From Thermoprotei archaeon (GTDB lineage Archaea; Thermoproteota; Thermoprotei; Thermoproteales; B15-G16), in contig QMRC01000014.1 of assembly GCA_003649205.1 (NCBI GenBank), positions 1 to 49,045 of the forward strand: a stretch of DNA of 49,045 bases, written 5' to 3'. The notes beneath the pieces were generated by a model. That model made no database searches and was not told where the DNA came from. It was given only the letters and a program-made list of their open reading frames with translations. The position numbers were made by a program, and so were the translations under genes. Positions 1-49,045 of this stretch are shown here, one piece after another; position 1 is the first letter of the stretch, and every line of letters begins with the position of its first letter.

Positions 1-50
1 ATGCGGGACTGTGGATCCCGTGAGCCCGGGTTCAAATCCCGGCCGCGGCC
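1..50 (+). tRNA. tRNA-His(GTG), 5' end truncated by window edge
   Basis: Anticodon arm cggga-ct-GTG-ga-tcccg, T-arm ccggg-ttcaaat-cccgg, acceptor 3' strand ccgcggc and discriminator C50. CCA is not encoded directly after it. Confidence 0.93.
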
Positions 51-89
51 GGTTGGGGCACCCGGGGTCAAACCCGGCCCCAACCGCCA
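51..89 (+). ncRNA. Putative tRNA-like minihelix / GC-rich hairpin ending in G-CCA
   Basis: 51-58 GGTTGGGG pairs perfectly with 78-85 CCCCAACC. Inner stem-loop ccggg-gtcaaa-cccgg mimics the T-arm. Followed by G86 and CCA at 87-89. Confidence 0.55.
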
Positions 90-290
90 AATACCTCTAT
101 GAATTCACCTCCTCCGGTTATAGCACCCCTCTAAGCTCATAGCAGAGCACAGAATAATATGCTACACTAGTCCTCGATACTAGTGAGTCATCAAGTATCC
201 CTCATGGTAACTAGCAAGTCGTGCCCTTTCTAAAGTCTACGAGAGTGCTTTAATGAGGGATGTTAATGTCCTTAAATTGACACATGTTAC

Positions 291-1490
291 GTGTATGGGT
301 GTGTTCTCTTGCGTGTTCTTAGATTGAGAGGCCAATCAGTCGATCAATACGCTAGGGATCTCTTTACTGAAGTGAGGAATTTAATTGATAAGTTGGTTCA
401 GAAGTATGGTTTGAGACTGGATAGCATTCGATCACATATTGAGTACTCAAGACCTAGGTACTTCGTCAAGGAGGAAAGTTCATCTGAGAGAGCTATTGCT
501 GTGGGTAGCTTACTAGATGAGCTTAGGAGTCGATGTAGGGAGATCTTACCAGAGAGAATAGTGGTTGAGGATTGTAGTAAGAGATCTTTAGCATATAGAA
601 TTGGTCTCATACTAGCTGACGGTTATGTTGCTGATGATGCTAAGATAGTATTCTCAACAACTAACTACACATTACTTGCAATATTACTCAAGTCCTTCGG
701 CGAAGTGTATGTGAAAGGTGCGTCAACGGCTTGTGTAATGGTTACAGGAGAAGTTAAACCTGTACTCTCATTTCATGTACTGGATAGGGATGCCGTTAGG
801 TTAATGGGGAGAGTGATCGGTGGTGAGGTACCTTTCAATTCTGCTATTGAGTTTGCTGATTTCTTGAGTGGTCTCATTGATGGTGATGGTACTGTTGATG
901 GTTTTAGGTCTGTTATTAGGTTGTGGTGTTGTGAGGAGAAGTTACGTAGGTTTCTTCACGTTCTTGAGGAGTGTAGTAGGCGTGGTTACTTTGACTATGT
1001 TGTTCGTGTTGATGAGGTTCGTGATGGTTCTAAGTTGCTTAGAGTTGACTTCTCTGAACAGTCTATGAGGGAAAGCTGTTTTCTCTACTTACTGGAGCTT
1101 CTTCATCCTGAGAAGTCCTCTGCTCTCAAGAGGATTCGTGGTACTTACCTCAGTAGGGATTCTGTAGCTAGGGTACTGAGTCATCTCAATATTCGCTTTG
1201 TTGAGAAGGTTAATCCGTTTACTGGTGGTGTGAGTAGGAGGATTGAGCTTAGGTTCACGAAGTATAGAGATGAGGTTATTGAATTCCTTACACAGGTACT
1301 TGGAATTCCAAGAGATAGGGTTAAAGTTCGTTCTCTTGGTAGTGGTAGGAAGTGTGTAGCTGTATCAGTTAGTAGGTATCACGTTGATTGGTGTTTAAAG
1401 ATCTTGAAGTTTCTTGAGAAATTCAATCTACGTAGTAGACTTGAGAAACTTAGTGAAGGTGTAAGGTTACTCAGTGAAGATCTTACTTAA
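291..1490 (+). CDS. Free-standing LAGLIDADG-family homing endonuclease-like protein
   Basis: Two LAGLIDADG motifs: AYRIGLILADGYV and DFLSGLIDGDGTV. No intein motifs and no flanking host exons. Start codon uncertain. Confidence 0.75.
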   Translation: MYGCVLLRVLRLRGQSVDQYARDLFTEVRNLIDKLVQKYGLRLDSIRSHIEYSRPRYFVKEESSSERAIAVGSLLDELRSRCREILPERIVVEDCSKRSLAYRIGLILADGYVADDAKIVFSTTNYTLLAILLKSFGEVYVKGASTACVMVTGEVKPVLSFHVLDRDAVRLMGRVIGGEVPFNSAIEFADFLSGLIDGDGTVDGFRSVIRLWCCEEKLRRFLHVLEECSRRGYFDYVVRVDEVRDGSKLLRVDFSEQSMRESCFLYLLELLHPEKSSALKRIRGTYLSRDSVARVLSHLNIRFVEKVNPFTGGVSRRIELRFTKYRDEVIEFLTQVLGIPRDRVKVRSLGSGRKCVAVSVSRYHVDWCLKILKFLEKFNLRSRLEKLSEGVRLLSEDLT

Positions 1491-1500
1491 TTGTCCTCCT

Positions 1501-1989
1501 CTAGGTCCTCACCTTACTTATATAGTTCTTGAGCTTCTGTACTAGTTTCAAGACATCTTCTCTATGTACTTCGAACTCTATCTTCTTCAGGAATCCGTGG
1601 TGGTAATTGGCGTGTAGTCTTTCAGCACTTGCAAATAATCTAGGTAGTTCCCTATCACCTGTTTTCTCCGTTACGTGACTAATTATTTCGTTGAAGTGTA
1701 TGTGCTTGTAGTGTGGTAGTTCTTCTAGTTCGCCTATGATGCTTAGTAGTGTGGTTACAGTACCCCAGTACTTTTCACTTGCTTGTATTAAATCGCCTTT
1801 CTTGTAGAAATCTTCTGCTTCCTTCATGTATTTTTCGTGCAATTTCTCGTAGATTCTGATTCTAGTTTCGGAGTTTGTGACATCAGTAACTAGTTCTAGT
1901 ATGAGCTCTGGTATTGTCTTACCTAGGTTACGTGCTTTCCTATGTAGTAACTCACGTAATTCCTCTGGTATCTCAATTTCTGTATTCAC
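1501..1989 (-). CDS. PaREP1-family (HEPN-like) protein with N-terminal ribbon-helix-helix-like segment
   Basis: Motifs GDLIQASEKYWG and AERLHANY are typical of PaREP1. N-terminus IEIPEELRELLHRKARNLGKTIPELILE resembles CopG/RHH. GGTGA SD-like element before the GTG start. Confidence 0.8.
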   Translation of the reverse strand: MNTEIEIPEELRELLHRKARNLGKTIPELILELVTDVTNSETRIRIYEKLHEKYMKEAEDFYKKGDLIQASEKYWGTVTTLLSIIGELEELPHYKHIHFNEIISHVTEKTGDRELPRLFASAERLHANYHHGFLKKIEFEVHREDVLKLVQKLKNYISKVRT

Positions 1990-2068
1990 GGCACTTCACC
2001 TATCATTGAATTACGTTGAAATTACTAATTTAGTTCTCTGCTCTAAACGTAGTTACTCGGTGAGTACT

Positions 2069-3058
2069 TTGCTTGCTGCTAGGTTATATGGTGCTAGGGA
2101 TCTTCGTCTTGAGGATGTCCCTACTCCTGAAGTTCCTGAGGGTTGGGTTTTAGTTAGGACTCTTGCTGTTGGTATTTGTGGTACTGATAAGGCTTTTTAC
2201 CTAGGTACCTACCCTCTTTTCAAGGTTCCTCTAGTTCCTGGTCATGAGGTTTGTGGTGTAGTTGTTGGGGGTCCTAGGGATTTGGTTGGTAGGAGGGTTG
2301 TTCCTGAGATTAACTTCTCCTGTGGTAGGTGTTCTCTCTGTAGGTTGGGTCTCTACACTCATTGTCCTCACAAGAGGACTCTCGGTATTGACTTCGATGG
2401 TGGTATGGCTGAGTACTTCGTAGCTCCTGTATCTGCTCTACACTTCGTCGATGACCTTGATCCTGTCGTTGCTACTGCTGTTGAGCCTCTAGCTGCTGTA
2501 CTTAATGCTCTTGAGCAGTATCCACCTAAACCTCACATGAAGGTTGCTGTTCTCGGTAGTGGTAATCTAGCTATACTCACTATTCAGGTTCTGAAGTGCT
2601 TTGGTGTTTTGGATGTTGCTGCTATTGCTAGGGATGATAGTCCTAAGGTTAAGTACCTACGTGAGCTAGGTGTTGAGGTTGTTACTCTTAGTCAGTTGAG
2701 TGACTACGTTAAGAGGTGTACTCCTGAAGGTCTTGGTTTTGATATGGTGTTTGAGGTTACTGGTTCTCCTCAAGGTCTTGAACTAGCTATTGACATTACT
2801 AGGCCTAGGGGTGTCATTCACTTGAAGTCTACTCCAGGTGCTAGATCCTGTATTGATTCTACGAGAGCTGTTGTCAAGGAGCTTAAGATAATTGGTACTA
2901 GGTGTGGTACCTTTAGGGAATTTAATAAGGCTATTGAGTTAATTAGAGGAGGTATCGTTAGACCTATTGTGACAAGTACCGTGAAGTTGAGGAGCGTAGT
3001 AGAGGCTTTTGAGAGGTCACTTCGTAGGGAGGAGGTTAAGGTCGTAGTAATTCCTTAG
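2069..3058 (+). CDS. Zinc-dependent medium-chain alcohol dehydrogenase
   Basis: GICGTD, GHE, structural Zn site CGRCSLCRLGLYTHC and Rossmann GSGNLA. TTG start at 2069 after GGTGA was chosen over the ORF start at 1877. Confidence 0.88.
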   Translation: MLAARLYGARDLRLEDVPTPEVPEGWVLVRTLAVGICGTDKAFYLGTYPLFKVPLVPGHEVCGVVVGGPRDLVGRRVVPEINFSCGRCSLCRLGLYTHCPHKRTLGIDFDGGMAEYFVAPVSALHFVDDLDPVVATAVEPLAAVLNALEQYPPKPHMKVAVLGSGNLAILTIQVLKCFGVLDVAAIARDDSPKVKYLRELGVEVVTLSQLSDYVKRCTPEGLGFDMVFEVTGSPQGLELAIDITRPRGVIHLKSTPGARSCIDSTRAVVKELKIIGTRCGTFREFNKAIELIRGGIVRPIVTSTVKLRSVVEAFERSLRREEVKVVVIP

Positions 3059-3122
3059 CAATATATTAAACCATGTTTTATTTTTGGTTTACTCACTACC
3101 TCTGTGCTGTGTGGGTTGAGAC

Positions 3123-4619
3123 ATGGTTAGGATAGTGTATGCGACTTTCATGAACTACGTCTTTAGCTTTGTTGAGGCTGTTATCAGCTTTCTCTTTGTG
3201 GTGCTAATTATTAGGAGGTTGTCCTTTAGCGATTTTGCTAACTGGATTCTCATCACTACCTACATCTCTTACGTGCTATTTCTAGCTGCTATATGTGATT
3301 ACTGGATTCCTAGGTATGTAGCTAGGGGGGTCAATGTCTCTAAGACAGGTATCGTGTTGATGTTACTGCTTGGTTTAGCTGCAACAGCTGTGTACTCTGT
3401 TGTAGGGTATGCTTTAGCTTTGACGTTTGGTCATGACATTGTTGCTACTCTGCTAGCTTCCTTCATTGTCCTGCTGATATTCCTTAATAGAGGTTTGAAC
3501 AGTATTGTCATTGGTACGAAACCTCAGTTCGCTACTCTGTGTCTTTTGGTGCAGAGAGCTACTCAGCTTGCTGTTGCTGTGTTGATGGTGTATTACCTTA
3601 GGTTTGGTGTTAGAGGTGTTGTTGTAGCGGCTATTGCTGGTTGGTGTGCATCGTGCATGGTACTCTACTCGATTACTCGTAAGTACATTTCTGAATCTAA
3701 AATTAACTACGAGATCATGGTTCTATGGATTAAGAGGGCTTGGATACCGTTGTACACATCCATCTCGGGTACCCTAATGGCGTTGGATTACACCGTTATG
3801 AGGTACATCACAGGTAGTGATGAAGTTATTGCACTGTACGGTGCTGGTGCTACATTTACAAAAGCTATTGCACTTACGGCACAGGCCATGCCTGCTCTCT
3901 ATGCAGGGATGCTGAAAGATGCTCGTGGTGAGTACCTGTACCATGCTCTCTGGGCCATGTACTTAGTAGCTATACCCTTAACAACCTTCATATACTTCAA
4001 CTCAAAGCTCATAGCAGCACTACTTGGTGTTAAGTACGTGAAGCTAGGTCCAGTACTACCTCTCTTCGCTACCATGTACATAGTCTACATAACGCATACC
4101 GCTATCACAGCAGTATTCACAGGATTAGAACGACGTGAATTAGGTACAGTATCCTCTAGAGAGCTACTGAAGACAGCACTCTTCAAGAACCCTACAGTGA
4201 ATGCTGTAGTGAATGTAGCTTACTTAGCTACACTAGCTCTCACCGTAATGTTCGTAAGAGAATTAGGAGTGTTCACAGTAGTGCTACTATGGGTACTACT
4301 CTCAACAACTAGGTATTTAGTACAGATAGTACTGAAGGAGTACCTACTCCGAAAGGACTTTAAGTTCCGAACAAACTACTTACTAATCTCCAAGTACCTA
4401 GCTAAGTTCACTCTACTCTCCGTACTCTGCTGTCTAGTAGTTAACCTAATTCCTGTAGAGTACAGCACAAGCATCTGGAAGATCACTCACTCCCTACTTA
4501 TGAGGGGAATACCGTACACCCTACTCTATGTGAGTATCACGTACTTAGTTGATGCTAGATTTAGATTACTTTGCTTAAGAGCAGTGAACATCCTAATACC
4601 TAGTAAAATACATAGGTAA
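3123..4619 (+). CDS. Polytopic membrane protein, probable Wzx/MATE-like polysaccharide flippase
   Basis: About 12-14 hydrophobic segments, RRLSFSDFANW after the first helix and a 498-aa length fit the MOP/Wzx family. Confidence 0.6.
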   Translation: MVRIVYATFMNYVFSFVEAVISFLFVVLIIRRLSFSDFANWILITTYISYVLFLAAICDYWIPRYVARGVNVSKTGIVLMLLLGLAATAVYSVVGYALALTFGHDIVATLLASFIVLLIFLNRGLNSIVIGTKPQFATLCLLVQRATQLAVAVLMVYYLRFGVRGVVVAAIAGWCASCMVLYSITRKYISESKINYEIMVLWIKRAWIPLYTSISGTLMALDYTVMRYITGSDEVIALYGAGATFTKAIALTAQAMPALYAGMLKDARGEYLYHALWAMYLVAIPLTTFIYFNSKLIAALLGVKYVKLGPVLPLFATMYIVYITHTAITAVFTGLERRELGTVSSRELLKTALFKNPTVNAVVNVAYLATLALTVMFVRELGVFTVVLLWVLLSTTRYLVQIVLKEYLLRKDFKFRTNYLLISKYLAKFTLLSVLCCLVVNLIPVEYSTSIWKITHSLLMRGIPYTLLYVSITYLVDARFRLLCLRAVNILIPSKIHR

Positions 4620-4695
4620 AATACTAGAAGTGAAGAGACATAGTAGTGGAGAAGGTCTCGATAAGGGTAGTACGTAATGCGCGTACGTAGTTCTT

Positions 4696-4712
4696 GGGAA
4701 AGGTTTATTTAC
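4696..4712 (+). promoter_or_regulatory. BRE/TATA promoter of the rpo operon
   Basis: gggaaagg-tttattta about 70 nt upstream of rpoH. Confidence 0.55.
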
Positions 4713-4779
4713 CCTAGTTTCGGCGTGATGTTCTGACACCTTATTCGGGGTTTCCGAGTCCTGTATTAGGTGGATTAGT

Positions 4780-5028
4780 ATGTCTGTAAAGAAGAAATTC
4801 GATGTTTTTGAACATGAGTTAGTACCGAAGCATATTCTACTCACTCGTGAGGAAGCTAAGGTAATACTCAAGAAGTTAGGTATCTACCCCTGGCAGCTTC
4901 CCTGGATTCGAGCTTCTGATCCTGCTGCTCGTGCTCTCGGTGCTAGGCCTGGTGACGTTATTATGATTATTAGGAAGAGTCCAACAGCTGGAATCTCCAT
5001 AGTGTATAGGTACGTAATTCCGGGGTGA
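4780..5028 (+). CDS. rpoH: RNA polymerase subunit Rpo5 (H)
   Basis: [27 protein letters not shown]; first gene of the rpo operon. Confidence 0.97.
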
Positions 5029-5034
5029 TTACCT

Positions 5035-8000
5035 GTGGGTAATGGGAAAGGTAATGTGTTTCCTACTCCAGACGATAGGTGGACACTTGTAGAGGCATTT
5101 ATTAGGGAGAAGGGATTGGTTAGACAGCATATTGAGTCATTTAATGACTTCATTGAGCGTAGGTTACAGCAGATCATTGATGAGATCAAGGTCGTTGAAA
5201 CAAACATACCTGGTCTATACATTAAGTTGGGTAAGATTGAAGTTGGTAAGCCAATGGTTAAGGAAGCTGATGGTTCAGAGAGCGAGATTACTCCAATGGA
5301 GGCAAGGCTTAGGAACCTAACATACGCAGCACCAATGTACTTAACGCTGACACTAGTCGTCAATGGTATTGAGCAGACAACCGAGAAGGTGTACATAGGT
5401 CACCTACCAATCATGGTTAAGTCCTGTAAGTGTCCACTCTCTAGAATGAGTGAAGAGGAGCTAATCAAGAGACTTGAGGATCCAAAAGATCCAGGTGGCT
5501 ACTTCATCATAAACGGCTCTGAGAGAGTACTCGTAATGCAGGAAGACCTAGCACCTAATAGAGTAATGGTTGAGGTAGGTGGTAAATCATCATCAGTAAC
5601 TCACACAGCTAAGGTACTATCAGTCACGCCAACATTCAGGACATCAGTTACCCTGGAGAGACACAAAGACGGTACACTACACGTATCGTTCCCAGCTGTA
5701 CCAGCTAAGATACCCTTCGCCGTAATGATGCGTGCACTAGGTCTAGAGAGAGACGATGAGATAGTACAGGCTGTATCGGATGACGAGACAATTCAGAAGG
5801 AGTTAATTCCATCACTACTACAGGCACAAGCAATAACGACTGTAGAGGATGCACTCGACTACATAGGTAGTAAGGTCGCGGTTGGACAGCCAAGGGAAGT
5901 ACGTATTCAAAAGGCAGAACAAGTAATCGATAGGCAGTTCCTACCTCATCTAGGTACGAAACCTGAGGATAGAATTAAGAAGGCTTACTTCCTGGCACAG
6001 ATGGCTGAGAAACTAATTGAGGTTGCGCTTGGTAGGAGGAAGACAGATGATAAGGATCACTACGCCAATAAGAGGCTTAGGCTAGCGGGTGACCTGCTAG
6101 CACAGCTATTTAGACACGTCTTCAGACAGTCATTCTGTGCTGATTTGAGGTACCAAATCGAGAGGCTTTGGAGTAAGAACAGAGAGATTTCACTAGCAAC
6201 GGTCGTCAGGGCCGATATCTTAACCGAGAAAATTAGGTACGCACTAGCAACAGGTAACTGGGTTGGTGGTAGAGTTGGTGTCAGCCAGCTACTAGACAGA
6301 ACGAACTACCTATCCACAATTAGCCATCTAAGGAGAGTAGTGTCGCCACTGAGTAGAACGCAACCGCACTTCGAAGCTAGAGACCTACACCCGACACAGT
6401 GGGGTAGACTCTGTACAAATGAGAGTCCAGAAGGTCAGAATTGCGGTCTGGTCAAGAACCTAGCTCTCTTAGCAACTGTCTCAATTGGTGTCGATGAGAG
6501 TAAGATCGAGAAGGTACTTTACAACCTAGGTGTTGTACCAATTATCGAAGCTAGGAAGAAGGGAATTAGGGGGACGAAGGTATACCTCAACGGTAGGTTA
6601 ATTGGTATTCACCTAGAGCCAGAGAAGCTAGTTACTGAGTTCAGAAAGTTGAGAAGAAGTGGTAAGATACCACCTGAAGTGAGTATAGCTTACCACAGGG
6701 ACAGGTATATCAACGAGATCTCGGTGAACTGTGACGAGGGTAGAGTACTGAGACCACTACTAGTTGTCGAGAATGGTGAGCTAAAGCTAAAGCCAGAGCA
6801 CATCGAGAAGCTGAAGAGAGGTGAGTGGTCTTGGAGCGACCTAGTTAGGAATGGTATAGTTGAGTACCTCGATGCTGAAGAGGAGGAGAATGCACTAATA
6901 GCAACAGATCCAAGCGAAATAACACCAAAGCACACTCACATGGAGATTGTACCAGCGGCAATTCTAGGTGCTGTAGCGTCAATAATACCATTTGCAGAGT
7001 ACAATCAGTCACCAAGAAACTCCTACGAAGCAGCAATGGCGAAGCAAGCACTTGGAATACCATCACTAAACTACAGATTCAGAATGGACTCAAGAATGCA
7101 CCTACTACACTACCCACAGAGACCACTAGTAACGACTAGAGCACTAGAGATCATTGGCTACAGCGAGAGGCCTGCTGGACAGAACTTAGTTATCGCGGTC
7201 ATGTCCTTCGGTGGATACAACATGGAGGACGCACTCATATTCAACAAAGCATCTATTGAGAGAGGAGTCGGTAGATCAACATTCTTCAGAACGTACGAGG
7301 CAGAGGAGAGGAAGTATCCAGGCGGTGAAGAGGATAGAATAGAGATACCAGAACCAACAGTTAGAGGTTACAGATCACCAGAAGTCTATGCTCACCTAAG
7401 CGATGATGGCATTGTTGATCCAGAGACCTACGTATCTGGTGGTGAGGTCTTAATAGGTAGGACTAGTCCACCGAGATTCTTCGGTATGTACCATGAGCTA
7501 GGTGTTGGAATGGTTAGGAGAGACACCTCCGTTACTGTGAGACGAGGCGAGAAGGGTATTGTTGATAAGGTGATCATAACTGAGACGGTTGAGGGTAACA
7601 AGCTAGTTAAGGTTAGGGTGAGAGAAACTAGAATACCTGAACTAGGTGATAAGTTCGCTTCGAGACACGGACAGAAAGGAGTTATCGGTCTGATAGTACC
7701 TATGGAGGACATGCCGTTTACTGAGGACGGTATCGTACCAGACATAATAATCAATCCACATGCATTTCCATCAAGAATGACCATTGGTCAGCTTATTGAG
7801 ACAATAGCCGGTAAGGTAGCTGCACTCGAGGGTAGGATAGTAGATGGTACACCATTCGATGGTGAGAAAGAGGAGGATCTTAGGAAGGCACTACTCAAGC
7901 TAGGTTTCAGACCAGATGGTAAGGAGGTTATGTACAATGGTATTACTGGAGAGAAGATGGTTGCAGAGATCTTCATAGGTATCGTCTACTACCAGAAGCT

Positions 8001-8385
8001 ACACCACATGGTAGCTGACAAGATACATGCTAGAGCTAGAGGACCAGTACAGATACTGACGAGACAGCCAACTGAGGGTAGGGCTAGAGAAGGTGGCTTG
8101 AGATTTGGTGAGATGGAGCGTGATTGCTTAATTGGTCACGGTACAGCACTGCTCTTGAGAGAGAGATTGCTCGAGAGCTCTGATAGGTACGTAATGTACG
8201 TATGTGAGAACTGCGGTCTCATAGCTTACTTCGATGCTAGACGTGGTATACCAGTGTGCCCAGTCTGCGGTGAGAAGGCTAAGATAGCTAAGGTTATAGT
8301 ACCGTACGCATTCAAGCTACTACTACAGGAGCTCATGAGTATGTGTATAATGCCGAGGTTAGTGCTCGGTGACGTAACTGAGTAA
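5035..8385 (+). CDS. rpoB: RNA polymerase subunit Rpo2 (B, unsplit)
   Basis: [34 protein letters not shown] and a C-terminal Zn ribbon. Confidence 0.99.
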
Positions 8386-8393
8386 GAGAGGAG

Positions 8394-11072
8394 GTGAGAG
8401 AGATGAGTCAGGTAGTAACACCAGTAGCTGAGGTACCTCTCAAGAAGATTAAGGGCATTAAGTTCGGCATACTGTCACCTGACATTATAAGGAAGATGTC
8501 GGTGACACAGATAGTGACAGCAGATACCTACGATGAGGACGGCATGCCAATTAGGTCAGGTCTAATGGACAGGAGACTAGGTAGCATAGAGCCAGGTGTT
8601 AGATGTGAGACCTGTGGAAATACAATGGCTCATTGCCCTGGTCACTTCGGTCATATTGAACTAGCTAGACCTGTTATTCACGTCCTATTTGTCAAGCACA
8701 TATACAATATCTTGAGAGCAACCTGTAGGGAATGTGGTAGGTTGCTGCTACCACCTGAAGAGATTGAGAGGTATAAGCGTAGACTTGAGAGATTGAAGAA
8801 GCACTGGAGATTACTAGCTCAGAAGCTCTGTGATCAGATACTGAAGAGAGCTAGTAAGGTAACAGTGTGTCCACACTGCAATGCACCACAGTATAAGATC
8901 AAGCTAGAGAAGCCATATACCTTCTACGAGGAGAGAGAAGGTGGAGCACTAGTTAGGCTCTACCCAACAGATATCAGGAGTAGACTTGAGAAGGTACCTG
9001 ATGACGACCTTAGGTTACTAGGCTACGACCCAGAGGTAGCTAGACCAGAGTGGATGGTACTAACAGTCCTACCAGTACCACCAACCTGTGTTAGACCATC
9101 GATAACACTCGAGTCAGGTATAAGATCTGAAGACGACCTAACACACAAGTTAGTCGACATCATAAGGACAAATCAGAAACTCAAGGAGAACCTAGAGAGT
9201 GGAGCACCACAGAACATAATTGATGACCTCTGGTCACTACTACAGTACCACATAGCGACCTACTTCGACAATGAACTACCCGGAGCACCACAGGCAAAAC
9301 ATAGATCACAGAGACCACTAAAGACACTAGCACAGAGATTAAAGGGTAAGGAAGGTAGGTTCAGAGGTAACCTCTCAGGAAAGAGAGTAGACTTCTCAGC
9401 AAGAACAGTAATCTCACCAGATCCTAACCTAAGCATCAATGAGGTCGGTGTACCAATTGATGTAGCTAAAATCCTCACAGTACCAGAGAGAGTAACTGAG
9501 TACAACATAGAGGAGCTTAGAGAGCTAGTCATTAGGGGACCAGACCAGTACCCAGGCGCAAACTACGTAATTAGACCAGATGGTAGGAGAATAGATCTTA
9601 GGTACGTAAAGGATAGACACGCACTAGCACAGCAGTTAGGTCCTGGATGGATTGTTGAGAGACATCTGAGAGACGGCGACATAGTGCTCTTCAATAGACA
9701 GCCATCACTTCACAGAATGTCAATGATGGGTCACATAGTTAGAGTACTACCAGGTAGAACATTTAGATTACACCTATGTGTCTGTCCACCATACAACGCT
9801 GACTTCGATGGAGATGAGATGAACCTCCATGTACCACAGACCGAAGAGGCAAGAGCCGAAGCTAGGTTACTGTGTCTAGTTCAGGAACACATACTATCAC
9901 CAAGGTATGGTGGGCCGATTATTGGTGCAACACAGGACTACATAACAGGTGCGTACCTACTAACGAGGAAGGATACCCTCCTAACCAAGGAGCAGGTATG
10001 TAAGTTACTTGCAGCTGCTAAGTACGTAGGTGACTTACCAGAACCAGCATTCCTCAAACCTAAGGAGCTATGGACTGGGAAGCAGCTGGTATCTCTATTT
10101 CTACCGAAGGACATATTCTTCGAGATGAAGGCTGCTGTATGCAACAAGTGTGCCGAGTGCAGGAAAGAGGATTGCCCATTCGACTCATACATTAAGATCG
10201 TTAAGGGAGAGATGGTGTGTGGTGTACTGGACAAGAACGCAATCGGTGCACAGAAACCTGAAAACCTACTACATAGGATAACTCTCGAGTACGGTACTGA
10301 TGTTGGTAGAGACTTCATCGATAGAGTATTCAGAATGTTCCTAAGATACCTAGATTATAGAGGATTCACAATGGGTCTAGATTCACTAGATGTACCATCT
10401 GAAGCATACGAGGAACTCAAGAAACTATATGACGAAGCAGAAGCACAGATCAGGAAGTTAATCGAGGAGTATAGAGCTGGTAAGCTAGAGGCACTACCTG
10501 GATACACAATTGAGGAAACTCTCGAAGCTAGGATCACTGAGATACTTGAGGTAGTTAGAACGAAAGCTACAGAAATGGCTGGAAAGTACCTAGATGTCTT
10601 CACGAGTGAAGCAATGATAATGGCTAAGTCAGGTGCTAGAGCAAACATCCTCAACATAGCGCAGATGTGCCTTTGCCTAGGACCACAGACAGTACGTGGT
10701 GAGAGAATTAAGAGAGGTTACAGAAACAGAACACTACCAGTATTTGAACCAGGCGACATAGGTGCAGCAGCTAGAGGCTTCGTATTTAGCTGTCTAAAGA
10801 AAGGACTCAAACCATATGAGTTCTTCTTCCACGCAGCAAGTGGAAGAGATGGTTTAGTAGATACAGCAGTGAGAACAGCACAGAGCGGTTACATGCAGCG
10901 TAGATTGATTAATGCACTACAGGACGTGTACGTAGCATACGACGGTACTGTCAGGACATCTGATGGATCTATCGTACAGTTCAGATATGGTGAGGACGGC
11001 ACTGACCCATCTAGGAGCTACCATGGTAAGTCTGTGGACTTGAACTACGTAGTGAGTAAGGTACTTGGATAG
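8394..11072 (+). CDS. rpoA1: RNA polymerase subunit Rpo1N (A')
   Basis: [10 protein letters not shown], catalytic [11 protein letters not shown] and bridge helix [11 protein letters not shown]. Start may be the ATG at 8403. Confidence 0.99.
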
Positions 11073-11074
11073 AG

Positions 11075-12271
11075 GTGTATTGTATGGTTGTTGTCGAGGA
11101 TGTTCGTAATAAGGTGTTAACAATTGAAGAGATTGAAGCCAGATTAGCACTGTTAGAAGGGCAATTGCCTAGGAAGCTGATTGAAGAGCTACTGAGTGAA
11201 CTCAGTAAACGTAAGGTCACTGGTAAACAGCTTGAGGAGGTTATAAGGGAGATACTGAGGAGATTTAGGAAGGCACTAGTTGATCCTGGTGAAGCTGTTG
11301 GAATTGTTGGTGCGCAGTCTATCGGTGAACCAAGTACACAGATGATCCTGAGATCCTTCCACTTCGCTGGTATTAGAGCGTTCTCAATGGCTCTCAGCTT
11401 ACCGAGACTAATAGAGATCGTGGATGCTAGGAAGAAGCCAAGTATACCATCCATGACCGTGTACCTAGACGAAGAGCATAGGTATGACTTGAATAAGGCT
11501 AGAGAGATTGCTCAGCAAATTCAGCTAACAACTATCGAAAACGTTGCTAGAAGCACCGAGATAGATTACGTGAACTTCGCTATAGTGATTGAGCTAGATC
11601 CAGAGATACTTAGAGACCGAGGATTAACTGTTGAGGACGTTAAGAAAGCACTAGAGAAAGCTAAAGGTAGAGGTGGTGAGGTTGAGGTACAGGGCTACAC
11701 AATAATCTTTAGACCAGCAGTCACTGACCTACTTAAGCTCAGGAAGATAAGGGATAGAATACTGAACCTCAGGTTAAAGGGTTTAAAAAACGTTAAGAAG
11801 GCAATAGTTAGGAGAGATGAGAAGACTGGTGAGTACTACATAGTTACTGAAGGTACGAACTTAGCTGCTGTACTGACTATACCTGGAGTAGACTCAAGAA
11901 GGACTCTATCAAATGATATTCATGAAGTAGCTGAGGTGTTAGGTATTGAAGCTGCCAGAACAGTGATCATTCAGGAGATGCAGAAGGTACTAGAGCAGCA
12001 AGGTCTAGAAGTTGATGTTAGACATTTAATGCTCGTAGCAGACATCATGACACAGACAGGTAGGATAAGGCAGATTGGTAGACATGGAGTTGCTGGTGAG
12101 AAACCTAGTGTACTAGCTAGAGCAGCATTTGAAGTAACCGTTCACCACCTGGTGAATGCAGCTGCTAGAGGAGAATTCGATGAGTTGAGAGGTGTTACGG
12201 AGAATGTAATTGTCGGTAATCCCATTCCTGTAGGTACAGGATTAGTTGAGCTATTGATGAGTCATGAGTAG
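11075..12271 (+). CDS. rpoA2: RNA polymerase subunit Rpo1C (A'')
   Basis: PGEAVG, AQSIGEP, RHLMLVADIMT, GVTENVIVG. True start probably the ATG at 11084. Confidence 0.98.
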   Translation: MYCMVVVEDVRNKVLTIEEIEARLALLEGQLPRKLIEELLSELSKRKVTGKQLEEVIREILRRFRKALVDPGEAVGIVGAQSIGEPSTQMILRSFHFAGIRAFSMALSLPRLIEIVDARKKPSIPSMTVYLDEEHRYDLNKAREIAQQIQLTTIENVARSTEIDYVNFAIVIELDPEILRDRGLTVEDVKKALEKAKGRGGEVEVQGYTIIFRPAVTDLLKLRKIRDRILNLRLKGLKNVKKAIVRRDEKTGEYYIVTEGTNLAAVLTIPGVDSRRTLSNDIHEVAEVLGIEAARTVIIQEMQKVLEQQGLEVDVRHLMLVADIMTQTGRIRQIGRHGVAGEKPSVLARAAFEVTVHHLVNAAARGEFDELRGVTENVIVGNPIPVGTGLVELLMSHE

Positions 12272-12305
12272 AGTTTATAAGTGAATCGTATTGGGGTGTG
12301 TGTAG

Positions 12306-12620
12306 ATGATTGATATTGGACGTGAATTGAGAGTTGCAATGAGTACAGGAAAGGTAATATTAGGATCTAGAAGGACTATAAAGGCTATTTTACATGGTAA
12401 GGCCAAGCTAGTTATAATAGCTGCTAACTGCCCCAAGGAGATTAAGGAAGATATCCTCAGGTACGCTAAGTTGGCTAAAGTACCAGTCTTCACCTACCCT
12501 GGCTCAAGTTGGGAGTTGGGTGCTGCCTGTGGTAAACCATTTATGGTTGCTGCACTTGCTGTAGTTGATCCAGGTGAAAGCGAGATTATGACTCTAGCTG
12601 GTAGTAGTGAGGTGAAGTAG
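12306..12620 (+). CDS. rpl30e: 50S ribosomal protein L30e
   Basis: TGKVILG, ELGAACGKPF, DPGESEI. Confidence 0.97.
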   Translation: MIDIGRELRVAMSTGKVILGSRRTIKAILHGKAKLVIIAANCPKEIKEDILRYAKLAKVPVFTYPGSSWELGAACGKPFMVAALAVVDPGESEIMTLAGSSEVK

Positions 12621-12621
12621 T

Positions 12622-13056
12622 ATGCCCAATATTCGTCTAACAGAAGAAGAGTTGAGGTATATAGCTCTCTTCGAAAACATCACGGGTGTACCCGCAAGAG
12701 ATTGCGTAATAGATAGAGCAAACGACAGGATAATATTTATAGTGGATAAGGGATTTGCTGGTTTAGCTGTTGGTAAGGGAGGAGTTAACATAAGGAGGAT
12801 CAGAGAACTCATTGGGAAGAGCGTTGAGGTTGTTGAGTATGGTGAAACTCCTGAGGAACTTATCAAGAATTGCCTGTATCCAGCTAAGGTACTTGCAGTT
12901 AAGATAACTAAGACAGCTAATGGTAGGAAGGTAGCTGTAGCAACAGTAGCGCCACAGGAGAAAGCTATTGCAATTGGTAAGGGAGGAAAGAATATTAATA
13001 GAGCTAGAATCCTAGCTAAGAGGTACTTCGATATAGATTGGGTAACAATAGCATGA
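12622..13056 (+). CDS. nusA: Archaeal NusA (KH-domain transcription factor)
   Basis: Two KH motifs GLAVGKGG and [11 protein letters not shown]; conserved position in the operon. Confidence 0.95.
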
Positions 13057-13066
13057 GGTAGGTAGT

Positions 13067-13510
13067 ATGCCAGGTAAGAAATCACCTACAGGTCTCTTCG
13101 CAGCTAGGAAATTGAGGTTGAAGAGGAAGAAGTTTAGGTGGAGTGACCTGCACTATAAGAGGAAGGTACTTGGTATAGCTAAGAAGTACGATCCGCTAGA
13201 GGGTGCACCAATGGCTAGAGGTATCGTTCTTGAGAAGATAGGTATTGAAGCTAGGAAACCAAACAGTGCTGTTAGGAAGTGCGTTAGAGTTCAATTAGTT
13301 AAGAATGGTAAGGTAGTTACAGCATTCGTACCAGGCGACGGTGCGCTAAACTTCATTGATGAACATGATGAGGTTATCATAGAGAGAATTGGTGGTCCAG
13401 AAGGTAGAGCATATGGCGATCTACCTGGTGTAAGATTTAAGGTAGTTATGGTTAATGGGGTCTCACTTAAGGCACTACTACTTGGTAAGAAACAGAAGCC
13501 CATTAGGTAG
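13067..13510 (+). CDS. rps12: 30S ribosomal protein S12 (uS12)
   Basis: [27 protein letters not shown]. Confidence 0.98.
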
Positions 13511-13524
13511 AGGGTGGGTAGTAG

Positions 13525-14349
13525 TTGCCAGTAGAGGTCAAGGTTCTGGAGAAACGCAATAACTACGTTAAGTTCATTATATCTGGTGTACCTGTAGCCT
13601 TTGTTAACTCGCTTAGGAGAACTATAATAGCTGAAGTACCTGTTATGGCAATTGATGAGGTAGTGATTCTAGACAATACGTCGGTTATGTATGATGAGGT
13701 TTTAGCACATAGATTAGCACTAATACCTCTGAAGACTGATCTAGAGAGTTACGTACTTCCAGAAGAGTGTGTTTGTGGTGGAATTGGTTGTTCCAGATGT
13801 CAAGTGAAGCTAGTGCTCGACGTAGAGGCTAAGGATGGAGATCTCATGGTCTATTCAGGTCACTTAAAGAGTGAAGACCCAGCAATAGTACCTGTTAGCG
13901 ATAAGATACCAATAGTTAAGTTGGCTAAGGGTCAGAGGATAGTGCTAGAGGCATATGCTAGGTTGGGTAGAGGTAGAGATCACGCTAAGTGGCAACCAGG
14001 TTTAGCAGCTTACAAGTACATGCCGAAGATAGTCATTGACGAAAGTAAGTGTAATGGATGTGGAGTTTGTGTTCAGAATTGTCCGAGAAATGTCCTAGAG
14101 ATTAAAGACGGTAAGGTTACCGTGTCTAAACTCCTTGACTGTAACCTCTGTAGATACTGTGAGATCGTTTGTCCAACAAAGGCTATTAGAGTGGAGCACG
14201 AGGATAGTACATATGTGTTCTTTGTTGAGTCCTTTGGCCAGCTAGATGTGAAGACCCTAGTACTGAAAGCTCTTGAGGTACTTGATCAAAAGTGCGTAAA
14301 GTTCTTAGAGGAGTGTGAACATGCGATAGAGGAATTCAAGAAGGAGTGA
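13525..14349 (+). CDS. rpoD: RNA polymerase subunit Rpo3 (D) with ferredoxin-like insert
   Basis: [31 protein letters not shown] and two CxxCxxCxxxCP motifs. Confidence 0.97.
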
Positions 14350-14353
14350 GAAT

Positions 14354-14782
14354 ATGCCAGCACCCACAGGACCTACCAGTAAGGAGATTAGATTACTCAT
14401 TAGGTTACTGAGAAAAGCGTATAGAGCATATGGCGCACCTATATGGAGGTACGTAGCTGAGTTACTGGAGAAACCCACTAGATTGAGGAAGCTCTTTGCT
14501 GTTAACATCAGTAAGGTAAATAGGTACACCAAAGCTGGAGATACTGTTGTCGTTCCAGCTAAGGTCTTAGGTGCAGGAACGCTTGACCACCCTGTCACCG
14601 TTGCAGCACTTAAGTTCTCGAAATCAGCATTGGAGAAGATTAAGGCTGCTGGTGGCGAAGCTATCTCTATACCTGAACTAATTAGGAGAAATCCTAGAGG
14701 AAGCGGTGTTAAGATTTTAATTGGTAGTACTAAGAAGAGGTACCGCACCGAGGTTAAGTATAGGATTGAGGTGAAGAAGTAG
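14354..14782 (+). CDS. rpl18e: 50S ribosomal protein L18e
   Basis: [29 protein letters not shown]. Confidence 0.95.
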
Positions 14783-14783
14783 T

Positions 14784-15380
14784 ATGTCACCACTTAGAGA
14801 TAGCATGTTTGTAATTGCAAAACCGGGGCAAATAAGCAGGAGACCCATGATTAGAGGTTTCCCACCCGATGTACCTATTAGAGTCATTAATGCTGAGAAG
14901 CACATTGTCGGTAGACTTGCGAGTGTAGTAGCTAAGAGATTACTCCTTGGTGAGTACATCGTTATAGTGAACGCTGAGAAAGCCGTCATAACAGGAGACC
15001 CCCTTAGAGTTACTAGGTGGTATCTGAAGAGAATTGTTGAGTGGTGTACACACTATAATCCGGAGAAAGCAGGTCCCAAGATCCCTAGAACACCTGACAG
15101 AATCCTAAAGAGAATTATTAGGGGTATGCTACCTAGAAAAACTTGGAGAGGTAGAATGGCATTCAAGAGACTTAGAGTATTCATTGGTGTTCCTGAAGAA
15201 TTCAGGGACTTACCTCACGAGATAATTCCGGAAGCAATGCTCAGGGATGAGACTAAACCGCACATAACCCTTGAGGAACTCTGTAGAAGAGTTGGAGGGT
15301 ACCCACCAAAGTATGTTAGGAAAAAGTTAACAACTCGCTACATAAAGTTGCCTATTACAGGTAGTGAAGGAACACCTTAG
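14784..15380 (+). CDS. rpl13: 50S ribosomal protein L13 (uL13)
   Basis: VGRLASVVAK, VNAEKAVITG, IRGMLP; has an N-terminal extension. Confidence 0.95.
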   Translation: MSPLRDSMFVIAKPGQISRRPMIRGFPPDVPIRVINAEKHIVGRLASVVAKRLLLGEYIVIVNAEKAVITGDPLRVTRWYLKRIVEWCTHYNPEKAGPKIPRTPDRILKRIIRGMLPRKTWRGRMAFKRLRVFIGVPEEFRDLPHEIIPEAMLRDETKPHITLEELCRRVGGYPPKYVRKKLTTRYIKLPITGSEGTP

Positions 15381-15390
15381 GTGATTAGTT

Positions 15391-15873
15391 ATGAGTCAGC
15401 AACCTAGTACACAAGCTCCAGAAATTCAGCAACCAAGGGTGCTAGGAGCTAAGGTAGTTCAGGTTGGAACAACTAAGGTAGTTATTTCCGTTGGTAAGAA
15501 GAAGACAGCAATAGCTAGAGCAGTCATTAGGCCTGGTAGAGGGCGTGTGAGAATAAATGGTATTCCTCTTGAAATATATGAGCCTGAGCTAGCTAGATTG
15601 AGGATGATGGAGCCATTAGTCCTAGCTGGTGAGCAAATATGGAATTCAGTTGACATAGATGTTAACGTGAAGGGTGGTGGAGTTATGGGACAGGCAAGTG
15701 CTGTCAGGATGGCAATAGCTAGGGGATTAGTACTGTACACTGGTTCTGAGGAGCTAAAGAGGTTGTACGAGGAGTACGATAGGTCGATGCTAGCTGGCGA
15801 TCCTAGAAGAACAGAACCCAAGAAACCAGGTAGGAAACACGCTAGATCTAAAAGACAGAAGGCATATAGGTGA
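15391..15873 (+). CDS. rps9: 30S ribosomal protein S9 (uS9)
   Basis: [32 protein letters not shown]. Confidence 0.97.
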
Positions 15874-15878
15874 TATGT

Positions 15879-16103
15879 ATGCTATTCCCCATACGTTGCT
15901 TCACATGTGGTGCATTGATTGGAGATAAGTGGGAGGAATTTAAACGAAGAGTTGAGAGAGGTGAACACCCAGCTAAGGTGCTCGATGATCTCGGTATTAA
16001 GAGATACTGCTGTAGGAGGATGTTCTTATCAGCAATTGAGTACATAGATGGTGTACTTATGTATGAAAAGGTAACTATGGAAAAGCATACAAGTCATTAC
16101 TGA
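15879..16103 (+). CDS. rpoN: RNA polymerase subunit Rpo10 (N)
   Basis: PIRCFTCG and RYCCRRM. ATG at 15879 preferred as start. Confidence 0.97.
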
Positions 16104-19100
16104 ATTCTTTTCACACCAATTACGTACTTACTACCATCAATCTCCCACTCAGTGACCAGATCACCCGTTACCTCATCTCTACTACCCACAAACTTTACCT
16201 TCCTTGCTCTAGTCTCTGAAGCAATGAAGTGAGTGTACTGTTTAATTAGCTCGATCTCTGACTCAGGACCATAGACCACGACCTCGATAGTAGCATCGAG
16301 AGGTAGATCCAACACCTTTCTCATGTACTGAATCCTCCTGACGACATCTCTCGCAAGTCCTTCAGCTATCTCCTCTTTCGTTAAGGTTGTAGAGAGGATT
16401 ACCTTGAAGTTCCTCGTCTCTGTTATCAAGTAATCTGTCTGCGGTTCCTCACGTATATTAATCATATCCCTAGATAATCTAACTACTTGACCTTCAATCT
16501 CGAATTCTATGCACCCTTTCTCGAGAAGTGCCGCAGCTATATCCTCAGGTCTCTGCTTGCTTAAGTACTCTACGATCTTCTTCGTTAATCCACGGTATAC
16601 AGGACCTATCTTACTGAATACAGGCTCAATGACATACCTTATGAACTTACGTACCTCAGAACTAGGCACTACCTCAACCTTCTTGACGTTACACTGAGTT
16701 AAGAGTATCTTCCTATACATGTCAATTGCTTCACGTACTTCCTGTGAGTCCGTAGCTATTACTAACTCACGAAGTGGCCACCTTCGCTTCACGCCTGCTT
16801 TCATTCTCAAAGCACTGACCTTCTCAACAATTTCCTTGACCACATCCATCAATCTCTCACACCTCTCATCGATTAGCTTCTCATCTGGAAGTGGGTACTC
16901 TAGGTAGTGTATGCTCTCCGGTGCTTCCTTGAGAGCTGGTCTAAACATCCTCTGGTATATGGCTTCAGTTATCATTGGTAGGAATGGGGCAAGCAACCTC
17001 AGCAGTTTCTCGAGGACGTAGAATAGCGTTATGTATGCTGTTAACTTCTCTAACCTCTCCTCCTCAATCCATACTCTCCTACGTATGAGCATTATGTACC
17101 AGTGACTTAAGTCCTCAACTGTGAATCTTCTCAGTGCTCTAACTGCTTCATGTATATGGTAGCTCTCAAGCGCATTGACGACTACCTTGTTCACAGAGTT
17201 TACTCTCGATATTATCCACCTATCCTCAGGTTCTAGTACATGGAGGTAATCCTCCAACCTATACTTCTCTGGATCAAACTTATCGAGGTTCATGTACGTC
17301 GATGCGAAGTAGTAGACATTCCAAAGAATATTGAGGTCACTGTACGCCTCTTCAACCTTCTTCCACGAGAACCTCAAATCTTCCCAAACGGTGTTACTAA
17401 GTACGAAGAGTCTTAATGCCTCTCTACAGTACTTCTCAATGACTTCATTTGGAGCTACGTAATTGCCAAGTGACTTATGCATTTCTCTACCCTGTTCATC
17501 TAGTGTGAATCCGTGCATGAGAACAGTTCTGTATGGTGCTTGATCAAATGCTATTACGGATGCTCTCAGGAGTGAGAAGAACCAACCGGCTATCTGATCA
17601 TGTCCTTCAGTTATGAAGTCCACTGGGTACAGCTTATTAAAGAGCTCTGAATTCCTCGGATATCCAAGAGAGGCGAAGAATGCTATACCTGAGTCTAGCC
17701 ATACATCAGCTACATCAGGTACCCTCCTCATCTCTCCACCACATTTCTCACATCTAAGCACTACCCTATCAATCCATGGCTTATGTAGATCAGGTAACTC
17801 AACTTTCTCAATAGCTCTCTCCAAGAGCTCTTCTCTTGAACCAATGACGACGTAGTGACCACACTTCGTACAAACCCATATTGGTAGCGGTATACCCCAG
17901 TACCTCTGTCTCGAAATTACCCAATCTCTCAAGTTCATTAACCAGTTCCTAAACCTAGCAGATCCAGCCCATGCAGGAATCCAATTAACCTTCGCTGCTT
18001 CCTCTAGGAATCTATCCTTTAACTTCGTTATCTCTATGAACCACTGCTCAGTTGCACGATATATGAGCGGCGTCTTACACCTCCAACATACTGGATACCT
18101 GTGAACTATCTTACCTACGTGAAGTAGGTAACCCTTCCTCTCTAAGTCAGAGATTATTACAGAGTTCGCTTCTCTAACATATAGATTAGCGTACTTACCT
18201 GCTTCACTAGTGAACCTACCTCTCGAATCTACGGGACACAGTACTGGGAGACCATACCTCTTAGCTACTTCAAAGTCCTCTTCACCATGACCAGGTGCTG
18301 TGTGTACACAACCTGTACCCTCTTCCATTGTCACGAACTCTCTAGATGTCACAACTACATGTCTTATCTGCCTCTGAATTGGTACCTCATCAGCTAGAGG
18401 ATGCTCGTACTCTAGACCTTGCAGAGCTTCACCAGGAAACTCCTCCAGTACCTCTACCTCACCTAGGTTGCACTCCTTGATGACGTGTTCTAGTCTTGGC
18501 TTAGCTAGTATCAATACCTCACCTGTCTTCTTAACCTTGACCCTGACGTAGGTATGGTCTGGATGCACCATGACGGCTACGTTAGCTGGTAATGTCCAGG
18601 GTGTCGTTGTCCAGATGACTATGTACTCACGTTCTCTACCCTTAACCGGAAACTTCACGTATATTGATGGATCCTCCAACTCTCTATACTCCGTAACCTC
18701 GTAATCAGCTAGAACGGTCTCACACCTAGGGCACCAGTGAAGTACCTTGAGACCACGCTTCAGCAAACCTCTCTCATGAGCCTTCTTAATGAACCACCAA
18801 GCAGCTTCAATATACTCATTCGTTAGCGTTAAGTATGGTCTGTCCCAATTAAGTGATACACCTAGATCCTTGAAGTACTTAGTCATAGAGGCTGCATTTG
18901 CGAGAGCTAGCTTCCTACACTCCTCAATAAACTTATCAACACCAAGCTCCTCAATGTCCTTCTTTGACTTGAAACCTAGTTTTTTCTCAACGGCAACCTC
19001 TATCGGTAAGCCATGACAGTCGTAGCCAGGTACGTCATGTACGTAGTAACCTCTCATTCTCCTGTACCTAACAACAACATCCTTTAGTATCTTGTTCCAG

Positions 19101-19285
19101 CAAGTACCTATGTGAGGAACGTCTGAGGATGGGTACGGTGGGCCATCCAGGAAGTAGAATTTAGGTCTTCCTCTCAACCTCTCTCTTAACTTCTCGTATA
19201 TCCTATTCTCGTCCCAGAACTTGAGCACTTCCTCCTCAAACTTCTTAGGCTCAAATACCTTCGGTATAAGACCTACGGTACCCAT
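16097..19285 (-). CDS. ileS: Isoleucyl-tRNA synthetase
   Basis: DGPPY...[44 protein letters not shown]. Confidence 0.97.
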
Positions 19286-19476
19286 AGTACCAACACCACT
19301 AAGGATAATGAGCTTAGGAGTAGCTTCGGTACGTTAACTGGATAGGAGTTTTTTATCTCGTGTAAGCATGCTTTTAGTTGTAGTAGCAAATCAATTATTG
19401 ATCCCTCTCGTTAGGTTCTCAGTTCCCAAGTACTAATGAGGTATTTTTACTTTTTGCTATTACTGTGTGTCAATCG

Positions 19477-19527
19477 ATGATGAGGTGGTCCGGGGTACCT
19501 GATGGGTGATTGAATGGGGCCAGCTGA
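19477..19527 (+). ncRNA. C/D-box sRNA (2'-O-methylation guide)
   Basis: Box C ATGATGA (19477-83), D' CTGA (19499-502), C' GTGATTGA, D CTGA (19524-27); about 51 nt. Confidence 0.75.
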
Positions 19528-19891
19528 GAACTGTGCTGTTGTGTTTAATGGTTTAGTGGAGGACTATCTCTGTTTGAGGTGGATTGCTAGATGTGGTTAC
19601 TCCACTATTTACCTCATAGTTCCCCTAAGGGCTTATTGTGATGCTGTTCTTAAGAGAGTTGAAGAGCTAAGGTTACAGACATTTGTTGTTGATTTAGATA
19701 ACTACGTAGTTGCTAAGAACTGTCTTCGGTATCTGTACGAGAGGTATGGTATTGGAGTTATTGCAGTGAGCGCTTCATGTCTCACAAGTGTACTGGAGAG
19801 AGTCTGTAGGGAGTTAGGTATAGTATTGAGAGTGCTTTCTACTCCATGCTATATCCCATGGTCTAGGGTCGCTACACGTACTATGGTGTGA
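19514..19891 (+). CDS. Hypothetical protein, possibly a degenerate PP-loop (Dph6/ANH-like) fold
   Basis: CAVVFNGLVED aligns with AVLFSGGKDS, and LERVCRELGI resembles Dph6-like ERVCEELGL. Confidence 0.55.
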   Translation: MGPAENCAVVFNGLVEDYLCLRWIARCGYSTIYLIVPLRAYCDAVLKRVEELRLQTFVVDLDNYVVAKNCLRYLYERYGIGVIAVSASCLTSVLERVCRELGIVLRVLSTPCYIPWSRVATRTMV

Positions 19892-19990
19892 CCTTATGTT
19901 GTTTACTGTACCTGTTTTTATAGATTGGGGATTTGAGAAGTAGGAACAAGCTTTAAAGTATCCTAGTCATTGATTTTGCAGGTGAATAAG

Positions 19991-20260
19991 ATGTCTAGAG
20001 TACCAATACCCTCAAGTGAGCTACCTCTAAAACATCTAGCTAAAGCGGTTAACAATAGGGTACTGGTTAAGTTGAAGGATGGTAGTGAGTACATTGGAGT
20101 ACTAGAGCTATGTGATAGCTGTATGAACTTGGTGCTCACAGATGCGTCAGAAATTAGAGAAGATACTCAGCAACCAATAACGAAGTATGGTAGGATACTG
20201 ATTAGAGGTAGCTTCATTCTGTTCGTAGCTTTGGATGCAACCAAGGTATCGCTACACTAG
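19991..20260 (+). CDS. Sm-like archaeal protein (SmAP/LSm)
   Basis: [14 protein letters not shown] and ILIRG Sm1/Sm2 motifs; lies upstream of mat. ATG at 19991 preferred as start. Confidence 0.92.
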
Positions 20261-20362
20261 TGAGATAAGTGCTCGATTGATTAACTGCGGTAATGCTCAT
20301 CATAACCTCAATATGAAAATAGTTAATAAGGGTGCCTACTAATGTGGGTTTGGTGAACATTC

Positions 20363-21583
20363 ATGGCTAGAGAAAACATCGTCGTTCAGGAACTTAAGCG
20401 TGAACCTACTGAGGAACTAGCTATTGAGGTTGTTGAGAGAAAGGGACTTGGACACCCGGACTACATAGCGGATGCCATTGCTGAGGAAGTTAGTAGGAAT
20501 CTATGTAGGTACTACCTCGAGAAGTATGGTGTCATACTCCATCACAACGTGGACAAGGTCTTAGTTGTTGGTGGTCAAGCAAATCCGAGATTTGGTGGTG
20601 GTGAAGTACTTCAGCCAATCTACATAATTGTAGCTGGAAGGGCAACGGTTGAAGTTAGGACAGAGAGAGGTATTGAGAAGATACCAATTGGACCGATAGT
20701 TCTTGAGTCAGCTAAGAGCTGGATCAGGAATAACTTTAGGTTTCTAGATCCTGAGAAACACGTTATTGTAGATTATAAGATTGGTGGTGGTTCAGTAGAT
20801 TTAGTTGGTTTATTTGAGCTAGGAAGAGGCAAAGTACCTTTAGCAAACGATACCTCTGTTGGCGTAGCATTTGCACCATTAACAGAGACAGAGAGATTGG
20901 TTTTGGAGGTTGAGCATTACTTAAATTCTCCTGAGTTCAAGAAGAAGATGCCAGCAATTGGTGAGGATGTCAAGGTTCTTGGTATAAGGATGGGTAATAA
21001 GATCAGGTTGACTGTTGCAGCCGCATTCATAGCATCCCTAGTTAAGGACTTGAACGAGTACCTATCACTTAAGGAAGAGCTTCGAGAGAAAATAGCCGAC
21101 TTAGCAGTTAAGCTAACTAGCAGGGAAGTTGAGGTTCACGTTAATACAGCTGACTACCCCGAGAAGGGTATAGTGTACTTAACCGTGACGGGTACCTCAG
21201 CTGAACACGGTGATGATGGAGCAACGGGTAGAGGAAATAGAGTAAATGGTTTGATAACCCCCTGTAGACCTATGTCTATTGAAGCGGCTGCAGGAAAGAA
21301 TCCAGTAAGTCATGTCGGTAAGATATACAATGCGTTAGCTCAGAGAATTGCCAGTGAAATAGTTGAAGAGGTAAAGGGTGTAAGAGAGGTATATGTAACA
21401 TTGGTTAGTCAAATTGGAAAGCCAATAGATACACCACAACTAGCTTCAGTTCAGGTAATACCGGAGAAGGGTACTTCGGTAGAGAGTATGAGGTATGATA
21501 TTGAGAGTATTGTTGAGAGAGAGCTACAGAGTGTGACAAAGCTGACCGAGGAGTTCGTAGCTGGTAGAATCAGAGTATTCTAG
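20363..21583 (+). CDS. mat: Archaeal S-adenosylmethionine synthetase
   Basis: [39 protein letters not shown]. Confidence 0.97.
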
Positions 21584-21598
21584 TACCTACAACAATCC

Positions 21599-23605
21599 CT
21601 ACTTAACACTACCTGTTAGCTCCCATAACCTCTTCTGTCTATATTCCTTAACTATGTTGATGACCATGTCTCGTACATCACGTCTCTTCTCAAGCTCTCT
21701 CCTATACTCCTCCTGAACTCTCAAAAGTGATTCATACTCTACGAGATATAGCTCATGATCAAGTACTACATACCTCACCCTATTTAGCGGTACCACCAGT
21801 ACACTACTTATCCTCATGAACTCTAGTAACTTGTCAATAGAGGTATCTTGCTCAACCACAATAGCAATAGCACCACTAAACTCCTTTAACTTACTCAATA
21901 CCTCTGGCACCACACTTATGGTCTTTACGAGGATACCATACCTACCTACAGCTGGTACTCTACGCTCAATGACTTCAAGTGGTATTAGTGGAACGTACTT
22001 ACCCTGAGTAATCACTTGCTTAAGTAACTCAATCAACTGCTTCCTCTCATCCTCAAGCCTTCTAACCTTGCTGATGTACTCCATTAGCTGCTGCTCAAGT
22101 TTACTAACTCTATTCATGTACTCACGTAGCTCTCTATCCCTATACGCTTCAGATCTCAACTCGATTTCAAGCTCTTCAACTCTTGCTCTAAGCTCATCCC
22201 TCTCCCTCTTAACTCTCTCCAATTCCTTCTCAAGCACACTCTTCTTCTCCTCAAGAACGCGAACCTTCTCATTCAGTACCTTAACCTGCTCCTCGAGTTG
22301 CTTAACCTTCCTTGAGATAGTGGCGTACTCAACCTTGACCTCCTCTGTTCTCTGCTTGTGTGTCTGCTGAAACGCTCTGAGAATTGCATCCTTGACACAG
22401 TAACCCTTAATCACATTTACTTTAGCTTCATCTATCTTCACATCAAGACCTAAGTCCCTAATGAGCGCCTCAAGTTGTGAGAACTTACAACTATACGTGT
22501 AGTAGGCTTTCAAGGCAGCAGCTAGAGCATCTCTTTGGTGGGTATCTCTAATCCGTATACTGTAGCCAATCTTCTTAAGGTACTTCTCAACAAGTTCCTG
22601 CTTCTCAGCAACCGTAAGCGATCTAGGTGGTGTAAAGAGAGGTACACCCAGAGTTGAGGAAAGCTTCTTCACGTAATCAGGTGCAGGTGCTACATCAGTA
22701 GCTACTAGAACTGGCTTCCCAAGGCTAGTCACTAACTTGATTAAATCCCTCCTATTTAGCTCACGAAAGCTATCTACGAAGAGTACATTACCGTTGAGAT
22801 CGATGAGTGCTACGCCAGTAACAATTCCTGGATCAACACCAACTATCATGGGCTTCCTCGATACCTCATGTACTTCCCTCACCTTAAGACGTTCAGTAGC
22901 TAGCTCAGACTCGAGGACACGTTCAATCCTTATCTTGATGTCTGTGCCTGTAACTTGTTTAACTAATCCCTTCAGTGCTTCTCTCGGTGCATAGACGTAG
23001 AAGATCGCTGATTGAAGACCATATCTAGTCTTCCTGTAGAATAGATCGTAGTCCAGGTTATGTTCCTCCAATACCTTCTTTATCTCCCTCACAGCAGTAA
23101 GGAGCTTTAAGGATATACTCCTCTGGTACCTATTTTGACTCATTCCACCGGGTCCTGGAACTTTCCTTCTAACGAGAACAATCTTCACTATCTCGCGAGT
23201 GAACAAGATCTCTGTACCAACTCCTCTACTAGCTAAAATAGCGAGTATCTCAGCTGTCTTAAGTGGTGTTAGTGTACCACTGTAGTTCAGGTATTGCCTA
23301 GCTAATTCCTCAACACTAACCTCCCTATCTGGTGATACCTTGGTCACCTGTACAACCTTTATACTTAGTGGGGCTTTCTTCAGGAACTTTATCAAGTACT
23401 TACTCATCATTATCTCAGATGGACTATCAACAGCTAAGATACTTGGCTTAAACTTCAGGAGTATCGACGGTACTTCCTTAGCTCTGACATTCTCATAGGA
23501 CTCAATAATCTCGCCGTTGACAGCAATAGCAATAGCGTAGTGAATTCCTTCACTAGATGAACCAACGAAATCAATACCAGCAACTACTAACTGAGATGAG
23601 GACAC
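21599..23605 (-). CDS. DUF460-family protein (RNase H-like domains plus coiled coil)
   Basis: GPGGMSQNRY, IVGVDPGIVTGVA, HQRDALAAALKAY and a long coiled coil. Confidence 0.85.
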   Translation of the reverse strand: MSSSQLVVAGIDFVGSSSEGIHYAIAIAVNGEIIESYENVRAKEVPSILLKFKPSILAVDSPSEIMMSKYLIKFLKKAPLSIKVVQVTKVSPDREVSVEELARQYLNYSGTLTPLKTAEILAILASRGVGTEILFTREIVKIVLVRRKVPGPGGMSQNRYQRSISLKLLTAVREIKKVLEEHNLDYDLFYRKTRYGLQSAIFYVYAPREALKGLVKQVTGTDIKIRIERVLESELATERLKVREVHEVSRKPMIVGVDPGIVTGVALIDLNGNVLFVDSFRELNRRDLIKLVTSLGKPVLVATDVAPAPDYVKKLSSTLGVPLFTPPRSLTVAEKQELVEKYLKKIGYSIRIRDTHQRDALAAALKAYYTYSCKFSQLEALIRDLGLDVKIDEAKVNVIKGYCVKDAILRAFQQTHKQRTEEVKVEYATISRKVKQLEEQVKVLNEKVRVLEEKKSVLEKELERVKRERDELRARVEELEIELRSEAYRDRELREYMNRVSKLEQQLMEYISKVRRLEDERKQLIELLKQVITQGKYVPLIPLEVIERRVPAVGRYGILVKTISVVPEVLSKLKEFSGAIAIVVEQDTSIDKLLEFMRISSVLVVPLNRVRYVVLDHELYLVEYESLLRVQEEYRRELEKRRDVRDMVINIVKEYRQKRLWELTGSVK

Positions 23606-23610
23606 CGTAT

Positions 23611-24471
23611 CTAACCTTGCGTAACCTGTTTTATAATTTCCTCTACGTCAACTCTAAGATTGTACTTACGTCTAAAGAACCTAACGATATTCTCAATATC
23701 TCTCCTCAGCAAGGACTCAGCTGATGGATGAATGCTAGGTACCCACTGAGGCCAATCAATTATCACCGGAACTTCACGACCATTCTCCACCGTTACGAGT
23801 ACATTGAACTCACTTAGATCACCATGAACAACACCAGCCCTCGTGTATGCTAACTTAACATTCTCAATTACCTGGTACATAACGTCCTCAGGATCCTCAA
23901 GAGGAGGAACCTCAAATAGAGGAACACCCTCAATCTTCTCGGTAACGACGACATGCCTATTGTGTGCTATTGGTCTAGGTGCCTTAACACCGTGCTGATG
24001 GACAAGGACAAGTGCTTCGTATTCTCTCTGAGCTGATAACCTAGACATGTAGAGCCACGATATGTGTCTCCTATCACCGACATACGTCCTAACTCTTCTC
24101 GGATTTCTGAAGCTAACTCTACCAATTCTATGAAACTTAACAGCAACGACCTCGCCAGAAGGTGTGACACCTTCATAAATATCAGCTTCCTTACCAACAC
24201 CAATAGGATCAGCACTAATCCTCTCGAGAACTCCTCTCTTAACGAGAGCTCTAAGAGCTAGTGAGTCATAGCCAAAGGTCGTCAAGACATAGCCTATGTA
24301 CGGTCCCTTATTCCTCTGTATGAGACCAAGTCTGTGGAGCTTCCTTAATATCATGTCGAGCTTGTCGTCTGTGAAGTTCGTTACCTTAGCGATGTACTCA
24401 AGAGGAACATACTCGTGCCTAGCCATACCATGTTCTATAGCTACAAGTACCTTGAAATCTTCCTCATTCAA
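23611..24471 (-). CDS. rio2: RIO2-type atypical serine kinase
   Basis: N-terminal w[33 protein letters not shown]. Confidence 0.93.
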
Positions 24472-24575
24472 TTGCTTTAGCGCTTCAACAACTCTCTTCG
24501 TTATCCCACCCTATTTCCACTACTGATTACAGAGATAGGAATTTATACCTCGCGAAGCACCTCATAGAGGGCACA

Positions 24576-26351
24576 ATGCTCACTAACTCACTAATGAACT
24601 TCAGGATTATTGAGGGTCTTAAGTCTATACTTTCAATACCGGAAAATCAAGTGAAGGGACCACCACCTAAACGAGTAAAGTACATATTCGTTACAGGTGG
24701 CGTACTAAGCTCTGTAGGTAAGGGCATCGTCACAGCATCCATAGGCAAGATACTTCAGGTTAGAGGATACGATGTTACAGCAATCAAGATAGATCCGTAC
24801 CTAAATGTTGATGCGGGTACTATGAACCCCTTCATGCACGGTGAAGTATTTGTAACGGAAGATGGTGGAGAGACAGATCTAGACCTAGGACACTACGAGA
24901 GATTTCTCGACAAGAACTTGACCAGATGGCACAATATAACGACAGGTCAGGTATACATGAAGGTTGTCCTAGATGAGAGGTTAGGTAAGTACTTAGGTAA
25001 GTGCGTTCAGATAATACCACACATAACTGACGAAATTAAGAGGAGAATTAGGTTAATAGCAGCACAAACGCTTGCTGACGTAGTGCTGGTTGAGGTTGGT
25101 GGTACGGTAGGCGATATCGAGGGACTTCCATTTCTTGAAGCTATTAGACAGATGAGATTGGAGGAAGGCTACGAAAATACACTCTTCGTCCATGTGGCAC
25201 TAGTACCAATACTAGATGTAACAGGTGAACAGAAAACAAAACCACTGCAACATAGCGTTAATGAGTTGAGGAGAATAGGTATTCAACCAGATATCATCGT
25301 TGCAAGAAGTCCAAAACCTCTTGAAGATGAAGCTAGGAGAAAGATAGCACTCTTCAGCAACGTACCTCTAGAAGCTGTCTTCTGCTCATACACGGTAGAT
25401 ACAGTGTACAGGGTACCACTCATACTTGATGAGCAAGGCCTTGGAGACTACATCTGTAAGAGACTAGGTCTAGAACCTAGGAAACCTAAGTGGGATGAGT
25501 GGAAGTCCTTCGTTGATAGATTAACCAATCCTAAGTTCATGGTGAACATAGCTATGGTAGGTAAGTACACGAAACTCAGGGACTCATACATCAGTATTGT
25601 AGAGGCGCTAAACCACGCAGGTGCAGCACTAGAAACAAGAGTTAACCTAGTATGGATTGAAGCAGAAGACCTTGAGGATGAGGAGAGAAGGGAACAGGTT
25701 GAGGAGAAGATCTTGTCGTGTGATGGAGTAATGGTGTTACCAGGTTTCGGTGCTAGAGGCGCAGAGGGTAAGATAAGAGCAATTCAGATAGCTAGAGAGA
25801 ACGACATTCCATTCCTAGGAATTTGCTTTGGAATGCAGCTAGCAGTAGTTGAGTTCGCTAGAAATGTAGTTGGTCTCAAAGACGCTAACTCAACGGAGAT
25901 AGATCCGAAGACACCCCATCCAGTTGTCGATCTATTACCTGAACAAAAAGATCTACAGTGGTACGGTGGAACAATGAGATTAGGTGCACAAGCTACAGTG
26001 CTAGAACCAGGAACCATAGTGTACAAGCTCTATGGAAAGCCAATAATATTTGAGAGACACAGACACAGATACGAAATCAATCCAGCATACTGGGATGTAC
26101 TCCAGAAATGCGGTCTAGTGTTCTCTGGCTGGAGCTACGACAGGAGGAGAGTAGAGTTTATTGAACTACCTAATCACTACTTCTTCCTAGCAACACAAGC
26201 ACATCCAGAGTTCAAGAGTAGACCACTTAGGCCAAGTCCGCCATACCTAGGTTTCGTAAAGGCATGCCTGTACAGGTGCTTAGGCAAACCGAGTCCATTT
26301 AGGTATCAGAGAGGCAAGCAATGTAACGAGCAGGTAGAAAGTAAGTTGTAG
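24576..26351 (+). CDS. pyrG: CTP synthase
   Basis: [37 protein letters not shown]. Exact start uncertain. Confidence 0.97.
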
Positions 26352-26386
26352 TGAAGAAATTGATGGGTGATATTGATTATTTTGAG

Positions 26387-26833
26387 CTAGACTCTCCTAC
26401 CTCTCCTCCCACCAGGTCTCCTAATGGTGTCGTGTGGTATTGGTGTCACATCTTCTATCCTACCGATCACTAATCCAGCTCTAGCAAGCGCTCTGATAGC
26501 TGCACTTGCACCAGGCCCTGGTATCTTCGGTCCAGCACCACCAGGTGCTCTAACCTTGATGTGTACTGCATTTATTCCTCTCTGCATAGCTAGTTGTGCT
26601 GCTCTGTAGGCCGCTAGCATAGCTGCATATGGACTAGGCTTCTCTCTATCGGCTTTCACAACCATACCACCGCTGACTCTGGCTACACATTCAGCACCTG
26701 TGAGGTCAGTGATTATTATGATTGTGTTGTTGTAGCTTGAGTATATGTGAGCAATACCCCACCTAAGCTTCTTAGGTCTTGTGACTCTCTTCTCCTCAGT
26801 CTTAACCTCAGTCTTCTCGGCTTCAGAACTCAT
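26387..26833 (-). CDS. rps11: 30S ribosomal protein S11 (uS11)
   Basis: [34 protein letters not shown]. Confidence 0.98.
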
Positions 26834-26850
26834 ACCATCACCTCCTAACT

Positions 26851-27378
26851 TTAACCAGCACTAGCTTGGGCTGCTTGCTCAAGTCTCTTCTTGTAGAAGG
26901 GTGAAGTTGGTGCGTAATCTATTAGTGGTTCTTCATCTCTCGTAACTAGGTGACCGGGACAGTTCACTCTCCTACCGCCAATAGCTATGTGATCGTGAAC
27001 TATGAGTTGTCTTGCTTCGTGAATACTCCTTGCTAGACCCTTCCTGTAGACTATGGTCTGTAGTCTCCTCTCAAGCACATCTCTGACAGTTAAGCTCAGT
27101 ATGTCGTCTATTGTAGCGTTCTCACTAGGTAGTAGACCAAGCTTGTAAAGTCTCCTTACTAGTTCTCGCTCACCCTTTTCTCTTTCCTCAGGTGGTAGAG
27201 CTAGTAGCTGCCTAGCTCTTGCCCTTATCCTCCTTAGGAATTCCTTAGCTATCCACAGTTCACGCTTATTTCTAAGACCGTACTCACCAACGAGCCTAAG
27301 CTCCTCAATAAGTACATCCTTTCTCCATGGATGTCTTGGACCACGCCACTTCTTTCTAGGTCTCTTCGGGTCACCCAT
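26851..27378 (-). CDS. rps4: 30S ribosomal protein S4 (uS4)
   Basis: [29 protein letters not shown]. Confidence 0.97.
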
Positions 27379-27395
27379 GGAGCTTCACCACAAAA

Positions 27396-27845
27396 CTACT
27401 TCTTACCCTTAGCTACACCAATGGTGATACCTGTCCTACCTGTGGTCTTTGTTCTCTGACCTCTAACCTTGAGACCAAGCATGTGCCTTATACCACGCCA
27501 GCACTTAATCTTCTTCATTAACTCTATATCATTTCTCACAGCAACTATGAGATCAGCACCAATTAAGTGGAGATTTTTACCTGTGAGAGGATCTCTTGGC
27601 CTATTTACAAACCACCCAGGAGCTAGCTCATGCAGCTTCCTAACGGCTTCATCGAGCTTCTTGATCTCAGCTTCTGAGAGGAAGCCAAGCTTCATCAATG
27701 GATCTATGCCTAGGATCCTGCACAGGGCAAATGCTGTGTTTACTCCAATACCCTTGATATCTGCTAGTGCGTAGGCTACTGCCTTATGTCCATCTAGGTC
27801 TTTATCACCAATTCTCACTATTGGCTTGAACTCCGATGTGCTCAT
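27396..27845 (-). CDS. rps13: 30S ribosomal protein S13 (uS13)
   Basis: IKGIG, WRGIRH..GLKVRGQRTKTTGR. Confidence 0.97.
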   Translation of the reverse strand: MSTSEFKPIVRIGDKDLDGHKAVAYALADIKGIGVNTAFALCRILGIDPLMKLGFLSEAEIKKLDEAVRKLHELAPGWFVNRPRDPLTGKNLHLIGADLIVAVRNDIELMKKIKCWRGIRHMLGLKVRGQRTKTTGRTGITIGVAKGKK

Positions 27846-27938
27846 AAGTACTCACCAAGGGGTCATGATTAAGTGAGGTCTCAGCAATTTAAACTTAGCG
27901 TAAAAGCTCAAGAGTAGGTGTGGGGTAGGTACCTTAGC

Positions 27939-28877
27939 ATGAAGCTATGTCACGTATTTGGTCCTGTAAGCTCGAGGAGGTTGGGGAGCTCACTTGGTGT
28001 ACGTAATGTTCCTTACAAGGTCTGTACATACTCATGCATATACTGTCAGGCAGGTCCAACAACAGTTAAGACAGTACGACGAACACAGTTCTACGACCTT
28101 CGTGAACTAATCAAGGAGTTAGAGGACGTAGTGAAGTCTGTTGAAGTTAATTACGTAACCTTCGTACCTAGTGGAGAACCAACACTAGACATCCAGCTGG
28201 GGAAAGCGGCTAGATTAGTTAAGAAGTTTGGTAGGAGAGTAGCTGTGTTAACCAATGCATCACTACTATGGTTAAGCGATGTCATTGAGGACCTCATGGT
28301 ATTTGACTACGTATCACTCAAGATAGATGCTGTGAATGAGGACTTATGGAGGAGGATAAATAGACCACACAAATCCATAGCTCTCGACCAGGTACTTAGT
28401 GGTGTTAAGGAATTTACCAAGAAGTACAATGGCTTGTTAACTACCGAAACAATGCTAGTACATGGAGTAAATGATACTGAAGACCACATAGAGAACCTAG
28501 CTAAGTTCATTAAAGGATTGAGAGTAGACAAAGCATACATATCGATACCCGTAAGACCACCAACAGAGAAATGGGTCAAACCACCAACTGAGGAAGCTCT
28601 AGTTAAAGCATACTCAATCTTTGTGAAGCACCTTGGAGAGAAGAGGGTAGAGGTACTGAGTAGTCTAGAACCACCACCGAGCTATAGACCAAAGAACATA
28701 ATCGATTACATCCTGAACACAGTAGCTACACACCCCCTCAAGCTAGATTACGTAATCAAGCTACTAAGTAGCTACTACAGCAATCCAGAGGAGAAACTAG
28801 AGGAACTTGTTAGGAGTAATTACGTAGTTATTGTTGAGCACCTAGGGCAGAAATTCGTCGTTAGGAGATTTAGGTAG
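27939..28877 (+). CDS. Radical SAM protein of unknown substrate
   Basis: FGPVSSRRLG..LG, CTYSCIYC (CxxxCxxC), SGEPTL. ATG at 27939 preferred as start. Confidence 0.88.
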   Translation: MKLCHVFGPVSSRRLGSSLGVRNVPYKVCTYSCIYCQAGPTTVKTVRRTQFYDLRELIKELEDVVKSVEVNYVTFVPSGEPTLDIQLGKAARLVKKFGRRVAVLTNASLLWLSDVIEDLMVFDYVSLKIDAVNEDLWRRINRPHKSIALDQVLSGVKEFTKKYNGLLTTETMLVHGVNDTEDHIENLAKFIKGLRVDKAYISIPVRPPTEKWVKPPTEEALVKAYSIFVKHLGEKRVEVLSSLEPPPSYRPKNIIDYILNTVATHPLKLDYVIKLLSSYYSNPEEKLEELVRSNYVVIVEHLGQKFVVRRFR

Positions 28878-28882
28878 TAATT

Positions 28883-28973
28883 TGGCGCCGGGGGTGGGAT
28901 TTGAACCCACGCGGCCCGTGCGGGCCACGGGCTCTCCAGGCCCGCGCCTTAGACCTGGCTCGGCCACCCCGGC
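28883..28973 (-). tRNA. tRNA-Ser(GGA)
   Basis: Reverse strand reads gccggggtggccgagcc...cgggc-ct-GGA-ga-gcccg, with a long variable arm, GGTTCAAATCC and encoded CCA. Confidence 0.96.
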
Positions 28974-29012
28974 GTGGTCGATACTATGTTTTGCCTTAGG
29001 GTTTATTTAGGG

Positions 29013-30056
29013 TTACTCCTTTGTCTCTGTTCCTGCTTGTTCTGGCTTTGCTTCTTTCTTCTTCTTCCACATTGGTGGGTATGTCCCTGGCTTCATAATT
29101 ACTCTCGTTGTTCTTACTGCAATGCCTTTCTCTACTGTTACCATTTCCTTACTTGTCATCTGTGCTCTTCCTAGAGCTACCAACTCGTTCTTGAGCGTCA
29201 TTATGGCTACGAGGTCACCTGGTTTGATACCGTCCTCTACCTTGACGATTCCAGGTACTGCTAATGAGGCTCCGTGACATATAGCGTCAACAGCTGAGTC
29301 ACGTACATAGACCTTCGGTATGTGTCTAACAGCGTACTCTACTGGGAGTATCACCTTCTTTATGTAGTCAGGTATATTGAATTCACGCCATAGGATTAAG
29401 GCATCTCTCAATTCATTTAGGGTAACTAGGTTCTCATCTTCGTGAAATGGCCCTACACGAATTCTCCTTAGTTCTCTCATGTGCGCACCAACACCTAAGG
29501 CTTCACCAATGTCATGACATAGCTTCCTTACGTATGTACCTGACTCACAGTGTATTCTGAGGAGTACATCCTTTCCTCTCTTCTCGAGAAGCTCTATGTT
29601 GTAGATGTGCTTGATGCGGATTCTCCTCTTAACAGCTGATCTCAGTGGCGGTCTCTGGTATATTGGACCAATAAATTCCTTAAGTACGTCCAGTAGCTGG
29701 CTCTCTGGTACATCGCTGTGAAGCCTCATCAAGCATATGTACTCCTTATCGCATCCTGCAAGTGCTTGTAGTACTTTCGTTGCTTCAGCAAGTGCAACTG
29801 GTAGTACACCAGATACCTTGGGGTCTAGAGTACCTGCATGCCCTGCTTTAGGTATATTGAGCATTCTCTTGATCCACGCAACAACTTCGTGGCTTGTCGG
29901 CCCTCTTGGTTTATCTAGATTCAGTACACCGTACCTGATGTGTGTTTCTGGGTCTCTATCCTCAGGTCTACACCCATACCTTGAGTCAGTGTACTCATCC
30001 TTTACCCTGTAGAGTAACGGTCTCTCGCTCACAGTCGATCTAGTTGCCAAAGTCAC
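29013..30056 (-). CDS. cbf5: H/ACA RNA-guided pseudouridine synthase Cbf5 (TruB family)
   Basis: LDKPRGPTSHEV, GHAGTLDPKVSG, YQRPP, GTYVRKL and a PUA domain. Confidence 0.96.
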   Translation of the reverse strand: MTLATRSTVSERPLLYRVKDEYTDSRYGCRPEDRDPETHIRYGVLNLDKPRGPTSHEVVAWIKRMLNIPKAGHAGTLDPKVSGVLPVALAEATKVLQALAGCDKEYICLMRLHSDVPESQLLDVLKEFIGPIYQRPPLRSAVKRRIRIKHIYNIELLEKRGKDVLLRIHCESGTYVRKLCHDIGEALGVGAHMRELRRIRVGPFHEDENLVTLNELRDALILWREFNIPDYIKKVILPVEYAVRHIPKVYVRDSAVDAICHGASLAVPGIVKVEDGIKPGDLVAIMTLKNELVALGRAQMTSKEMVTVEKGIAVRTTRVIMKPGTYPPMWKKKKEAKPEQAGTETKE

Positions 30057-30071
30057 TGCACCTCAAGTACA

Positions 30072-30359
30072 TTAAGTGAAAGCTGGTTTAACTTTCTTCT
30101 TCATCTCCTCCAGTAAACCTGCCTTCTCTAGTGCCTTGAGTACTTCCTCATCGCTTGCTCCCTTAGGTATATCTATCTTGAGATCTGTCGGTTCTAGGTG
30201 CTTTATGTTGCATCTCCTTCTTTTCACACCTGTAAGTGACTTAGGTCCTGTAATGAGCACGAAATTGTCATCTATTATGTCAACTATGACGCACTTCCTA
30301 CCTGCTTCCCTACCAGCTATCTTCACACAGATTCTACCAACCTCGATTACTGGTGGCAT
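30072..30359 (-). CDS. rpl14e: 50S ribosomal protein L14e
   Basis: [25 protein letters not shown]. Confidence 0.96.
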
Positions 30360-30392
30360 GGTTACCCCCCACAGCGTAACTTAGCACGTGTA

Positions 30393-30986
30393 TTAATCCT
30401 TACTCTCCTGTGACTTAATGTAGTTGATGTATTCCTGTATGAAGGTTCTTATTACCTTTGCAACCGCTTCCTTAGGTAACTTCGTCGTGTCAATAACTAG
30501 GTCAAATATCGAGAGGTCACGGATGTCTATACCGTATATCTTGAGGTATCTCCTCCTATTACTCTCCTCCCTAAACATAACCTCTTTAAGAGCCTCCTCA
30601 TAGCTCTTACCATCCCTCTCAGCTATTCTCCTAGCTCTCTCATGTAGATCAGCCTTGAGGTATATCTTTATATCAGCTACATCCTTAAGCATCCATGCCG
30701 TTAGGTGACCCTCAACAACAACATTACCCTTAAGTGCCTCCTCCTTAGCCTTCTCATCAACGTACCTATCAATTGAGTCATCTGATTCAGCAAGCTTGTG
30801 AAGCTCTATAAGCGATATCCCTCTCTCCTTAGCAATGCTCCTAAATATCATACCAGTTGAGACGTACCTAAGAGAGAAGGTCTCAGCAATTAACTTCGCA
30901 TGAGTTGTCTTCCCTGAACCTGCTTGCCCACTGACAGCTATGACTAACCCACGTGATTTCCTAGCTTCGGAACCCATGATATTCAA
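30393..30986 (-). CDS. cmk: Archaeal cytidylate kinase
   Basis: SGQAGSGKTT, VVVEGHL, RRYLKIYGID; position between L34e and L14e. Confidence 0.92.
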   Translation of the reverse strand: MNIMGSEARKSRGLVIAVSGQAGSGKTTHAKLIAETFSLRYVSTGMIFRSIAKERGISLIELHKLAESDDSIDRYVDEKAKEEALKGNVVVEGHLTAWMLKDVADIKIYLKADLHERARRIAERDGKSYEEALKEVMFREESNRRRYLKIYGIDIRDLSIFDLVIDTTKLPKEAVAKVIRTFIQEYINYIKSQESKD

Positions 30987-30997
30987 CTCACAGAGCT

Positions 30998-31261
30998 TTA
31001 ACTCGATGATGCTCTAACAGCTCTCTTAAGTGCTAACCTTAAACACCTATGACATACATTACCACCATAAGGTCTCGTTGGTGGTCTAATACTCTCGTGA
31101 GAACCCTTCCTCACTCTAGGCATACCCTGTAGAGGAGCACCACATATAGCGCAGTGAGGAACATTAGCCCTCCTCTTCTCGTAGTGAACCCTAACCTCAC
31201 CACTTGGCACACGAACCTTGACCCTACGTAATGACCTAGATCTATACGCTGGTCTTACCAT
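30998..31261 (-). CDS. rpl34e: 50S ribosomal protein L34e
   Basis: MVRPAYRSRS, CAICG, RPYGGNVCHRC. ATG at 31261 preferred as start. Confidence 0.94.
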   Translation of the reverse strand: MVRPAYRSRSLRRVKVRVPSGEVRVHYEKRRANVPHCAICGAPLQGMPRVRKGSHESIRPPTRPYGGNVCHRCLRLALKRAVRASSS

Positions 31262-31327
31262 GAAAGACCCCTCCACACCACGTACCAGAGTGACCCCTTA
31301 ACCTTTACTTAGGTAACGCTACGGAGA

Positions 31328-31340
31328 CAGATTTATAAGA
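31328..31340 (+). promoter_or_regulatory. TATA box upstream of EF-1alpha
   Basis: cagaTTTATAAga about 60 nt before the start codon. Confidence 0.5.
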
Positions 31341-31397
31341 CTGACTTCAGTGCTTAAACCGAGCCAATGAAGTAACTTACCTGACTTGGTGATTGGG

Positions 31398-32750
31398 ATG
31401 AGTTCGTCAAAGAAACCACACCTAAACTTAGCAATACTAGGTCACGTAGACCACGGTAAATCAACCCTCGTAGGACACCTGATGTTCCTAACAGGTGCCA
31501 TCGATGAGAAGACAATGAGAGAAATCGAGGAAATGGCTAAGAAGGTGGGTAAGGAATCCTTCAAGTTTGCATGGATTTTAGACAAGTATAAGGAGGAAAG
31601 AGAAAGAGGATTAACAATTGACGTATCACACGTGAAGTTTGAGACAGGTAAGTACTTCTTCACTATAATTGATTGTCCAGGTCATAGAGACTTCGTTAAG
31701 AACATGATCATAGGTACATCGCAGGCAGATGCAGCAATACTCGTAGTCTCAGCACACAAGGGTGAATTCGAAGCAGGTATTGGACCACAAGGACAGACGA
31801 GAGAACACATCTTCCTAGCTAGAACGCTAGGTATAGGTCAGGTCGTCGTAGTGATAAACAAGATGGACCTAGTGAACTACGACTATAAGAGATACCTAGA
31901 GGTAGCAGAGGGTGTAGCAAAGCTACTGAAGCTACTAGGCTACAAGATAACACCAGTTGAGTGGGAACACGAAGGAACTAAGTATAAGGGCTACGCCATT
32001 AACGATATACCATTCATACCAGTGAGCGCACTATATGGTGATAATCTAATTCAGAAATCACCAAAGATGCCGTGGTACAAAGGACCAACAGTAGTTGAGG
32101 CACTAGACATGTTGAAGGAACCACCAAGACCAATAGATAAACCATTGAGAATACCGATACAGGACGTATTCACGATAACTGGTGTCGGTACAGTACCTGT
32201 CGGTAGAGTTGAGTCAGGTGTGCTTAAGGTAGGTGACAAGGTAGTATTCATGCCACCAAATAAGGTCGGTGAAGTGAGATCCATTGAGACACACCATGTT
32301 AGAATTGATGAAGCGAAACCAGGTGATAACATTGGCTTCAACGTAAGAGGTATATCCAAGGACGATCTACGTAGAGGAGACGTAGCAGGGCATCCAACTC
32401 ATCCACCAACAGTAGCAGAGGAGTTCGTAGCTAGAATCTTCATCCTATGGCACCCAACAGCAATTGGCGTAGGATACACACCAGTACTACACATACACAC
32501 AGCAACAGTACCAGCTAAGATCGTTGAGCTAATTGCCAAGCTAGATCCAAGAACAGGTGCAGTAGTCGAGCAGAAACCAGCATTCCTCAAACAAGGTGAC
32601 GCAGCAGTAGTGAGAATTAAGCCACTGAAACCAGTTGTCGTAGAGAAGTACTCAGACTTCCCAGGTCTAGGCAGATTCGCACTAAGAGACATGGGTAGAA
32701 CAGTAGCAGCTGGGCAAGTAATTGAAGTAAAGCCAGCTAAGGTAACCTAA
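31398..32750 (+). CDS. tuf: Translation elongation factor EF-1alpha
   Basis: [21 protein letters not shown] and the crenarchaeal/eukaryote-type [16 protein letters not shown] segment. ATG at 31398. Confidence 0.98.
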
Positions 32751-32837
32751 AAGTAATTGACCTCCCTCTTTTGAACTTCAATAGGTAAAGTATTTCAATC
32801 AATTTTTTCCTCTTATCCTAAGCAAGTAGGTGAGATC

Positions 32838-33146
32838 ATGGTCCGCAAAGTACGTATTAGACTATACAGCACAGACTACAAGAAGCTAAATGAAGTCTGC
32901 AGGGAGATAGTAGACATTGCAAAGAAGACTGGTGTCAGAGTAGCAGGACCAATACCACTACCAACACAGAGAAGAATAGTCACAGTAAGATGTACACCCT
33001 GTGGACAGGGATACCACACGTTCGATCATTGGGAATTGAGAATACACAAGAGGATTATCGATATGGATGCTGATGAGAGAGCACTAAGACAACTTATGAG
33101 AATAAAGGTACCTGAAGAGGTCAAGATAGAGATCGAGCTAATATAA
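32838..33146 (+). CDS. rps10: 30S ribosomal protein S10 (uS10)
   Basis: [24 protein letters not shown]. Confidence 0.97.
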
Positions 33147-33370
33147 CCGAAACACAGTCTCAATACTACCTAGAATACTCAATACCGGGCAATATCCTAA
33201 TAAGAACATCTACTCGTCGCTTAGCAAACTCCACATCCGTCGAGTCTAATGGACCTCGCTAAGAATACACGGTCGCAGTAGACTAATTAGTTTTCGACTA
33301 GCTCCACACCTTCGACCTCATGCTGTCCACAGCGTGGAGACCAATAGTTTCACGCTATGGAGTAATGAGG

Positions 33371-33383
33371 TAAGGTTAAATAG
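33371..33383 (+). promoter_or_regulatory. BRE/TATA promoter of tRNA-Ser(CGA)
   Basis: taagg-TTAAATA about 30 nt upstream of the tRNA. Confidence 0.55.
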
Positions 33384-33407
33384 TGAGAATGGGGACTTCA
33401 TGACAGA

Positions 33408-33499
33408 GCCGGGGTGCCCGAGCCAGGTCTAAGGGGTGGGACTCGAGATCCCATGGGGCGTTGCGCCCCGCGTGGGTTCAAATCCCACCCCCGGCGCCA
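33408..33499 (+). tRNA. tRNA-Ser(CGA)
   Basis: gccggggtgcccgagcc...tggga-ct-CGA-ga-tccca, variable arm ggggcg-ttg-cgcccc, GGTTCAAATCC and encoded CCA. Confidence 0.96.
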
Positions 33500-33560
33500 A
33501 ATTACCCCCAATCTAATTCTTCAGCGACTTCTAATTCTCCTAACTAGTCAGTCTATGTAA

Positions 33561-33609
33561 TCAGCCAACCAGGGCATCATCACAATTCAGGAGGCACCTG
33601 TATCATCAC
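33561..33609 (-). ncRNA. C/D-box sRNA (2'-O-methylation guide)
   Basis: Reverse strand reads GTGATGA-tacaggtgcctc-CTGA-att-GTGATGA-tgccctggttgg-CTGA: four perfect boxes with two 12-nt guides. Confidence 0.9.
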
Positions 33610-33734
33610 CTGAATTAACACCTAGGTATTACACAGCTATATCCTCTATTCTCAACGGTCACTAAATATAGTAACTAAATAACCATAAGTATTTAAGTAG
33701 GTAGGAAATTGCTAATGAGAAAGTGGTGCTGAAC

Positions 33735-34973
33735 ATGGGGACTGAGGAGGCCTTAGCTACTCTCCTCCAGTGTTTTGCTCTTGCGCTAATATTTGGTAAA
33801 TTGCTTGAAGAGCTTGTTCTTAGGTTGAAGGCTCCACCTGTTCTCGGTGATTTAATTGCTGGTTTAATCCTTGGTCCTACACTCCTCGGTGTTTATAGGG
33901 TTAGTGAAGTCGTTGATGTAGTTGCTTGGTTTGGAATCTGTATGTTGCTGTTCTATGCTGGTCTCGAGACTAGGTACAGGGATTTCATGAAGAATATTCC
34001 GAGAGCTGGCTTGATAACTGTTGGTGAGGCTATAGCTGCATTCGCTATGGGTGTTCTCGTTGGTTTGGTATTTGGTTATCCACTTACTTCAAGTCTCTTC
34101 ATAGGTGCTGTGTTAGAGGCTACTAGCGTTAGTGTTACTGCTAGGACCTTAGTTGAGATCGATAAGTTGAGAACTATTGAGGGTTGTACAATTCTTGGTG
34201 TAGCTGTTCTAGATGACGTAACTTCGCTAGTCACCATAGTGGCGTGTGCATCGCTTGTTCGTGCTCATGCACTTGCTGTTACTAAGGTAGCTGAGATCAT
34301 GGTTCTAGCGTTCACCTACTGGTTACTTGTTGTCATTGTATTTCACAAACTATCGAACTACATACCTAGGATAGCTTACAAGATGCATACAGCAGAATCA
34401 CTACTTTCAATTCTCATAGGTCTCTTCTGCTTAGTAGCAGGTCTATCTCGATACCTGCACCTCTCACCACTTATTGGTGCATATGCTATAGGCCTTGCTC
34501 TTTCTGAGATTAGTGGTTTAGCAGGAACAGCTGAGAAAGTTAGGTCTATAGCCTTCATATTCTCAACACTATTCTTCGTGACTACTGCTGCTAAGCTAGA
34601 TGTCAAGACCGCCTTGAGACCAGAGTTAGTACCGTTCTACGTAGCTATGGTACTAGCTGCTTTTGCAGGTAAGTTACTTGGTGCTGGTTTAACCTCTCTG
34701 ATAATTGGTTACCCACCACACGCTGCATTGAGGATAGCTACTGGTCTCTTTCCACGTTGTGAGTTCTGTATAGTAGCTGCCTACATAGGTCTTACGTACG
34801 GTGTACTGGGTACTGAGGTGTACTTCGCCGCATTAATGATTGTGCTAGTAACTAACTTCGCAACACCTCCACTACTCAAGTTGGTATTTACTAGAGGACC
34901 TGAGACTAGGGAGGTTAAGTCTAGGTTAGGTGCTGTTAAGGAACTACTTATTAGACGCCTAAGGAAGAGATGA
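33735..34973 (+). CDS. Cation:proton antiporter (CPA2/NapA-like)
   Basis: PPVLGDLIAGLILGP, LFYAGLET, ATSVSVT, AVLDD, FPRCEF. Start could be 33723 or 33735. Confidence 0.9.
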   Translation: MGTEEALATLLQCFALALIFGKLLEELVLRLKAPPVLGDLIAGLILGPTLLGVYRVSEVVDVVAWFGICMLLFYAGLETRYRDFMKNIPRAGLITVGEAIAAFAMGVLVGLVFGYPLTSSLFIGAVLEATSVSVTARTLVEIDKLRTIEGCTILGVAVLDDVTSLVTIVACASLVRAHALAVTKVAEIMVLAFTYWLLVVIVFHKLSNYIPRIAYKMHTAESLLSILIGLFCLVAGLSRYLHLSPLIGAYAIGLALSEISGLAGTAEKVRSIAFIFSTLFFVTTAAKLDVKTALRPELVPFYVAMVLAAFAGKLLGAGLTSLIIGYPPHAALRIATGLFPRCEFCIVAAYIGLTYGVLGTEVYFAALMIVLVTNFATPPLLKLVFTRGPETREVKSRLGAVKELLIRRLRKR

Positions 34974-34976
34974 TTA

Positions 34977-35558
34977 TTGGGTGTAGTGATGTTAAGTAGA
35001 GGTAGATCACTCGCACAAGCGCTAGAGAATATATTGATGATGACTGTAGGTGAGTTCATAGAGCGATATAGGGATCTACTACCACGATTTACCATGATAA
35101 GTGAGACAGAGACTTTGGAGAAAGTACTTGAGCACATATACAATGGCTACCACTACATAGTGGTCACTGATCACAGAGGTAGAGTACGTGGTGTAGTCTA
35201 CCACCTAGACCTGATATACTCAATAGGTCATCCACACTTCGAGCAAATACCTGCACTGCTCAACATACTACACTTCAGGAGGAGAATTAAGGTACCAATC
35301 GATGTTCTTCTGAAGACACCAGTAGATGAGATCATGAGGAGGACACCACCATGCATTAAGGAGGATAAGTTAGTTAGCGATAGTGTTGACCTAATGCATA
35401 AGGTGCATAGGAGCTACGTGATAGTGATGTCTAAAAGTGATGAGGTGAGGGGTATAGTCACAGCTCATTCAATTCTCAGAGCTGCGTTGAGGGAAAGTGG
35501 TTCACCAATTGATGTTCGTACTCATGCACATCATTCTGCAGAGTTATCTCCTACGTAG
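34977..35558 (+). CDS. CBS-domain protein (likely regulator of the antiporter)
   Basis: Tandem CBS pattern IVVTDHRGRVRGVV...DL and PVDEIM...VRGIVTAHSIL. Confidence 0.78.
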   Translation: MGVVMLSRGRSLAQALENILMMTVGEFIERYRDLLPRFTMISETETLEKVLEHIYNGYHYIVVTDHRGRVRGVVYHLDLIYSIGHPHFEQIPALLNILHFRRRIKVPIDVLLKTPVDEIMRRTPPCIKEDKLVSDSVDLMHKVHRSYVIVMSKSDEVRGIVTAHSILRAALRESGSPIDVRTHAHHSAELSPT

Positions 35559-35608
35559 GAAGCTAGTTTTTAGATGTACTCTATGGGTCATAGGGTGGGG
35601 GCTAACCT

Positions 35609-36040
35609 ATGTCTGAGAAGAGGTTTGAGTTTTTAGATCACACAGCTGATGTACTCATAAGAGCTTATGGAGATACCTTGGAGAGGGCTTTCGAGAATGC
35701 AGCTCTAGCTGTTTTCGAGGTAATTACAGATACGAGTAAGGTTGAGCCGAAGGTTAGGGTTGAGGTAGAGATAGAAGGTGAAGACCTAGAGCAGCTTCTC
35801 TATAGGTGGATTGAGGAGCTACTGATCCATCATGACAGTGAGGGTCTAGTATTCTCCAAGTTCAGAGTATCAATATCTCGCGAAGATACGATCTACAGGT
35901 TAAGAGGTGAAGCTTGGGGTGAGGTGTTTGATCCAGATAAACACGAGCACAGAACAGTGGTTAAAGCTATGACGTATGCACAGATGGAGATAGGTAAGCT
36001 AGATAGCACACACTACGTACAGTTCGTAGTCGATATTTAG
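35609..36040 (+). CDS. Archease
   Basis: FEFLDHTADV, AFENAALA, VKAMTY, FVVDI; lies upstream of rtcB. Confidence 0.95.
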   Translation: MSEKRFEFLDHTADVLIRAYGDTLERAFENAALAVFEVITDTSKVEPKVRVEVEIEGEDLEQLLYRWIEELLIHHDSEGLVFSKFRVSISREDTIYRLRGEAWGEVFDPDKHEHRTVVKAMTYAQMEIGKLDSTHYVQFVVDI

Positions 36041-36094
36041 TCATTAGCTAAGCTTAAAAGTGTACATATCTTATTGTTGAGCCGAGGGAACTTT

Positions 36095-37549
36095 ATGTCC
36101 CATAGAGTACCACTCAAGAGAGTCGCAGAGTTCGAGTGGGAAATACCGAAGGAATATCGTAGGGAGATGAGAGTACCTGCTAGAATCTTCGCAGATGAGG
36201 TACTGCTAGAGAAGATGAAGACCGACCTAACACTAGTACAGGCAGCCAACGTAGCTTGCTTACCAGGCATCTACAAGTATGCGATAGTTCTACCTGATGG
36301 ACATCAGGGATACGGATTTCCAATAGGTGGTGTAGCCGCTTTCGATGCTGAGGAAGGAGTAATTAGCCCAGGTGGAGTCGGCTATGATATTAACTGTGGT
36401 GTAAGACTTATCAGAACGAACTTAACAATTAAGGAGTTGAGACCGTACCTAAAGGAGCTAATTGACACTATCTTTCGCATGGTACCTTCAGGACTGGGAT
36501 CGACAGGTAAGATAAGGCTAAGCATAAGCGAGATGGACAATGTACTGGCTGAGGGAGTAGATTGGGCAATTAAGCACGGTTACGGTTGGGCTGAAGATAG
36601 GGACTACTGTGAGGAGCACGGTCACATGGTACAGGCAGATCCAGATAAGGTATCGAATAGAGCTAAGAGCAGAGGTAGTAACCAGCTAGGAACACTAGGT
36701 AGTGGAAATCACTTCTTAGAAATCCAGGTAGTTGATAAGATCTACGATCCAGAGAAGGCAAAGGTAATGGGTATCTACGAGGAAGGACAGATCTGCGTTA
36801 TGATCCACACAGGTAGTAGAGGTCTAGGTCATCAGGTATGTAGTGACTACCTACAGATAATGGAGAGAGCAGTTAGGAGGTACGGTATCTGGATACCTGA
36901 TAGAGAGCTAGTATGCGTACCAGCTAAGAGTAAGGAAGCAGAACAGTACTTCTCAGCAATGGCTGCAGCAGCGAACTTCGCATGGGCTAACAGACAGTGT
37001 ATTCTTCATTGGGTGAGAGAAGCATTCAAGAAGGTACTCAAGAAGTCTGAGGAGGAGCTTGGTCTAGAGTTGGTGTACGACGTAGCACATAACATAGCTA
37101 AGCTAGAGGAGCACGTAATCGATGGTAAGAGGAGGAAAGTCTTCGTACACAGAAAGGGTGCGACAAGAGCATTTCCACCAGGACACCCAGATATACCACC
37201 AAAGTACAGGAGCATAGGACAACCAGTACTGATTCCAGGTTCGATGGGTACTGCTTCGTACGTGTTGGTAGGTACACCAAGAGCAATGGAAATAACATTT
37301 GGCTCAACTGCACATGGTGCAGGTAGGTACATGAGTAGAGAAGCAGCTGTGAGAACATGGAGTGGAGTTAGAATTAAACAAGAGCTAGAAGCAAGAGGTA
37401 TCCTCGTTAGAGCAGCTAACATAAGAGTTGTCGCGGAGGAAGCTCCCGGTGCATATAAGGATGTTGATAGGGTTGCAGAGGTAAGTCATAGAGTTGGTAT
37501 TGCAACCAAGGTAGTTAGGTTGGTACCTGTAGCAGTTGCTAAGGGATGA
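36095..37549 (+). CDS. rtcB: RNA 3'-phosphate ligase RtcB
   Basis: [41 protein letters not shown] at 36095. Confidence 0.97.
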
Positions 37550-37553
37550 GATC

Positions 37554-38159
37554 ATGAGCTTAGAGACGCAGAAGAAGCTAAGAACCTTAGATGGTAAGGA
37601 AATTAAGGTATTTGGTAAATGGAGTATAGAAGACGTAGTTGTTAGAGATCCAGGGTTAGCTAGGTACATAAACCTCAAACCAATGCTAGTACCGTACACA
37701 GAGGGTAGGTACCAAAAGAGACCATTCGGTAAGGCTAAGATACCGATAGTTGAGAGGCTAATGAATCAACTAATGAGGCCAGGTAGGAACTCAGGTAAGA
37801 AACACCTAGCGTACAACATAGTTAAGAAAGCCTTCGAAATAATCCACCTGAAGACAGGTGAGAACCCTATACAGGTACTGGTTAGAGCTATTGAGAACGC
37901 AGCACCAAGGGAGGAAACTACAAGAATAGCCTACGGCGGTATCGTGTATCACGTAGCAGTTGACTGTGCACCACAGAGAAGAGTTGACCTAGCTATTAGG
38001 TGGATTGTTGAAGGTGCTAGATTAGCAGCATTCAATAACCCGAAGCCAATCGAGGAAGCTCTAGCTGATGAGATAATAGCAGCAGCGAGCAATGATCCAA
38101 AGAGCTACGCAATAAGGAAGAAAGATGAAGTTGAGAGAATAGCAGCATCCTCTAGATAG
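37554..38159 (+). CDS. rps7: 30S ribosomal protein S7 (uS7)
   Basis: [37 protein letters not shown] at 37554. Confidence 0.97.
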
Positions 38160-38223
38160 CACGAAATCCATGAATTGAAACACCTTTTATTTCCAAAACA
38201 ATTTAGTCATTTGGGGTTTTGAA

Positions 38224-39204
38224 ATGAGTGAACTACTTTGGACTGAGAAGTACAGACCTAAGAGACTCGATGAGATCGTTGATCAAAGGGAAATAGTTGA
38301 GAGACTTAAGGAGTTCGTAAGGAATAAATCAGTACCGCACCTACTCTTCTGCGGTCCTCCAGGTACTGGTAAGACCACTGCCGCACTCTGCCTAGCATAT
38401 GAGCTCTATGGTGAGAACTGGAGAAGCAATGTACTTGAACTTAATGCATCTGATGAGAGAGGTATCTCTGTCATCCGTGAAAGAGTGAAGGACTTCGCTA
38501 GGACTGCTCCTTCAGGTGATGTACCGTTCAAGATGGTGATACTAGATGAGGCTGACAACATGACTGCTGATGCACAGCAAGCACTTAGGAGAATGATGGA
38601 GATGTATGCTAGGAACACGAGATTCTGCCTCATAGCAAATTACCTATCCAAGATAATAGATCCGATACAGTCTAGATGTGCTATATTCAGATTCTCACCA
38701 CTACCGAAGGAGGATGTACTAGCTAGATTGAAGTACATAGCTAAGTGTGAGAAAGTTGTAGTTACTCACGATGGACTTGAAGCTATATGGGATGTCTCAG
38801 GTGGTGATCTCAGGAGAGCAATAAACATATTGCAAGCAGCAGCTGCCATAGGTGAGGTTGTTGATGCTGATACGGTGTACAAGGTAGCTGGATTAGCTAG
38901 TCCAAAGGAAATTCGTGAGATGTTGGTACTAGCTCTAAAGGGTGATTTCCTGAAAGCACGAGACACTCTCCGTAAGCTAATGATTGAGTACGGTATGTCA
39001 GGTGTAGATCTACTTCGGCTAGTACAGAAGGAGATATTTTCAGAGAAGTCACCACTTGACTTACCTCCTGAAGCTAAGGTTGAGATTGCTGAGTTAGCAG
39101 GTGAAATAGACTTTAGGTTAACTGAGGGTGCTGATGAAGAGATACAGATGTCCACATTCCTTGCTAAGCTAGCTCTCATCGGGAAGAAGTATAAGGTTAG
39201 GTGA
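38224..39204 (+). CDS. rfcS: Replication factor C small subunit
   Basis: [32 protein letters not shown]. Confidence 0.97.
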
Positions 39205-39210
39205 TAGCTC

Positions 39211-40446
39211 GTGAGTAGGGCACTACCGTGGACTGAGAAGTATAGGCCGAAGAGAGTTGCTGAAGTAGTGGGGAATGAAGAAGCTAAGAGGCAGTTCCTA
39301 ACTTGGTTGAGGAGATGGGAGAGAGGAGTTCCAGAGAAGAAGGCGGCTCTACTTGTAGGTCCACCAGGGTGTGGAAAGACAACTCTGGTCTATGCAGCAG
39401 CTAATGAGTTCGGTTATGAAGTTATTGAGATGAATGCTAGTGATGTTAGGACTGCGGAGAAGATTAAGAGGATAGTTGGTTCATCAATTCGTGAAACTTC
39501 ACTCTTTGGCTATAGGGGTAAGATAGTTCTCTTCGATGAAGTTGATGGTATTAGTACGAGAGAAGATAGAGGTGGTCTCTCTGCCATACTCGAGATAATT
39601 AAGGAGAGTAGGGTACCCATCGTCCTTACGGCAAACAACCCATGGGATCCTAAGTTCAGAGACCTAAGAGAAGTCTGTGAAGTTATTAGGTTTAACCCGA
39701 TACCGAAAAGTGAAGCTATTAAGGTGCTCAAGAGAATTTGTGAGAAGGAAGGTATTGAAGCTGATGAAAGAGCACTTGCATTACTCATAGAGAGAGCACA
39801 AGGCGATTTAAGAGCAGCAATAAACGATTTACAGGCAGTAGCACAGGGTAAGAAGAGGATAACTGTGGACGACATTAGAGGTCTAGGTGATAGATCAAAG
39901 CAGATGGATATGTTCGAAATCTTGAGGAGGGTCTTCACAGCAAAGACTTTTGATCAAGCTAGGTTAATCACGTTAAACCCATCATTTGACTATGAAATGT
40001 ACTTCCAGTGGATTCACGAGAATTTACCGTATCAGTACAAAAACAGTATAGAAGCACTTGCAGAGGCATACGATGCACTCTCAAAAGCTGATGTGTACAT
40101 GGGCAGAATCAAGAGAGAACAAGAGTGGTCACTCCTACCATATGCACTAGAACTAGCAACTGCTGGTGTCTCACTAATACCACATAAACCACCATTTAAG
40201 TTCGTTAAGTATAACTTCCCACAGAAGATCTTGTTAATGGCTAGGACAAAGGAATTCAGACAGAAAAGAGATGCCTTACTCAGAGAGCTAGCTAGAAGGA
40301 TGCACATATCCTCCTCCAAGTTACTAATTGAAGTACTACCGTACCTCAAGATAATTGCTGAACGAAGGAGAGATGTACTGGAGAAGATAGCCCATGAACT
40401 AGGTACGACAGGTAGGGAAGTACTCAAGTACCTCCTGAAGGTGTAG
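39211..40446 (+). CDS. rfcL: Replication factor C large subunit
   Basis: PWTEKYRP, GPPGCGKT, EMNASD, DEVDG, GDLRAAINDLQ. Confidence 0.95.
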   Translation: MSRALPWTEKYRPKRVAEVVGNEEAKRQFLTWLRRWERGVPEKKAALLVGPPGCGKTTLVYAAANEFGYEVIEMNASDVRTAEKIKRIVGSSIRETSLFGYRGKIVLFDEVDGISTREDRGGLSAILEIIKESRVPIVLTANNPWDPKFRDLREVCEVIRFNPIPKSEAIKVLKRICEKEGIEADERALALLIERAQGDLRAAINDLQAVAQGKKRITVDDIRGLGDRSKQMDMFEILRRVFTAKTFDQARLITLNPSFDYEMYFQWIHENLPYQYKNSIEALAEAYDALSKADVYMGRIKREQEWSLLPYALELATAGVSLIPHKPPFKFVKYNFPQKILLMARTKEFRQKRDALLRELARRMHISSSKLLIEVLPYLKIIAERRRDVLEKIAHELGTTGREVLKYLLKV

Positions 40447-40732
40447 ATGCTCTACACAACTCCTCATCCAACTTAAACAGCTCTCTAAGTAGCTTAATTC
40501 GAGGATCACTTTCATTTACTTTAAATATCCTTATCCTACCAAATCTCTTCTCAATTACTAATCCTGCTTTGACTAGCGCTTCGAGATGTGAGAGAACAAC
40601 TGTGTGGTTAAGCTCTGATCTCTTAACAATTTCAGTTATGTTTAGCTCGTGAGCTTCAAGCAACACCTTCAATACCTTAACCCTACCCTTGCTCGAAAAT
40701 ATTTCCTCCAAAGGTACATAACCACTACTCAT
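40424..40732 (-). CDS. Winged-helix (ArsR-like) DNA-binding protein
   Basis: FSSKGRVKVL, ITEIVK..LNHTVVLSHLEAL, EKRFGRIRIF; start overlaps the cdc6 stop (ATGA). Confidence 0.8.
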   Translation of the reverse strand: MSSGYVPLEEIFSSKGRVKVLKVLLEAHELNITEIVKRSELNHTVVLSHLEALVKAGLVIEKRFGRIRIFKVNESDPRIKLLRELFKLDEELCRASTPSGGT

Positions 40733-41955
40733 CCATGGTCACCGCCCCTTAAGACAGCAAGAATAGTCTTCTCCAAGGTACCTAGTGGCTCGTGCATTAT
40801 TCCTACAAGCGTAGTCCTACCTCTACTATACTTTGAACCTACTGTAGCATTTAAGATGCCTCTACTCTTTAACTCCTGAACGTACTCCCACACCTGTGTA
40901 TGTTGTCTAGGTTTTTCACCAAACTCCTCACACAGCATCCTGTACTCAGCTTCAACCTCACTTAGAGGTACCTTAACTTCGGTTCTCTTCCTCTGGAGAA
41001 CCCTAACAACAGCTAGTAGTAGAAGTAATTGATGCTTCTTCAACGACTTAAGCTCCTCAACAGATATGCTCACTAAGGTATCTTTCACTGCCTTTCTTAC
41101 GTGGTCTGGTAGTATTACGGATGTACCCTCGACTTCAGCTATCTTACCCGCTCTCCACAGTATCTCTATTGCGTACCTAGCATCACCTCTCCCACCTGTA
41201 TCCTTTCCAGAGATTTCAGCAATCATATCGAGAATCTCAGGTCTCACAACACCTTCGATAAAAGCTTCTTCTGCTCTATCGTGTAATATATCGTAGATCT
41301 GTGCCTTGGTGTAGGGTGGAAACTTAATGACGTTGTGCTGTAACGCACTTCGAACACTTGGATCTAGCTTGAATATGAAGTTCTCATCACGTGATATCAA
41401 TATGAGACCTATCCTGTGCTCTCTACCCAGGTACTCGTCTGTAACTCTAACCAGTGTGTAGAGAGCACCTTCACCACCTGGTGTCTGGAGTAGTGAGTCG
41501 ACCTCATCTAAGGTAATTATCACGTAGAGATTCTTATCGACGAGTAGGTCAAGTATTATCTTCAGTAGTTCCTGCGTTGAAAAACCTCTTTTTGGGACAG
41601 GTAACTGAAGTTGAGAAGCAACCTCCTGCAGTATTAGGAAGAGTGTTCTACATTTGTAGCAATTCACGTGAACATACTTAATGGGTTTACCTACCTTCTT
41701 CGCATAATCAGTTACATCTTGACCAAATTTCTTTGCGCATACAGTCTTTCCAGTACCTATGTCACCTACCTCAATCACCTTGGGAAAACATGAACCTGGA
41801 TTCTCAACGAAGTTTATGAAGTACGATACTAGTCTCTTTAGCTGCTCCTCCCTATGAGGTAGCTTAGGGGGTACGTACTCTATAGAGAGTTTACTCTCGT
41901 CCTTAAATATCCTTGAACGTACTTTAGCTATGTACTCCTCAACGATATTTACCAT
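40729..41955 (-). CDS. cdc6: Orc1/Cdc6 replication initiator
   Basis: YVPPKLPHRE, GDIGTGKT, LDEVD, FPPY, GDARYAI and a C-terminal wHTH ending RGRTT. Confidence 0.95.
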   Translation of the reverse strand: MVNIVEEYIAKVRSRIFKDESKLSIEYVPPKLPHREEQLKRLVSYFINFVENPGSCFPKVIEVGDIGTGKTVCAKKFGQDVTDYAKKVGKPIKYVHVNCYKCRTLFLILQEVASQLQLPVPKRGFSTQELLKIILDLLVDKNLYVIITLDEVDSLLQTPGGEGALYTLVRVTDEYLGREHRIGLILISRDENFIFKLDPSVRSALQHNVIKFPPYTKAQIYDILHDRAEEAFIEGVVRPEILDMIAEISGKDTGGRGDARYAIEILWRAGKIAEVEGTSVILPDHVRKAVKDTLVSISVEELKSLKKHQLLLLLAVVRVLQRKRTEVKVPLSEVEAEYRMLCEEFGEKPRQHTQVWEYVQELKSRGILNATVGSKYSRGRTTLVGIMHEPLGTLEKTILAVLRGGDHG

Positions 41956-42041
41956 TGAGATCCCACTGACAAGTAGCTATATTCGTAGGTTATACTTTAC
42001 GTTTACTTAAAGGTACAGTATATAGAGTGTTCTCCGAATGT

Positions 42042-42581
42042 TTATTGACGTTCATTATCAGATACTTTACGGCGTTCAACGAATATTCCGACCTGTTCGC
42101 CGATGCTCTCTATGTATATCACGTACATTGGATTGCTTAAGTTCACCTTAGCTTTATTTCGAAAATGCTGAAGTACTCTAGCACCAATTTCACGTTCAAC
42201 ATCTTCTTCACGGAAATCTCCTCCCACCTTCCTAAAGGTACATCTCACAGCAAATGTAAAATGGGGTAAGTCCCTAGTTTTCTCCTCAAGTAACGAGATT
42301 ACACATTGAGAGATCTCATCAACCTGCAATCTACATTCACGTTCAAAGGGCACTACACGAAATACGCCAGGGATTGGGTACTTCCGAAATCTCTCTAGCA
42401 AATCATCTACGTTCACATCAGCATGAAGTTCTACCAGGACTAAGCCAGCTAGATTAGGTACCTTACTAGCTCTAACACTACGGTCTATAGTGAATAGGAG
42501 GTCTCTAACATCTCGAATTACTCTAACCTCCTTACCTGGTTTCGTAGTTAGTAGTACCCTCAAGATCTTTGCACTACACAC
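42042..42581 (-). CDS. THUMP-domain RNA-binding protein
   Basis: TFAVRC, VEREIGA, KVNLSNPMYVIYIE. Confidence 0.85.
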   Translation of the reverse strand: MCSAKILRVLLTTKPGKEVRVIRDVRDLLFTIDRSVRASKVPNLAGLVLVELHADVNVDDLLERFRKYPIPGVFRVVPFERECRLQVDEISQCVISLLEEKTRDLPHFTFAVRCTFRKVGGDFREEDVEREIGARVLQHFRNKAKVNLSNPMYVIYIESIGEQVGIFVERRKVSDNERQ

Positions 42582-42613
42582 AATATAGCTTAAATCATGA
42601 TTGAGATAAAAAC

Positions 42614-43819
42614 CTAGTTCGTAACCTCTTTACTGAGGATACCACATCGCTTCTTCAAGAACTCATGGAACACCTCAATACTCACTGTAGGGAACTGAGG
42701 TAACTCCTTAACCCAAATAGATCTATACGCATCAGTGACCTCACCTAACTTAACAGCACCTCTAGCACATCCCTTCTCTATCTCCTTTCGGATACTATCT
42801 CTGAGAAGTGAAAACATCTTAGCAACCTTAGGTACGTACCTCCAAAGACCATACCTAATGAAATCACTGAAATCTACGTAATCTCGATACCACTTCTCAT
42901 AGCTCATCCTCAGTACGGAGTCTATTAAACCAGGGTCTTCGACCTCATCCACACTACTGATCAACACCTCATATGTTGATCTGTACGGACAGTAGGTACA
43001 GGAAACTCTAGAGAAACCTCTCAAGTACTGTGGATGAACGATACCTGTAGATTCACGACATATCTTAACGATGTCCACTATGGTCAGTGGGTAGATAGGT
43101 CTGAATTCTTTACCGCTAATGAAGGTACTTCGCTCTAGCAATGCCATTAATCTCTTAAACCTCTTCCTACACTCAAGCAATCTATCTCCAGTAACCTCAA
43201 AATCAGCACCAATAACCTTACGGATGCTCCTCAATGGTCTTACTTTGAGGTAGGTACACCATCTAGATCTTCTATAGGGTAATCCCTCCTTCATAAGGTA
43301 CTTCCTAACGATCCACCTAGGTGGTTCAAGTACCTCAATGTCAATACCTAATCTCTTACCAATTTCCATGACATAGTCAACATTTATCTTGGGTTCAAGG
43401 TATGGTATGTGTACGTAACATACATGGAGTCTGAACCTGACTAATTCCTGGAGCTTTAGTAGTATGATCAATGCAGCAGTACTATCTTTACCTCCACTGT
43501 ACGAGAGCAGTAGGGTCTTACCCTCTATATGCTTACCAACGAACTGCTGTAGGTACCTCACATAGCTATCGAGATCAGGTACTATCGAGTAGGGTGTTGG
43601 AGTTGTGTACTCGAACCACTGCTCTCTATCAACTACGTAGTCACCTAGTTTCAGTACACGATTCTTAACTAGTTCAAGTACCTCGATACCTAGGTCATCA
43701 AGCCATAGGTAGAGTTCGCTTACCTCTCCATCTAGTGTTAGGTATCCTGTAAACTCACAGCTGCTGCATATGAACTTAGTTACTTTGTTGCTGGTGATTA
43801 CTGGTTGTGGTTCTGTCAT
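42614..43819 (-). CDS. PAPS-reductase-family PP-loop protein with putative Fe-S cysteines
   Basis: SYSGGKDS, RWCTYLKVRPL, GDRLLE, HPQY..GFSRVSCTYCP. Confidence 0.82.
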   Translation of the reverse strand: MTEPQPVITSNKVTKFICSSCEFTGYLTLDGEVSELYLWLDDLGIEVLELVKNRVLKLGDYVVDREQWFEYTTPTPYSIVPDLDSYVRYLQQFVGKHIEGKTLLLSYSGGKDSTAALIILLKLQELVRFRLHVCYVHIPYLEPKINVDYVMEIGKRLGIDIEVLEPPRWIVRKYLMKEGLPYRRSRWCTYLKVRPLRSIRKVIGADFEVTGDRLLECRKRFKRLMALLERSTFISGKEFRPIYPLTIVDIVKICRESTGIVHPQYLRGFSRVSCTYCPYRSTYEVLISSVDEVEDPGLIDSVLRMSYEKWYRDYVDFSDFIRYGLWRYVPKVAKMFSLLRDSIRKEIEKGCARGAVKLGEVTDAYRSIWVKELPQFPTVSIEVFHEFLKKRCGILSKEVTN

Positions 43820-43882
43820 CGAAGTACAGCTTCTCTCATGGGGTTAAGGTTTACTACGTAGTTGCTTCTATTCCTGTGTTAG

Positions 43883-44605
43883 GTGATTCATGTGGTTAAG
43901 TTGTTGATTACTGTGTGGTTTCCTGATGAGGTTGAGGATGCTGTAGCTGGTGGTGCAGATGTCGTTGATGTTAAGGATCCTTCAGTGGGGAGTTTAGGTC
44001 TACCGAATCTAGGTGTAGTAGCTGAGGTCGTAGAGAGGGTACGTGGTGTGAGAGAGGTTAGTGTTGCTATTGGTGATGTGAGATGCCCGGGTAGGTATCT
44101 TGAGTACGTTGCCTATGCTGTGGCTAGGTTAGGTGTTTCCTATGTGAAGGTTGGTCTTGAGGTACCTAGTGTGGATTTGGGTACAGAAGTTGTGACTCAG
44201 GTAGTTGAAGGACTGAGATACTGCAGTGAGAAGCCAAAGCTTGTTATTGTGGGGTATGCAGATTATGTTAGGGTTAACTCGCTACCACCTATGAAGGTTC
44301 TTGAGGTAGCGTACAAGGTCTCAGCTGATGGCATTATGGTGGATACGAGAATTAAGGATGGTACCACCACATTCGATTACCTAACGAGTGAGTACCTCAA
44401 GTGCCTTGTAGCTAAAGCCAAGGACTATGGACTCTTCACAGCTGTTGCTGGTAGTTTGAAGAAGGAACACATACATAGATGTGTTGAATTGGGTTTCGAC
44501 GTCATTGGATTTAGATCAGCTGCGTGTGAGAGAGGTCGTCTAGGTAGGGTATCTCGTAAGCTTGTTGAGGAACTAAAGAGTGAAGTGCTTAGGTACGCGA
44601 AGTGA
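43883..44605 (+). CDS. mfnB: (5-formylfuran-3-yl)methyl phosphate synthase (DUF556), methanofuran biosynthesis
   Basis: GGADVVDVKDP..GSLG, VSVAIGD, YVKVGL, GYAD, MVDT..KDG, AGSL, IGFRSAAC. Confidence 0.88.
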   Translation: MIHVVKLLITVWFPDEVEDAVAGGADVVDVKDPSVGSLGLPNLGVVAEVVERVRGVREVSVAIGDVRCPGRYLEYVAYAVARLGVSYVKVGLEVPSVDLGTEVVTQVVEGLRYCSEKPKLVIVGYADYVRVNSLPPMKVLEVAYKVSADGIMVDTRIKDGTTTFDYLTSEYLKCLVAKAKDYGLFTAVAGSLKKEHIHRCVELGFDVIGFRSAACERGRLGRVSRKLVEELKSEVLRYAK

Positions 44606-44607
44606 TT

Positions 44608-45261
44608 CTAAGGTAGCAGTATGGTGTAGCTACCTTCCTCACCTCTGATTAGGTGATTGAGGAGCCAAGGCTTTAATCCATTGAACACCACAGTAGGTAC
44701 CTTCAATTCGCTAACTAGCTTAGGCACGTACTCATCAACAACATCAATCTTCCCACTAAACTCACTAACCTTAATTACATGCAGCAAGTTCCCTCTCTCA
44801 TCTACAATACCATCAACCACCTTGCTCAAGAGCACGGAATCTACGTGAAGTAGGTAGCCGATGTACACAGCAAGGGAGTCACTAGTCACAGACCAACTAC
44901 ATGGTAATTCCCCACCATGTCTCTTAAGTACTTCGTAAGGTAGGAGAACAGGTACCTTTTTCACACTCCAAACCTTAGATACCTCCCAAAGCGAGGAAAC
45001 TGACACTAGAGCATCGTGAAGTGACGCCACGTACACACCGTAGACCTCCATGGACTTAATAGCCATCCAGTGGGCAACGAAGTCACTGAGCCCAAGCTCA
45101 CTCTGTAACTCCCTAACTAAATCAGCAAATACACTACCACCAGGGACCAGTACGAAGTACACGTACTTACTAAGTTCAACAACCTTGTCAATTAACCTCT
45201 CTAGAGACTCTCTGTACCAAAGTAACTCACCACTAATCTTCAAGACAAATCTCTTCTTCAC
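44608..45261 (-). CDS. mfnE: Amino-acid-kinase family protein, MfnE-like furan-phosphate kinase
   Basis: VPGGSVFADLVR, AHWMAI, LPCSWSVTSDS, VDG; context among mfn genes. Confidence 0.78.
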   Translation of the reverse strand: MKKRFVLKISGELLWYRESLERLIDKVVELSKYVYFVLVPGGSVFADLVRELQSELGLSDFVAHWMAIKSMEVYGVYVASLHDALVSVSSLWEVSKVWSVKKVPVLLPYEVLKRHGGELPCSWSVTSDSLAVYIGYLLHVDSVLLSKVVDGIVDERGNLLHVIKVSEFSGKIDVVDEYVPKLVSELKVPTVVFNGLKPWLLNHLIRGEEGSYTILLP

Positions 45262-45263
45262 GA

Positions 45264-46337
45264 TTAAGCACCTCCGTGAACGAGCATCAACGCAGCGGCA
45301 TAAGCAGGGAACACACTCGATATCTCATGACCTACTAAATCTCGTATGCTAATTACTTCCTTAAAACCAGCTCTCACAGCTGCTACTCTAGCTAGGAACT
45401 CACCAATTCCTGCTGTTACAGCAGTGAAGGTATTGGGATCCATACCCTGTGAAGCTATCCTCGATCTAATCTGCATAAGAGCTTCAAATACCTTAAATAC
45501 CTGAACCTCGTAGATGTACCTAGCTAATTCACGAATCTCATACTCATTCATCATATCGACATCAGCACAGACAACCCTAGCAAGTCTCTCCATAGCTTCC
45601 CTAACTGACTTACCCCTACCATCAGCTGTCTCAGTAGTGTAGTCTTCAGGAGCTATGTTACTAAGTACTAGGTGCACATCACCCATCAATGCAAATCTCT
45701 CAAAGGAAACTCTAACCATGTACCCCTTGTAGGGAACCTTATCAACGAGAGCAGCTACATTACCTCTGAGAACACCGGTGTAAACGAGTTCACCACACTG
45801 AAGCTTTTCTGGATCTGTAAGACCAAGTACCTGAACCTTACCACCTACAATAGGTATTATCGTCGTTGTCGTACTACCGATATCGATGAACACTAGGTTA
45901 CGTATACCCCACTTACTACAGTACTTCTCTAGGAACCAAGCGCTAGCAGCCCAATTAGCAGCAGCAACCTTCAGGTAGTTCTTCACTGCCTCATCTCTAT
46001 CAACAAGCTTCATCTCAACAGTAACAAACTTTACATCACGGGCATCGTGAAATGCCTCGCAGACCGACCTTACAACATGCTCAACCCCTTCTCTCTTAAC
46101 ACGATATATGTCGCAGAGCTCAGCAGTCATGCATGCCGCCACGACATAGCTATCAATACCAGAGGTGAGTCTAGACTTGAGTTCACGGAGCTTCTTCTCA
46201 AGACCTACCTTACCGTGGATCCACAGTGGAAAGTACTCTCGAATAGTTTCAAGGAGCTTTACCTCATCTCCACTCACAAGTAGCTTAACGGCCTTCAAAT
46301 TAGCTCCACCAACGTCTAAACCAATGACATAAATCAC
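45264..46337 (-). CDS. mfnF: Hydantoinase/oxoprolinase-family protein, MfnF-like
   Basis: GLDVGGANLK, YFPLW, MTAELCD, AAANW, DIGSTTT, GELVYTG, RLARVVCAD. GTG start at 46337 preferred. Confidence 0.85.
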   Translation of the reverse strand: MIYVIGLDVGGANLKAVKLLVSGDEVKLLETIREYFPLWIHGKVGLEKKLRELKSRLTSGIDSYVVAACMTAELCDIYRVKREGVEHVVRSVCEAFHDARDVKFVTVEMKLVDRDEAVKNYLKVAAANWAASAWFLEKYCSKWGIRNLVFIDIGSTTTTIIPIVGGKVQVLGLTDPEKLQCGELVYTGVLRGNVAALVDKVPYKGYMVRVSFERFALMGDVHLVLSNIAPEDYTTETADGRGKSVREAMERLARVVCADVDMMNEYEIRELARYIYEVQVFKVFEALMQIRSRIASQGMDPNTFTAVTAGIGEFLARVAAVRAGFKEVISIRDLVGHEISSVFPAYAAALMLVHGGA

Positions 46338-46377
46338 GTAGATACCCTCAATAATGTAGAGGGAGGTGAGACGATAT

Positions 46378-47055
46378 ATGGTTCGTGTAATACCTGTACT
46401 CGACGTAATGGGAGGTCTCGTAGTACATGCAGTTGCTGGTAGGAGAGAGGAGTACAGACCCATATCAGGTAGTGTGGTCTCCCCAAGTCCGGATCCTAGA
46501 CATGTACTCTCGAGGCTCTACTCAATGGGGTTTAGGGAGATCTACATTGCCGATCTAGATGCGATAGTGGGTAGAGGTCGAAATGACTGGGTTCTAGAGC
46601 TAGCTACATCCATGGGGTTCAAGGTACTTGCTGACGTAGGTAGGAGGGGGTTAGAGCTTCAGGATAAAGCTAGTATTGAGTACGTTATCGGTACGGAGTA
46701 CCTGGAGTACCCAAGCGAACTAGATCTCATCAGCGGTAGAGTCATGAGTTTAGATTGCTTTGACTTCGATATTAGATTCAGGAACACAACTCTAAACCTA
46801 AGGAATGTACTACCTGAAGTAGTTCATAGAGCACCAAAGAAGATACTCCTTATTGATCTAAGTAAGGTAGGTACGATGCAGGGACCAAATACCGACCTAG
46901 TGAAGTTCGTACGTAGTAGCTATAGTGGAGAGCTAATTGTTGGTGGTGGTACTCGTGATGAAAGTGATGTACTACTGCTGAAGAGTATAGGTGTCGATGC
47001 TGTACTCGTAGCAACAGCTCTACACAGAGGTATTATCAAGAGAGTAGAGTACTAA
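46378..47055 (+). CDS. HisA/HisF-related TIM-barrel protein of C1-cofactor clusters
   Basis: IPVLDVMGGLVVHAVAGRREEYRP, YIADLDAI, DLSKVGT, VGGG, VLVATALH. Confidence 0.82.
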   Translation: MVRVIPVLDVMGGLVVHAVAGRREEYRPISGSVVSPSPDPRHVLSRLYSMGFREIYIADLDAIVGRGRNDWVLELATSMGFKVLADVGRRGLELQDKASIEYVIGTEYLEYPSELDLISGRVMSLDCFDFDIRFRNTTLNLRNVLPEVVHRAPKKILLIDLSKVGTMQGPNTDLVKFVRSSYSGELIVGGGTRDESDVLLLKSIGVDAVLVATALHRGIIKRVEY

Positions 47056-48202
47056 CAACATCAGCTAGGTACCTCAAATTCTGTGGAAGCAAAGTACGTA
47101 GTCTAGATTCAACATAACCTAAATCACCACAATCAACATGCATCATCTCGATGCTAATACCAGGAACGTATATGATCTCCTCTCCATTAACAAGACTAGG
47201 AAATTCCGTAAGAACATAGTACGAGTACCTATCTGAAATCAGTGGCACTCTAGTCTTCAGCTCTACATTACTAACAGCACTAAGGAGGTAAAGACCAGCT
47301 TTAGGACCGAGCAATTTGCTGAGACCAACATAGGAAGTAGTCAATCTAGGGTTAACCTCAACAACATAGAGAGAACCACCGTGATAGATAACATCAAAAC
47401 CAACGTAACCTCTTAAACCAGGTAACTCCTCAACAACTCTGCGTACTAGTGAAGTAGCTTCAAAAGCAAACCTACGTAGAGGGAGCAGACCACCATAGTA
47501 CCTAAAACCATGGTTAACACCAATGAATTGTAGGTTCAAGCTCAGGAGAGTAACATCACCATCACGAACGATAGCTGAGATACTCATGTGAGTACCAGGG
47601 ACGTACTCCTGAACTAGAGCATAACACACCTCACTACACGACAGAGCACGAGATACAGCACCCTTCAGCTCACTACATGAAGTAACCAGTGAGGTACCTG
47701 AACCACCAGCACAATCAACAGGCTTAGCAACAACAGGAAAACCAAGCTCAGAAACCTCAGGTATCGATAGGCTTCCGTGCACAAAGACCGTAGGTGGAAC
47801 ATCAATCCCCAACTCACCAAGTAACCTAATCGTAGCGAACTTATTGGAAAATAACTTAACCAATCTAGGTTCAGAACCAAGAAACCTATCACCAACAACA
47901 TCGACAACCCTAATCAACTGAGGTGGAGGAGCAATAGCAACAACATAGTCATACCGATCACAGTACTCACGAAGAAAATCAATGAGATCAAGCTCTCTCG
48001 GAACACATACAACACCTACACCTCTAGGTACAGTAACCCTACTCAACACATCAGGACACAAAGCTAAATCAACAGAGACACCACATGAAGCTAAATCCCT
48101 AGCAACGTAGTAAGCCATAGCAAAGCCCTCAGTAATGAACTCCTTAAGAGCATAGAGGTGCTTAGAGGAACAACACACATACTCAGCAACAAGAACCTCC
48201 AT
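47036..48202 (-). CDS. mfnD: ATP-grasp ligase, MfnD-like (tyramine-glutamate ligase)
   Basis: EG.AM near the N-terminus, IAP, KPVDCAGG, QEYVPG, GYVGFD, VEVNPRLTTSY. Confidence 0.75.
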   Translation of the reverse strand: MEVLVAEYVCCSSKHLYALKEFITEGFAMAYYVARDLASCGVSVDLALCPDVLSRVTVPRGVGVVCVPRELDLIDFLREYCDRYDYVVAIAPPPQLIRVVDVVGDRFLGSEPRLVKLFSNKFATIRLLGELGIDVPPTVFVHGSLSIPEVSELGFPVVAKPVDCAGGSGTSLVTSCSELKGAVSRALSCSEVCYALVQEYVPGTHMSISAIVRDGDVTLLSLNLQFIGVNHGFRYYGGLLPLRRFAFEATSLVRRVVEELPGLRGYVGFDVIYHGGSLYVVEVNPRLTTSYVGLSKLLGPKAGLYLLSAVSNVELKTRVPLISDRYSYYVLTEFPSLVNGEEIIYVPGISIEMMHVDCGDLGYVESRLRTLLPQNLRYLADVVSTLLS

Positions 48203-48261
48203 ACAGCAGTGGTAGAGTACTAAACGATTAATCTAATATTACTCAGAGACACAGAACAACA

Positions 48262-48714
48262 TCACCTACCGCACTCACTTTCAACAAGTTTAGAACATAG
48301 CTCATAGACGAACTTAGCCCTCTTGATTGCTTCTCGAGCATCAACCTCATCATACAACTCTTCAGGAGGTATCTCAGCCTCCTCATCACCGTACATAGCA
48401 GGACCACGATTATGAGCTAGATCCCTAGAGATCCTAGCTAACTCATCAACATGAACTCTAAACCACTCAGGAAATAGGTTCCTGTACTGCCTCAATACAT
48501 AACCAACATCATGAGCCCTAGGGTACTCAATACCTAGAAACCTCAAAACAGCCTTCAAACACAGCTCAATAGCTTCCTGACACAATCTAACAACCAAGTG
48601 AAAGTACCTCCTTTCAAGACAGATCTCAGCCAACTCAATTCTCCTACCAGCATCAACGAGGTAAGAGCGAACAAAATGAAGCTTACGCTCACTCAACAAG
48701 CTTAACCCCCACAA
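48262..48714 (-). CDS. HEPN-domain protein (MNT-HEPN partner)
   Basis: QEAIELCLKAVL, YPRAHDV, RGPAMYGDE. True start likely a TTG near 48696-48699. Confidence 0.88.
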   Translation of the reverse strand: MWGLSLLSERKLHFVRSYLVDAGRRIELAEICLERRYFHLVVRLCQEAIELCLKAVLRFLGIEYPRAHDVGYVLRQYRNLFPEWFRVHVDELARISRDLAHNRGPAMYGDEEAEIPPEELYDEVDAREAIKRAKFVYELCSKLVESECGR

Positions 48715-49045
48715 GCTCTATGAATGGATTACCCCTCTCAAAAACCCAGTACCACCTCCTACCTAACCAAACCCTCTTACCACCAAACAACGCAATGTAG
48801 CACCTAACTCTTTCGAGAACCCTCCTCAAAAAACCACCACGATCATACAGAATAACAGCATCCTCAACAAGATCGAGATACAGAGGTCTAAAGTACTTCG
48901 CCTCCTCAACACTAAGAACAACAGGACTTACACCAGTGTACATACCCCTCCTAGCTAACTCACACCTAAGATCCTCAACAGCATCAACAGCTCTAGAGAC
49001 CAACTCATACCTACGGAATCTAGACCTAGGAACAGACCTCATCAC
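48689..49045 (-). CDS. Minimal nucleotidyltransferase (MNT), 5' part outside window
   Basis: SPVVLSVEEA, LYLDLVEDAVILYD..GFL, KRVWLGRRWYW C-terminal pattern; overlaps the HEPN start. Confidence 0.75.
   Translation of the reverse strand: MMRSVPRSRFRRYELVSRAVDAVEDLRCELARRGMYTGVSPVVLSVEEAKYFRPLYLDLVEDAVILYDRGGFLRRVLERVRCYIALFGGKRVWLGRRWYWVFERGNPFIELVGVKLVE

Follow-up and report, generated by a model that had tools for sequence, protein, structure and literature searches.

The window analysed here, a 49,045-nt stretch of DNA from an uncultured hot-spring-type archaeon, begins within a tRNA gene. Positions 1 to 50 of its plus strand hold the 3' part (tRNA positions 23-73) of a tRNA-His with the anticodon GTG, which the Rfam tRNA model (RF00005) matched from model position 23 to 71 at 32.7 bits, with a gathering score of 29. 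The 5' cut-off of this match is the start of the window itself, and the discriminator, C73, lies at position 50. The complete tRNA-His gene, including an encoded G-1, is found at 1972-2046 of locus L006, which belongs to a conspecific uncultured Thermoproteales MAG. The 7-bp acceptor stem seen there is its own reverse complement; stem and flanks together form a 14-nt perfect palindrome at window positions 39-52. ARAGORN places the tRNA-His of L006 at 1972-2047, with G-1 counted as base 1 and the first G of the adjoining hairpin taken as the discriminator, a register that is off by one because of the G-1:C73 pair. Both the tRNA-His convention and the alignment to the Rfam model put the end of the gene at window position 50. 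We also identified two tRNA-Ser genes in the window, with the anticodons GGA (28883-28973, minus strand) and CGA (33408-33499, plus strand), whose acceptor and T-arms are identical and whose upstream flanks differ. Both tRNA-Ser genes encode CCA, whereas tRNA-His does not.

Immediately after C73, at positions 51-89 of the plus strand, lies a hairpin built from an acceptor-like and a T-arm-like helix. The acceptor-like helix is 8 bp long and pairs positions 51-58 (GGTTGGGG) with 78-85 (CCCCAACC); its 5' strand is supported by sequence, fold and geometry scan, and its 3' strand by sequence, fold and alignment. A 3-nt bulge or linker, CAC (59-61; sequence and fold), stands where a full tRNA has its D and anticodon arms. 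The T-arm-like hairpin (62-77; sequence and alignment) consists of a 5-bp stem, CCGGG/CCCGG, in which 62-66 pair with 73-77, and a 6-nt loop, GTCAAA. All 13 base pairs of the hairpin are Watson-Crick. An unpaired G86 and an encoded CCA (87-89) follow (sequence and fold), and then a trailer, AATACC (90-95), which resembles in sequence the AATTAC found after the CCA of both tRNA-Ser genes. G51, the 5' end that a cut at C73 would expose, pairs with C85 in the manner of G-1 with C73 in tRNA-His. An earlier reading of this DNA, made from its letters without database searches, had given the same sequence and the same anatomy (8 bp plus 5 bp, a 6-nt loop and G-CCA, with neither D nor anticodon arm). 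Sequence and fold bear this description out, and an exact-pattern search returned one copy, with 0 expected in 100 shuffles. The unpaired discriminator of that description needs to be qualified: G86 would be unpaired after cleavage, but in the precursor C50 can provide a ninth pair.

The Rfam tRNA model gave no match to 51-89 even at E<=10, and we therefore regard the hairpin as a mimic of the tRNA top half and not as a tRNA; ARAGORN reported no tRNA within it either. An acceptor helix (8 bp) followed by an unpaired discriminator (G86) and CCA (87-89) is present. A cloverleaf is absent, the acceptor-like and T-like helices being only 3 nt apart, and the loop departs from a canonical T-loop (7 nt, with T54, T55, C56 and A58) in that GTCAAA has 6 nt and a G in place of T54. 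Moreover, the G51:C85 pair closes a stack of 8+5 bp, which is the arrangement of a histidine-type minihelix as defined in the accessible part of PMC9976931. That the helix amounts to 13 bp with a terminal G:C pair, and so has the histidine minihelix format, was missed in the sequence-only reading.

Folding of 51-89 with ViennaRNA gave -26.4 kcal/mol, compared with a mean of -17.96 (sd 2.98) for dinucleotide shuffles of the same segment (z -2.83), of which 1 in 200 was equally good. The hairpin is retained in folds of positions 1-140 and of the whole precursor, and at 85 C it is still the optimum, at -7.1 kcal/mol. We scanned both strands of the window and of ten retrieved tRNA-His loci for a helix of 7-8 bp separated by 0-5 nt from one of 5 bp that closes a loop of 6-8 nt, and recovered only the 51-89 element and its copy in L006, whether or not CCA was required. 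A relaxed form of the pattern (at least 12 bp, at most one G-U, CCA not required) occurred 1.2 times per window in 40 mononucleotide shuffles, with a maximum of 8, and is therefore not rare by itself. The 13-bp, all-Watson-Crick form occurred 0 times in 40 mononucleotide shuffles of the window, and beyond its pairing the real element also has an N-CCA end and abuts a tRNA. In base composition the hairpin reaches 74% G+C, against 42% in the next 200 nt and 44% in the window, and the only 40-nt stretches with at least 68% G+C in the 49 kb are the three tRNAs and the hairpin. We conclude that the hairpin at 51-89 is real and lies beyond chance.

Searches for other signals around the hairpin returned little. 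Across positions 1-400, Rfam at E<=10 offered no credible match for it (BjrC68 reached E 9.9 and, on the minus strand, sul1 reached E 1.4), and a scan for promoters of bacterial rather than archaeal type and for T-rich, terminator-like sites of bacterial type found 0 of either. The spacer at 90-290 was not significant as a structured RNA (z -1.64 and -1.60), and its H/ACA-like match was weak (E 1.5).

Judged by its sequence, the hairpin is a mosaic of tRNA parts, all of which are present in the window. Its 5-bp stem is the T-stem of tRNA-His, as had been noted before, and the bases flanking the stem are equal too. Compared with the T-loop of tRNA-His, the hairpin loop has a G in place of T54 and lacks one T, so that the T-arm region as a whole differs by 1 substitution and 1 deletion, while the acceptor strand matches that of tRNA-His at 5 of 8 positions. 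Alignment of the 3' half of the hairpin with the 3' half of tRNA-His scored 9, a value reached by none of 5000 shuffles; the corresponding scores for the two tRNA-Ser genes were 8 and 6. The 7-bp core of the acceptor-like helix (52-58/78-84) corresponds to the tRNA-Ser acceptor with two neighbouring C:G pairs replaced by T:A on both strands, a closeness that had gone unremarked in the earlier reading. The outermost pair, G51:C85, has no tRNA-Ser counterpart and occupies the place of G-1:C73 in tRNA-His. Set against the 8-bp stem of tRNA-His, the helix differs in three pairs, all of them compensated, and none of its differences from either the tRNA-Ser or the tRNA-His acceptor is uncompensated.

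The likeness extends past the helix, where G86-CCA-AATAC parallels the G73-CCA-AATTAC of both tRNA-Ser genes, in agreement with the trailer resemblance already proposed. The trailer AATTAC shared by the tRNA-Ser genes may represent a processing or termination signal of this genome. It had also been argued that the hairpin is no plain att-type direct repeat, and the sequence favours this view: the hairpin resembles tRNA-His in its T-arm only, and its acceptor helix, complete with both strands, is a different one. The search for a full tRNA that could have donated this acceptor, suggested at the same time, was unsuccessful; the 49-kb window and 4 kb of L006 contain no donor and no other copy of either strand motif.

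Downstream of the trailer, an ORF with two LAGLIDADG-type motifs occupies positions 291-1490 (plus strand; Pfam PF14528, E 1e-7), which supports the endonuclease that had been placed near the hairpin from the reading frames. The encoded protein has an N-terminal extension of about 90 residues. A word-indexed search returned its L006 copy as the sole homologue, and an exhaustive HMMER search of 1.84 billion representatives returned 10 proteins at E<=1e-3, among which the next best shares 32% identity; there was no solved relative at E<0.1 and no NCBIfam match. The ORF is intact in both genomes, with 19 differences from L006 and a pN/pS of 0.64, and could encode a fast-evolving homing endonuclease or a domesticated DNA-binding protein. 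We considered a link between the endonuclease and the hairpin and set it aside, as they are tied by proximity alone.

The genes further downstream include one of the PaREP1 family, those of an alcohol dehydrogenase and of a membrane protein, and rpoH, rpoB and rpoA, and the window also encodes ribosomal proteins, IleRS, EF-1alpha, Cbf5, archease with RtcB, RFC and Cdc6; 4 of the 42 ORFs scanned belong to no family. The hairpin thus sits at the junction of a conserved tRNA gene and a short lineage-specific stretch comprising the orphan LAGLIDADG ORF and PaREP1. In its longest reading, the alcohol dehydrogenase ORF (1877-3058, plus strand) overlaps PaREP1 (1501-1989, minus strand) by about 110 nt; its true start is probably further downstream, because the domain begins at residue 88. 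Elsewhere in the window, Cbf5 (29013-30056, minus strand) adjoins tRNA-Ser(GGA), and the tRNA-splicing ligase RtcB and its activator archease are neighbours at 35609-37549 (plus strand), with ribosomal protein S7 coming next. Cdc6/Orc1 (40729-41955, minus strand) lies beside the small and large subunits of RFC, and the adjacent intergenic region, at about 40450-40730, may contain a replication origin.

Relatives were collected by scanning genome contigs with a pattern spanning the anticodon arm and T-arm of tRNA-His, which retrieved ten loci; other Thermoproteales tRNA-His genes fall outside this pattern. The hairpin is present in one of the ten, L006. The remaining nine come from Desulfurococcales-type or other Thermoprotei MAGs and have unrelated, A+T-rich trailers, and in one of these (L004) the tRNA-His encodes its CCA. 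L006 and the window are 98.2% identical over 2040 nt, with 36 mismatches and no gaps, and show 0 differences over window positions 1-121. As the two genomes are conspecific and only about 0.7 differences are expected in 39 nt, the identity of the hairpin in L006 is uninformative on conservation or covariation. Among the nine loci without the hairpin, eight (L001-L005, L007, L008 and L010) have GATGA-type, C-box-like motifs at most 56 nt upstream of tRNA-His, and three of these eight also contain CTGA. This suggests a C/D-box sRNA gene adjoining tRNA-His in the Desulfurococcales.

In searches of mobile-element records with positions 1-300, all 13 plasmid matches and the best 20 of 35 phage records covered the tRNA part only, up to position 49. 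These matches reflect a known habit of SSV-type viruses and pNOB8-type plasmids, for which the 3' half of a tRNA serves as the attachment site. With positions 48-95 as the query, phage records gave 1 match (E=3), and the best 15 of 30 plasmid matches were all bacterial (E 3 to 10), both at chance level. Integrase, recombinase and transposase families were absent from 42 of the 43 window ORFs, that is, all but the one at the window end, and no second copy of the tRNA-His 3' end was found in the 49 kb downstream or in the 2 kb upstream present in L006. We considered and rejected an att-type or mobile-element origin of the hairpin on the grounds that these 42 ORFs include no integrase, that the DNA searched has no distal repeat and that the complete and partial copies are 10 nt apart.

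We hypothesize that the hairpin is a top-half remnant derived from a tRNA, which is co-transcribed with tRNA-His and released by tRNase Z, and we put the chances of this account as a whole at about even. The absence of any spacing from C73 leaves no room for a promoter of its own, which makes co-transcription with tRNA-His the simplest assumption; the 39 nt of the hairpin would then open the 3' trailer of the tRNA-His transcript. For the same reason, any cut at the discriminator of tRNA-His would also create the 5' end of the hairpin. The enzyme tRNase Z cuts CCA-less tRNA precursors after the discriminator. From this activity it would be expected to cut after C73 (position 50), freeing the hairpin with a 5' phosphate on G51, and the CCA-adding enzyme would then complete tRNA-His. 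RNase P, which accepts minihelices of acceptor and T-arm (PMC4033280, available portion), would cut the same 50|51 bond. The hairpin itself would be a passive by-product of tRNA-His maturation, and its perfect helix would speak of a recent origin from a working tRNA, or of a single event that copied one arm from the other, rather than of selection on the hairpin. Compensated changes could also arise in one step, and without selection, if one arm was copied from the other by template switching.

Several lines of evidence argue for a remnant. Every segment of the hairpin has a tRNA counterpart in the window, and the constraints on a tRNA are relaxed in it, as seen in the 6-nt loop without T54, the stack of 13 bp rather than 12, and the blank Rfam and ARAGORN results. 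Moreover, only one of the ten retrieved loci, that of the conspecific MAG, has the hairpin, and the DNA behind it is accessory-like, the LAGLIDADG ORF being a near-orphan. More generally, tRNA genes are documented sources of tRNA fragments, and tRNA 3' ends are known insertion points at which such fragments are left behind (available text of preprint 10.1101/2022.07.05.498093 and of PMC3293823). Other observations fit this origin less well. The hairpin is not a fragment of the classic type, in that it comes with no kilobase element between copies and with no integrase in the 42 ORFs scanned. Its two strands are perfectly complementary and differ from their counterparts only by compensated changes, as selection on an RNA helix would give; a G+C island is a structural-RNA signature in a thermophile with a G+C-poor genome; and the encoded CCA and native-looking trailer suggest that tRNA end-processing applies to it. 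The failure to identify a donor tRNA in the 49-kb window or in 4 kb of L006 also counts against a remnant.

Of the other explanations, the one that survives best is a cis-acting processing or stability element for tRNA-His, which we nevertheless consider unlikely. Such an element might serve as a second handle for RNase P on the 50|51 bond, fixing the 3' end of tRNA-His despite its paired C73, or it might shield the 3' side of the precursor or insulate the tRNA transcript from the downstream ORF. The zero spacing is consistent with this role, since one cut serves both elements, as are the great stability of the hairpin, the lack of an encoded CCA in tRNA-His alone among the three window tRNAs, and the count of 0 T-rich terminator-like sites in 1-400. 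However, nine of the ten retrieved tRNA-His loci manage without a hairpin, archaeal termination is not known to need hairpins, and a cis-acting role leaves both the T-arm likeness and the CCA unexplained.

It seems decidedly unlikely, in our judgement, that the hairpin is a functional stand-alone RNA of the histidine minihelix type, with a 13-bp helix that HisRS binds or charges and a role as decoy, sensor or donor. In such a case the C50|G51 cut could be the work of tRNase Z recognising tRNA-His, of RNase P recognising the minihelix, or of both enzymes. The 5' end would be a phosphorylated G pairing with C85, like G-1 with C73, and the 3' end would be either the encoded GCCA or C85 with a CCA from the CCA enzyme. 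According to the accessible parts of PMC9976931 and PMC3245924, 13-bp minihelices and 8-bp microhelices are efficient substrates of HisRS when they have G-1:C73, the enzyme relies on the 5' monophosphate of G-1, and the HisRS of the crenarchaeon Aeropyrum pernix does not read the anticodon; the format of the hairpin fits these known substrates. Recognition of a tRNA by RNase P, by the CCA enzyme and by many synthetases is, moreover, directed at its top half (PMC4033280, as excerpted). The perfect stem with its compensated differences, the G+C island, the encoded CCA and the tRNA-like trailer can equally be counted in favour of such an RNA, as can the persistence of the fold at 85 C.

Against this, the encoded end differs from that of tRNA-His in having an extra G between C85 and CCA, an obstacle to charging by HisRS that would vanish if the 3' end were formed after C85 and then given its CCA. 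The T-loop is non-canonical, the hairpin is confined to one species among the ten retrieved loci, and full-text literature searches listed no precedent. We assign a low probability to a natural 13-bp histidine-type minihelix that is made by the maturation cut of tRNA-His, end-processed, and bound or charged by HisRS.

We also weighed an insertion, in which a 36-nt hairpin (51-86), either a small mobile palindrome or an intron-like element, came to lie between C73 and an originally encoded CCA of tRNA-His. With 51-86 taken out, C73 would run straight into CCA-AATAC, an end of the type that both tRNA-Ser genes have. However, the likeness to the tRNA-Ser end continues from CCA into the G and the helix strand, so that the CCA belongs with the hairpin. 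A bulge-helix-bulge motif with its 5' cut at 50|51 is lacking, as is one at 86|87, and the lack of the former argues against an archaeal intron between C73 and CCA. Nor is there another copy elsewhere in the window, in the ten loci, or among the phage and plasmid matches listed, and we consider an insertion very doubtful.

An alternative fold of 25-66, which bridges the T-arm of tRNA-His and the 5' half of the hairpin, has the exact geometry of a bulge-helix-bulge, in which helices of 7, 4 and 5 bp are set apart by two 3-nt bulges and the cuts fall at 37|38 and 58|59, and it ranks first among the 14 candidates that the 400-nt region offers. That it is a splicing substrate is nonetheless extremely improbable, even in a window that encodes RtcB and archease: the cuts would split the T-loop of tRNA-His and the joined product would not read as a tRNA, T-arm plus hairpin is the stronger fold by 10 kcal/mol, the window has 17 candidates with helices of equal or greater length (6 on the plus and 11 on the minus strand, some in overlapping registers), and the helices follow from the CCCGGG and acceptor palindromes, of which the motif is probably a by-product.

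If the hairpin is a tRNA remnant, as we favour, it would represent an unusual persistence of a tRNA fragment, with both acceptor strands kept, the whole folded shut, and no spacer to the working tRNA. For tRNA annotation it is also a pitfall, ARAGORN already shifting the end of tRNA-His one base into it. Full-text literature searches listed no paper on a minihelix that a genome encodes in fusion with an archaeal tRNA, and the accessible text of a study of Pyrobaculum small RNAs (PMC3388794) mentions nothing of the kind. In the case of a matured RNA, the hairpin would be the first free minihelix known to us that the genome of a cellular organism encodes, and the operational-code idea, in which synthetases read the acceptor helix alone, would become directly testable, together with the cellular role of the tRNA top half. 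A true minihelix might be a living example of the minihelix stage proposed for the origins of tRNA, or else a new kind of synthetase-directed regulatory RNA.

Among known systems, the mascRNA/MEN-beta family (RF01684) is likewise tRNA-like and embedded in a longer transcript, and it shares with the hairpin a structure that could be released by tRNA-processing enzymes and bear CCA. Its members differ in being eukaryotic, cloverleaf-like and located at the 3' end of long non-coding RNAs, and the weak match of RF01684 in the window (18.9 bits, with a gathering score of 42.5) falls on the tRNA-His part, at 8-49, rather than on the hairpin. The histidine-type tRNA-like structures of viruses and the armless mitochondrial tRNAs are also tRNA mimics of reduced architecture (PMC4033280, accessible part), but they belong to other organisms, have other folds (a pseudoknotted acceptor or a retained anticodon arm) and bear no sequence relation to the hairpin.

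A structural parallel is offered by the synthetic minihelix-His and microhelix-His, described in the available portion of PMC9976931, with which the hairpin shares a coaxial 13-bp helix (8+5), a terminal G:C pair equivalent to G-1:C73, a CCA end, and a 5' G, which in the hairpin would bear its monophosphate only after the predicted cleavage. These helices are laboratory constructs in which CCA directly follows C73 and the T-loop is canonical, whereas the hairpin has an extra G and a 6-nt loop. With the att-type tRNA fragments of archaea, the hairpin has in common that it is a tRNA-derived piece beside an intact tRNA gene, that it marks a border of lineage-specific DNA, and that its T-arm is near-identical to that of its neighbour. 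The known fragments of this type, as characterised in the accessible part of preprint 10.1101/2022.07.05.498093, are direct repeats of the one-stranded 3' (or 5') kind, lying on either side of an integrase-bearing element of 9-23 kb. In the present case, by contrast, the copy is 10 nt away, no integrase was found in the 42 ORFs scanned, the acceptor differs, and both of its strands are there to form a closed minihelix. We regard the hairpin as most likely a tRNA-derived fragment, here closed into a top-half hairpin.

What the first reader, a model, noticed from the sequence alone, without database searches (positions are those of the whole stretch)
43883..48202. Methanofuran biosynthesis cluster in a Thermoproteales-like crenarchaeon
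Seen: five contiguous genes with motifs of MfnB, MfnE, MfnF, a HisA-like protein and an MfnD-like ATP-grasp ligase. Known: these make the furan, activate it, glutamylate tyramine and couple the halves of methanofuran, the C1 carrier of methanogens, Archaeoglobi and (as an analogue) methylotrophs. Among crenarchaea I recall such C1 genes only in rare cases such as Ignisphaera. mfnA and mfnC are not in the window. Inference: this lineage runs a formyl-MFR/H4MPT C1 pathway (CO2 fixation, formaldehyde or methyl oxidation) or makes a variant furan cofactor.
Basis: partly seen in the sequence, partly recalled or inferred. Interest (0 to 1): 0.75.

Follow-up and report, generated by a model that had tools for sequence, protein, structure and literature searches.

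The report
Methanofuran-core gene cluster in a Thermoproteales-like archaeon
Five tightly packed genes in an uncultured hot-environment archaeon most likely build the furan core of methanofuran, a one-carbon carrier; relatives carry the same genes, so this is a real but fairly ordinary find.

Summary
Window 43883-48202 carries five abutting genes. Their best profile matches are MfnB, MfnE, MfnF (TIGR03123, above its cut-off), the HisA/HisF-related family TIGR00734, and an ATP-grasp ligase whose nearest named family is MfnD.

The same five genes, in the same order and orientation, occur in a Thermoprotei MAG (L003, 40-62% identity). There they lie 2-8 kb from FwdA, FwdD/B, Mtd and Ftr, and next to CofD/CofE. 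This links the module to enzymes that use methanofuran.

The HisA-like gene matches the family of Orf17, which is genetically required for methylofuran in Methylorubrum (PMC8141765). One relative is fused to MfnA.

RpoB places the host as a deep branch beside Vulcanisaeta.

The rarity claim fails. MfnF homologues are common in Thermoprotei-labelled MAGs, and the literature already lists such genes in Thermoproteales and Ignisphaera (PMC5020050; 10.1101/391417).

No MFR-using enzyme, mfnA or mfnC lies in the window, and the rest of the genome could not be searched.

Verdict: a new member of a known kind, of modest interest.

The parts
43883..44605 (+). MfnB-like 4-HFC-P synthase. It would condense two glyceraldehyde-3-phosphate molecules into the furan aldehyde phosphate. 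The true start may be GTG 43892.
   Evidence: PF04476: 197.6 bits, full length. NCBIfam NF002575: 188 bits, the best hit but below its cut-off of 304. PDB 4RC1 (MJ1099): E 7.7e-41. In that alignment the columns of MJ1099 D25, K27, K85, D151 and K155 are identical in the window protein (D29, K31, K89, D154, K158). 45% identical to the L003 orthologue.
44608..45261 (-). MfnE-like kinase of the amino-acid-kinase fold. It would convert F1-P to F1-PP. It is co-directional with MfnF, 2 nt away.
   Evidence: PF00696: 48.5 bits. NCBIfam MfnE NF040622: 129.5 bits; it is the only hit but lies below its cut-off of 300. 45% identical to the L003 orthologue. The same gene follows MfnF in L001 and L003.
45264..46337 (-). 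MfnF-like coupling enzyme of the Hydantoinase_A/ASKHA fold. It would join F1-PP to gamma-glutamyl-tyramine. The mechanical ORF runs on to 46463.
   Evidence: TIGR03123: 314.5 bits, above its cut-off of 244.1. NF040623 MfnF: 236.4 bits, below its cut-off of 520. The database holds the 357-aa form that starts at GTG 46337. In the tree it sits inside a clade of 23 Thermoprotei-labelled or unnamed rows (SH-aLRT 100).
46366..47055 (+). HisA/HisF-related TIM-barrel protein of the TIGR00734 (Orf17/MJ0703) family. Its biochemical step is unknown. The probable start is ATG 46378.
   Evidence: TIGR00734: 137.5 bits, the best hit but below its cut-off of 179.85. True HisA scores only 52.7 bits. It lies next to MfnF in the window and in all 3 related loci. 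All 150 sequences scanned (the window protein plus its 149 nearest representatives) match TIGR00734, and 1 of them is fused to MfnA. Orf17 is required for methylofuran (PMC8141765, passages read).
47036..48202 (-). Long ATP-grasp ligase (388 aa) of the MfnD/Orf1/MyfA-like ATP-grasp_3 group. It is the presumed glutamate ligase of the pathway.
   Evidence: PF02655: 113.7 bits. MfnD_Meth: 76.3 bits on residues 196-317 only, against a cut-off of 400. Invariant K121, K160, E282, N284 and R286 in an alignment of 40 relatives. AlphaFold model: pLDDT 92.3. Best PDB fold match: 3DF7, an Archaeoglobus fulgidus ATP-grasp protein, TM 0.80 by target. 40% identical to the L003 orthologue at the same position in the module.

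Best explanation
The interval is a five-gene module for the core of a methanofuran-type furan cofactor, carried on the chromosome of an uncultured, deep-branching Thermoproteales-like archaeon.

Inferred route, taken from the characterised Methanocaldococcus enzymes (a pathway I recall; in part restated in PMC8141765 and PMC11365854):
1. MfnB condenses two glyceraldehyde-3-phosphate molecules to 4-(hydroxymethyl)-2-furancarboxaldehyde phosphate.
2. A transaminase encoded elsewhere (MfnC) makes F1-P.
3. MfnE phosphorylates F1-P to F1-PP.
4. The ATP-grasp ligase supplies or extends the gamma-glutamyl-tyramine (or -tyrosine) arm.
5. MfnF couples the two halves.
6. The HisA/HisF-like barrel acts at a still unknown early step of core formation.

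The cofactor would then serve formylmethanofuran dehydrogenase and formyltransferase in an H4MPT-linked C1 route.

Shown here: the family matches, conserved MfnB catalytic columns, conserved ATP-grasp motifs, and conservation of the whole module and its physical linkage to fwd/ftr/mtd in a relative.

Inferred: every enzymatic step, the exact substrate of the ligase, the role of the HisA-like protein, and the presence of the C1 enzymes in this genome.
For: - Family matches for all five genes. TIGR03123 passes its curated cut-off.
- The MfnB columns of D25, K27, K85, D151 and K155 of MJ1099 are conserved. Lys155 is named catalytic or substrate-binding in PMC11365854 (passages read). The roles of the other four residues are recalled.
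- The module is conserved in L003 with identical order and orientation, at 40, 50, 62, 45 and 45% identity. It is partly seen in L001 and L002, which are cut by contig ends.
- In L003 the module lies beside these genes: FwdA (TIGR03121, 758.9 bits), a FwdD/B fusion (TIGR03129, 586.2), Mtd (NF002162, 388.8), Ftr (TIGR03119, 399.3), CofD and CofE.
- Bacterial genetics: Orf22, Orf21 and Orf9 are the MfnB, MfnE and MfnF homologues. Orf17 (PF00977) and OrfY/MyfA (an ATP-grasp partly similar to MfnD) are required for methylofuran (PMC8141765).
- A HisA-like domain is fused to MfnA in representative P0479 (TIGR00734 132.5 bits plus TIGR03812 394.3 bits, above its cut-off of 299.4).
- Atlas look-alikes of both the ligase and the barrel come from methanogens, Planctomycetota, Pseudomonadota, Bathyarchaeota and Asgard groups, that is, H4MPT/MFR users. 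They include a cluster auto-named 'Orf1 family'.
- GC content of the interval (0.445-0.452) lies within the window's range of 0.419-0.462, so there is no sign of a foreign island.
Against: - Four of the five genes fall below the curated NCBIfam equivalog cut-offs: MfnB 188 against 304, MfnE 129.5 against 300, MfnF 236.4 against 520, MfnD 76.3 against 400. TIGR00734 is also below its cut-off (137.5 against 179.85).
- No fwd/fmd, ftr, mch, mtd, mer, cdh, mcr, mfnA or mfnC lies in the 49-kb window.
- The linkage evidence comes from a relative whose MfnF is only 62% identical.
- The ligase covers only part of the MfnD model and carries about 80 extra C-terminal residues.
- No biochemical data exist for any crenarchaeal member.
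Confidence: 0.8

Rival explanations
1. The module makes a variant furan cofactor rather than canonical methanofuran, closer to bacterial methylofuran. The long ATP-grasp would act like MyfA/OrfY, adding a second or further glutamate, possibly on tyrosine rather than tyramine. A separate MfnD would either lie elsewhere or be absent.
For: - The ligase matches only the C-terminal half of the MfnD model, at 76.3 bits. PMC8141765 describes MyfA in the same way: 'part of the sequence shows similarity to MfnD'.
- It is 388 aa against a 288-position MfnD model, and it has an extra C-terminal subdomain in the model.
- mfnA is not in the window.
- Bacterial relatives from methylotroph-type taxa score in the same range: Methylophilaceae 78.9 bits, Burkholderiales 55.9 bits.
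Against: - All 14 relatives tested have an MfnD_Meth hit, and it is the top hit in 13 of them.
- The best fold match is a 301-aa Archaeoglobus protein of MfnD size.
- No reference MyfA or MfnD sequence could be compared directly.
- A relative of the HisA-like gene is fused to MfnA, which points to tyramine use in at least one lineage.
Confidence: 0.3
2. The HisA-like and ATP-grasp genes are neighbours with another job. Examples are H4MPT biosynthesis, as once proposed for MJ0703, or glutamylation of H4MPT or F420. On this reading only MfnB, MfnE and MfnF belong to furan synthesis.
For: - PMC8141765 reports that MJ0703 had been suggested to act in H4MPT biosynthesis.
- Weak ATP-grasp hits to MptN (25.5 bits) and CofF (22.4 bits).
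- CofD and CofE lie near the module in L003.
Against: - The orf17 mutant still made methenyl-dH4MPT but made no methylofuran (PMC8141765).
- The HisA-like gene abuts MfnF in the window and in all 3 related loci.
- A HisA-like domain is fused to MfnA.
- MfnD is by far the best named match for the ligase (76.3 bits against 47.9 bits for the next hit).
Confidence: 0.12
3. The module is a relic. The lineage keeps cofactor genes but has lost the MFR/H4MPT C1 route, or uses the products for something unrelated to C1 transfer.
For: No MFR-using enzyme lies in the 49-kb window. Partial H4MPT branches are reported in other TACK groups, for example Culexarchaeia (PMC9723716, passages read).
Against: - All five ORFs are intact, and the catalytic columns are conserved.
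- The module is conserved at 40-62% identity across lineages, which implies purifying selection.
- It is linked to fwd/ftr/mtd in L003.
Confidence: 0.1

Closest known systems
Methanofuran core pathway MfnA-F of Methanocaldococcus jannaschii (MJ1099 MfnB, MJ0458 MfnE, MJ0840 MfnF, MJ0815 MfnD; the locus numbers other than MJ1099 are recalled)
   Same: The same families supply the furan synthase, the kinase and the coupling enzyme. The MfnB catalytic columns are identical. The ligase's nearest named family is MfnD.
   Different: Scores lie well below the methanogen-tuned equivalog cut-offs. The genes are clustered here. The ligase is about 100 residues longer and matches only part of the MfnD model. 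mfnA and mfnC are not in the cluster. A HisA-like gene is part of the module.
The 'archaeal-like' C1 gene cluster of Methylorubrum extorquens and Methylobacillus flagellatus (Orf22=MfnB, Orf21=MfnE, Orf9=MfnF, Orf17=HisA/F-like, OrfY=MyfA; PMC8141765)
   Same: The same five protein families work together. Orf17 and an MfnD-related ATP-grasp are genetically required for the furan cofactor.
   Different: The bacterial genes sit within a much larger island that includes fhcABCD and H4MPT genes. Here, and in L003, the five genes form a compact block with alternating orientation. Which bacterial ligase (Orf1/MfnD or OrfY/MyfA) the archaeal one corresponds to is unresolved.
The H4MPT branch of the Wood-Ljungdahl pathway reported in Ignisphaera-family and other TACK MAGs (10.1101/391417; PMC5020050; PMC9723716; PMC10667645 from its abstract only)
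   Same: It offers the same kind of host, a thermophilic Thermoprotei, and the same inferred user pathway. L003 shows fwd, ftr and mtd next to the module.
   Different: In the passages I read, those papers score the C1 enzymes and not the cofactor-synthesis genes. The present host branches beside Vulcanisaeta and not with Ignisphaera, and its own C1 enzymes were not seen.

Membership tests
MfnB / 4-HFC-P synthase (PF04476; NCBIfam NF002575) | Full-length match above the Pfam gathering score | tested here: met
   197.6 bits against a gathering score of 22.4; residues 7-231 match profile positions 1-227 of 228.
MfnB / 4-HFC-P synthase (PF04476; NCBIfam NF002575) | NCBIfam equivalog cut-off | tested here: not met
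   188 bits against a cut-off of 304. It is still the best of 5 hits.
MfnB / 4-HFC-P synthase (PF04476; NCBIfam NF002575) | Catalytic Asp and Lys residues of MJ1099 (D25, K27, K85, D151, K155) | tested here: met
   All five columns are identical in the alignment to 4RC1 (residue mapping done by hand, with a chain offset of 7). The role of K155 comes from PMC11365854; the roles of the others are recalled.
MfnE (NCBIfam NF040622) | Equivalog cut-off and amino-acid-kinase fold | tested here: inconclusive
   129.5 bits against a cut-off of 300. It is the only NCBIfam hit and covers positions 3-208 of 211. PF00696 scores 48.5 bits, above its gathering score.
MfnF / TIGR03123 H4MPT-linked C1 protein | TIGR03123 trusted cut-off | tested here: met
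   314.5 bits against a cut-off of 244.1.
MfnF / TIGR03123 H4MPT-linked C1 protein | NF040623 MfnF equivalog cut-off | tested here: not met
   236.4 bits against a cut-off of 520.
HisA/HisF-related family TIGR00734 (Orf17/MJ0703) | Family cut-off, and a better match than true HisA or HisF | tested here: inconclusive
   137.5 bits against a cut-off of 179.85. This is 85 bits above HisA. All 150 sequences scanned (the window protein plus its 149 nearest representatives) match TIGR00734 at E 1e-10 or better.
HisA/HisF-related family TIGR00734 (Orf17/MJ0703) | Genomic association with furan-cofactor genes | tested here: met
   It lies next to MfnF in the window and in L001, L002 and L003. There is one fusion to MfnA.
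MfnD tyramine-L-glutamate ligase (NF040722) | Equivalog cut-off with full-length coverage | tested here: not met
   76.3 bits against a cut-off of 400. Only residues 196-317 match, to model positions 162-279 of 288.
MfnD tyramine-L-glutamate ligase (NF040722) | ATP-grasp_3 fold with a pre-ATP-grasp domain and nucleotide/Mg motifs | tested here: met
   PF02655 scores 113.7 bits. The invariant K, E-x-N and R columns are present. The model matches 3DF7 with TM 0.80 by target. The N-terminal pre-ATP-grasp_3 domain is detectable only in the L003 orthologue, and only weakly (16.5 bits).
MfnD tyramine-L-glutamate ligase (NF040722) | Tyramine + glutamate ligase activity | not testable with these tools
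   This needs an enzyme assay.
Complete methanofuran pathway with its user enzymes | mfnA and mfnC present | tested here: not met
   They are absent from the window.
Complete methanofuran pathway with its user enzymes | fwd/fmd and ftr in the same genome | not testable with these tools
   They are not in the window. They are present beside the module in relative L003.

The most novel reading that the evidence does not exclude
The TIGR00734 HisA/HisF-like barrel is an unrecognised, broadly conserved extra enzyme of furan-cofactor core synthesis in Archaea as well as Bacteria. Together with a long, crenarchaeal-type ATP-grasp ligase that stands in for MfnD, it forms a self-contained five-gene 'furan-core' module. 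That module would be inherited within Thermoprotei from an ancestral MFR/H4MPT C1 pathway. If so, the six-enzyme MfnA-F scheme is incomplete in vivo, and a Thermoproteales-related lineage still runs MFR-dependent C1 chemistry.
Probability: 0.4. Interest if true: 0.55.

Novelty: new member of a known kind. Interest (0 to 1): 0.32.

Why it matters
The finding adds a Vulcanisaeta-side, Thermoproteales-like lineage to the archaea that carry methanofuran synthesis genes. This bears on how widely the H4MPT/MFR C1 route survived in Thermoprotei.

Its more useful yield concerns the HisA/HisF-like Orf17/MJ0703 family, whose function is still unknown. Conserved five-gene synteny and an MfnA fusion give independent archaeal support that this family belongs to furan-cofactor synthesis. 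It also flags a long ATP-grasp ligase whose substrate is open. Both points are directly testable by enzymology or by knock-outs in tractable methanogens.

Tried and rejected
- **Foreign island.** Rejected. GC content of the interval lies within the window's range. The MfnF tree places the gene inside a Thermoprotei clade.
- **True HisA.** Rejected. TIGR00007 scores only 52.7 bits against 137.5 for TIGR00734. The PDB hits to HisF and HisA are weak.
- **Ligase as MptN, CofF, RimK or Ddl.** Rejected as first choice. These score 22-36 bits against 76.3 for MfnD.
- **Promoter and terminator scan**. It uses bacterial consensus patterns and is not informative for an archaeon: 1 promoter-like site against 8.5 expected, and 2 terminator-like sites against 2.9 expected.
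- **Repeat search around orc1** for origin boxes. It gave only short matches of chance level, so I make no origin claim.
- **Paper search for 3DF7/MfnD**. It returned no relevant paper beyond PMC8141765. The idea that 3DF7 is the Archaeoglobus MfnD orthologue therefore stays a recollection.
- **Jay et al. 2016**. The paper is not held. Its content is known only through the citation in PMC5020050.
- **Cluster look-up** for the fusion protein and the nearest relatives.
- **Gene-context survey.** The genome-contig scan returned only 3 loci, so a wide survey was not possible.
- **Supplementary files.** None were consulted. Table S4 of PMC8141765 (homologue lists) may bear on the MfnD versus MyfA question.

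Full report
**What is in the sequence**

The finding's limits coincide with five ORFs:
- 43883-44605 (+)
- 44608-45261 (-)
- 45264-46463 (-)
- 46366-47055 (+)
- 47036-48202 (-)

The genes abut with 2-nt gaps. There is one 20-nt convergent overlap and one short divergent spacer.

Pfam and NCBIfam give the following matches:
- 4HFCP_synth/MfnB: PF04476 197.6 bits; NF002575 188 bits.
- MfnE: NF040622 129.5 bits, the only NCBIfam hit.
- TIGR03123 'probable H4MPT-linked C1 transfer pathway protein': 314.5 bits, above its cut-off of 244.1. MfnF NF040623 scores 236.4 bits.
- HisA/HisF-related family TIGR00734: 137.5 bits, against 52.7 for true HisA.
- ATP-grasp_3: 113.7 bits. MfnD_Meth is the best named family, but at only 76.3 bits and only on residues 196-317.

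Apart from TIGR03123, all the NCBIfam family models (the four equivalogs and TIGR00734) fall below their curated cut-offs, which are tuned on methanogens.

Gene starts need small corrections:
- MfnF very probably begins at GTG 46337. That gives the 357-aa form held in the protein database, and the profile match begins there.
- The HisA-like gene probably begins at ATG 46378.
- MfnB possibly begins at GTG 43892.

**Active sites**

Aligned to the solved MfnB of M. jannaschii (4RC1, E 7.7e-41), the window protein keeps the columns of D25, K27, K85, D151 and K155 (I mapped the residues by hand). PMC11365854 names Lys155 as catalytic or substrate-binding (passages read). The roles of the other residues are from memory.

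For the ligase, an alignment used 40 sequences: 39 of the 120 listed hits (the window's own protein included) plus the L003 orthologue. It keeps the ATP-grasp lysines and the E-x-N-P-R motif invariant.

The AlphaFold model of the ligase is confident (pLDDT 92.3, pTM 0.92). Its best PDB neighbour is 3DF7, a 301-residue ATP-grasp protein of Archaeoglobus fulgidus (E 5.1e-20, TM 0.80 by target, 21% identity). The other matches are generic biotin-carboxylase-type folds. The window protein has about 80 further C-terminal residues. That 3DF7 is the Archaeoglobus MfnD orthologue is only my recollection, and the search did not confirm it.

**Surroundings and host**

The rest of the window is core chromosome:
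- unsplit RpoB, RpoA' and RpoA''
- ribosomal proteins and EF-1alpha
- IleRS, CTP synthase and SAM synthetase
- RtcB with archease
- RFC small and large subunits
- Orc1/Cdc6

None of the 49 window ORFs scanned with NCBIfam is a Fwd/Fmd, Ftr, Mch, Mtd, Mer, Cdh, Mcr, MfnA or MfnC. The 9 further window ORF translations put through Pfam also carried no such family. The only 'FwdF/HdrA' rows are weak 4Fe-4S-domain hits of RpoD. GC content of the interval is unremarkable.

The best non-self RpoB hit is 74% identical. I built a FastTree of 27 of the 120 listed RpoB rows, taking 20 of the 23 rows that carry an organism name, the window's own row and 6 top unnamed rows, and dropping the other 93. It puts the window in a clade (support 100) with one unnamed sequence and three Vulcanisaeta. 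Thermofilum-labelled and 'Thermoprotei archaeon' rows branch next, and Methanomethylicia and Nezhaarchaeota branch further out.

Pyrobaculum, Thermoproteus and Caldivirga were not among the rows. The placement is therefore 'Thermoproteales-like, deep', from a single gene. A PaREP1 protein agrees with it.

**Related loci**

Of 18 pattern matches, 3 were confirmed, giving 3 loci:
- L001: a 2.4-kb contig titled 'uncultured Thermoproteales archaeon', 93% identity.
- L002: titled 'uncultured Desulfurococcales archaeon', 67% identity.
- L003: titled 'Thermoprotei archaeon isolate B12_G16', 62% identity.

L003 carries all five genes in the same order and relative orientation. Identities to the window proteins are 40% (ligase), 50% (HisA-like), 62% (MfnF), 45% (MfnE) and 45% (MfnB).

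L001 and L002 are cut by contig ends, but both show HisA-like next to MfnF, and L001 also shows MfnE.

In L003 the following genes lie near the module:
- FwdA (TIGR03121, 758.9 bits), 2-8 kb away on one side.
- A FwdD/FwdB fusion (TIGR03129, 586.2 bits), same side.
- F420-dependent Mtd (388.8 bits), same side.
- Ftr (TIGR03119, 399.3 bits), same side.
- CofD and CofE, just beyond the other side.

A truncated ORF at the end of the locus has a sub-threshold GXGXG (FwdC-type) match. This is the strongest evidence that the module serves a formyl-methanofuran/H4MPT route. It is evidence from a relative, not from this genome.

**The two less obvious genes**

PMC8141765 (abstract and passages read) makes these points for Methylorubrum and Methylobacillus:
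- Orf22, Orf21 and Orf9 are the MfnB, MfnE and MfnF homologues.
- Orf17 is a PF00977 protein with MJ0703 as homologue.
- Orf17 is required for methylofuran but not for dH4MPT. No intermediates accumulate, and its function is unknown.
- OrfY/MyfA is an ATP-grasp 'partly similar to MfnD' that adds the second glutamate.

The window's HisA-like protein belongs to the same family by profile. An exhaustive search found 3084 representatives at E 0.001 or better, 1580 at 1e-10 or better, and 11 at 1e-30 or better. I scanned the window protein together with 149 of the 150 listed representatives. All 150 match TIGR00734 at E 1e-10 or better, and 147 of 150 also match true HisA more weakly.

One of the 150, P0479 (618 aa), is a fusion. 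Its N-terminal TIGR00734 domain scores 132.5 bits, and its C-terminal tyrosine decarboxylase MfnA scores 394.3 bits, above the cut-off of 299.4. It is therefore a single observation, and a gene-calling artefact is not excluded.

Identity of the ligase's relatives drops sharply: 100%, 86%, then 36-37% in rows labelled Desulfurococcaceae or Sulfolobales. All 14 relatives I tested carry an MfnD_Meth hit of 55.9-143.2 bits, all below the cut-off of 400, and it is the top hit in 13 of them.

Atlas look-alikes of both proteins come from Methanobacteriota, Bathyarchaeota, Asgard groups, Planctomycetota and Pseudomonadota. They include a cluster auto-named 'Orf1 family', and PMC5020050 equates orf1 with mfnD.

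I conclude that the ligase belongs to the MfnD/Orf1/MyfA-like group. Whether it makes gamma-glutamyl-tyramine or extends the chain is open.

**How common, how new**

MfnF homologues are plentiful: 3066 proteins at E 1e-10 or better among the 8000 scored. Of the 120 listed, 16 carry organism names:
- The 11 with 50% identity or more are all labelled Thermoprotei, Crenarchaeota, Ignisphaera, Desulfurococcaceae, Acidilobales or 'Thermofilum pendens' (labels as given by the sources).
- The 5 at 45-49% are labelled Baldrarchaeota, Methanomethylicia, Bathyarchaeota (two) and Jordarchaeaceae.

A quick IQ-TREE of 31 of the 120 rows puts the window inside a clade of 23 such rows (SH-aLRT 100), apart from the Bathy, Methanomethylicia and Asgard rows. 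This fits inheritance within Thermoprotei. It does not exclude transfer inside the class, and there is no methanogen or bacterial outgroup.

What the literature says:
- PMC5020050 (passages read) already lists Thermoproteales and Ignisphaera among crenarchaea with H4MPT/MF genes.
- 10.1101/391417 (passages read) reports complete Wood-Ljungdahl gene sets in Ignisphaera-family MAGs.
- PMC11237513 (passages read) notes FwdB/D fusions in 14 TACK assemblies.
- Searches for methanofuran-synthesis genes in these lineages and for MJ0703 found no paper in the held library that describes this five-gene module in Thermoprotei.
- Jay et al. 2016 and Adam et al. 2019 are not held and were not read.

**Verdict**

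It overstates the rarity, leaves the ligase mis-specified as MfnD, and cannot yet be tied to C1 enzymes in this genome. It is a new member of a known kind.

The points worth follow-up are the conserved placement of the Orf17/MJ0703-family barrel, including one MfnA fusion, and the long ATP-grasp ligase.

Noticed in passing
P0479 (a representative found with window 46378-47055): A 618-aa protein fuses a TIGR00734 HisA/HisF-like domain (residues 1-232) to a full MfnA tyrosine decarboxylase (residues 246-614, 394.3 bits). It is 1 of the 150 sequences scanned. Its source organism and cluster size are unknown.
   Followed up: partly
L003 458-5770 and 14008-15799: In the Thermoprotei MAG, FwdA, a FwdD/FwdB fusion, F420-dependent Mtd and Ftr sit on one side of the five-gene module. 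CofD and CofE (F420 synthesis) sit on the other side. Fumarase and a 2-oxoacid:ferredoxin oxidoreductase follow.
   Followed up: partly
window 48262-48714 (-) and 48689-49045 (-); L002 8505-9256: A HEPN-domain gene with an overlapping upstream ORF flanks the module in the window. That upstream ORF has no family hit and is cut by the window end. A HEPN plus nucleotidyltransferase pair flanks the HisA-like gene in L002, where no ATP-grasp gene lies between them.
   Followed up: no
window 1-50 and 291-1490: The window opens inside the 3' part of a tRNA gene (Rfam, 32.7 bits). A 399-aa ORF with a LAGLIDADG_3 match follows, then a PaREP1-family ORF at 1501-1989 (-).
   Followed up: no
window 42042-43819 (-): A THUMP-domain protein and a PAPS-reductase/PP-loop-like protein (PRK08576-type, 89 bits) lie directly upstream of MfnB. 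They are probably an RNA-thiolation pair. They are not conserved next to the module in L003.
   Followed up: no
window 38224-41955: RFC small and large subunits, an ArsR-type regulator and Orc1/Cdc6 lie together, and the cumulative GC skew peaks near 38-40 kb. A repeat search found no convincing origin boxes.
   Followed up: partly
window 13525-14349 (+): RNA polymerase subunit D carries a ferredoxin-like 4Fe-4S segment (residues about 165-230). That segment produces weak, misleading hits to FwdF, HdrA and other iron-sulfur proteins.
   Followed up: no
window 3123-4619 (+) and 19514-19891 (+): A 498-aa ORF and a 125-aa ORF have no Pfam or NCBIfam match.
   Followed up: no
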